Below, piece after piece: positions 1 to 34,294 of a DNA stretch of 34,294 nucleotides. The position numbers and the translations under genes are program-made. The stretch covers positions 1 through 34,294 of the forward strand of contig JABDRC010000256.1 in the NCBI GenBank assembly GCA_013041945.1, read 5' to 3'. The stretch is from Halobacteria archaeon. Its GTDB lineage: Bacteria > Pseudomonadota > Gammaproteobacteria > UBA9214. The notes beneath the pieces were generated by a model. That model did no database searches. It was not told the origin of the DNA and saw only the letters and a program-made list of their open reading frames with translations. How positions within the stretch are numbered: the stretch's first letter is position 1; every line of letters begins with the position of its first letter.

Positions 1-134
1 ATATGATCTAGGATTCTTTGATGAGGAGGCAGGCCGGGTTGAACCGGCCACCAATCCTTTTATGCCGGAAAAGTGTTAACTATGTCTCCGGTATAAAATG
101 TAAACCATGTCTGCGGTCTACACCCGGATGTATT

Positions 135-211
135 TGGTGCCCCGGAGACGATTCGAACGTCCGACCTAGCGCTTAGGAGGCGCTCGCTCTATCCAGCTGA
201 GCTACCGGGGC
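135..211 (-). tRNA. tRNA-Arg (anticodon CCU)
   Basis: The reverse complement folds as a canonical 77-nt cloverleaf. Acceptor is GCCCCGG/CCGGGGC, D-arm GCTCAGCTGGATAGAGC. Anticodon stem AGCGC/GCGCT carries loop CUCCUAA (anticodon CCU). T-arm is GGACG-TTCGAAT-CGTCT, and CCA is encoded. Confidence 0.9.
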
Positions 212-219
212 TGTGTAAT

Positions 220-295
<76 letters not shown>

Positions 296-433
296 GACAC
301 CGCATCGGGCAGACAGGGCTGCCGGGTGCTGGTGTTATTCTAGCACTTCGCGCTGAATGGATACCACGGTCACCGGGACCAGGGCGGGCGGCTGTCGCGT
401 GAACGGTGTACTGGCGTGTCCCGGTGGCCGGGA

Positions 434-586
434 CTAGGTGTTTCCCAAAAGCGCGCTTTCGAGGTCGATAAATTTATCGGCAATCTGCTGGTGATCGACG
501 AAGTAAATGTCCTCGTCCAGCTGACTGCGTATGGCATCGACGCGATAGATGTCAAATTCGGGATTTGGTCTGAAGGGTATGAGCAT
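434..586 (-). CDS. Short FlgM-like protein (anti-sigma-28 C-terminal helix only), 50 aa
   Basis: Hand-translated; under 60 aa, so absent from the ORF track. ATG at 586-584, TAG at 436-434. Protein: MLIPFRPNPEFDIYRVDAIRSQLDEDIYFVDHQQIADKFIDLESALLGNT. The stretch RVDAIRSQLDEDIYFVDHQQIADKFI fits the FlgM C-terminal sigma28-binding pattern RVxxIKxxIxxGxYxVDxxxIAxKxI. An in-frame stop at 602-604 excludes a longer N-terminus. The Shine-Dalgarno is weak. A GC hairpin at 418-434 abuts the stop codon. Confidence 0.5.
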   Translation of the reverse strand: MLIPFRPNPEFDIYRVDAIRSQLDEDIYFVDHQQIADKFIDLESALLGNT

Positions 587-665
587 TGATTGTCCGTATT
601 TTCAGCCTGCAACGAGTCGTTTTTCCTCACTATTATTGTCCCCGTGTGTAACGGGCTCATGTACC

Positions 666-692
666 ATATCGTCTGGCAGGCCGGCGGGTTTA
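666..692 (-). promoter_or_regulatory. Candidate sigma28 (FliA)-type promoter upstream of the FlgM-like ORF
   Basis: The minus strand reads TAAA (692-689), then 15 nt, then GACGATAT (673-666). The consensus is TAAA-N15-GCCGATAA. The -35 core and spacing are exact, 6 of 8 match in the -10, and the CGATA core is intact. It lies about 80 nt upstream of the ATG at 586. Confidence 0.35.
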
Positions 693-1065
693 ATCCGGTT
701 TTGAGGTCTCGCGCACAAAGCGGCCAAATCATGAATGACATGTGTCACGAAATGCCTCTGACAGCGCCCCTGCCTTGTGCCGGACCGGTTGTCGGATAAC
801 GGATACCGTTGGTCCAGTGTTGATATTCAGGGACACATTGCGTCACATTCCGCTGAATGACGGGGTAAAAAAAGCACATTGTTTACAAAGGGTAAATGGT
901 TGGATGCCGCGGGGTGGCTGCCGGCTTTCCGGGCCACTGCAGATTGCTTTGACATTACCTTGACGGACTGGATAATATCCGTCTCAAATATAGGGGATTA
1001 AGCAGGAACACACACGTACCCGCTTGTACTGAAGCCGGGACACATCCACTCGTTCGGGAATACGA

Positions 1066-2499
1066 ATGCAAACAGAATTCAGGGTCCTGGTATTAGAGTC
1101 TGATCCCGCTATCGGCAAGGAACTGCAGTCCGTGCTGAATTTCATCGGCTCCAGCCCGGTGCTGGTGAAAGATGTCGACCGCTGGAAGGAAGCCGTCGAC
1201 GACAAGGAGCAGTTGCAGGCCGTCATGCTGGGCTCGTGCAATTCAGGTAAACAGCTGTCAGCCATTCTCACCGAGATTCACCAGTTTGATGAGCACCTGC
1301 CCGTGTATCTCCTGAGTGACAAGGGCAAGGAACCCACGGTCACCATTGACTCGGGTTCGTGCATCCTGGGGAGGCTGGAGTTGCCGCCGAATTACACCCA
1401 GCTGACCAGCGCGCTGCACCAGGCGGAAATCTATACCGAGTCTCACCGGGCGCCGCAATCAGAACAGCGTCCGGTCGACCTGTTTCGCAGCCTGGTTGGC
1501 AGCAGCCGGGCCATCCAGAATGTCCGCAAACTCGTCCAGCAGGTGGCAGACAGCGATGCCAATGTCCTGATACTGGGCGAGTCGGGGACCGGCAAGGAAG
1601 TCGTTGCCAGGAACCTGCATTACTACTCATCGCGTCGTGACAAGCCGTTTGTTCCGGTCAACTGCGGCGCGATTCCGGGTGACCTGCTTGAGTCGGAGCT
1701 GTTCGGGCACCGCAAGGGCGCCTTTACCGGGGCAATCAACGATCGCCAGGGCCGCTTCGAAATGGCGGAGGGCGGCACACTGTTCCTCGACGAGATCGGT
1801 GACATGAGCCTGCAGATGCAGGTGAAGATACTGCGCGTACTGCAGGAACGCACCTTCGAGCGCGTCGGCTCGAACCAGAGCATTACCTCGGATGTCCGCA
1901 TCATTGCAGCCACCCACAGGAATCTCGAGGAAGCGATCGTGCAGGGCGATTTTCGTGAAGACCTTTTCTATCGCCTGAACGTATTTCCGATCGAGATGCC
2001 TTCGCTGGCAAACCGCGTGGAGGATATCCCGCTGCTGGTCAACGAACTGGTGCGTCGCATCGAGTACGAGAAACGCGGTTCCGTCCGGCTTTCCCCGGGC
2101 GCGATTTACTCGCTGTGCCAGTACAACTTCCCCGGCAATGTTCGGGAGCTGGCGAACCTGGTGGAGCGGCTCGCAATCCTGCATCCATACGGTGTGGTCG
2201 ATGCCAGTGATCTGCCGGAGAAGTTTCGTCAGCACGACACCGAACGCGACGGTGAACTGCCGGAACAGGTGGCTGATGCCCTGATCGGAACACCGGTCAC
2301 GTCACACGATCTGGATCCGCGCTTGCCGCGTGATGGCATGAACCTGAAAGAACACCTCAGCCTGCTCGAGGTGAGTTATATCAAGCAGGCTCTGGCCGAT
2401 ACCGGCGGCGTCGTGGCTCATGCCGCCAAGCGTCTTGGTATGCGGCGTACGACCCTGGTCGAGAAGTTGCGCAAGTACGGCATGCAGCGTCAGTCCTGA
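1066..2499 (+). CDS. fleQ: Sigma54-dependent flagellar master regulator FleQ (FleQ-type N-domain, AAA+ domain, Fis-type HTH)
   Basis: 477-aa ORF. The N-terminal receiver-like domain has the LNFIG motif and no phospho-acceptor Asp. Walker A is GESGTGKE, the sigma54-contact loop is GAFTGA, Walker B is LFLDEIGD. The C-terminal HTH is [20 protein letters not shown]. Confidence 0.88.
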
Positions 2500-2828
2500 C
2501 CCTCGCTCTGCAGCGCGCAGCGGTCCATCAAGCGTCATTTTTTCCACGTCTGCCCGGCCTTTATTTGCCGGACGGGCTGTGCTAGATTCCGCTCTAACAG
2601 CAAGTAAATAAATTTAATAACAACGTCTATTGTTGTCGGATAACCGCGAGTGTTCGCCTGACCTGAAGGCCTGAGGGGCTGTTCGGGTGATTCTTTTTGT
2701 CTTTGCCTGAACATGCGGCAGCTTTACACAGCCGTTATCCGTACGGTCAGCAACACAAAGCAATAATATAATGACTGATAAAGAACACAAAGCAGGGGGG
2801 CATTGCCGGCAGGGAGGCCGGCAATAAC

Positions 2829-5030
2829 ATGCATACCGGCGACGGATCACATTATCATTCGCGCGACTATAGATATGTTCTGCGTCTGTCGGGTGAGGAA
2901 CTCGCGGTAGTCAGGAAATACCGCGATGAACTGGTCGCCTGTACCGCGGGTTTTGCCGAAGTCTTCTACAACTATCTTTTCGATAATCCGGGTATCGCGG
3001 AAGTCCTTTATGCCTATGAGGAGGAAGGCGGCGATGTCGGCCAGTTCGCGCGTGCCGAGCTCGCAAACCTGCTGGCCAGTATCGCCGGCGAGATCGGCGG
3101 GCAGCGCGAGGATGAGTTGCTGTCGGCCGGCCGCCGGTACCTGCAGCGAAATTTCAGGCCGGTCTGGCTGATCGGCGCGTATAACCTGCTCATCGATTAC
3201 ATGCACACCATGCTGTCCGGAATGGAGATACATCCGGCCGACCGTATTGCACTGGATACACTGCTGACGCGCCTGCTGTTGCGGGAAATGGGTATCACGC
3301 TGGAAGGCTACTGGATGCAGGCGCGCGACAATGAACGCCGGGAACTCGAACACATAGCGGGCCGTCTTGGCCGCGTGGAGGATATGCTGGCGGGTGTCCC
3401 GCATTTGATGTGGAGCGTCGATATCGACGCCAACAGCCTTGTGTATGCCAATTATACGCTGCACCTGCTTTACGGAGAGGGCATGATATCGCCGCTGCCG
3501 TGCATCGGTGATACACATGAAGAGGACCGCCAGTTGTTACTGACCGCCTGGCAGGATGCGGTCAGCGGCAAGCGGACCCGGGCCGATGTGCGGATCGTGC
3601 TTGCCGGTGATCGTGAGCGCTGGTACCGGGTGTCACTCTATCCGGAGACCGGCCAATCGGGCCGGCCCGCTACGGTGCACTGCATGCTGGAGGATGTCCA
3701 GAACCTGATCAGTGAGCGTGAGCAACTGCAATCGCTGGCAACCACGGACCGGCTGACAGGCCTCCCCAACCGCTCCCTGTGGTCGGACCACCTGACAATG
3801 GCACTCGCCGCTTCGAGACGGGTGCCCGGCTCACAGGTGGTCGTGATCTCTCTCGATATCAACCAGTTCAAGATGTACAACGACACCCTCGGCAGGGACG
3901 TTGGCGATACCGTGCTGTGTGATGTGGCCTCACGGCTGCGTTCCACGGTGCGTGAATCGGACTCGCTGGCGCGGCTGGGCGGAGACCGTTTCGGTATCCT
4001 GCTGCATCCGGTCAACAATGCACGCGAGGCCGCTGAACGGATTATCACCGAAATAATGGACAAGTTCGACCTGCCATTTGCCTACAGGGACAAGCAGCTT
4101 TGCGTGAGTCTGACACTCGGCATCGCCTGTTTTCCCGACGATGGCAGCAACGAGGAGGCGTTGCTGGCAAATGCCGAGAGTGCCATGCAGCGGGCCAAGC
4201 GGAACAGCCTGCCTTACCAGTATTTCGACCCGGTCAATGATGTCAGCCCGGCAGAGCAGCTGCGCTACTCCGGGCAGATACGCTCGGCACTCGACAATAA
4301 TGAGTTCGAGCTGCTTTATCAGCCGCAGATTTCCCTGGATACTGCCCGGATTACCGGCGCCGAGGCGTTGCTGCGCTGGAAGCATCCGGTGGAAGGTATT
4401 GTGATGCCGGAACGCATTATCCCGGTCGCGGAACAGCTCGGGCTGATCACGCCGATAACCAACTGGGTGCTGGTTACCGCGCTGAAACAGTGCCGGCAGT
4501 GGTCATTTCAGGGTGCGGCGATCCCTGTCTCGGTGAATGTCTCGGCACGTTCTTTCCAGAATCCGCGTCTCCTCGAAAGAATTCACTGGGCCCTGCAGGA
4601 GGCCGCCGTGGAGGGCGACCGGCTGGTGATCGAAATTACCGAAGCGACCCTGATGCAGGATATCGATCGCGCCACGGAACTGCTGTCCAGCCTGAGCGAG
4701 GCCGGCGTCACCATCGCAATCGATGACTTCGGAACCGGTTATTCTTCACTTTCCTACCTGAAGCGGTTGCCGATCGACACCCTCAAGATCGATCAGTCGT
4801 TTGTCACCGACGTCGCCTTCGACCGTCAGGATATCGCAATTGTCCGTTCCATCATCGACCTTGGCCATAATCTCGGTTGCAAGGTGGTGGCGGAGGGCGT
4901 CGAAAACAGCATGACCATGGATGCGCTGGACCGGCTCGGCTGCGATACCGCACAGGGCTTCCATATCAGTAAACCGCTGCTGGATGATCATTTCTCTACG
5001 CTGCTGGGGCAAACTGACAGACAATCCTGA
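2829..5030 (+). CDS. Globin-like sensor / PAS / degenerate GGDEF / EAL protein; predicted c-di-GMP phosphodiesterase
   Basis: 733-aa ORF. EAL-domain signatures are intact: EALLRW, VNVS, EITE, DDFGTGYSSLSYL, KIDQSF, AEGVE, QGF. The GGDEF fold is recognisable (DRLTGLPNR ...), but the active site reads GGDRF (aa 384-388, nt 3978-3992). An RESD I-site sits five residues upstream of it. The N-terminus (FAEVFYNYLFDNPGIAEVL ... RPVWLIGAYNLL) resembles a sensor-globin domain. Confidence 0.85.
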   Translation: MHTGDGSHYHSRDYRYVLRLSGEELAVVRKYRDELVACTAGFAEVFYNYLFDNPGIAEVLYAYEEEGGDVGQFARAELANLLASIAGEIGGQREDELLSAGRRYLQRNFRPVWLIGAYNLLIDYMHTMLSGMEIHPADRIALDTLLTRLLLREMGITLEGYWMQARDNERRELEHIAGRLGRVEDMLAGVPHLMWSVDIDANSLVYANYTLHLLYGEGMISPLPCIGDTHEEDRQLLLTAWQDAVSGKRTRADVRIVLAGDRERWYRVSLYPETGQSGRPATVHCMLEDVQNLISEREQLQSLATTDRLTGLPNRSLWSDHLTMALAASRRVPGSQVVVISLDINQFKMYNDTLGRDVGDTVLCDVASRLRSTVRESDSLARLGGDRFGILLHPVNNAREAAERIITEIMDKFDLPFAYRDKQLCVSLTLGIACFPDDGSNEEALLANAESAMQRAKRNSLPYQYFDPVNDVSPAEQLRYSGQIRSALDNNEFELLYQPQISLDTARITGAEALLRWKHPVEGIVMPERIIPVAEQLGLITPITNWVLVTALKQCRQWSFQGAAIPVSVNVSARSFQNPRLLERIHWALQEAAVEGDRLVIEITEATLMQDIDRATELLSSLSEAGVTIAIDDFGTGYSSLSYLKRLPIDTLKIDQSFVTDVAFDRQDIAIVRSIIDLGHNLGCKVVAEGVENSMTMDALDRLGCDTAQGFHISKPLLDDHFSTLLGQTDRQS

Positions 5031-5044
5031 TTACCCTGCACGCC

Positions 5045-5071
5045 GGACCGGTACGTCTCCCAAACCGGTCC
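5045..5071 (+). terminator. Hairpin 15 nt after the phosphodiesterase stop (possible terminator, no U-tract)
   Basis: GGACCGGT (5045-5052) pairs perfectly with ACCGGTCC (5064-5071) across an 11-nt loop. No T-run follows, so terminator function is uncertain. Confidence 0.25.
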
Positions 5072-5105
5072 ACATCAGTCAATTACCTGTCGGCAACCGC
5101 GAATT

Positions 5106-5119
5106 GTCAAAATTGTGAC
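5106..5119. promoter_or_regulatory. FleQ-box-like palindrome GTCA-N6-TGAC upstream of fleN
   Basis: GTCAAAATTGTGAC compared with the P. aeruginosa FleQ box GTCaNTAAAtTGAC (consensus recalled from memory). Both outer half-sites match and the centre diverges. It lies about 210 nt upstream of the fleN ATG. Confidence 0.2.
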
Positions 5120-5327
5120 GTAAGTCCGTTTGTTTGCGGAATCCTCGGTAAACTTATCATAATCAATTAAAACAATAAGTTGTAGTCCTGTTGGGCGCAA
5201 ACCCTCGTTGCCAGACGGGTTGGTATGCAAGTTGCTAAATCACATTGCAGATGCTCACCTGCCAGCACCACAGGACAGCCATAGATGGATTACAGACAGT
5301 TTCACCACATGTGCCGCGGTACTCGAT

Positions 5328-6215
5328 ATGCAGCTTGCTGATGTAAAGCTCGACCTGTCCTCCGCGCCGGCAGACGACAGCCGCCGCGAACCGGTCCAGG
5401 TGATCGCGGTCACCGGCGGCAAGGGCGGTACGGGCAAGACCAGTATTTCCGTCAACCTCGCGCATGGCCTGGCGCGCAGCGGGCGCAGGACCATGTTGCT
5501 CGATGCAGACCTGGGAATGGCGAACGTGGATGTCCTGCTGGGTCTGTCGCCGCAACGGACACTGTTCGACGTGGTGAACGGTGAGTGCCGGCTGGAACAG
5601 ATCATCATGACAACAGCGGACGGACTGATGGTGGTGCCGGCCGCTTCCGGGGTGCGTCAGCTTGCACAACTCGGCACCCGCGAATGCGCCGGACTGGTGC
5701 GTGCCTTCAGTGACCTGGATCGACCCCTGGATACATTGATCGTCGATACCGCGACGGGCATCTCGGAGTGTGTTGCAAGTTTCTGCCGCGCAGCTACCGA
5801 AATCATCGTCGTGGTTTGCAACGAGCCGGCATCGATTCGCGACAGTATTGCGCAGATCGAGATGTTGTCAGCAGATTACGGCATTCACCGGTTTCGCATC
5901 CTGGCAAACATGGTGGCTGGTGCACGCGAGGGCAAAGTGGTCTTCAGGAAGATCGTTGCCACGCTCGCCGACGATCACCGCCAGGTACTTTCCTATGCCG
6001 GTTATATACCGCGCGACCAGCATTTGCTCGAGGCGATAGCCGGTCGCATATCTGTCGTCAGCGCTTTTCCACGCAGTCGCGCAGCAATGGCACTGGCAAA
6101 TCTTGCCAGGCAGGTAATTTCGTGGCCGCAGCCGGTACAGGCAGGCGGACATGTAGAGTTTTTTGTCGAACGCTTGATCCAGAACGAAAACAGCGGGAAG
6201 GAGGTTACGTCATGA
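5328..6215 (+). CDS. fleN: Flagellar number regulator FleN/FlhG (MinD/ParA-family ATPase)
   Basis: Deviant Walker A is VTGGKGGTGKTS. LLDADLGMANVDVLLGL is typical of FleN/FlhG rather than MinD. The stop overlaps the fliA ATG (ATGA). The track ORF opens at TTG 5208; I prefer ATG 5328 (295 aa) on length, but the start is uncertain. Confidence 0.82.
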   Translation: MQLADVKLDLSSAPADDSRREPVQVIAVTGGKGGTGKTSISVNLAHGLARSGRRTMLLDADLGMANVDVLLGLSPQRTLFDVVNGECRLEQIIMTTADGLMVVPAASGVRQLAQLGTRECAGLVRAFSDLDRPLDTLIVDTATGISECVASFCRAATEIIVVVCNEPASIRDSIAQIEMLSADYGIHRFRILANMVAGAREGKVVFRKIVATLADDHRQVLSYAGYIPRDQHLLEAIAGRISVVSAFPRSRAAMALANLARQVISWPQPVQAGGHVEFFVERLIQNENSGKEVTS

Positions 6216-6940
6216 AAGCCAATGCAGCGAAGACAGGCGCTGAATACAGTGACAGTAATGAGCTGGTGGTGCAGCATGAACCACTGGTCAAACGAATAGC
6301 CTATCACCTGATGAGCCGCTTGCCGGCCAGTGTGCAGGCAGATGATCTCATCCAGGCCGGTATGATCGGCCTGATCGAAGCATCGAGAAAATTTGACCCG
6401 GAACAGGGTGCCAGCTTCGAGACCTATGCCGGCATCCGCATACGCGGCGCCATGCTCGACGAGATCCGCCGTACCGACTGGACACCGCGCTCGGTGCATC
6501 GCAAGGCCCGCGAGGTCGCCGAGGCAGTGCGCAAGATCGAGAACGCGGTCGGACGCGATGCACGTGATGTCGAGGTGGCGGAAGAAATGGGTCTGAGCCT
6601 GCACGATTACCACAAGATTCTGCAGGACTCGACCGGTTGCCGGATTTTCAGTTTCGAGGACCCGGGAACACTGGGGGATGAAGGTTATCCGCAATCCAAC
6701 CGCCAGCCGAACCAGCCGCTGGAAACGTTGCAGAAGAGTGACTTCAAACAGGGACTCGCCGAGGAAATCAAGGGATTGCCGGAACGCGAACGCCTGGTAA
6801 TGGCGCTCTACTACGACGAGGAACTCAATCTGCGCGAGATCGGCGAGATCCTCGGTGTCAGCGAATCACGTGTGTGCCAGATACACGGGCAGGCCCTGAT
6901 CCGCCTGCGTGCGCGCATGGGTGAGTGGCTGACCGACTGA
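6212..6940 (+). CDS. fliA: Flagellar sigma factor FliA (sigma-28)
   Basis: The 242-aa product starts MKANAAKTGAEY. PLVKRIAYHLMSRLPASVQADDLIQAGMIGLIEASRKFDPEQGASFETYAGIRIRGAMLDEIRRTDW is near-identical in pattern to Pseudomonas FliA. A GGAAGGAGG Shine-Dalgarno precedes the ATG. The upstream part of track ORF 5768..6940 is an out-of-frame overlap with fleN. Confidence 0.92.
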   Translation: MKANAAKTGAEYSDSNELVVQHEPLVKRIAYHLMSRLPASVQADDLIQAGMIGLIEASRKFDPEQGASFETYAGIRIRGAMLDEIRRTDWTPRSVHRKAREVAEAVRKIENAVGRDARDVEVAEEMGLSLHDYHKILQDSTGCRIFSFEDPGTLGDEGYPQSNRQPNQPLETLQKSDFKQGLAEEIKGLPERERLVMALYYDEELNLREIGEILGVSESRVCQIHGQALIRLRARMGEWLTD

Positions 6941-6966
6941 GCGTCAGCGAGGCCGGACCGTCTGCA

Positions 6967-7455
6967 ATGGAACAGGGGGAGTCTGCAAAATGCTGGTACG
7001 CGCGCCGCGACGGTGTGGTCCGCGGGCCGTTCTCCGCCTCGGAGGTAACCCGTTACATATTACTCGGTCGCATCAGTCTCGATGACGATGTGAGTGATGA
7101 CAGAAAAACCTGGCGCAATTTAAAAACAGTGGCCGCCATGCTGCCACCGGAATTGAATCAGCTGTCGAGCTGGGAAGACTACCAGAGACTCATTATTGCG
7201 CGCATGCAGGTCGACGAGCGCAAGCCCGACCGCCGCACTGCCGACCCGGTTATCGAGAGAATGCCCGACAGCGAGCGTCGCGCCGGCGATGATCGCCGCA
7301 GCGAGGAGGGCGGACTGTCACTGGCCCGGTATTTCTTTGCCGCGAGCGAATCAATCAAGCCCGCCAGGGTCCGCAACTATCGCCTGGGAACACTGGTCCT
7401 GACTGTAATGCTTGCCGTACTGGTAGTCGCCTGGCTGGTGCCCGCCGGCAGCTGA
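6967..7455 (+). CDS. GYF_2 (DUF4339)-domain protein with Arg/Asp-rich linker and C-terminal TM anchor
   Basis: WYARRDGVVRGPFSASEVTRYILLGRISLDDDVSDDRKTW fits the GYF_2 pattern. The C-terminal hydrophobic helix is LGTLVLTVMLAVLVVAWLV. ATG 6967 is preferred. GTG 6925 would overlap the fliA stop by 16 nt. Confidence 0.6.
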   Translation: MEQGESAKCWYARRDGVVRGPFSASEVTRYILLGRISLDDDVSDDRKTWRNLKTVAAMLPPELNQLSSWEDYQRLIIARMQVDERKPDRRTADPVIERMPDSERRAGDDRRSEEGGLSLARYFFAASESIKPARVRNYRLGTLVLTVMLAVLVVAWLVPAGS

Positions 7456-7494
7456 TCGTGCCGGTGACTAAACGCCTGGCCCCGGTGAGTTGAA

Positions 7495-7581
7495 TGGTGC
7501 CGAGGGCGGGAATCGAACCCGCATGGAGTTGCCCCCGCTGGATTTTGAGTCCAGTGCGTCTACCAGTTTCACCACCTCGGC
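7495..7581 (-). tRNA. tRNA-Leu (anticodon CAA)
   Basis: The reverse complement starts GCCGAGGTGGTGAAACTGGTAGACGCACTGGACTCAAAATCCAG. It then has a long variable arm and GCGGGTTCGATTCCCGCCCTCGGCACCA. The anticodon loop is CUCAAAA. This is an 87-nt class II tRNA. Confidence 0.9.
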
Positions 7582-7664
7582 AGCGGTAACCGGGGACTAG
7601 TATAAAGGTTCGCGTGCCGCGGGCAAGACGGGGCAGGCAGGGCGTGTGCTAACATGCCGACGCC

Positions 7665-9820
<2,156 letters not shown>

Positions 9821-9878
9821 TACCGCGCTTCGAGCGGGTCCGGCACGGGTACGGACCGGCGGAAACGAGGGGAATATC

Positions 9879-10205
9879 ATGGATTTCTTTATATCGGATG
9901 CAATGGCGCAGTCACCACAGCCACAGGGTGATGCGCTGATGGGCTTTCTGCCCCTGATCGTCATATTTGTCGTTTTTTATTTCCTGCTGATACGTCCGCA
10001 GAGCAAGAAGGCGAAAGATCATCGCGAGATGGTGGCGGCCCTGGCCAAGGGCGACGAGGTGGTCACCAGCGGCGGCATGCTCGGCAAGATCAGCAAGGTG
10101 GACGAGAGTTTCGTCGAACTGGATGTTGCAGAAGGAGTGACCGTCAAGATTCAGCGCCAGGCCGTCGCTAACCTGATGCCCAAGGGCACCATCAAGGGAG
10201 CCTGA
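9879..10205 (+). CDS. yajC: Preprotein translocase subunit YajC
   Basis: Internal ATG of track ORF 9756..10205, preceded by GAGGGG. The product starts MDFFISDAMAQ and contains FLPLIVIFVVFYFLLIRPQSKKAKDH, the typical YajC TM and basic motif. Confidence 0.88.
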   Translation: MDFFISDAMAQSPQPQGDALMGFLPLIVIFVVFYFLLIRPQSKKAKDHREMVAALAKGDEVVTSGGMLGKISKVDESFVELDVAEGVTVKIQRQAVANLMPKGTIKGA

Positions 10206-10228
10206 TCCCCCGAAAGGACGTACCGGTA

Positions 10229-12085
10229 ATGAATCGCTATCCACTCTGGAAACACATATTGCTGATCACGGTGATCGTGGTCGGCTGTATTTATGCCTTG
10301 CCGAACCTGTACGGCGAGGATCCTGCACTGCAGATATCCGGCGTGCGGCAGGCCGAAGTCGACGACACCGTGTCGGCCACCGTGGCGCGTGTGCTGGGCG
10401 ATGCCGGTATCGGGATCAAGCTTCTGGAGCGTGGCGAAGGGAAGATCATGGTGCGCTTCGAGGACACCGAGACGCAGCTGAAGGCCGCGGATTACGTCAA
10501 GGCGGCACTTGGCACTGATTATGTCGTCGCCTTCAATCTCGCCCCGGCGACACCGGCGTGGCTGACGTCGTTCAATGCCTTGCCGATGTATCTCGGCCTG
10601 GACCTGCGCGGCGGCGTACACTTCCTGATGGAAGTCGACATGCAGGCAGCCGGCAAACAGGCGATCGAACGCTACACCACCGAGATACGTACGCTGTTGC
10701 GCGAGGAGAAGATCCGCTATGCCTTGCTGCGGGCAGAGCAGGCGGGTGTGCGGGTCGTATTTCGCAGCGAGGAAGACCGCGCCAGGGCCGAGTCTCTGCT
10801 GCGCAAGAATTTTCCCACACTGGTGACCGAGTCGGCGGAGACGACCGGCAAGCCGGAATTCACCACCCGCCCGAGCGAGCAGGAAACGCGCGAAACACAG
10901 CAGTTCGCCCTGCAGCAGAATATCCTGACCCTGCGCAACCGGGTCAACGAACTGGGTGTGGCCGAGCCGGTCATCCAGCAGCAGGGTGCCAGCCGTATCG
11001 TGGTGCAGCTGCCGGGCGTACAGGATCCGGGCCAGGCAAAGCGCATTCTCGGCGCGACCGCCACGCTCGAGTACCGTGCGGTCGATATCGAGCACGACCT
11101 GGAGCGCGCCATTGCCGGCAAGGTGCCGGCCGGTTCCCGACTCTACCGTGAGCGCAAGGGCGGCCATGTGCTGCTGAAAAAATCCGTGATCGCGACCGGT
11201 GACCAGATCGTCAATGCACGCTCCGGTTTCGATTCCATGAGCGGATCGCCGATGGTGTCGGTGACCCTGGATGCGAAGGGCGCGCGTTCGATGCTCAGGT
11301 TCACCAAGGAGAACGTGGGCAAGCCCATGGCGGTGGTGTTCATCGAGAACCGGAGCGAGACGAAGATTGTCGACGGCGAGCCGGTCAAGCGTCCGGTCAA
11401 GGTGGAAGAGGTTGTCAGTGTCGCGACCATCCGCGACGTATTCAGCAGCCGCTTCCAGACCACCGGGCTGGACAGTTCGCGCGAGGCCCAGGAACTGGCG
11501 CTGATCCTGCGCTCCGGCGCACTGGCCGCGCCGATCGAGATTGTCGAGGAGCGAACCGTCGGTCCCAGCCTCGGCAAGGACAATATCCGGCAGGGCTTCA
11601 ATTCGGTCATGATCGGCTTCTGCGTCGTGCTGGTATTCATGGCCCTTTACTACCGGGTGTTCGGTCTGGTTGCCGACCTTGCCCTGACACTGAACCTGGT
11701 GCTGATCGTGGCGATCCTGTCGATGCTGCAGGCCACCCTGACCCTGCCGGGTATCGCCGGTATCGTGCTGACCGTGGGTATGGCGGTGGATGCCAACGTG
11801 CTTATTTTCGAGCGTATCCGCGAGGAACTGCGCAACGGCAACAGTCCGCAGGCCAGCATCCATGCCGGCTATGAAAAGGCCCTGTCGACCATTGCGGATG
11901 CCAATATCACCACGCTGATCGCGGCGATCGTGCTGCTCAGTTTCGGCACCGGTCCGGTCAAGGGATTCGCAGTCACCCTGTCGATCGGGATCCTGACCTC
12001 GATGTTCACCGCGATCTTCGGCACACGCGCCGTCATCAACCTGGTATACGGTGGCCGCCGGCGTGTTGCACAACTGATGATCTGA
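10229..12085 (+). CDS. secD: Protein translocase subunit SecD
   Basis: 618-aa ORF. It has an N-terminal TM, a large periplasmic domain and a C-terminal 5-TM block (GIAGIVLTVGMAVDANVLIFERIREE). Sits in yajC-secD-secF synteny. Confidence 0.93.
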   Translation: MNRYPLWKHILLITVIVVGCIYALPNLYGEDPALQISGVRQAEVDDTVSATVARVLGDAGIGIKLLERGEGKIMVRFEDTETQLKAADYVKAALGTDYVVAFNLAPATPAWLTSFNALPMYLGLDLRGGVHFLMEVDMQAAGKQAIERYTTEIRTLLREEKIRYALLRAEQAGVRVVFRSEEDRARAESLLRKNFPTLVTESAETTGKPEFTTRPSEQETRETQQFALQQNILTLRNRVNELGVAEPVIQQQGASRIVVQLPGVQDPGQAKRILGATATLEYRAVDIEHDLERAIAGKVPAGSRLYRERKGGHVLLKKSVIATGDQIVNARSGFDSMSGSPMVSVTLDAKGARSMLRFTKENVGKPMAVVFIENRSETKIVDGEPVKRPVKVEEVVSVATIRDVFSSRFQTTGLDSSREAQELALILRSGALAAPIEIVEERTVGPSLGKDNIRQGFNSVMIGFCVVLVFMALYYRVFGLVADLALTLNLVLIVAILSMLQATLTLPGIAGIVLTVGMAVDANVLIFERIREELRNGNSPQASIHAGYEKALSTIADANITTLIAAIVLLSFGTGPVKGFAVTLSIGILTSMFTAIFGTRAVINLVYGGRRRVAQLMI

Positions 12086-12104
12086 GGATGTGAAGGAACA
12101 GACT

Positions 12105-13046
12105 ATGCGGCTCTCAAAAGGCAAACTGGCTATCGATTTCATGGGCATGCGCTACATTGCCCTGGTCCTGTCCTCGATTCTTGTGATCGCCTCGATTGCC
12201 TCGCTGGCAACGCGCGGTCTCAATTTTGGCATCGACTTCACCGGGGGGACCCTGGTCGAGGTCGGTTATCCGCAGGCGGTCGACCTGGCAAATGTGCGCA
12301 GCGCGCTTGCTGACGCCCGCTATGAGCAGGTGCAGGTCCAGCACTTCGGTGCCTCCAGCGAAGTACTGATCAGGATCCCGCCGCGGGCCGGCAAGGAGAG
12401 TGCACAGATCAGCGAGGATGTGCTGGCGGCGCTGGCAAAACAGGAGGCTGCCGTCGACATGCGGCGCGTGGAATTTGTCGGTCCACAGGTCGGCGAGGAA
12501 CTGACGGAGCAGGGTGGGCTGGCGATGATCTACGCGCTGATCGGCATCCTTATCTATATCGTCGTGCGTTTCCAGTGGCGGTTCGCACCGGGCGCCGTGA
12601 TTGCGCTGGTGCACGACGTCACCATCACCATGGGATTCTTTTCCCTGTTCCAGTTTGATTTCAACCTGACGGTACTGGCCGCATTACTGGCCGTGATCGG
12701 TTACTCGCTCAACGACACCATCGTGGTGTTTGACAGGATACGGGAGAATTTCCGCAAGGTACGCAAGAGCTCGCCGATCGATATCATGAATATGTCGATC
12801 AACCAGACTATCTCCCGTACCTTGATGACATCGGTTACCACCCTGCTGGTGCTGACGTCGCTGTTCGTGTTCGGCGGCGAGGTCATTCACGCCTTCTCGC
12901 TGGCGCTCATCGTCGGAGTAGTGATCGGTACCTACTCGTCGATCTTTGTTGCCAGCACCACGGCCCTGGCGCTGGGTGTCAGCAAGTCGGATCTGATGCC
13001 GGTTGTGCGTAGCGGGGATAACGAGACCGATCGCGCCGGACCCTGA
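12105..13046 (+). CDS. secF: Protein translocase subunit SecF
   Basis: GLNFGIDFTGGT and the LNDTIVVFDRIREN motifs are present. ATG 12105 has AAGGA 8 nt upstream. The track start, GTG 12090, is the alternative. Confidence 0.92.
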   Translation: MRLSKGKLAIDFMGMRYIALVLSSILVIASIASLATRGLNFGIDFTGGTLVEVGYPQAVDLANVRSALADARYEQVQVQHFGASSEVLIRIPPRAGKESAQISEDVLAALAKQEAAVDMRRVEFVGPQVGEELTEQGGLAMIYALIGILIYIVVRFQWRFAPGAVIALVHDVTITMGFFSLFQFDFNLTVLAALLAVIGYSLNDTIVVFDRIRENFRKVRKSSPIDIMNMSINQTISRTLMTSVTTLLVLTSLFVFGGEVIHAFSLALIVGVVIGTYSSIFVASTTALALGVSKSDLMPVVRSGDNETDRAGP

Positions 13047-13060
13047 GGCCGCAGCGGCCG

Positions 13061-13267
13061 TCAGCTGCCGGGCTTGCCCGTAAACGGGATGACGTCTGCG
13101 CAGTCAGCCAGGCCCCGCGCGGGCCTTTCCACGGCAACAATTTCCATGGTTGCGGTATCACCGTCGATGCAGGCCTCGCTGGTAAAGTCCTGCATGCCCT
13201 GCAGTACATCGTGCATGATCGATTCAAGCGCGGAGCCAATGATGCGACGACCGGTTTTGTGCGCCAT
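13061..13267 (-). CDS. Hypothetical small protein (68 aa)
   Basis: Internal ATG of track ORF 13061..13321, with GAGGGGGG 6 nt upstream. Third-position GC is coding-like. Product: MAHKTGRRIIGSALESIMHDVLQGMQDFTSEACIDGDTATMEIVAVERPARGLADCADVIPFTGKPGS. I recognise no family. Confidence 0.4.
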   Translation of the reverse strand: MAHKTGRRIIGSALESIMHDVLQGMQDFTSEACIDGDTATMEIVAVERPARGLADCADVIPFTGKPGS

Positions 13268-13359
13268 GCGACACCCCCCTCTGCATTGACTGTCTACAGA
13301 AAGCGTATCGACAGGCGACATACTGCCTTGAGCGGGGCGCCCGGGCCGGCGCGGGATGG

Positions 13360-14157
13360 TCAGTGGGCCAGGTCGGGCGTGACGTGCGGCCTGATGGTCT
13401 TGAGAATCTCTGCAAAGACCTTGGGATTGCCGGCAACCAGGTTGCCGCTTTCGAGGTGGTTGTGACCGCCGCTGAAGTCGCTGGACAGGCCGCCGGCCTC
13501 CTGGATCAGCAGCACACCGGCAGCCATATCCCAGGTGCTGAGGCCGATTTCCCAGAACCCGTCCAGTCGGCCGCCGGCCACGTAGGCCAGGTCGAGTGCG
13601 GCGGAGCCGGCACGGCGAATGCCGGCCGTTTGCGGAAACAGGGCACGGAACATGTCCAGGTAGGTGTCCAGGTGGTGCTGGGCCCTGAACGGAAAGCCGG
13701 TACCGAGCAGCGCGCCCTCCAGGCCGGTGCGGTTGCTCACGCGGAGGCGCCGGTCGTTGAGCATGGCGCCGTCGCCGCGCGTGGCGGTGAACAACTCCTG
13801 GCTGAGCGGGTCGTAGACGACGGCCTGTTCCAGCCGGCCCTTGTGCCGGAGTGCTATCGACACGGCAAACTGCGGAAAGCCGTGCAGAAAGTTGGTGGTG
13901 CCGTCCAGCGGGTCAATAATCCACTGGAAATCATCACCGCTGGTCTGTCCGCTTTCCTCCGCAAGGATCGCGTGGTCCGGGTAGGCCTTGCGCAGGATGG
14001 CGATGATTTCGTTCTCGGCATCCCGGTCGACCTCGGTGACGAAATCGTTGCGCTCCTTCACCTGAACGGAAATGCTGTCCAGTCTCGCCATGCTGCGGCT
14101 GATGACGTTTCCGGCGCTGCGCGCGGCACGCACGGCGATATTCAACATGGGATGCAT
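13360..14157 (-). CDS. suhB: Inositol monophosphatase family protein SuhB
   Basis: 265-aa ORF. It has MHPMLNIAVRAARSAG, WIIDPLDGTTNF and the AAGVLLIQEAGG motif. Confidence 0.92.
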   Translation of the reverse strand: MHPMLNIAVRAARSAGNVISRSMARLDSISVQVKERNDFVTEVDRDAENEIIAILRKAYPDHAILAEESGQTSGDDFQWIIDPLDGTTNFLHGFPQFAVSIALRHKGRLEQAVVYDPLSQELFTATRGDGAMLNDRRLRVSNRTGLEGALLGTGFPFRAQHHLDTYLDMFRALFPQTAGIRRAGSAALDLAYVAGGRLDGFWEIGLSTWDMAAGVLLIQEAGGLSSDFSGGHNHLESGNLVAGNPKVFAEILKTIRPHVTPDLAH

Positions 14158-14262
14158 ACGGGTGTTCCGGCTGGCTGGCGGTTATGAACGGCTGCGAAGC
14201 ATAACAGAGTTGACCAGCGGCCGGAATGCGTGCCGCTGTCAGTTGTACACGGAGATGCAGGC

Positions 14263-14574
14263 TCAGCGCTTCTGGTGTTTGTACTTCTTGCGCAGGCGCT
14301 CGCGTTCCCGGGGCGACATGTTCTTGTATTCATCACGCTTGCGCCTGACCGCCTCGCGCTTGTTGGGCGGCAGGTCCAGGTATTTGCGTGCGCCCTGCCT
14401 GAGACGTGACTGTTTGTTCCGGTCGAGCCTGGACCAGTCCTTGCGATGCTTTTTCAGAACTTCCTGCTCGCCGTTGCTCAGGTTCTGCCAGGGAATGCCG
14501 TTGTCGGCGAGGGCAGGCGCAGTGCCGGCCAGGCAGGTCAACAGCAGGGCAATCATCAGGGTCCGGAAGTTCAT
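14263..14574 (-). CDS. DUF3106-like periplasmic protein (signal peptide, basic helical repeats)
   Basis: Last 103 aa of track ORF 14263..15153. Signal peptide is MNFRTLMIALLLTCLAGTAPALA. It is followed by W..L....Q..L and R..R-rich repeats (WQNLSNGEQEVLKKHRKDWSRL, MSPRERERLRKKY). The ATG lies 1 nt after the anti-sigma stop. The family call is from pattern memory only. Confidence 0.6.
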   Translation of the reverse strand: MNFRTLMIALLLTCLAGTAPALADNGIPWQNLSNGEQEVLKKHRKDWSRLDRNKQSRLRQGARKYLDLPPNKREAVRRKRDEYKNMSPRERERLRKKYKHQKR

Positions 14575-14575
14575 G

Positions 14576-15031
14576 TCAGGTACTGCCGTTGTCGGTCTCG
14601 CTCTCATTCTGGTTGGCCAGCCACAGGTAGAAATCAAGGTCTTCGTAGATGTCCGGCACCATCCGGGTTTCGGCCACCATATTATTTGTATCAATGCCGG
14701 GCCGGGTTGTCCAGAGGCCCACGGTAACGGCCAGCACCAGGGTTGCGGCCGCCGCATAGGGCAGCAGCGACCGGTGACGTTTATTTGCGCTGCCGCCGTC
14801 CGCCAGTGCCTGCCGGCGTGCTGTCTGCAGCGCACTGCCGATGCTGCCGGTGTCAACCTGCGGTCCCAGCGCATTCGGATCCAGCTGTCGCCAGATGCCG
14901 GTGTGTATACGACAGTGTTCGCAGCCGGCCAGGTGTTGCTCGATGGCGGCTTTTTCCTCGGGCCGGTCGTCCAGCAACCCGGCGCGCAAACGGTCCAGTT
15001 GTTCGGTGTCAGGATGTCGTTGGTTGTGCAT
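14576..15031 (-). CDS. Anti-sigma factor (zf-HC2), single TM, short acidic periplasmic tail
   Basis: 151-aa ORF. The HLAGCEHC motif fits H-x3-C-x2-C. TM helix is LLPYAAAATLVLAVTVGLW. The 44-aa periplasmic tail is rich in D/E. It overlaps the 3-prime end of the ECF sigma gene by 23 nt. Confidence 0.75.
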   Translation of the reverse strand: MHNQRHPDTEQLDRLRAGLLDDRPEEKAAIEQHLAGCEHCRIHTGIWRQLDPNALGPQVDTGSIGSALQTARRQALADGGSANKRHRSLLPYAAAATLVLAVTVGLWTTRPGIDTNNMVAETRMVPDIYEDLDFYLWLANQNESETDNGST

Positions 15032-15605
15032 GGGTCCACACCTCCGCCAGTTGTTTTCTTAATGCTCTCATCGCCCTGAAATGGTGTTGCTTGATACTGT
15101 TTTCCGAGCATCCCAGTGTCCGGGCGGTTTCCCGTATGCTCAGGCCGCGCCACTCGCGGAGAATGAATACCTGGCGCTGGCGCTCCGGCAGTGCCAGCAT
15201 CGCGTCTTCGACCTTCCCCCTGATTTCGCTGGCGACGTACTCGACCTCGGGGGCAGTAATACCGTCCGTTCGTTCGGCATCCGGCAGCTCGTACTCCGCG
15301 GTTGCCTGGCTGTCGTCCTTCTGCCTGAACAGCCCGGTCAGCGATACCAGCTTGTGCTTGCCCTGCTCGATCATGCGGCGACGGCGGATATCGTTGATCT
15401 TGCTGTTCAGCACAGTGCGGAACAGTGCGGGCCAGTCCTGTTCCGGCTTGCCGCGGTAATACTCGACCATCCGCAGCATGCTGTCCTGTACGGCGTCCAG
15501 CGCAGCCTCCCGGTCCCAGAGGGCGGCGTAGGCCACATAAAAGGCCTTTTCCTCGTGCGCGACAAAGAAACTTTCCAGCTGCTGGTTGTTGTTGTCCGGT
15601 TCCAA
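15009..15605 (-). CDS. ECF-type RNA polymerase sigma factor
   Basis: C-terminal 198 aa of track ORF 15009..16043. Region 2 is ALDAVQDSMLRMVEYY. Region 4 is LPERQRQVFILREWRGLSIRETARTLGCSENSIKQHHFRAMRALRKQL. The start is assigned to TTG 15605 because the only upstream ATG (15734) would overlap the His-rich gene by about 60 nt. The start is uncertain. Confidence 0.75.
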   Translation of the reverse strand: MEPDNNNQQLESFFVAHEEKAFYVAYAALWDREAALDAVQDSMLRMVEYYRGKPEQDWPALFRTVLNSKINDIRRRRMIEQGKHKLVSLTGLFRQKDDSQATAEYELPDAERTDGITAPEVEYVASEIRGKVEDAMLALPERQRQVFILREWRGLSIRETARTLGCSENSIKQHHFRAMRALRKQLAEVWTHAQPTTS

Positions 15606-15625
15606 GGTGGCACCCGTTGAACGGA

Positions 15626-15659
15626 CCGCAGGACGACCGTGATGCGGTCGTCCCTGCGG
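15626..15659 (-). other. Strong intercistronic RNA hairpin between the His-rich gene and the ECF sigma gene
   Basis: The minus strand reads CCGCAGGGACGACCG-CATCA-CGGTCGTCCTGCGG. That gives 9 perfect bp plus 5 more after a one-base bulge, with a 5-nt loop. No U-tract follows. Confidence 0.45.
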
Positions 15660-15672
15660 GGGGATTGGACGG

Positions 15673-16305
15673 CTACAGACGTCCAGTATAACCCAGGCCA
15701 GTCCGGGAGCGGGTGCTGTGCCGATTTCTGTCATGTCTGTTTCCATCCCGATGCTGCGAGTCATGACGATCACCGCGGTGTTTGCGGTCTCCGTCGTGCT
15801 TGCCGTGATGACGGTCACCGCGGTGTTTGCGGTCTCCGTCGTGCTTGCCGTGATGACGGTCACCGCGGTATTTGCGGTCCCCATCATGCTTGCCGTGATG
15901 ACGGTCACCGTGGTGTTTGCGGTCTCCGTCATACTTGCCGTGATGACGGTCACCGTGGTGTTTGCGGTCTCCGTCATGGCGGTCGTAATGGCGGTTGTGC
16001 TTGCCATGTCCTTTGTGTCGGTCATGGTCGTCATGACGGTCATGGTGGCGTCTCAGGTTTTTCCAGTAGTGTCTGCCATGGTGCTTGCCGTGTTTGAAGT
16101 GTTGGTGGTGCTTGCGGTGCTTGTGGTGAGGCCGGCGATCACGGTGTTTGTAGTTGTAACCGTGGTCAGAGTAATACGGGTAGTCGTAATCCCCGCTGTA
16201 ATAGTGGACGGATGATTTTCCACCATGCGCACTGGCCGGGGCGGTCAAGCCGAGGCTCAGCGCGGCAGCCAGCAGGGCCGGGGTAATCAGGGATCGTATC
16301 TTCAT
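15673..16305 (-). CDS. Secreted histidine-rich tandem-repeat protein (210 aa precursor)
   Basis: GGAG sits 7 nt before the ATG. The signal peptide is MKIRSLITPALLAAALSLGLTAPASA, ending before HGG. The mature part is dominated by H, D, R, K, G and Y, with repeats of HGKHDGDRKHRGDRH. It runs co-directionally with the flanking genes. Confidence 0.7.
   Translation of the reverse strand: MKIRSLITPALLAAALSLGLTAPASAHGGKSSVHYYSGDYDYPYYSDHGYNYKHRDRRPHHKHRKHHQHFKHGKHHGRHYWKNLRRHHDRHDDHDRHKGHGKHNRHYDRHDGDRKHHGDRHHGKYDGDRKHHGDRHHGKHDGDRKYRGDRHHGKHDGDRKHRGDRHHGKHDGDRKHRGDRHDSQHRDGNRHDRNRHSTRSRTGLGYTGRL
15763..15978. repeat. 45-bp tandem repeat, about 4.6 copies, in frame within the His-rich gene
   Basis: Unit (+ strand): ATGACGGTCACCGCGGTGTTTGCGGTCTCCGTCGTGCTTGCCGTG. 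Copies start at 15763, 15808, 15853, 15898 and 15943 (the last is partial), with a few substitutions per copy. Confidence 0.9.
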
Positions 16306-16338
16306 GGTGCGGCTCCATTTTTGTTAACTCGAATACAG

Positions 16339-16366
16339 TTAACGCGGCTCCGCGGATTTGGTTAAC
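16339..16366 (-). promoter_or_regulatory. Candidate ECF-type promoter (GTTAAC-N16-CGTTAA) upstream of the His-rich gene
   Basis: The minus strand reads GTTAAC (16366-16361), then 16 nt, then CGTTAA (16344-16339). This matches the generic ECF architecture AAC-N16-CGT. It lies about 35 nt upstream of the ATG at 16305, inside the 64-nt psd / His-rich spacer. Confidence 0.35.
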
Positions 16367-16369
16367 GCC

Positions 16370-17263
16370 TCAGGCGGGATTTTCCGCCTGCCGGGTACCG
16401 ATCTCCCGGCCCATCGTGACGGCCCCGCCGGGATTGAGCGTATCGCTCCACTGTGCCTGGCCGGGTCCGAACAGCAGGATCACCGTCGAGCCCATGTTGA
16501 AGCGGCCCAGCTCGGCCCCGCGTGGCAGTTCACGGGGCTGCTGTCCGTCAGCGGTGAAGTCGTGATGACTCCGCTGCATACGCAGGTGCGGATTGACGAT
16601 GCCGTCCCAGACGGTCTCCATGCAGGAGACGAAAATAGCGCCGACCAGGACCACGGCCATGGGACCGCTGTCGGTGTCGAAAAAGGCTACCAGCCGTTCG
16701 TTGCGCGTGAACAGGCGCTCGATCGCCCGGGTCGTGTGCGGGGCAACGCTGTAGAGCCGGCCCGGCACATAGACGGTTTCCGTCAGGCGACCGGTGCAGG
16801 GCATATGGATGCGGTGATAGTCGCGCGGCGACAGGTACAGGGTCGCAAACTGCCCGTCGGCGAAGCGGGCGGCATGCCCGCCATCGCCGCCGACCAGGCT
16901 GGTCAGCGAGTAATCATGTCCCTTGGCCTGCAGGATCCGGTCCCCGTCGATGCGGCCACAGGCGCTGACACGGCCATCCACCGGGCAGGCGATGGCATGC
17001 GCATCGGACGGCAGCGGCCGGGTGCCCTCGCGAAGCGCGCGGGTGAAGAAGGCATTGAAGTCGGCATAGTCTGTCGCGGTTCGTTCAGCCTCTGACATGT
17101 CGACGTCGAACAGGTGGATGAATCGCCCGATCAGGAAGTCTTTCCACCAGGTGGTCTGCCAGCGGGTCGCCTGCCGGACCAGTCGCGACAGCAGCTGGTG
17201 GGGCAGCAGCGCCAGCGGCCAGGATTTCAGATGGTCCAGCAAACGGGTGCCTGTGCGTGACAT
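16370..17263 (-). CDS. psd: Phosphatidylserine decarboxylase proenzyme
   Basis: 297-aa ORF. FNAFFTRAL is present, and the LGRFNMGSTVILLF self-cleavage (G-S) motif is typical of Psd. Confidence 0.92.
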   Translation of the reverse strand: MSRTGTRLLDHLKSWPLALLPHQLLSRLVRQATRWQTTWWKDFLIGRFIHLFDVDMSEAERTATDYADFNAFFTRALREGTRPLPSDAHAIACPVDGRVSACGRIDGDRILQAKGHDYSLTSLVGGDGGHAARFADGQFATLYLSPRDYHRIHMPCTGRLTETVYVPGRLYSVAPHTTRAIERLFTRNERLVAFFDTDSGPMAVVLVGAIFVSCMETVWDGIVNPHLRMQRSHHDFTADGQQPRELPRGAELGRFNMGSTVILLFGPGQAQWSDTLNPGGAVTMGREIGTRQAENPA

Positions 17264-17289
17264 GCAGCGGAGATGTTCCCTGGCCGGGG

Positions 17290-17751
17290 CTACGGGTGCT
17301 GGTCAAGGGTCATGCGGGCCACCGGCGCGTCGACGGCCAGGCAGGCCCCGTCTCTGACGTGCAACAGCAGCTCGACGCTGTCCCCGGCGGCCAGCGGCCG
17401 AGCCGGGTTGAACAGCATCAGGTGGTAGCCGCCCGGCTCGAGAACGAACGACTCACCGGCCGGTATCTCCAGCTGTTCGGCGGACAGCATGCGCGCCATA
17501 CCGTTTTCCATGACTGTCCGGTGGATTTCAACGGAACTGAAATCGGCGGCAGAGACGCCGGAAACGGTCGCGTGCGCCGTGCCGCGGTTGGTGATCTTCA
17601 GGTAACCGGCGAGTACCGTGGCACCGGGCGGTGCCTCGCGGACCCAGGCGTCGCTGACCACGAGATCCATCTCTGCGCTGGCCGGTAATACGGGTAACAG
17701 CACACCCAGCAGGGCCGCCAGCAACCCGGTACGAAACCGCGGATGACTCAC
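17290..17751 (-). CDS. Periplasmic copper chaperone PCu(A)C (DUF461)
   Basis: 153-aa ORF with a signal peptide. The copper-ligand pattern is HRTVMENGMARM ... GGYHLML (H(M)X10M ... HXM). There is a 4-nt overlap with the SCO1 gene. Confidence 0.85.
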   Translation of the reverse strand: MSHPRFRTGLLAALLGVLLPVLPASAEMDLVVSDAWVREAPPGATVLAGYLKITNRGTAHATVSGVSAADFSSVEIHRTVMENGMARMLSAEQLEIPAGESFVLEPGGYHLMLFNPARPLAAGDSVELLLHVRDGACLAVDAPVARMTLDQHP

Positions 17752-18392
17752 CGGTAATCCCTGGCCATCATGCTGAAATCGCCGGCCATGGCCTCGGCGG
17801 TCAGCGGCGGTGAAAACACCGCATGGTAGTTGCCGTCCGGGTCGAACAGGAATACGCTGGCGGTGTGGTCGACCAGGTAGCCGGCCGCATTATCCGCATC
17901 GTTGACCCGCATGAACATGATACCCAGCTGTTTGGTCAGCTGCTGCAGGTCGGTTTCGCTGCCGGTTACGCCGATAAATTTGCCGTTGAAGTAGGTGACG
18001 AATTGCCCGAGTTTTTCGGGGGTGTCGCGTTCGGGATCGACGGTGACCATGACGAAGCGAATATTTTCACCGGCATCCTGCAGGCGCCGGGCCACGCTGT
18101 TCAGAACCGACATGGTTGTCGGGCACACGTCCGGACAATGTGTGTAACCGAAAAACAGGAATGACCAGTGACCGGCCAGCGTCGCGTTGTCGAATACATT
18201 GCCATTATGATCGAGCAGGCTGAAGGCCTGTACCGGGCGCGCCGCCGGGAACCGCGTCGCGGCCAGCGGATCGGCGACGGGGGAGTGCTTCGTCAGCAGA
18301 CTGGCCACCCATATGCCGGCGCCCATGGCGAGTGCGCCGATAATGATGCCGGGTATCAGTTTGGTTCGAATAAAGGAGTTTCGCTGTTGCAT
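17748..18392 (-). CDS. SCO1/SenC family copper chaperone (thioredoxin fold)
   Basis: 214-aa ORF. It has an N-terminal TM anchor, the FFGYTHCPDVCPTT CxxxC motif and the downstream conserved His (LVDHTAS). Confidence 0.88.
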   Translation of the reverse strand: MQQRNSFIRTKLIPGIIIGALAMGAGIWVASLLTKHSPVADPLAATRFPAARPVQAFSLLDHNGNVFDNATLAGHWSFLFFGYTHCPDVCPTTMSVLNSVARRLQDAGENIRFVMVTVDPERDTPEKLGQFVTYFNGKFIGVTGSETDLQQLTKQLGIMFMRVNDADNAAGYLVDHTASVFLFDPDGNYHAVFSPPLTAEAMAGDFSMMARDYR

Positions 18393-18457
18393 GGCCCGGG
18401 ATTATTCCACAGAGCTGCCGCCAATTCACCTTGCAGGTGGTCAGGCCGGGTGGATCG

Positions 18458-19387
18458 ATGCGTGATTCGATGACCATACGAGACCTGATTGCCTGGGGTG
18501 CCGGGCAGTTCGAGGCGCACGGACTGGCTTACGGACACGGTACCGACAATGCCCTGGATGAATCCGCCGCACTGGTTCTGCATGCCCTTGCTATCGGTTA
18601 CGACCAGCCTGACAGCGTCCTGGACACGGTGCCCGGCAGGCGAGACCTCGAGCGCGCCAGGGCGCTGTTGCAGGCGCGGATGTCGACCCGCAAGCCGGCC
18701 GCCTACCTGATCAACGAGGCCTGGTTTGCCGGGATGCCGTTTTATGTGGATGAACGGGTGCTGGTGCCGCGCTCACCCGTCGCGGAGCTGATCGAAGCGC
18801 ATTTTATGCCCTGGATCGACCCTGACCGGGTGGGGGCCATACTCGATCTGTGTACCGGCAGTGGCTGTATCGGCATTGCCTGTGCCCGGGCGTTTCCCGC
18901 CGCAACGGTCACGGCGACCGATATCTCGGCCGCGGCGCTGGCCGTAGCCGCAGGCAATGTCCGGCGGCATAATATGGACGGGCGCGTGCAGCTGGCCGAG
19001 GCGGACCTGTTCAGCGGGCTCGGGCCGGACCGTTACGATATCATCGTTGCGAATCCGCCGTATGTGCCGCTCGATGAGTACGCCGGCCTGGCAGCGGAGT
19101 TTCTTCACGAGCCCGGTATCGGTCTGGCGGCCGGTGCCGACGGTCTGGATATCGTTGTCAGGATTCTCCGCGATGCAGCGGATTTCCTCAATCCGGGCGG
19201 CATCCTGGTCGTCGAGGTCGGTTACACCAGGGAGATATTGATTGAACGGTATCCCTCGATACCCTTTGTATGGCTGGAATTTGAACATGGCGGTGACGGG
19301 GTATTGCTGCTCGATCACGGGCAGCTGATCGAACACCGGGCCGGGTTCGAGGCGGTGGCCGCCGGGCGCGGCGCTGCCGGTGATTGA
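18458..19387 (+). CDS. prmB: 50S ribosomal protein L3 glutamine N5-methyltransferase
   Basis: TIRDLIAWGAGQFEAHGLAYGHGTDNALDESAALVLHAL is the PrmB-type N-domain. The SAM motif is ILDLCTGSG and the catalytic motif is NPPY (IVANPPYV). Alternative starts are TTG 18431 and ATG 18470. Confidence 0.88.
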   Translation: MRDSMTIRDLIAWGAGQFEAHGLAYGHGTDNALDESAALVLHALAIGYDQPDSVLDTVPGRRDLERARALLQARMSTRKPAAYLINEAWFAGMPFYVDERVLVPRSPVAELIEAHFMPWIDPDRVGAILDLCTGSGCIGIACARAFPAATVTATDISAAALAVAAGNVRRHNMDGRVQLAEADLFSGLGPDRYDIIVANPPYVPLDEYAGLAAEFLHEPGIGLAAGADGLDIVVRILRDAADFLNPGGILVVEVGYTREILIERYPSIPFVWLEFEHGGDGVLLLDHGQLIEHRAGFEAVAAGRGAAGD

Positions 19388-19404
19388 GACGGGGAGTATG
19401 TAAA

Positions 19405-19722
19405 ATGGGCAGCAGGCCAAAAACCGGTGAACAGTATGCCGCGCTGGTGCAGCAGGCAATCGATGAGCTGCAGGATATTATCGAGGCGAAGAATTTCGAC
19501 ATCGACGAGATCGATACCAACCTGGAATATGTGGACGTGCTGTTGCGGGAGTTGCACACGATGCGCGAGTCAATGCGCGATGGCAGCTACCAGTTTGGAC
19601 GCCGGGACCTGCCCATGATGCGCGTGGTAAGGCAGCACTCGGAAGCCGACCTGCCCTGTATCCGGATGTTTTATGACATCAACCAGACCCACCTGCTGGG
19701 CCTGGATGTCGAGGGGGACTGA
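19405..19722 (+). CDS. Hypothetical protein (105 aa)
   Basis: ATG 19405 has GGGGAG 8 nt upstream (track ORF opens at 19384). The product MGSRPKTGEQYAALVQQAIDELQDIIEAKNFDIDEIDTNLEYVDVLLRELHTMRESM... is acidic and helical. I recognise no family. Confidence 0.55.
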   Translation: MGSRPKTGEQYAALVQQAIDELQDIIEAKNFDIDEIDTNLEYVDVLLRELHTMRESMRDGSYQFGRRDLPMMRVVRQHSEADLPCIRMFYDINQTHLLGLDVEGD

Positions 19723-19734
19723 TTTCGTCCCTGC

Positions 19735-19935
19735 CTACTTGTCGGGCCGGTATATCAGTCCTGGCCGGATCAGCAGCTCGTCCTTGTTCAGCTGGCTCAG
19801 CGGAAATTCGCCGTCGACGTTTTCCGCGATGCGATCGAATACATAGTTGCCGTTGCGCGTCGTGATCTTTTCTGCAATTGGATGCCCGAGGAAATTGCCA
19901 ACCTGGTTCCCTTTGGCTGCAAGCGAGTGTGACAC
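19735..19935 (-). CDS. Hypothetical small protein (66 aa)
   Basis: GTG start at 19935 with GGGAGA 6 nt upstream. Codon usage is coding-like. Product: (M)[66 protein letters not shown] recognise no family. Confidence 0.5.
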
Positions 19936-20105
19936 AATGGATCTCCCTGTTCGTAAATAGGCCTACTGCAAGCCTATCGGTCACACGGCGGTCTCCTTTA
20001 GCAGCCGGCCGCGGGTGTCAAGGCGACGCCGCTCTCAGCGTTGCAATTGCACGGCGAGTGACTCCGGTGGTGCAACAGGCAGGCCGTAATGGTTACAATA
20101 ACCGG

Positions 20106-21209
20106 ATGTCCGGGAATACCTTCGGCAAATTGTTCACAGTCACCGGCTTCGGCGAGAGTCACGGGCCGGCGCTCGGCTGTGTCGTCGACGGTTGTCCGCC
20201 CGGGCTGGCACTGTCCGAGGCGGACCTGCAGGGAGACCTGGACCGCCGCAAGCCCGGCAAGTCGCGGCATACCACCCAGCGCCGCGAGTCGGATGAAGTG
20301 CAGATCCTTTCGGGCGTGTTCGAGGGCCGCACCACCGGCGCGCCGATCGGCATGATCATTCACAATACCGACCAGCGTTCCCGGGATTATACGAAGATCA
20401 TGGACCGCTTCCGTCCGGGGCATGCCGACTATACTTACCAGCAAAAGTACGGCTTCCGTGACTATCGCGGTGGCGGCCGCTCGTCCGCCCGCGAGACGGC
20501 CATGCGGGTGGCGGCGGGTGCGATTGCCCGCAAGTATCTTGACGAGCGCTACGGTATACAGATTCGTGGTTACCTGGCACAACTCGGACCGATCAGTCTG
20601 CAACTGAAAGACTGGTCAGCCGTCGGTCAAAATCCTTTTTTCTGTCCGGACCCGGAGCGGGTGAGCGAGCTGGAAGCCTACATGGATGCGCTGCGCAAGG
20701 AAGGCGATTCCATCGGTGCCCGTGTCAACGTGGTGGCCAGCGGCATACCGCCGGGTCTGGGCGAGCCGATCTTCGATCGGCTGGACGCCGAGATTGCCCA
20801 TGCCCTGATGAGCATCAATGCCGTCAAGGGCGTCGAGATCGGCGCGGGCTTCGACAGCGTGGTGCAGAAAGGCACCGAGCATCGGGACGAACTGACGCCG
20901 GCGGGCTTCATCGGCAATCACGCGGGCGGGGTGCTGGGGGGCATTTCCAGCGGCCAGGATATCCTCGCCAGTATCGCCCTCAAGCCCACCTCGAGCATTC
21001 GCATCCCGGGACGGACCATCGATATCGGGGGCAAGCCGGTCGAGATCGTCACTACCGGGCGCCATGACCCGTGTGTCGGCATCCGCGCGACACCGATCGC
21101 CGAGGCCATGCTGGCCATCGTTCTCATGGACCACGTGCTGCGCCAGCGCGCGCAGAACATGGACGTCGCCTCAGCGACGCCGGTGGTACCGCCCAGCGCC
21201 GCCGACTGA
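20106..21209 (+). CDS. aroC: Chorismate synthase
   Basis: Internal ATG of track ORF 19878..21209. The product starts [34 protein letters not shown] and contains RPGHADYTY and [11 protein letters not shown]. Confidence 0.93.
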
Positions 21210-21245
21210 ACCGCCGGCCTTTTGCCGCCGCGCCCTGCTGATGCC

Positions 21246-22397
21246 ATGATTTACTGGCGACTGTCCGGTTTTTACCTGTTCTATTTTGCCGCGCTGGGCG
21301 CGCTGGTCCCGTACTGGGGTCTGTACCTGAAGTCGCTCGGCTTCGACGTCACGCAAATCGGCCAGCTGATCGCCATCCTGCTCGCCACCAAGATCGTGGC
21401 ACCCAATGTCTGGGGCTGGATTGCCGATCACACCGGTCAGCGCATGGCGATCGTGCGCATGGCCTCGCTGCTGGCGGTGATCGCGTTTGCCGGCGTCTAT
21501 CTCGGCAGCAGCTACTGGTGGCTGGCCGGTGTGATGACGGCCTTCAGTTTCTTCTGGAATGCAGCGTTGCCACAGTTCGAGGCAACCACCATGACCCACC
21601 TCGGTAACGAGACGCACCGCTACAGCGGCATTCGGCTATGGGGTTCGGTCGGTTTCATCATCACGGTCGCACTGCTCGGTCCGCTGCTCGATGCCTGGGG
21701 TATCGGCCTGCTGCCCGCGATCGTGCTGGCCCTGTTTGTGCTGATATGGATCAGCAGCATTGCCGTACCGGAGTCGGCGGCCGGACACCTGCCGCTGGAA
21801 CAGCAGCCATTGCGGCAGGTACTGCAGCGTCCGCTGGTGCTGTCGCTGTTGACGGTCTGTTTTCTGATGCAGGCCAGCCATGGACCGTACTACGCCTTTT
21901 ATACCCTGTATCTCGGGGATGCCGGTTATTCGACTGCCTTTGTCGGCCAGTTGTGGGCGCTCGGTGTGGTGGCCGAGATCGGTGCATTCCTGTTGATGCC
22001 GATGCTGCTGCCGCGCTTCGGTGCGCGCCGGCTGTTGCTGGTCGCCGTCTGCCTGACCCTGTTGCGCTGGTTGTTGATAGCCGGTTTTGTCGACTACCCG
22101 CTCGTCATCGTGTTCGCCCAGACGCTGCACGCGGCCAGCTTCGGCCTCTATCATGCCGTTGCCATCTTCATGATCCACATGCTGTTCACCGGGGCCCACC
22201 AGGGGCGCGGGCAGGCGCTGTACAGCAGTATCAGCTTCGGCGCAGGGGGTGCGGCCGGCAGCCTGGTCAGCGGTTATCTGTGGACGGGAATCGGTCCCCA
22301 GGCCATGTACCTGCTGGCCGCGGCGATCAGCCTGGTTGCGACCGCCGTGGTTTATTTCGGCATCCGCGGCGTACCGGACAGCGGCGTTCCTGGATAG
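21246..22397 (+). CDS. MFS transporter (MFS_1_like / HcaT-like)
   Basis: 383-aa hydrophobic ORF with about 12 predicted TM segments. The start MIYWRLSGFYLFYFAALGALVPYWGLYLKSLGF is typical of this MFS subfamily. Confidence 0.8.
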   Translation: MIYWRLSGFYLFYFAALGALVPYWGLYLKSLGFDVTQIGQLIAILLATKIVAPNVWGWIADHTGQRMAIVRMASLLAVIAFAGVYLGSSYWWLAGVMTAFSFFWNAALPQFEATTMTHLGNETHRYSGIRLWGSVGFIITVALLGPLLDAWGIGLLPAIVLALFVLIWISSIAVPESAAGHLPLEQQPLRQVLQRPLVLSLLTVCFLMQASHGPYYAFYTLYLGDAGYSTAFVGQLWALGVVAEIGAFLLMPMLLPRFGARRLLLVAVCLTLLRWLLIAGFVDYPLVIVFAQTLHAASFGLYHAVAIFMIHMLFTGAHQGRGQALYSSISFGAGGAAGSLVSGYLWTGIGPQAMYLLAAAISLVATAVVYFGIRGVPDSGVPG

Positions 22398-22458
22398 CTT
22401 CGTTCAGCATATCCCAATATAATTAATTTTCACCTGTTCGAATGACCGGTAGTCGCTG

Positions 22459-23868
22459 ATGTCAGGCAAGACCCTGTACGACAAACTGTGGAATGCTCAC
22501 CTGGTGCGCGAGGACGGGGACGGGACGGCGCTGATCTATATCGACCGTCACCTGGTCCACGAGGTGACCTCGCCACAGGCCTTCGAGGGCCTGCGTCTCG
22601 CCGGCCGCCAACCGTGGCGTACCCGCTCGATCCTGGCGGTGCCGGACCACAACGTGCCGACGACCGACCGCACGGCAGGGATTGCGGACCCGGTATCGCG
22701 GCTGCAGGTCGAGACGCTGGACCGGAACTGTGCCGAGTACGGCATCACCGAATTTGCGATGCTCGATCCGCGCCAGGGCATTGTGCATGTCATCGGCCCC
22801 GAGCAGGGCGCCACCCTGCCGGGCATGACCGTGGTATGCGGCGATTCGCATACCTCGACGCACGGCGCGTTCGGCGCACTGGCCTTCGGCATCGGCACGT
22901 CGGACGTGGAACATGTGCTGGCCACGCAGTGCCTGATCCTGAAAAAGACCGGCAGCCTGCAAATCCGCGTGGAGGGTGCACTGGCGCCCGGCGTGTCGGC
23001 CAAGGACGTGGTGCTGGCCATTATCGGGCGGATCGGTACGGCCGGCGGTACCGGCTACTCGATCGAATTCACCGGCAGCACGCTGCAGTCCCTCAGCATG
23101 GAAGGCCGCATGACGGTCTGCAACATGGCGATCGAGGCCGGTGCGCGCGCCGGCATGGTTGCGGTGGATGACACCACGATCGAATACCTGGCCGGCCGGC
23201 CGTATGCCCCGTCCGGCGCGTTGTGGGAGCGGGCGGTGACGGCCTGGTCCGGCCTGCACAGTGATGCCGATGCCGCGTTCGACCGCACGGTGACCCTGGA
23301 CGCGGCACAGCTGGCACCGCAGGTCACCTGGGGTACTTCACCGGAGATGGTTGCAGACATCAACGGGGTGGTGCCCGACCCGGACGACGAAGCGGACAGT
23401 GTCAGGCGTGACGGTATGCGCCGGGCGCTGGCCTACATGGACCTGCAGCCAGGTACGCCGATCAGCTCGATCCGGCCCGATCATGTGTTCATCGGGTCCT
23501 GTACCAATGCCCGCATCGAGGACCTGCGGGCGGCCGCCAGTGCCATTCGCGGGCGCCGGGTACATGCCGGTATCAAGCAGGCACTGGTGGTGCCGGGCTC
23601 CGGCCTGGTCAAACAGCAGGCCGAGGCGGAAGGTCTGCATACCCTGTTTACCGCGGCCGGCTTCGAGTGGCGCGAGCCGGGCTGTTCGATGTGTCTCGCC
23701 ATGAACGCGGACCGCCTGCAACCGGGCGACCGCTGTGCGTCGACCTCCAACAGGAATTTCGAGGGGCGCCAGGGGCAGGGCGGGCGCACCCACCTGGTCA
23801 GCCCGGTGATGGCCGCCGTGGCCGCCGTGAAAGGCCATTTTGCCAACGCCGCCGAGGAGCTGGACTGA
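22459..23868 (+). CDS. leuC: 3-isopropylmalate dehydratase large subunit
   Basis: 469-aa ORF. It has [39 protein letters not shown] and [11 protein letters not shown] aconitase-family motifs. Confidence 0.95.
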
Positions 23869-23886
23869 TGTCCGGCAAGCTTGCCA

Positions 23887-24531
23887 ATGGAAAAATTTGA
23901 CACCGTAACCGGGCTGGCCGCGCCGCTTGATCGACCCAACGTCGATACCGACGCGATCATCCCGAAGCAGTTCCTGAAATCGATCAAGCGCAGCGGCTTC
24001 GGCCCGAACCTGTTCGACGAATGGCGCTACCTTGACCACGGCGAACCCGGCATGGACAACAGCACGCGACCGCTGAATCCCGATTTCGTGCTGAACCAGC
24101 CACGTTACCGGGGTGCGGTGATCCTGCTGGGGCGGGAAAACTTCGGCTGTGGCTCGTCGCGGGAACACGCGGTGTGGGCGCTGCTGGATCAGGGCTTCCG
24201 CGTGGTGATTGCGCCGTCGTTTGCGGATATCTTTTTCAACAACTGCTTCAAGAACGGCGTGCTGCCGGTCGTGTTGCCGGCGGACACGGTCGAGGCCCTG
24301 TTCACGGCGACCGTGGCGACGCCCGGCTATGCCCTGACGGTCGACCTGCAGGCTCAGCAGATCGTGACACCCGACCAGGGCGCCATCGATTTCGACATCG
24401 AGCCCTTTCGCAAGGACTGCCTGCTGCGCGGTCTCGACGATATCGGCCTGACCCTGCAACAGGCAGACGCCATCCGCGCGTTCGAGGACCGGCACCGCGA
24501 GGCGGCCCCGTGGTTGTTTGATAAACAGTAA
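23887..24531 (+). CDS. leuD: 3-isopropylmalate dehydratase small subunit
   Basis: The product starts [31 protein letters not shown] and contains [14 protein letters not shown]. The track ORF opens at TTG 23881. Confidence 0.93.
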
Positions 24532-24556
24532 CAGGAAAACTACACAAGATAATGAT

Positions 24557-25642
24557 ATGTCTCTTAAAATAGCGATTCTTCCGGGCGATGGAATCGGCCC
24601 CGAGATTGTGGCCGAGGCGGAAAAGGTGCTGGCGGAATTGCGCGCCGGCTGCGGTTTCGATGCGGAATTCGAACACGCCCGTGTGGGGGGTACCGCCTAT
24701 GAGGCGGAGGGTCACCCGCTGCCGGACGCCACCCTGGCACTGGCCAGGGCGGCCGATGCCATCCTGCTGGGCTCGGTCGGTGGCCCGCAATGGGACGGCC
24801 TGGAACGCGCGCTGCGGCCTGAACAGGCGCTGCTGGCCCTGCGTGCCGAACTGGGCCTGTTTGCCAATCTGCGCCCGGCCATTCTCTATCCGCAACTGGC
24901 CGGTGCCTCCACCCTCAAGGCGGAAATCGTCAGCGGCCTCGACCTGATGATCGTGCGTGAACTGACCGGTGGTATCTATTTCGGTCAGCCGCGCGGTATC
25001 CGCCGGCGCGACGATGGCCAGCGGGAAGGCTTCAACACGCTGCTCTACAGCGAGCATGAAATCGAACGCATCGGTCGCTCGGCCTTCGCTATCGCGCAAA
25101 AGCGCGCCGGCCGCCTGTGCTCGGTGGACAAGGCGAACGTACTGGAGTGCAGTGAACTCTGGCGTGAGGTGATGAACCGGCTGGCGGGTGACTATCCGGA
25201 CGTTGAACTGTCGCACATGTACGTCGACAATGCAGCCATGCAGCTGGTGCGCGCACCCAAACAGTTTGACGTGATGGTCACGTCCAACATGTTTGGTGAT
25301 ATTCTTTCCGACGCCGCCGCCATGCTGACCGGTTCGATCGGCATGTTGCCGTCGGCCTCGCTCGATGCGAGCGGCAAGGGCATGTACGAACCGATCCACG
25401 GGTCGGCGCCGGATATCGCCGGTCAGGGCGTCGCCAACCCGCTGGCGACCATCCTGTCGGTTGCGATGCTGCTGCGCTACAGTCTCGATGAAGCCGCTCT
25501 CGCAAGCCGGGTCGAGACGGCCGTCGGCGACGTGCTGGACAGGGGACTGCGAACAGCGGATATTGCAGCGGCCGGCGAACAGGCGGTCAGTACATCCGCC
25601 ATGGGCGACGCTGTGGTCGCAGCGCTGCGGGCAGCACAGTAA
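24557..25642 (+). CDS. leuB: 3-isopropylmalate dehydrogenase
   Basis: [23 protein letters not shown] and MFGDILSD motifs are present. This is the internal ATG of track ORF 24518..25642. Confidence 0.93.
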
Positions 25643-25660
25643 ACCGTTAACAGGTACCGA

Positions 25661-26686
25661 ATGATGTCAGATACATACGATGTGGCCGTGGTGGGCGCAA
25701 CCGGCGCGGTTGGCGAGACCATGCTGGAGATCCTCGAGCAGCGCAGGTTCCCGGCCGGCAAGGTGTACCCGCTGGCCAGTGCACGCTCTGCCGGAAAGAA
25801 AATACCCTTCAGCGGCACACACCTGACAGTCGAGGACCTGGACGGTTTCGATTTCGGCAAGGTCCGTATCGGCCTGTTCTCGGCCGGTGCCTCGATCTCG
25901 GCGAAGTATGCACCGATCGCGGCGGCAGCCGGCTGTGTGGTGATCGACAACACCTCGCAGTTCCGTTACGACGACGAAATTCCGCTGGTCGTCCCGGAAG
26001 TCAATCCGCAGGCCATTGCCGACTACACCCGCCACGGCATCATTGCCAATCCGAACTGTTCCACCATCCAGATGCTGGTGGCGCTGAAGCCGCTTCACGA
26101 TGCAGCCGGCATCGAGCGCATCAACGTGTGCACCTACCAGGCCGTGTCCGGTACGGGCAAGGAGGCCATCGAGGAACTGGCCGCCCAGACAGCCGGGCTG
26201 CTGAATGGCCAGCCGGTGGAGGCGAAGGTCTACCCCAAGCAGATCGCGTTCAACGCGCTGCCGCATATCGATGTGTTCCAGGACAACGGTTACACCAAGG
26301 AAGAGATGAAAATGGTGTGGGAGACCCGCAAGATCATGGGTGACGAGTCCATCCGGGTCAATCCGACAGCGGTCCGCATCCCGGTGTTCTACGGCCATTC
26401 CGAGGCGCTGCATATCGAGACGCGTGACAAGCTCCCGGCCGCGCGGGCGCGTGAACTGCTTGAACAGGCGCCCGGTGTGGTGGTCATGGATGAACACTGC
26501 GATGGCGGCTATCCGACCGCGGTGACCGAAGGCGCAACGCACGATCCGGTCTACGTGGGCAGGATCCGTGAGGATATCTCCCATCCGAGGGGTTTAGACC
26601 TGTGGGTGGTCGCCGATAACGTGCGCAAGGGTGCTGCCCTTAACAGTATCCAGATTGCTGAAATATTGGTGAAAAACCATTTCTAG
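25661..26686 (+). CDS. asd: Aspartate-semialdehyde dehydrogenase (short, about 340-aa type)
   Basis: It has VAVVGATGAVG (NAD(P) binding), the IIANPNCSTIQ active-site Cys and GHSEAL. Sits in leuB-asd-fimV synteny. Confidence 0.85.
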   Translation: MMSDTYDVAVVGATGAVGETMLEILEQRRFPAGKVYPLASARSAGKKIPFSGTHLTVEDLDGFDFGKVRIGLFSAGASISAKYAPIAAAAGCVVIDNTSQFRYDDEIPLVVPEVNPQAIADYTRHGIIANPNCSTIQMLVALKPLHDAAGIERINVCTYQAVSGTGKEAIEELAAQTAGLLNGQPVEAKVYPKQIAFNALPHIDVFQDNGYTKEEMKMVWETRKIMGDESIRVNPTAVRIPVFYGHSEALHIETRDKLPAARARELLEQAPGVVVMDEHCDGGYPTAVTEGATHDPVYVGRIREDISHPRGLDLWVVADNVRKGAALNSIQIAEILVKNHF

Positions 26687-26764
26687 GCTATAGTCTGCAA
26701 CCACGCAGTCAGCTGTACTGGTACCTGATTCAACGCATAACCTTAAACGAGGGGATATATAGGT

Positions 26765-29020
26765 ATGTTCAGAAAATCGGTTGTCGCTGCAGCATTGCTG
26801 CTGGTCTCGATCTGCCCGCAGGCATTCGCACTCGGACTGGGTGATATCGATATGCGTTCGGCGCTCAATCAGCCGATGGATGCCGTGATTGAACTGACGT
26901 CGGCCTCGACAACCAACATGGACGATATCCGCGTTTCCCTGGCCACGCTGCAGGACCATAAACGCGTCGGCATGACCAAGGCTGCGATCCTGGCCGATTT
27001 CACTTTCACCCTGCAAAAGGACGCGTCCGGTAAAACGATCGTTCGAGTCACCAGCGATGCGCTGGTGCGCGAGCCTTACCTCGAATTCTTGCTCGAACTG
27101 GACTGGCCGCGCGGACGCCTGTTGCGCCAGTACACTGTGCTCGTCGACCCGCCGGTCACCATGCCGGCGACCCCGGTGGCCCCGGCTGCACCCGTGAGCC
27201 GGTCGGCGACACCGGCGCCGGCACCCCGTGCCCCGGCAACCGTTGCGCCGGCCAGACGTCCGCTGGCAGCCCCGGCTACCGTCAGCACGGCACCTCGATC
27301 CGCGCCAGACAGTTACGGACCGGTCCGTCGCAGTGAAACGCTGTGGTCAATCGCCAAACGCCTGCGTCCCGACGACGGCATATCGATCGAGCAGATGATG
27401 CTGGCATTGCAGCGCGCCAATCCGCGGGCGTTTGAGGGCAACAACATCAACCGGCTGCTTGAAGGCGTAACGCTGACGGTACCATCGCGGGATGAAATTA
27501 CCACTTTGAGCCGGCGTGAGGCATCCGCGGAATCCCGCCGCCAGTATGCCGAGTGGAAAGGCGGACAGGACCAGACAAGCACCGCAACCGCGCTGGCAAC
27601 ACAGTCGACCGGCGACGCAGAAGACTCTGCGACAGCCGCAACAGATTCATCACCCGCTGCCGCTGCTGCCGCGGAAATCAGCACGCGTCTGCAGCTGACG
27701 GCGCCGGAAGAGGACGCTGTCAGCGGCGCTGCAGCGCCGGGCGACCCGTTGACCGGTGGAGCGGGCGACAGCAAGGATACACAGCAGCGGCTGGCACTGG
27801 CGGCCGAGGAAGTGGCGGCCGAGCGGGCGCAGTCGCAGGAGTTGCAATCCCGTGTCGGCGAGCTGGAAGAACAGGTCACCACGATGCGGCGCCTGCTGGA
27901 GCTGAAGGATGACGAACTCGCCCGATTGCAGCAAAACATTGCCGCGGATGACATGCAGCCGAATGCGGCCATGGAGCAGACCGCCGGGAGAGAGCCGGAT
28001 GCAATCGCCGGGAGCGGGTCCGAGGCCGACGCGCAGCAAGTCCAGATGGACGAGGCGGTCGCTGACGCTGCCGCTCCGGTCGATACGGAAACAACGCCGG
28101 TTCAGGGCTGGATGGAGTGGCTCACGGGGATAACCAACCCCCTGATGGAGCGGCTGACGGGACTATACAACCGCCTGGTGGACAACCCGATGTTTGCCGG
28201 ACTGGGTGTCATTATGGTCCTGCTGCTCGGTGGCATCGTCTGGGCAGTGCGACGCTTCCGTGCCGGTGAAGACACCCTGGACGACGAATTTACCATGGAA
28301 CATCAGCTTGCCGGTGTGGCAGGGCGCGGCTCCGTGGTGACGGTCCCCGAAGTGGCGATCGATGAGCCGGTTGTGGAGGAAAGCGAACCGGACCAGGAAA
28401 CAGATCATGACATCGACAGTGATCCGGTCACCGAGGCGGATGTCTACCTCGCTTACGGCCGCATCCAGCAGGCCGAGGATGTACTGCTCTCGGCCCTGCA
28501 AACACGGCCGGATAATGTCGATGCGCGTATGAAACTGCTGGAGGTCTATCATTCCGCCGGCAATGCTGCTGCCTTCGACCAGGCAGCCGCGGCTTTCCAT
28601 GAAATGTTCGGCGCGGCTGACAACCACTGGGAAAAAGTATCTGCCATGGGGCTGGCCCTGTCACCGCAGAACGCGCTTTACGGCGGCGGTGCGCCGGCCG
28701 CTGTGGAGGAGACTGCGGAATTCGATATGGACCTGTCCGGCCTCGAGCAGGCCAGTCCGCAGTCCGAATCAGCCGTCTCAGACACGCAGGACACGAACAC
28801 CATCGAGTTCTCGCTCGACACCGCCGGCAGCGATGAAGAGGATGCCGGCGAAGGCCTGCTGGAAAACGTCGACGAGATGACGACCAAGCTCGACCTGGCG
28901 CGTGCCTACATCGATATGGACGACGCGGACAGCGCTCGCAGCATCCTGGGCGAGGTCATCGAGGAAGGCAATGCCGAGCAGAAAGAGGAAGCGGAAAACA
29001 TAATATCAAACCTTGCCTGA
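26765..29020 (+). CDS. fimV: FimV/HubP-family polar organiser (signal peptide, LysM, TM, acidic region, FimV C-terminal motif)
   Basis: The N-domain is ALGLGDIDMRSALNQPMDAVIEL. The LysM-like block is YGPVRRSETLWSIAKRL ... LTVPS. There is a Pro/Ala-rich linker and a TM helix FAGLGVIMVLLLGGIVWAV. The C-terminal motif is TKLDLARAYIDMDDADSARSILGEVIEEG. Confidence 0.85.
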   Translation: MFRKSVVAAALLLVSICPQAFALGLGDIDMRSALNQPMDAVIELTSASTTNMDDIRVSLATLQDHKRVGMTKAAILADFTFTLQKDASGKTIVRVTSDALVREPYLEFLLELDWPRGRLLRQYTVLVDPPVTMPATPVAPAAPVSRSATPAPAPRAPATVAPARRPLAAPATVSTAPRSAPDSYGPVRRSETLWSIAKRLRPDDGISIEQMMLALQRANPRAFEGNNINRLLEGVTLTVPSRDEITTLSRREASAESRRQYAEWKGGQDQTSTATALATQSTGDAEDSATAATDSSPAAAAAAEISTRLQLTAPEEDAVSGAAAPGDPLTGGAGDSKDTQQRLALAAEEVAAERAQSQELQSRVGELEEQVTTMRRLLELKDDELARLQQNIAADDMQPNAAMEQTAGREPDAIAGSGSEADAQQVQMDEAVADAAAPVDTETTPVQGWMEWLTGITNPLMERLTGLYNRLVDNPMFAGLGVIMVLLLGGIVWAVRRFRAGEDTLDDEFTMEHQLAGVAGRGSVVTVPEVAIDEPVVEESEPDQETDHDIDSDPVTEADVYLAYGRIQQAEDVLLSALQTRPDNVDARMKLLEVYHSAGNAAAFDQAAAAFHEMFGAADNHWEKVSAMGLALSPQNALYGGGAPAAVEETAEFDMDLSGLEQASPQSESAVSDTQDTNTIEFSLDTAGSDEEDAGEGLLENVDEMTTKLDLARAYIDMDDADSARSILGEVIEEGNAEQKEEAENIISNLA

Positions 29021-29167
29021 GTCCCGTCGCGCTGGCGTCGAGCGTGCTCTGACGCCATCTGTGCACGGCCGGGGCGAGGTCCTGCGCCTTGTCATATTCG
29101 CCCCGGACGGCTTTCCGCGCCCTGATTACCTGTCTCCCTTCAGCTGTCACCCGATCACACCTGCTGT

Positions 29168-29947
29168 ATGAGAATCGCCCTGGGTATTGAATACGACGGC
29201 TCTGCCTATTACGGCTGGCAGCGCCAGGCAAGCGGCATGACCGTACAGGGCAGGGTGGAAGAAGGCCTGTCGGTGGTGGCGGACCACCCGGTCCACGTGG
29301 TCTGCGCCGGACGCACTGATACCGGCGTGCATGCAACGGCCCAGGTCGTGCACTTCGACAGCAATGCCCTGCGCAGCGATGCCAACTGGGTGCGCGGGGC
29401 AAATGCCAACCTGCCGCATGATATCCGCATGCAGTGGTCAGCGCGCGTCGACGAGAGCTTTCATGCCCGTTTCTCGGCGCGGCGCCGAAGCTACCGCTAC
29501 ATCATTCTCAACCGGCCGCTTGCAAGCGCCATACTGAGGCGCAGGGTCTGCCACGAGCACCGCCCGCTGGATCATGCGCGCATGCAGGCGGCGACCGGTG
29601 CGCTGGTCGGCGAACATGACTTTACCTCCTTTCGTGCTGCCGGCTGCCAGGCAAAAAGCCCGCGGCGGAGGATCGTCCGGCTCGATGTCACCCGCTCCGG
29701 GGACTGCGTGTACATCGATGTCGAGGCGAACGCCTTTCTGCATCACATGGTCCGCTGTATCGCCGGTGTCCTGCTGGCCATCGGTCGCGGCGAGCAGGCA
29801 GTCGACTGGGCGGCCGAGGTGCTGCAGGCACGCAACCGGACATTGAGCGGGGTCAATGCACCCCCCGATGGCCTGTACCTCGTGCATGTCGGTTACGACC
29901 CGGTGTTCCGGCTGCCCGCGAAATACCGCCTGCCCGTGTTCGGCTAG
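29168..29947 (+). CDS. truA: tRNA pseudouridine(38-40) synthase
   Basis: MRIALGIEYDGSAYYGWQRQ and the GRTDTGVHA catalytic Asp motif are present. Confidence 0.93.
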   Translation: MRIALGIEYDGSAYYGWQRQASGMTVQGRVEEGLSVVADHPVHVVCAGRTDTGVHATAQVVHFDSNALRSDANWVRGANANLPHDIRMQWSARVDESFHARFSARRRSYRYIILNRPLASAILRRRVCHEHRPLDHARMQAATGALVGEHDFTSFRAAGCQAKSPRRRIVRLDVTRSGDCVYIDVEANAFLHHMVRCIAGVLLAIGRGEQAVDWAAEVLQARNRTLSGVNAPPDGLYLVHVGYDPVFRLPAKYRLPVFG

Positions 29948-30013
29948 CGCCGCCGCGCACTCCTGGCAGCCCGATTCTGTTACATTAATAAATCTGCCTG
30001 ATCCAGGGACCTG

Positions 30014-30655
30014 ATGCGGATGCGAACCCGGGTGAAAATATGCGGGATTACCCGCCGACAGGATGCCGAGGCCGTGTGTGCCTGCGGTGCCGATGCCCTC
30101 GGTCTGGTGTTTTATTCCCCCAGTCCGCGCTATATTGGTACCGGGATCGCGCGGGACATTGCCCTGTCCGTGGCACCGTTTGTGACAGTGACCGGCCTGT
30201 TCGTCGATGCCGCCCCTGCTACAATCGAGGCGACGCTGGCGCAGGTTCCGCTTGGCCTGCTGCAGTTCCATGGCCGGGAAAGCAACACCGAGTGCAGCGC
30301 CTGGGGTATGCCGTTTATCAAGTCGGTGGCCATGCAGGCGGACACCGACCTGCAGGCCGTGATGGATGATTATCCGGATGCCGCCGGTTTTCTGCTGGAT
30401 GCCTGGCAGCCACAGACCCGCGGAGGCGGCGGCGAGACGTTTGACTGGGACCATGTGCCGCCACAGGTCGACCGGCCGCTGATCCTTGCCGGCGGACTCA
30501 CACCCGACAACGTCGCCGCGGCCGTGCGCCGCGTCCGGCCCTTCGGTGTCGATGTCAGCAGCGGTGTGGAGTCTGCACCGGGTATCAAGTCGACGGCGAA
30601 AATCAGTGAATTCATGACAGGAGTGCAAAGTGGTGGAACAGATGTACAAGGCTGA
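30014..30655 (+). CDS. trpF: N-(5-phosphoribosyl)anthranilate isomerase
   Basis: The product starts (MRM)[15 protein letters not shown] and contains LLQFHG and [13 protein letters not shown] 30020 is the alternative start. Confidence 0.9.
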
Positions 30656-31859
30656 GCAGCCGGAGACGGGCGCGTTGCCCGATGAGGCGGGCCATTTCGG
30701 TATCTACGGCGGTCGTTTCGTCGCGGAAACCCTGATGCCGCCGCTGAACGAGCTGAACGATGCCTACCGTAAATATCTGCATGATGCGGAGTTCATGGCG
30801 GAACTGGACAGCGACCTGGCGCACTTTGTCGGCCGGCCGTCGCCGCTGTATTTTGCGCAGCGCCTGACCGAGGTGGCCGGCGGTGCGCAAATTTACCTGA
30901 AGCGCGAAGACCTCAACCATACCGGCGCCCACAAGATCAACAATACCGTCGGCCAGGCATTGCTGGCGCAGCGCATGGGCAAGCAGCGCGTGATCGCCGA
31001 GACCGGTGCCGGGCAGCACGGGGTGGCGTCCGCGACGGTCGCGGCACGTCTCGGCATGGAGTGTGTCGTCTACATGGGCGAGGAAGATATCCGGCGCCAG
31101 GCGATCAATGTGTATCGCATGCGCCTGCTGGGTGCGGACGTGGTGGCCGTCGGTTCCGGCTCGAAAACGCTGAAGGACGCGCTCAACGAGGCCCTGCGTG
31201 ACTGGGTCACGAATGTGGATACGACCTTCTATATCATCGGCACGGTTGCCGGTCCCCACCCGTATCCCGCCATGGTGCGTGATTTCCAGGCGGTGATCGG
31301 CCGCGAGGCAAAACAACAGATGCTGGAAATGACCGGCCGGCTCCCGGATGCCCTGGTCGCCTGTGTCGGTGGCGGATCCAACGCCATTGGTCTTTTTTAC
31401 CCCTTTATCAATGACGCCGGGGTACAGCTGCATGGTGTCGAGGCGGCAGGTGACGGCATCGAGACCGGCCGGCATGCGGCACCGCTATGCGCCGGCAAAC
31501 CCGGCGTCCTGCATGGCAATCGTACCTACCTGATGGAAGACAACGACGGGCAGATCACCGAAACACACTCGGTCTCGGCCGGACTGGATTACCCCGGCGT
31601 GGGTCCCGAGCATGCCTGGCTCAAGGACACCGGTCGGGCGACCTACGTGGCGGTGACGGATACCGAGGCGCTGCAGGCCTTTCATCAGCTGAACCTCACC
31701 GAAGGTATCCTGCCGGCGCTTGAGACCAGTCACGCGCTGGCCTACGCGGTCAAGCTGGCGGCCACCATGAGTCGAGACCAGTCGATCGTCGTCAACCTGT
31801 CCGGGCGGGGCGACAAGGATGTGTATACCGTCGCTGCGCTGGAAGGGACTGAATTATGA
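30630..31859 (+). CDS. trpB: Tryptophan synthase beta chain
   Basis: [15 protein letters not shown], the [12 protein letters not shown]-lysine motif and GGGSNAIG are present. GTG 30630 has AGGAG 6 nt upstream. ATG 30642 is the alternative. It overlaps the trpF 3-prime end. Confidence 0.93.
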
Positions 31860-32665
31860 GCCGTATCGAGAAACGTTTTGCGGAACTGAAGCGGCAACAG
31901 CGCAAGGCGCTGATCCCGTATATCACGGCCGGCGACCCGCAACCGGATGTCACGGTGCCGTTGTTGCATGCGCTGGTCGATGCCGGTGCCGACCTGCTGG
32001 AGATCGGCGTGCCGTTTTCCGACCCCATGGCCGACGGCCCGGTCATCCAGGCCGCCTGTGAACGTGCGCTGGCACACCATGTCACCCTGCACCAGGTGAT
32101 CGAAATGGTGCAGGCATTCCGCCGGAAGGATGCCGACACACCGGTCATCCTGATGGGCTATCTCAACCCGATCGAGGTATGGGGCTATGCGGCGTTTGCC
32201 GAAGCGGCGGCGGCCGCCGGTGTCGACGGGGTGCTGACGGTGGATATGCCTCCGGAGGAGGCGGTTGATCTGACGGCGGCATTGCGCGATCGGGATATCG
32301 ATACAATCTATCTGCTGGCGCCGACCAGTGATGTCAGCAGGATCCGCCTGGTCGGCGAATCCGCCAGCGGGTTTCTCTACTATGTGTCTTTCAAGGGTGT
32401 GACGGGCGCGAATCGCCTTGATGTCGCCTCGGTGGCGGAGAAGGTCGGCGAGCTGCGCAGGCACACAGACCTGCCGGTCGGCGTGGGCTTCGGTATCCGT
32501 GATGCAGAGTCAGCTGCGGCGGTGGCCGGGATTGCCGATGCCGTCGTGGTCGGCAGCGTGCTCGTCAACCGGATTGCCGAACTGGCCGATCAGCCCGAGG
32601 CCATCGCACCCGCCCTGTCGGACAAGCTCGCCGAGCTGCGTACCGCCATCGACGCTGCCGGGTAG
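31856..32665 (+). CDS. trpA: Tryptophan synthase alpha chain
   Basis: [27 protein letters not shown] and [10 protein letters not shown] are present. ATGA overlap with trpB. Confidence 0.93.
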
Positions 32666-32714
32666 TGCGCGGCGGCATTTCATCCGTTTACCCCGACCAT
32701 GTACAATTCATAAT

Positions 32715-33581
32715 ATGAGCTGGTTCAGCAAACTCGTGCCCTCGAAAATCCGCACCGTCGGCGGCAACAAGCGCACTGTGCCCGAGGGCTTGTGGGTCAA
32801 GTGCGACGGTTGCAGTGCTGTGCTGTACCGTTCGGAGCTCGAGCGCAACCGTGATGTCTGTCCCAAGTGCAGCCATCACATGCGCATCGGTGCGCGCCAG
32901 CGCCTCGGCCAGTTTCTCGATGATGATTCGACCGAGGAAATCGGCACCGGGCTGGAGCCGGTGGATGTCCTCAAGTTCAGGGACAGCAAGAAGTACCGTG
33001 ATCGCCTGACGGCTGCGCAAAAGGCAACCGGCGAGACCGATGCACTGGTGGCCATGCGCGGTACCCTGCAAGGTCTGCCGGTGATGGCCGTGGCATTCGA
33101 GTTCCGTTTCATGGGCGGCTCCATGGGCGCGGTTGTCGGCGAGCGCTTCGTACGTGCGGCCGAAATATGCCTGCAGGAAAAACGGCCGCTGATCTGTTTT
33201 TCCGCCAGCGGCGGTGCACGCATGCAGGAAGCCCTGTTCTCCCTGATGCAGATGGCCAAGACCAGCGCCGTACTGGCAAGGCTGTCGGAGGCCGGCATAC
33301 CCTATATTTCCGTGCTGACCGACCCGACCATGGGCGGTGTGTCCGCCAGCTTTGCGATGCTTGGCGATATCAATATCGCCGAACCAAAGGCGCTGATCGG
33401 CTTCGCCGGGCCGCGGGTGATCGAGCAGACTGTGCGGGAGACGCTGCCCGAGGGTTTCCAGCGCAGCGAGTTTCTGCTCGAACACGGCGCTATCGATATG
33501 ATCATCGACCGGCGTGAAATGAGCGACCGCATCGCCAATATCCTTGGCATGCTGAACGGCCGGGCAGCCACCGGGGCCTGA
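32715..33581 (+). CDS. accD: Acetyl-CoA carboxylase carboxyltransferase beta subunit
   Basis: Internal ATG of track ORF 32418..33581. The product starts [12 protein letters not shown]. The zinc ribbon is [35 protein letters not shown] is also present. Confidence 0.93.
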
Positions 33582-33610
33582 CGACCGCGGCGATCCGCAT
33601 ACACCGTCCC

Positions 33611-34294
33611 GTGCCGCGTTTTGACAATCTCGGGGACTGGCTCCACTGGCAGGAAACGCTGCACCCGGACCCGATCGACCTCGGCCTGGAGCGGGTCGCC
33701 GCGGTGGCCCGGCGACTGGACCTGCTGGCACCCGGCGCGACCGTCATCACCGTCGGCGGCACCAACGGGAAGGGCTCCAGTGTCGCCATGCTGGATGCCG
33801 TCTACCGGGCGGCCGGGTATCACACCGGCGTCTATACCTCCCCGCACCTGCTTGCCTACAACGAACGCATCAGCGTGGACGGCAAGCCTGTCGATGATGC
33901 GCTGCTGTGCGCTTCGTTTGCGCGTATCGATGCGGCGCGGGACGGGATTTCGCTGACCTATTTCGAGTTCGGCACGCTGGCCGCCCTCGATATCTTCCGC
34001 GCCGGGCAGCCTGACCTCATCCTCCTCGAGGTCGGCATGGGCGGCCGGCTGGATGCAGTGAATATCATCGACGCTGACGTGGCCCTGGTGACCGCCATCG
34101 GCATCGATCACAGCGAGTGGCTGGGCGACGACCGCGAGGCCATCGGTCGCGAGAAGGCCGGTATCTTCCGCCGCGGACGACCGGCCGTGTGCTCGGATCC
34201 CCGGCCGCCGGCAAGTCTGCGGCAAACGGCACAGCGGCTGGGTGCGGACTGGCAGGCGCTGGGCGTGGACTTTGCCTGTCGCGATGACGGCAAC
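33611..34294 (+). CDS. folC: Dihydrofolate synthase / folylpolyglutamate synthase (5-prime partial, runs off window)
   Basis: Hand-translated from GTG 33611: VPRFDNLGDWLHWQETLHPDPIDLGLERVAAVARRLDLLAPGATVITVGGTNGKGSS...YTSPHLLAYNERI. The frame stays open to the window end, so it is absent from the ORF track. Sits in accD-folC synteny. Confidence 0.88.
   Translation, partial: MPRFDNLGDWLHWQETLHPDPIDLGLERVAAVARRLDLLAPGATVITVGGTNGKGSSVAMLDAVYRAAGYHTGVYTSPHLLAYNERISVDGKPVDDALLCASFARIDAARDGISLTYFEFGTLAALDIFRAGQPDLILLEVGMGGRLDAVNIIDADVALVTAIGIDHSEWLGDDREAIGREKAGIFRRGRPAVCSDPRPPASLRQTAQRLGADWQALGVDFACRDDGN

Follow-up and report, generated by a model that had tools for sequence, protein, structure and literature searches.

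A probably autoregulated ECF sigma/anti-sigma module with a His-rich first cistron and a predicted outer-membrane regulon

The window, meaning the whole 34,294-nucleotide stretch of DNA analysed here, derives from an uncultured marine-sediment bacterium and encodes a four-gene ECF sigma factor module between psd and suhB. The genes of this module and the sequence elements associated with them are listed below in the direction of transcription.

16340-16366, minus strand: ECF-type promoter GTTAACC-N15-CGTTA (-35 at 16366-16360; -10 at 16344-16340)
15673-16305, minus strand: His-rich gene, first cistron, 210 amino acids
15763-15978, minus strand: tandem repeat with a period of 45 nt, present in 4.8 copies; the unit encodes HDGDRKH(H/R)GDRHHGK
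15685-15690, minus strand: TATACT hexamer, invariant, within the 3'-terminal part of the His-rich gene
15626-15659, minus strand: GC-rich intercistronic hairpin without a U-tract, found by folding of an 81-nt stretch
15009-15605, minus strand: ECF sigma gene, 198 amino acids, with a TTG start kept in orthologs
14576-15031, minus strand: anti-sigma gene, encoding a single-pass membrane protein
14263-14574, minus strand: DUF3106 gene, encoding a short secreted basic protein

The His-rich and sigma genes are separated by a 67-nt spacer, the co-directional sigma and anti-sigma genes overlap by 23 nt, and a single nucleotide lies between the anti-sigma and DUF3106 genes. These coordinates and spacings agree with an earlier note on this DNA, as does the composition it described: the calculated net charge is -7.6 for the acidic anti-sigma tail of 44 residues, +26 at pH 7 for the mature His-rich protein and +16 for mature DUF3106. 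The same note read the four genes as a single module and suggested a neighbourhood survey for the His-rich first gene. Among the 19 congeneric genomes whose upstream sequence was readable, the order psd, His-rich gene, sigma, anti-sigma, DUF3106, suhB recurs in 17, which supports a single unit and indicates that the His-rich gene is no chance neighbour. Short metatranscriptome contigs, which possibly contain DNA, lie on the His-rich gene (15799-15873 and 16048-16202) and on the sigma gene (205 nt, 15366-15570), and one of 191 nt (14477-14667) crosses the anti-sigma/DUF3106 junction; none of these short contigs spans the junction between the His-rich and sigma genes.

The sigma factor is an ECF (group 4) member of the sigma-70 factors with its cognate anti-sigma adjoining. 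It scored 80.5 bits against TIGR02937 (cut-off 42.9) and 61.7 bits against PF08281, with a weak match in the sigma-2 region (E = 0.025). The best-matching model was NF006550, where a score of 158.1 bits, under the cut-off of 173, suggests a related but divergent sub-branch. The anti-sigma factor matched zf-HC2 (PF13490) at 22.5 bits (cut-off 22.2), and its residues H6, H33, C37 and C40 do not vary across the 37 sequences compared. Its cytoplasmic N-domain is thereby predicted to be a zinc finger of the ZAS type, with HxxxCxxC and an upstream fourth ligand, and we take this arrangement to match the ligand pattern of ChrR. The sigmaE-ChrR pair of Rhodobacter sphaeroides and other ZAS anti-sigmas likewise possess HxxxCxxC and an N-terminal His, but ChrR is soluble with a cupin domain, whereas the ZAS domain in the window is membrane-anchored with a short acidic tail. 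A transmembrane segment at about residues 89-107 precedes this periplasmic tail, which carries PDIYEDLDFYLWLA, invariant in the sub-branch. The structural model comprises N-terminal helices, a transmembrane helix and a tail helix at residues 129-147, and a search of the PDB returned no sequence relatives of the anti-sigma.

The fourth gene product was assigned to DUF3106 (PF11304) at 50.2 bits (cut-off 24.3; E = 4e-13). It consists of a signal peptide and a mature protein of 80 residues built from repeated W..L.P.QR helices, and its gene is predicted to be translationally coupled to the anti-sigma gene. An AlphaFold2 model (pLDDT 91) is all-helical. No PDB relative was found by sequence or by fold, and Foldseek against the PDB, with a best E of 5.7, gave no CpxP/Spy/ZraP-like match. 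With Pfam scores also under cut-off, including 12.9 bits against PF13801 Metal_resist (cut-off 29.2; E = 0.12), a CpxP/Spy-like identity for DUF3106 was rejected.

The first cistron encodes a secreted, low-complexity protein rich in His, Arg, Lys, Asp and Gly. Its signal peptide ends in ASA|HG, and a Shine-Dalgarno GGAG stands 7 nt before the ATG. The mature protein of 184 residues contains 24% His, 27% Lys+Arg, 15% Asp and no Glu, and its net charge rises from +26 at pH 7 to +56 at pH 5.5. It matched no family among Pfam and NCBIfam profiles; a possible place among the known His-rich metal-binding proteins (Hpn-like, RcnB and others) is hinted at by its composition only. In 17 of the 19 congeners there is an ortholog that shares this signal peptide; lengths are 100-210 residues among those printed in full, and other species show independent expansions of 17- and 18-residue units. 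By tblastn the His-rich proteins are 31-46% identical, versus 70-87% for the sigma factors.

Within the widespread sigma/DUF3619/DUF3106 (NF006550-like) family, the module represents a divergent sub-branch. Clusters assigned to NF006550 (PRK09047) are annotated but uncharacterised in Beta- and Gammaproteobacteria, and our literature search for DUF3106 or DUF3619 in a sigma context returned only unrelated papers, in line with the earlier note's description of the neighbourhood as functionally uncharacterised. Like the window, these clusters encode an ECF sigma, a single-pass protein ending ...DLDFYxWL and, further downstream, a basic DUF3106 protein that is secreted (present there in 74 of 80 family loci), with an AAC-N16-CGT promoter upstream and, optionally, a secreted charged repeat protein between promoter and sigma. 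The acidic tail motif of the family, PDxYEDLDFYLWLA, is common to at least 41 of the 80 loci. The window anti-sigma resembles DUF3619 partners in its single transmembrane segment and acidic tail ending ...[DE]L[DE]FYxW[LA], but it did not match PF12279 (DUF3619) at E <= 1, whereas sister-module partners do. Further differences are a sigma that shares only 29-42% identity with the other examined members (L017-L028), a GTTAACC/CGTTA rather than GTCAACC/GCGTTG promoter, a ZAS N-domain, about 3.5 DUF3106 repeats rather than 5-8, a His-rich first gene and the lack of the small acidic gene seen in some sister modules. The sub-branch appears to combine the acidic tail of the family with its own promoter specificity, a ZAS anti-sigma domain and a short DUF3106.

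In sister modules, the first slot is filled by an Arg/Asp 11-mer repeat protein or by other His/Tyr-rich proteins. The secreted repeat protein stands behind its own promoter, TGTCAACC-N15-GCGTTG; this paralogous promoter occurs only once in the incomplete genome to which the window belongs. In a pairwise BLASTP, the His-rich protein and the second His/Lys-rich protein, on contig C5, matched no more than weakly and in low-complexity sequence, and we therefore call the first-slot proteins positional analogues.

The promoter GTTAACC-N15-CGTTA is situated 35 nt ahead of the ATG of the His-rich gene and contains the AAC-N16-CGT signature of autoregulated ECF sigmas, consistent with a putative autoregulatory site. 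Both its -35 and -10 elements are kept in every orthologous locus, the His-less ones included, with variable spacers, and in the two of 19 congeners that lack the His-rich gene the same promoter directly precedes sigma. Its position immediately upstream supports a role as regulated output, one of the two that the earlier note suggested for the His-rich gene. Of twelve loci compared, only that of the window and those of two close relatives retain the third GTTAAC palindrome (16323-16328).

Scanning the window's own genome for GTTAACC-N15-CGTTA gave three exact copies versus none in a reversed control, and allowing one mismatch added only three further sites. In 18 genomes, with differing spacers, the motif precedes a lipoprotein-DUF1318 (YdbL-like) gene by about 40 nt, and in five it stands before the gene for a glycine-zipper "17-kDa antigen" lipoprotein. 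At the DUF1318 gene, the site is degenerate in all eight readable congeners without the sigma, reading GTTACCC or GGTACCC and differing in its -10, whereas genome G007 possesses the sigma yet lacks the motif there. The sigma-less genomes may form one clade, and the phyletic link between motif and sigma may accordingly rest on few independent events. The predicted targets are outer-membrane and periplasmic proteins, which supports an envelope-stress regulon, possibly extending to DUF3108 and a charged-repeat 17-kDa-antigen protein. A lipoprotein N-terminus at the DUF1318 locus is putatively YnbE-like, and the 694-residue upstream neighbour of the DUF1318 gene, a candidate YdbH, matched no Pfam or NCBIfam model.

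Overall, we consider it probable that the locus is an autoregulated ECF sigma/anti-sigma envelope-stress module of a divergent NF006550-like sub-branch. Comparison among genomes shows its gene order, its promoter, the phyletic link of promoter to sigma and the predicted regulon members. In the resting state, the zinc-finger N-domain of the anti-sigma would keep sigma at the membrane, while the invariant acidic-aromatic periplasmic tail would serve as the handle for sensing or for degradation. DUF3106, basic and all-helical, is most likely a co-anti-sigma that binds this tail, with a role like that of RseB; the proposal draws on the opposite charges of the two, their co-occurrence and the translational coupling of their genes. 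The signal is probably a perturbation of outer-membrane lipid or charge, and sigma would presumably be released by proteolysis. Free sigma would then recognise GTTAACC-N15-CGTTA, drive the operon and activate a small outer-membrane/periplasmic regulon comprising the lipoprotein-DUF1318/YdbL-like and glycine-zipper 17-kDa-antigen lipoproteins. As the first cistron behind the promoter, the His-rich protein would be the output under the most direct control and probably the one made in the largest amount. The E. coli rpoE operon is autoregulated, with a regulon dedicated to the outer membrane, and sigmaE-RseA-RseB resembles the window module in its autoregulated ECF operon, single-pass anti-sigma, immediately downstream periplasmic partner and outer-membrane regulon. 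In contrast, DUF3106 and the 44-residue tail bear no sequence or fold relation to RseB and the RseA periplasmic domain, respectively, and the window operon has an additional first cistron.

How sigma itself is expressed depends on the interval behind the His-rich gene. The 81-nt intercistronic stretch folds with a dG of -35.7 kcal/mol (z = -2.9), and strong hairpins, unrelated in sequence, follow the His-rich gene in 12 of 12 loci that contain it, compared with weak ones in two of three His-less loci. TATACT is found 76-152 nt upstream of sigma in all 15 loci; since it falls past the stop codon in five and is also present in the three His-less loci, its conservation is at the DNA or RNA level, and it is a candidate for an internal sigma-70 -10 element or for a site of RNA processing. 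Transcription might stop completely at the hairpin, which would leave sigma to an internal promoter alone. The locus would then comprise two transcription units, with the ECF promoter serving the His-rich gene alone and sigma, anti-sigma and DUF3106 expressed constitutively from TATACT without positive autoregulation, and we found no ECF motif in the interval that might drive sigma separately. We nonetheless regard this arrangement as unlikely: the hairpin lacks a U-tract, TATACT has no conserved -35 partner among the 15 loci, and the His-less relatives, with the ECF promoter directly before sigma, display the usual autoregulatory layout. In the autoregulated module that we favour, transcription would continue through the hairpin, which would lower or uncouple expression of sigma, anti-sigma and DUF3106, and TATACT may give these three genes basal expression.

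The His and Asp content of the first-cistron product, the sub-threshold Metal_resist match of DUF3106 and the SCO1 and PCu(A)C genes upstream of psd could instead point to a metal circuit, in which periplasmic Ni, Zn, Cu or Co is sensed and the His-rich protein acts as a metal sponge or co-sensor, as in CnrYXH. Metal sensing, also raised in the earlier note, did not find support, as the predicted regulon consists of outer-membrane and periplasmic proteins and our own-genome scan placed no metal transporter or chaperone behind the promoter motif. Sister modules fill the first slot with Arg/Asp repeat proteins poor in His (2-6% in the ORF listing), and the Metal_resist score is far under cut-off with no supporting fold. 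The CnrH-CnrY-CnrX system of Cupriavidus metallidurans is likewise an ECF system with small periplasmic partners, but profile searches detected no CnrX/CnrY-like domain in the window and the predicted regulon has no metal-efflux genes. A copper link through the SCO1/PCu(A)C synteny found no support: locus L046 retains the PCu(A)C-psd-module-suhB order without a His-rich gene and L047 has a His-rich gene without that order. Taken together, we judge a metal circuit to be quite unlikely, though the His-rich effector itself might still sense metals.

It is improbable, in our estimate, that the polycationic first-gene product feeds back on the system by binding to the acidic tail of the anti-sigma, either in competition with DUF3106 or in support of it, at a strength set by His protonation or metal loading. 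The opposite charges invite such a proposal, as do the recurrence of a charged secreted first-slot protein in several family branches and the small acidic protein of some sister modules, whose LLEFLAxWE motif resembles the tail. However, most family members lack a first-slot gene and still retain both tail and DUF3106, and a low-complexity protein that evolves so rapidly relative to sigma fits the role of effector better than that of specific ligand. A broader and similarly improbable version would make the whole sigma/DUF3619/DUF3106 family a periplasmic polyelectrolyte or charge sensor, with DUF3106 and a basic first-cistron product competing for the tail; in this lineage the product would have become His-rich, so that its charge doubles between pH 7 and 5.5 or shifts with metal loading, and the loop would then feed back on a regulon of outer-membrane lipid homeostasis under the control of pH or metal. 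Finally, there is next to no chance that the His-rich ORF is a chance neighbour or a spurious product of its repeat: the repeat region is open in further frames and third-position GC is 0.64, under the 0.72-0.83 of neighbouring genes, but comparative data already contradict this reading, with signal peptide, Shine-Dalgarno and start codon kept in 17 genomes, indels in other samples all multiples of 3 and an ECF promoter directly upstream.

Although the sigma/DUF3619/DUF3106 module occurs commonly in Proteobacteria, we found no paper on it in the literature searched. The locus provides a clean, testable promoter code, in which two paralogous sigmas of one genome would be told apart by GTTAACC/CGTTA versus GTCAACC/GCGTTG, and the first predicted regulon for the family, whose YdbL-like and glycine-zipper/17-kDa-antigen lipoproteins point to outer-membrane homeostasis. 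Secreted, fast-evolving, highly charged low-complexity proteins would be recurrent direct outputs of the family. Promoter code, regulon and first-slot outputs together bring the function of two large DUF families within reach of experiment.

Four minus-strand open reading frames lie between psd (17263-16370) and suhB (14157-13360), and the earlier note's factual statements about them (coordinates, spacings, families and charges) were all confirmed.

16305-15673 (-), His-rich protein gene, 210 aa, no family match
15605-15009 (-), ECF sigma gene, 198 aa, TTG start, TIGR02937
15031-14576 (-), anti-sigma gene, 151 aa, zf-HC2, sharing 23 nt with the sigma gene
14574-14263 (-), DUF3106 gene, 103 aa, 1 base past the anti-sigma stop

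The sigma matches TIGR02937 with 80.5 bits (cut-off 42.9); of the specific models the best, NF006550/PRK09047, gives 158 bits and so misses its cut-off of 173. The anti-sigma scores 22.5 bits against zf-HC2 (cut-off 22.2) and the 103-aa protein 50.2 bits against DUF3106 (cut-off 24.3), while the same family searches found no family for the His-rich protein. Past the DUF3106 stop, a 7-bp stem read by eye from the sequence (CAGCGGC...GCCGCTG, 14215-14238, minus strand) has no clear U-tract and may serve to terminate the operon weakly before suhB.

The mature His-rich protein contains 24% His, 27% Lys+Arg, 15% Asp, 14% Gly and zero Glu, affording a net charge of +26 at pH 7, and its gene includes 4.8 copies of a repeat with a 45-nt period. 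The earlier note had called for a survey of homologous sigma neighborhoods. The sigma was searched for in 40 relatives, and the loci were retrieved; 19 congeneric genomes had readable upstream sequence, and two further assemblies fell outside this set, their contigs beginning within the sigma gene with upstream sequence missing. The order psd, His-rich, sigma, anti-sigma, DUF3106, suhB recurs in 17 of the 19, so that a His-rich first gene co-occurs with the homologous sigma and a chance neighbor is ruled out. A signal peptide and the short stretch that follows it are common to the His-rich orthologs; the rest is fast-evolving, with tblastn identities of 31-46% versus 70-87% for the sigma, lengths of 100 to 210 aa among those printed in full, and independent tandem expansions (15-aa units in the window, 17-aa and 18-aa in the congeners G017 and G044). 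Deletions at 16107-16116 in other samples measure 9 nt (DNA run X1) and 3 nt (RNA run X23) and therefore keep the frame. The repeat leaves two other long frames open, 15009-16043 (-), a 344-aa upstream extension of the sigma frame, and 15718-16215 (+), a 165-aa ORF. The sigma frame is open for 149-381 aa in relatives (170 and 149 aa in loci truncated by a contig end) and in their complete loci always exceeds the sigma of about 198 aa; with the upstream frame open in this way, gene callers may place the start of the sigma gene wrongly.

In all loci, GTTAACC-N15-CGTTA stands about 35 nt upstream of the His-rich ATG with a differing spacer sequence, and this ECF promoter bears out the earlier suggestion that the His-rich protein is a regulated output. 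The identical motif lies between psd and sigma in the two His-less congeners, G024 and G007, as well as in an outgroup locus at 60% identity (L046). Because it precedes sigma directly in these loci, the operon has the classic layout of ECF autoregulation, with the His-rich gene placed within its leader. The window's genome holds three copies versus none in the reversed control, and only three more sites when one mismatch is allowed; 31 genomes of the genus gave 62 matches versus 35 in the control. Elsewhere in the window's genome, C5:12688-13338 (+) encodes a second secreted His/Lys-rich protein (216 aa), in which a low-complexity region is accompanied by a hydrophobic segment resembling a glycine zipper and by a 17-kDa-antigen-like domain at the C-terminus. 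Its upstream region, GTCACCC-N15-CGTTAACTGTCATCGAG..ACAAAAAT, agrees at 27/33 positions with the His-rich operon's -10 and 5'UTR, which suggests duplication of a promoter/leader between the two.

Recurrent extra motif sites across the genus lie upstream of the same genes each time. In 18 genomes the gene behind the site encodes a lipoprotein bearing a DUF1318/YdbL domain (PF07027, E = 1.6e-20), with the ATG usually some 40 nt away; in 5 genomes it encodes a glycine-zipper "17-kDa antigen" lipoprotein (PF05433, PF16998). A candidate regulon gene with the motif upstream, found in three species, encodes a charged-repeat protein with a terminal 17-kDa-antigen domain. In the window's genome, GTTAACC-N15-ACGTTT (one mismatch; C106:4812-4838, +) lies 25 nt upstream of a gene for a secreted DUF3108 protein (PF11306, E = 3e-18), a possible further member. 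All 8 sigma-less congeners with a readable DUF1318 gene carry GTTACCC at the matching position (GGTACCC in G015), with a -10 that varies; the exception is G007, with the sigma present and the DUF1318 site absent. No stronger evidence is available that the window sigma would read GTTAACC-N15-CGTTA than this phyletic tracking of sigma absence by motif decay, though few independent events may underlie it. YdbL of Escherichia coli acts as a modulator of YdbH-YnbE, a phospholipid bridge to the outer membrane (PMC11126948; bioRxiv 10.64898/2026.03.16.712125), and the predicted regulon is therefore envelope-directed. Metal sensing, proposed earlier as circuit logic, is not supported, as the predicted regulon comprises outer-membrane proteins and no metal gene was found among motif sites in the window's genome and genus; the His-rich effector could itself bind metal or protons.

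Net charge is -7.6 for the anti-sigma's 44-residue periplasmic tail and +16 for mature DUF3106. A C-terminal motif, ...[YVQ][EQ][DN]LDFYxW[LA], is common to membrane partners in at least 41/80 loci, and PDxYEDLDFYLWLA is invariant in the sub-branch formed by the window module and its orthologs. The predicted anti-sigma model is weak (pLDDT 60), with helices at the N-terminus, a TM helix and a further helix covering the tail motif; that of DUF3106 is confident (pLDDT 91) and helical. Neither fold (best E = 5.7) nor sequence comparison found a PDB relative of DUF3106, leaving a CpxP/Spy analogy unsupported. We infer a likeness to RseB in role, in which basic DUF3106 would partner the acidic anti-sigma tail.

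A GC-rich hairpin (15626-15659) follows the His-rich stop, with -35.7 kcal/mol for an 81-nt stretch (z = -2.9) and no U-tract. Hairpins equally strong and unrelated in sequence occur in 12/12 His-containing loci examined but are weak in 2/3 His-less loci; the hairpin thus belongs to the His-rich cistron, perhaps as an attenuator or 3' stabilizer. TATACT (15685-15690) is invariant in 15/15 loci, including some where it lies past the stop codon and some that are His-less, so the "GYTG" C-terminus is a by-product of a DNA/RNA element. Candidate roles for this element are an internal -10 box and a processing site; no conserved -35 element was found among the 15 loci. Metatranscriptome contigs, which may contain DNA, fall in the sigma gene (205 nt, 1 mismatch), cover two parts of the His-rich gene and span the anti-sigma/DUF3106 junction (191 nt); none was found across the His-rich/sigma junction.

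Among 80 loci from named genomes, DUF3106 lies downstream of sigma in 74, and most carry TCAACC-N15-GCGTT 125-170 nt upstream of sigma with nothing between. A minority contain an inserted secreted low-complexity gene, of an Arg/Asp type in Nitrospiria and Thiosulfatimonas and a His/Tyr-rich type in MAGs of Acidiferrobacterales (47% sigma identity), Porticoccaceae, Methylophaga and two Gammaproteobacteria. Given insertions in several lineages, the first-gene slot is a recurrent family feature; its proteins are compositionally related and fast-evolving, and their recurrence is positional. The window's genome (contig C240) and many relatives carry a paralogous module ordered as a secreted LDxRGDRIxxR 11-mer protein, sigma, a DUF3619-type membrane protein, a small acidic secreted protein and a long DUF3106, with TGTCAACC-N15-GCGTTG upstream of the 11-mer repeat gene. 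At C240:5239-6423 (L026), on a contig ending just past its sigma gene, an Arg/Asp 11-mer protein and a sigma 30% identical to the window's are encoded with the promoter GTCAACC-N15-GCGTTG. Key-position differences between the two promoters suggest that the two paralogous sigmas are orthogonal. The small acidic protein (about 80 aa; L017, L019, L024-L028 and L102), encoded between anti-sigma and DUF3106, is absent from the window's module; its motif LLEFLAxWE..G.WIDP resembles the anti-sigma tail DLEFYxWL, and it could be a tail mimic. In contrast to the DUF3619-type partners of sister modules, the cytoplasmic domain of the window anti-sigma has no match to PF12279 (DUF3619) and shows the zinc-finger anti-sigma pattern, with H6, H33, C37 and C40 invariant.

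The sub-branch comprises 270 protein clusters, with all organism-labeled matches from uncultured Gammaproteobacteria, and DNA runs with the locus derive from marine sediment and beach sand. One gammaproteobacterial His-rich/sigma locus with 85% sigma identity (L044, CAVYIJ010000001.1) is titled 'uncultured Halobacteria archaeon', a label that looks wrong; the locus coincides in coordinates with G017, where the full order from psd to suhB is present. Overall, the window locus is a genuine, autoregulated ECF module. Its family is known but uncharacterized, and within that family it belongs to a new sub-branch that has a promoter code of its own and an anti-sigma of zinc-finger type. The sigma would direct its own operon, whose lead output is the His-rich secreted protein, together with a predicted small set of outer-membrane protein genes.

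Follow-up and report, generated by a model that had tools for sequence, protein, structure and literature searches.

In the 34,294-bp stretch of DNA analysed here, called the window below, an open reading frame (ORF) with a histidine-rich product and a tandem repeat stands ahead of an ECF sigma factor gene. Is this frame a gene, and what would its product do there? The original prediction took it for a secreted protein and, from composition alone, suggested a metal buffer or sensor partner. It named no strand; the frame lies on the minus strand.

Table 1. Features of the locus, with positions in the window
Feature	Position	Strand	Description
ECF-type promoter GTTAACC-N15-CGTTA	16340..16366	-	-35-like element 16360-16366; -10-like CGTTA 16340-16344
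Shine-Dalgarno GGAG	16313-16316	-	7 nt before ATG (16303-16305); kept at homologous loci
His-rich protein gene	15673..16305	-	ATG start; 210 aa; stop TAG 15673-15675 included; from the ORF list
Signal peptide, aa 1-26	16228..16305	-	MKIRSLITPALLAAALSLGLTAPASA; Sec type; predicted cut after ASA, then HGG
In-frame tandem array	15763..15978	-	45-bp unit, 4.8 copies; each unit translates to HDGDRKH(R/H)GDRHHGK
TATACT hexamer	15685..15690	-	Resembles sigma-70 -10 box; within last codons of His-rich gene (GGT TAT ACT GGA = G-Y-T-G)
GC-rich hairpin	15628..15657	-	Stem of about 12 bp, 5-nt loop; between His-rich gene and sigma
ECF sigma factor, 198 aa	15009..15605	-	Probable TTG start 15603-15605; Sigma70_r4_2 7.5e-17
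344-aa extension of sigma ORF	15009-16043	-	Candidate product if the His-rich frame is wrong
Antisense hydrophobic ORF	15718-16215	+	Candidate product if the His-rich frame is wrong
Single-pass anti-sigma, zf-HC2 (HxxxCxxC)	14576..15031	-	Pfam zf-HC2; 25 orthologues aligned
Secreted DUF3106 protein, 103 aa, basic	14263..14574	-	Pfam PF11304 at 4e-13

The His-rich gene and its product

The Shine-Dalgarno sequence and the signal peptide with an AxA site before HGG were both part of the original prediction, and both are present (Table 1). The signal peptide divides into MKIR, SLITPALLAAALSLGL and TAPASA (n-region, core and cleavage part), after which the mature protein starts with H. The n-region is positive (K2, R4), about 16 hydrophobic residues follow, A-S-A occupies -3/-1, and the signal peptide contains neither a twin-arginine motif nor a lipobox Cys. 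We called it from classical n/h/c features together with conservation across 27 homologues, in whose alignment M1 and A26 are invariant and L12 and L18 are conserved at 90% or more. These are the features of a substrate of Sec and signal peptidase I (positively charged n-region, 10-16 hydrophobic residues in the core, small residues at -3/-1, no lipobox, no twin-arginine motif), and export is predicted.

The mature part has 184 residues: 44 His (23.9%), 31 Arg, 27 Asp (14.7%), 26 Gly, 18 Lys and 13 Tyr, with no Cys, Met or Ala; Arg and Lys together make up 27%. An earlier hand count of roughly 48 His was slightly too high, while the accompanying description, about 25% His with mainly R, D, G, K and Y besides and no Cys, was fair. 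His residues pair as 10 HH, 15 HxxH and 11 HxxxH. The His fraction of the precursor, 0.21, is by far the highest in the window (mean 0.037, sd 0.029 for 101 ORFs of at least 100 aa). Leaving His out of account, the mature protein has a net charge of +22; the calculated charge is about +22 at pH 8 and about +61 at pH 5.5, a swing of about 40.

The AlphaFold model has a mean pLDDT of 46, with the signal peptide as its sole helix and a mature part free of secondary structure, which predicts that the mature protein is intrinsically disordered. The structure prediction and the exhaustive search were run with a 7-sequence alignment, not the full 27.

Coding status

Of 50 related genome loci, all from uncultured MAGs, 37 have a signal-peptide ORF at the equivalent position, as do all full-length metagenome alleles. 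Annotation is less uniform, and some of it suggests that the repeat might be noncoding, with the antisense ORF or the extended sigma ORF as the real product. The 210-aa product is missing from 15 billion proteins in which the psd and anti-sigma products of the same contig are present. In one related locus (L071) it was the antisense ORF that a pipeline called at the matching place, and in L060-L066 the sigma factor was called as 242 aa, overlapping the His-rich gene. Against this, pipelines called His-frame products of 153 and 170 aa in eight contigs, and homology among the sigma factors begins only at LEPDNNN. The frames themselves decide the matter: the His-rich one is open in every homologous locus, with conserved signal peptide, Shine-Dalgarno sequence and fixed promoter distance, the two alternative sense frames are closed in 27 of 27 loci, and no antisense frame stays open in more than 5 of the 27. 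Within the His-rich frame, dN/dS of the mature part is 0.14-0.47, below 0.5 throughout.

Judged by these comparisons, the His-rich ORF is a genuine protein-coding gene under purifying selection, in the frame originally chosen; a wrong frame or a noncoding repeat is very improbable indeed. The locus is a caution for annotation, in that pipelines missed the His-rich gene, called an antisense frame in its place, or over-extended the adjoining sigma gene.

Relatives of the His-rich protein

The original prediction recognised no named family, and the searches agree. Pfam and NCBIfam profiles matched the window protein in 0 families at E<=0.01, Pfam profiles gave no credible match to the 27 family members at E<=1, and a PDB sequence search with the His-rich protein found no match at E<=1. 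Sequence relatives are scarce, with only 31 matching clusters among 1.84 billion representatives. The His-rich proteins form a small, unnamed, fast-evolving family; if the present reading is right, a family that is unannotated and often mis-called can now be defined.

Members range from 91 to 210 aa, and composition and repeats vary greatly. His stays at 15-28% throughout the close family, which suggests that the imidazole itself matters, and the Asp fraction ranges from 0.03 to 0.24. Net positive charge is a family-wide feature; Asp content is not. Two short motifs are conserved, hSIxY just past the signal peptide and RHYxKxLRRHH in mid-protein.

More distant genomes encode positional equivalents that are rich in Gly, Tyr, Arg and His, with little Asp; ten of these gave no match to profile families at E<=0.1. 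An hhalign comparison of the close family with the distant equivalents reached 90.7% probability, over the signal peptide and about 12 residues only, and we regard their homology as unproven. Since the similarity is confined to that segment, the ancestral property may perhaps have been that of a 'sticky aromatic polycation' instead of a metal ligand.

The ECF module

The ECF-type promoter lies 34 nt (about 35) upstream of the ATG, within the 64-nt gap after psd. It is the sole match to its motif in the 34-kb window (0 expected from 100 shuffles), and neither the rest of the window nor about 0.5 Mb of related loci holds further copies. In 24 related genome loci an identical motif occupies the same place, and its spacing to the ATG is constant. 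Distant relatives carry the variant GTCAACC/GTCACCC-N15-16-CGTTA, the -35 element shifting from GTTAACC to GTCAACC alongside more distant sigma relatives. We infer that the downstream sigma factor uses this promoter, and the module would then offer a clean pair of promoter and sigma factor.

The sigma factor scores 79.5 bits against TIGR02937, above the 42.9 cutoff. Its best NCBIfam match, PRK09047 (NF006550), reaches 158.2 bits, below the curated cutoff of 173, so the sigma factor is a relative of PRK09047 and not a member. In L071 the corresponding position carries a called sigma product of 198 aa. The anti-sigma factor has a periplasmic tail of about 44 aa (residues about 108-151) with a near-invariant acidic-aromatic motif, PDIYEDLDFYLWLA, among 25 orthologues; neither Pfam nor the orthologue alignment revealed a recognisable periplasmic metal-binding domain in it. 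The DUF3106 gene after the anti-sigma gene is conserved in nearly all loci. The AlphaFold model of its product (pLDDT 82) consists of helices only, and we considered a likeness to CpxP or Spy; a Foldseek search of the PDB gave no match (best E 5.7), phmmer also gave nothing, and the idea was dropped.

Marks of an autoregulated ECF operon are a sigma factor that has only regions 2 and 4, an anti-sigma gene next to it, and an upstream promoter, conserved among orthologues, with AAC in the -35 and CGT in the -10 element. This locus, with its sigma factor, adjacent zf-HC2 anti-sigma factor and conserved upstream promoter, fits an autoregulated ECF operon, recognition of the promoter by the sigma factor being the presumed part. 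As originally predicted, the His-rich gene is the first of the operon, promoter-proximal, with sigma, anti-sigma and DUF3106 genes following. The conserved order is thus ECF promoter, disordered protein, ECF sigma factor, zf-HC2 anti-sigma factor and DUF3106 protein. If this reading holds, uncultured sediment Gammaproteobacteria, which are widespread, share a conserved ECF module of four genes. Our literature search found no paper tying DUF3106, DUF3619 or a His-rich periplasmic protein to an ECF sigma factor.

Counting upstream from the His-rich gene, psd comes first, followed by the genes for PCuAC (second) and SCO1 (third). A link to these copper chaperones was considered and rejected: the synteny is confined to the close clade, psd intervenes, and distant modules adjoin a short-chain dehydrogenase instead.

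Elements between the His-rich and sigma genes

The operon needs one refinement, a second promoter-like element between the His-rich gene and sigma. The hexamer TATACT is found in 28 of 29 close-clade loci, within the last codons of the His-rich gene, 10-34 nt past its stop codon, or in loci without the gene; no conserved -35 element was seen for it in the close-clade loci. We infer a candidate internal promoter for the sigma, anti-sigma and DUF3106 genes.

The hexamer also accounts for a C-terminal peptide, GIGYTGR(L/S), that could be taken for an OMP-like or PDZ-activating signal. We rejected this, since the conserved unit is the DNA element and the C-terminal residues vary; GYTG seems conserved because TATACT overlaps the last codons. 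A C-terminal peptide can thus look conserved only because a DNA element overlaps its codons.

Minimum free energy (MFE) folds place strong hairpins at the position of the window's hairpin in most homologous loci, in unrelated sequences; that of L057/L058 is the reverse complement of the window's. A T-run after the hairpin is absent and a consensus scan called no terminator there, so an intrinsic terminator is unsupported. Attenuation by a His leader peptide would involve a short leader ORF in which His codons stand side by side, then hairpins that alternate between terminator and antiterminator, and a U-run. It was rejected: purifying selection acts on this ORF, whose 210-aa product carries a conserved signal peptide, and no U-run follows the hairpin. 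Rfam found two tRNAs in the window and no other known RNA element.

Output or sensor

In several lineages (L023, L025, L026, L032 and L050-52) the promoter, sigma and anti-sigma genes are kept without any His-rich ORF, as is DUF3106 where detected. On this evidence the His-rich gene seems to be an ECF-induced output that the module can do without, and not its core sensor, which argues against an indispensable 'sensor partner'.

With two promoter-like elements, the His-rich gene is probably ECF-dependent, and the sigma and anti-sigma genes would also have a basal signal of their own. Transcription would start at GTTAACC-N15-CGTTA, and the His-rich protein would be translated and exported. Read-through past the T-less hairpin would feed sigma and anti-sigma synthesis, giving positive autoregulation, and TATACT would probably supply both factors basally, independently of ECF control. 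Under this arrangement the His-rich protein would be made essentially only on sigma release, as the main non-regulatory output of the module. Taken jointly, these steps (promoter, export, read-through, supply from TATACT, main output) are shown or strongly supported, and we hold them with high confidence.

A regulatory role, in which the His-rich protein binds the PDIYEDLDFYLWLA motif of the anti-sigma factor or the DUF3106 protein in a pH- or metal-dependent way and sets the threshold or duration of sigma release, meets the same difficulty. Precedents exist: CpxP acts on CpxA and CnrX on CnrY as modulators, and cnrY and cnrX precede cnrH much as the His-rich gene, in one unit with the sigma and anti-sigma genes, precedes both. 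The anti-sigma tail, about 44 aa with its strongly conserved acidic-aromatic motif, is complementary in charge to the His-rich protein (net +22), and hSIxY and RHYxKxLRRHH resemble docking motifs. However, at least seven lineages without the His-rich gene retain promoter, sigma and anti-sigma, the last with the same motif wherever aligned, and the tail is alike in loci with and without the gene. The variation in length (91-210 aa), composition and repeats would also be unusual for a specific sensor partner. We consider this role rather unlikely.

Function of the His-rich protein

Our preferred reading for the output, put forward tentatively and with a good chance of being wrong, is that of a periplasmic cation (metal or proton) buffer of high capacity and low specificity. 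In the periplasm, 44 imidazoles and 27 Asp carboxylates would buffer cations, with low specificity: divalent transition metals (Zn, Ni, Co, Cu(II)) at neutral pH, and protons on acidification, when net charge would rise from about +22 to about +61. Envelope components would thereby be protected. The His and Asp content of the mature part, its His pairs, the charge swing and the maintenance of His in the close family speak for a cation buffer. For metals in particular there are points against: the high Arg and Lys content should oppose cation binding and is atypical of known metal sponges, genes for metal efflux or resistance are absent from the window, the anti-sigma factor has no recognisable metal-binding domain, and the distant positional equivalents have little Asp.

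Charge and aromatic residues, rather than metals, might be what counts. The protein could then be an envelope protectant acting on polyanions, or a disordered chaperone like Asr, its targets being LPS, phospholipid head groups, periplasmic glucans or unfolded envelope proteins. His/Gly/Tyr-rich proteins form pH-triggered condensates in other systems, and such condensates might form here. That net positive charge, and not Asp, is family-wide, that the distant equivalents are Gly/Tyr/Arg/His-rich and that disorder is predicted all suit a protectant, as does the precedent of Asr, which in the account of PMC10746267, citing Ren et al. 2022, supports outer-membrane integrity. Pfam shows no sequence relation to Asr or to any chaperone family, and the 15-28% His of the close clade points to the imidazole. 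Protection also overlaps the idea of a metal or proton buffer, and present evidence fits both alike; we think a protectant possible, though on the unlikely side. Present evidence leaves the established picture of metal and envelope stress biology intact.

Comparison with known systems

CnrYXH of Cupriavidus metallidurans is an autoregulated, Ni/Co-sensing ECF module with periplasmic accessory genes before sigma, in which His residues sense metal. The likeness is a periplasmic accessory gene ahead of sigma in an autoregulated ECF unit. CnrX, however, is a folded four-helix dimer, whereas the His-rich protein is hypervariable, apparently dispensable and predicted to be disordered; and CnrY is the Cnr anti-sigma factor, where here a zf-HC2 anti-sigma factor is encoded after sigma. 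CpxP, Spy and ZraP are small periplasmic proteins; no other output of the respective stress system is induced as strongly, and some of them act back on its sensor. They are folded helical hairpins with LTXXQ, which neither the His-rich protein nor the DUF3106 protein matches by sequence. The His-rich protein had no Pfam match to Metal_resist, LTXXQ or other families and no predicted secondary structure in its mature part, which sets it apart from CnrX, ZraP, CpxP and Spy.

Hpn and Hpn-like of Helicobacter pylori are low-complexity proteins with very high His content that store or buffer metal. Hpn is cytoplasmic, lacks a signal peptide, has Cys pairs and poly-His runs, is not basic and shows no homology to the His-rich protein. 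Nickel trafficking has been reviewed (PMC3856676).

SilE, a disordered protein of the periplasm, is described as a 'molecular sponge', and SilE and PcoE are proposed to take up metal there (PMC5008109). Like SilE and PcoE, the His-rich protein is, as predicted from its sequence, exported via Sec, disordered, rich in metal ligands and strongly induced in a dedicated stress regulon. SilE and PcoE have His/Met motifs for Ag(I)/Cu(I); the His-rich protein, with 0 Met and 0 Cys, cannot have HxxM or MxxH, which excludes SilE-type Cu(I)/Ag(I) binding, and profile searches returned no named relative. Unlike them it is strongly basic, has tandem repeats and no efflux pump nearby, and stands behind an ECF sigma promoter where SilE and PcoE are controlled by a two-component system.

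Asr of Enterobacteria is described in PMC10746267, citing Ren et al. 2022, as a stress-induced, disordered, basic periplasmic protein that is abundant only under specific envelope stress. Small size, basic character and some His are common to Asr and the His-rich protein, as are export and disorder, both predicted for the latter; Asr acts through net charge (PMC10746267), and the His-rich protein may do so too. Asr is Lys/Ala/Gln-rich with modest His, while the His-rich protein is dominated by H, R, D and G with no Ala in its mature part; Asr is not under an ECF sigma factor, whereas the His-rich gene lies behind an ECF-type promoter; and Pfam gave no match to Asr for the His-rich protein or the 27 family members.

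Repeat variation

The array was originally described as about 4.6 copies of a 45-bp unit, young or homogenised and liable to vary between strains. Tandem Repeats Finder gives 4.8 copies (period 45, 93% matches, 0 indels, score 369), and the unit, essentially as first described, is in frame. Youth is borne out by 93% identity between copies in the window and 100% in a sister allele, and variation by the 4.8, 2.8, 2 and 1 units of close relatives: the 168-aa protein of L071 has about 2.8 copies of the window's unit, and a sister population has 1 or 2 copies of a 51-bp derivative.

For the cation buffer, in-frame gain or loss of repeats would tune capacity between strains. The module would then be a natural example of a stress-induced, disordered periplasmic protein whose capacity is tuned by in-frame repeat change within populations. 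A more far-reaching proposal, which we regard as improbable, makes the disordered His-rich polycation the signalling part of an undescribed ECF pathway. Shifts in periplasmic pH or metal would alter the charge or metal occupancy of the protein and so decide its binding to the PDIYEDLDFYLWLA tail or to the DUF3106 protein, with feedback gain set by copy number. If true, this would be an ECF system that senses through an intrinsically disordered co-factor of polymorphic repeat length, a self-induced and tunable feedback loop. Copy number, which would set the gain of that loop, does vary within populations.

Indels between close alleles of the His-rich gene are all multiples of 3, which also speaks for a coding gene, and other lineages have independent arrays of 36-54 bp.

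Histidine-rich ORF and its product

Because the ORF, the GGAG, the signal peptide, the composition and the tandem repeat of the histidine-rich gene (His gene) were all re-measured, the original prediction can be taken as a correct description of it, His count aside. The Shine-Dalgarno sequence lies 7 nt before the ATG as claimed, and the 'textbook' signal peptide with an AxA site is confirmed by a classical layout in which A-S-A precedes the predicted cleavage site; inspection found neither a twin-arginine motif nor a lipobox. The mature part (184 residues) contains 44 His, 31 Arg, 27 Asp, 26 Gly, 18 Lys and 13 Tyr, with neither Cys nor Met. Its His content of 23.9% agrees with the predicted 25% or so, the hand count of about 48 being slightly high. 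The repeat, put at about 4.6 copies, measures slightly longer.

The ORF is an extreme outlier in the window: its His fraction is 0.21, while the 101 ORFs of 100 aa or longer in six frames average 0.037 (sd 0.029). HH, HxxH and HxxxH pairs are numerous in the mature protein, and the calculated net charge rises from +22 at pH 8 to +61 at pH 5.5. AlphaFold2, run with a 7-sequence alignment, gave a mean pLDDT of 46 and placed secondary structure only in the signal peptide, as expected for an intrinsically disordered protein. That the product is a His-rich polycation, disordered and exported, is strongly supported.

Features of the His gene and its module in the window
Feature	Position	Strand	Remarks
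ECF-type promoter motif GTTAACC-N15-CGTTA	16340-16366	minus	in 64-nt gap between psd and His gene
Shine-Dalgarno GGAG	16313-16316	minus	7 nt ahead of His-gene ATG; read from sequence
His gene	15673..16305	minus	ATG start, 210 aa; from ORF list and translation
Predicted signal peptide MKIRSLITPALLAAALSLGLTAPASA	first 26 residues of His protein		Sec type, n/h/c layout
Tandem array	15763-15978	minus	Tandem Repeats Finder: 45-bp period, 4.8 copies, 93% matches, no indels
TATACT	15685-15690	minus	overlaps last His-gene codons; equivalents in L001-L028, L057-L059
GC-rich hairpin	15628-15657	minus	between His gene and sigma; no T-run
ECF sigma	15009-15605	minus	probable TTG start
zf-HC2 anti-sigma	14576-15031	minus	single-pass; after sigma
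Secreted DUF3106 protein	14263-14574	minus	last gene of module

Reading frame and family

Using the downstream sigma as query, with one genome per species, we collected 56 loci, nearly all from uncultured Gammaproteobacteria MAGs. A small signal-peptide ORF lies directly upstream of sigma on the same strand in 37 of the 50 loci having sequence there. In close-clade loci, where sigma is 57-98% identical, the products are 91-194 aa long and combine 15-28% His with Arg, Asp, Gly and Tyr; they share the signal peptide (M1 and A26 invariant), a short hSIxY-like motif right behind it and a central basic motif, RHYxKxLRRHH. The other two sense frames contain stops in all 27 His-gene loci, and antisense frames stay open in no more than 5 of these. 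For the mature part, pairwise dN/dS values are 0.14-0.47, and every length difference among the close alleles compared is a multiple of three. That the ORF is not a gene is thus very improbable. An antisense hydrophobic ORF (15718-16215) and a 344-aa extension of the sigma ORF were rejected as mirror or overlap artefacts of the His codons. One annotation pipeline called the antisense hydrophobic ORF in place of the His gene at a related locus (L071, 1943-2299), and several called, at L060-L066 (2295-3023), a 242-aa sigma overlapping the His gene, versus the 198-aa TTG-start product.

HMM searches of Pfam and NCBIfam drew a blank with the window protein, with each of 27 family members and with ten positional equivalents from distant genomes, in line with the prediction that it has no named family; a PDB sequence search with the protein gave no match. 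Profile search of 5.8 billion proteins returned 7 matches, all 'hypothetical' or unnamed and without a Pfam domain, and when 1.84 billion cluster representatives were searched exhaustively by HMM, 31 matched at E<=1e-3. The family is real, small, unnamed and limited to this bacterial group. A collection of 15 billion proteins lacks the 210-aa product yet contains what psd and the anti-sigma gene encode on this 34,294-bp NCBI contig.

Repeat polymorphism

The array is in frame, its 45-bp unit encoding HDGDRKH(R/H)GDRHHGK. Its predicted variation in copy number is borne out among relatives. In a sister population whose contigs encode an identical anti-sigma protein, some His alleles encode 153 aa (L058/L060, one contig; L062, L063, L064, L066, L069) and others 170 aa (L057, L061, L065); the difference is exactly one 51-bp unit, present in two 100% identical copies, and L057 and L058 are 99.8% identical across 1.6 kb. 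The 168-aa L071 protein has about 2.8 copies of the 45-bp unit, versus 4.8 in the window. Independent arrays, likewise in frame, are present in other lineages, at periods of 36, 39, 45, 48 and 54 bp. Five short-read contigs of close relatives (L004, L014, L067, L068, L070) stop inside sigma or in or beside the His-gene repeat, which is consistent with assembly trouble caused by the array and suggests that the His gene is under-represented in databases.

Probable promoters and module

ECF promoters typically have a -35 element containing AAC and a -10 element containing CGT. The motif upstream of the His gene is unique in the window (0 expected by shuffling) and occurs once per locus, at a fixed distance from the ATG, in 24 related loci; in distant sigma relatives (44-52% identity) GTCAACC or GTCACCC replaces GTTAACC. 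Autoregulation would predict such joint conservation with the sigma gene, and we infer that the module's sigma uses the motif. That the His gene comes first behind a conserved ECF-type promoter is strongly supported, and the claim that it is the first gene of an ECF sigma operon is supported; the sigma/anti-sigma/DUF3106 trio downstream is conserved in nearly all loci. The best NCBIfam match of the sigma, PRK09047, fell under the cutoff. Three copies of the palindrome GTTAAC fall in a 50-nt stretch upstream of the ATG (16320-16369, minus): one inside the -35, one overlapping the -10 and the third in the 5′ UTR (GAGTTAAC), where most relatives have GAGACAAC instead. Locus L027 has a second motif with spacing below that of the promoter consensus, GTTAACC-N11-CGTTAA (~4895-4920), inside the 3′ end of its His gene just upstream of TATACT.

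TATACT itself is conserved between His gene and sigma in 28 of 29 close-clade loci, lying either within the last His-gene codons (read G-Y-T-G) or 10-34 nt past the stop, and is kept in loci without the His gene. Since it is also conserved in non-coding DNA, the apparent C-terminal conservation 'GIGYTGRL' is a shadow of the DNA element. Its simplest reading is a candidate sigma-70-type -10 box, which would supply basal sigma and anti-sigma independently of ECF; because no conserved -35 was seen, we only infer a promoter here. Most loci have a hairpin at the place equivalent to the window's, with unrelated sequence. As a canonical terminator the window's hairpin was rejected (no T-run, terminator scan negative); it may make the upstream transcript more stable or insulate it in part. 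In L057/L058 (~3530-3560) the hairpin is the reverse complement of the window's, with loop TGATG versus CATCA, the stem kept and the palindrome inverted.

Candidate functions

Seven loci (L023, L025, L026, L032, L050-L052) keep promoter, sigma and anti-sigma with just 160-430 non-coding nt in place of the His gene; DUF3106 was detected in four (L023, L025, L026, L050). In L026 (4601-5000) one frame of the 400-nt spacer is D/R/H-rich (HPNDRDRYGNTGH..., RRDDARLARHGRQRENRH) and may be a decayed His-gene remnant. A losable ECF-induced output fits the His gene better than an essential sensor subunit, because the gene lies between the ECF promoter and a separate promoter-like element, diverges rapidly, and no further motif sites occur in ~0.5 Mb of related-locus sequence. 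The anti-sigma periplasmic tail (14576-14710, minus) carries a near-invariant acidic-aromatic motif, PDIYEDLDFYLWLA, which is shared throughout the sigma clade, even where sigma identity falls to 44%, and is a good candidate for docking DUF3106 or the His protein. That the His protein is a feedback ligand of this tail or of DUF3106 seems unlikely; PDIYEDLDFYLWLA is unchanged in the aligned lineages without the gene (L023, L025, L026).

Once the anti-sigma releases sigma, the His protein would be the main new periplasmic product. We tentatively favour a periplasmic cation buffer, close to the metal buffer first proposed: its 44 imidazoles and 27 carboxylates could chelate Zn, Ni, Co or Cu(II) at neutral pH and would take up protons on acidification. 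SilE (PMC5008109) and Asr (PMC10746267) offer functional precedents without being related to the His protein. Three points tell against a pure metal sponge: the Arg+Lys content (27% of the mature protein), the lack of metal-resistance genes in the window and the distant positional equivalents, which are Asp-poor and Gly/Tyr/Arg-rich. A polyanion-binding or Asr-like protectant is rather doubtful, if slightly more probable than the feedback ligand.

Disordered periplasmic proteins rich in ligand residues and induced by their own stress system are a known kind. New are the family, its fixed place in an uncharacterised ECF/zf-HC2/DUF3106 module, the dual-promoter layout overlapping the coding end (with TATACT as putative promoter) and the demonstrated population-level repeat polymorphism. 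The finding is solid and merits experiment, and leaves current understanding uncontradicted.

Genomic neighbourhood

A flagellar/c-di-GMP regulator cluster (1066-6940, plus) encodes a sigma-54 activator resembling FleQ, a PAS-GGDEF-EAL protein, an ATPase resembling FleN/MinD and a sigma factor of the FliA type. Otherwise the window carries housekeeping genes (queA, tgt, secDF, suhB, prmB-like, aroC, leuCDB, asd, fimV, truA, trpFBA, accD), so the locus is core chromosome rather than an island. Copper chaperone genes PCuAC and SCO1/SenC (17290-18392, minus) lie two and three genes upstream of the His gene, with psd between; PCuAC-psd-His-sigma synteny is confined to the close clade.
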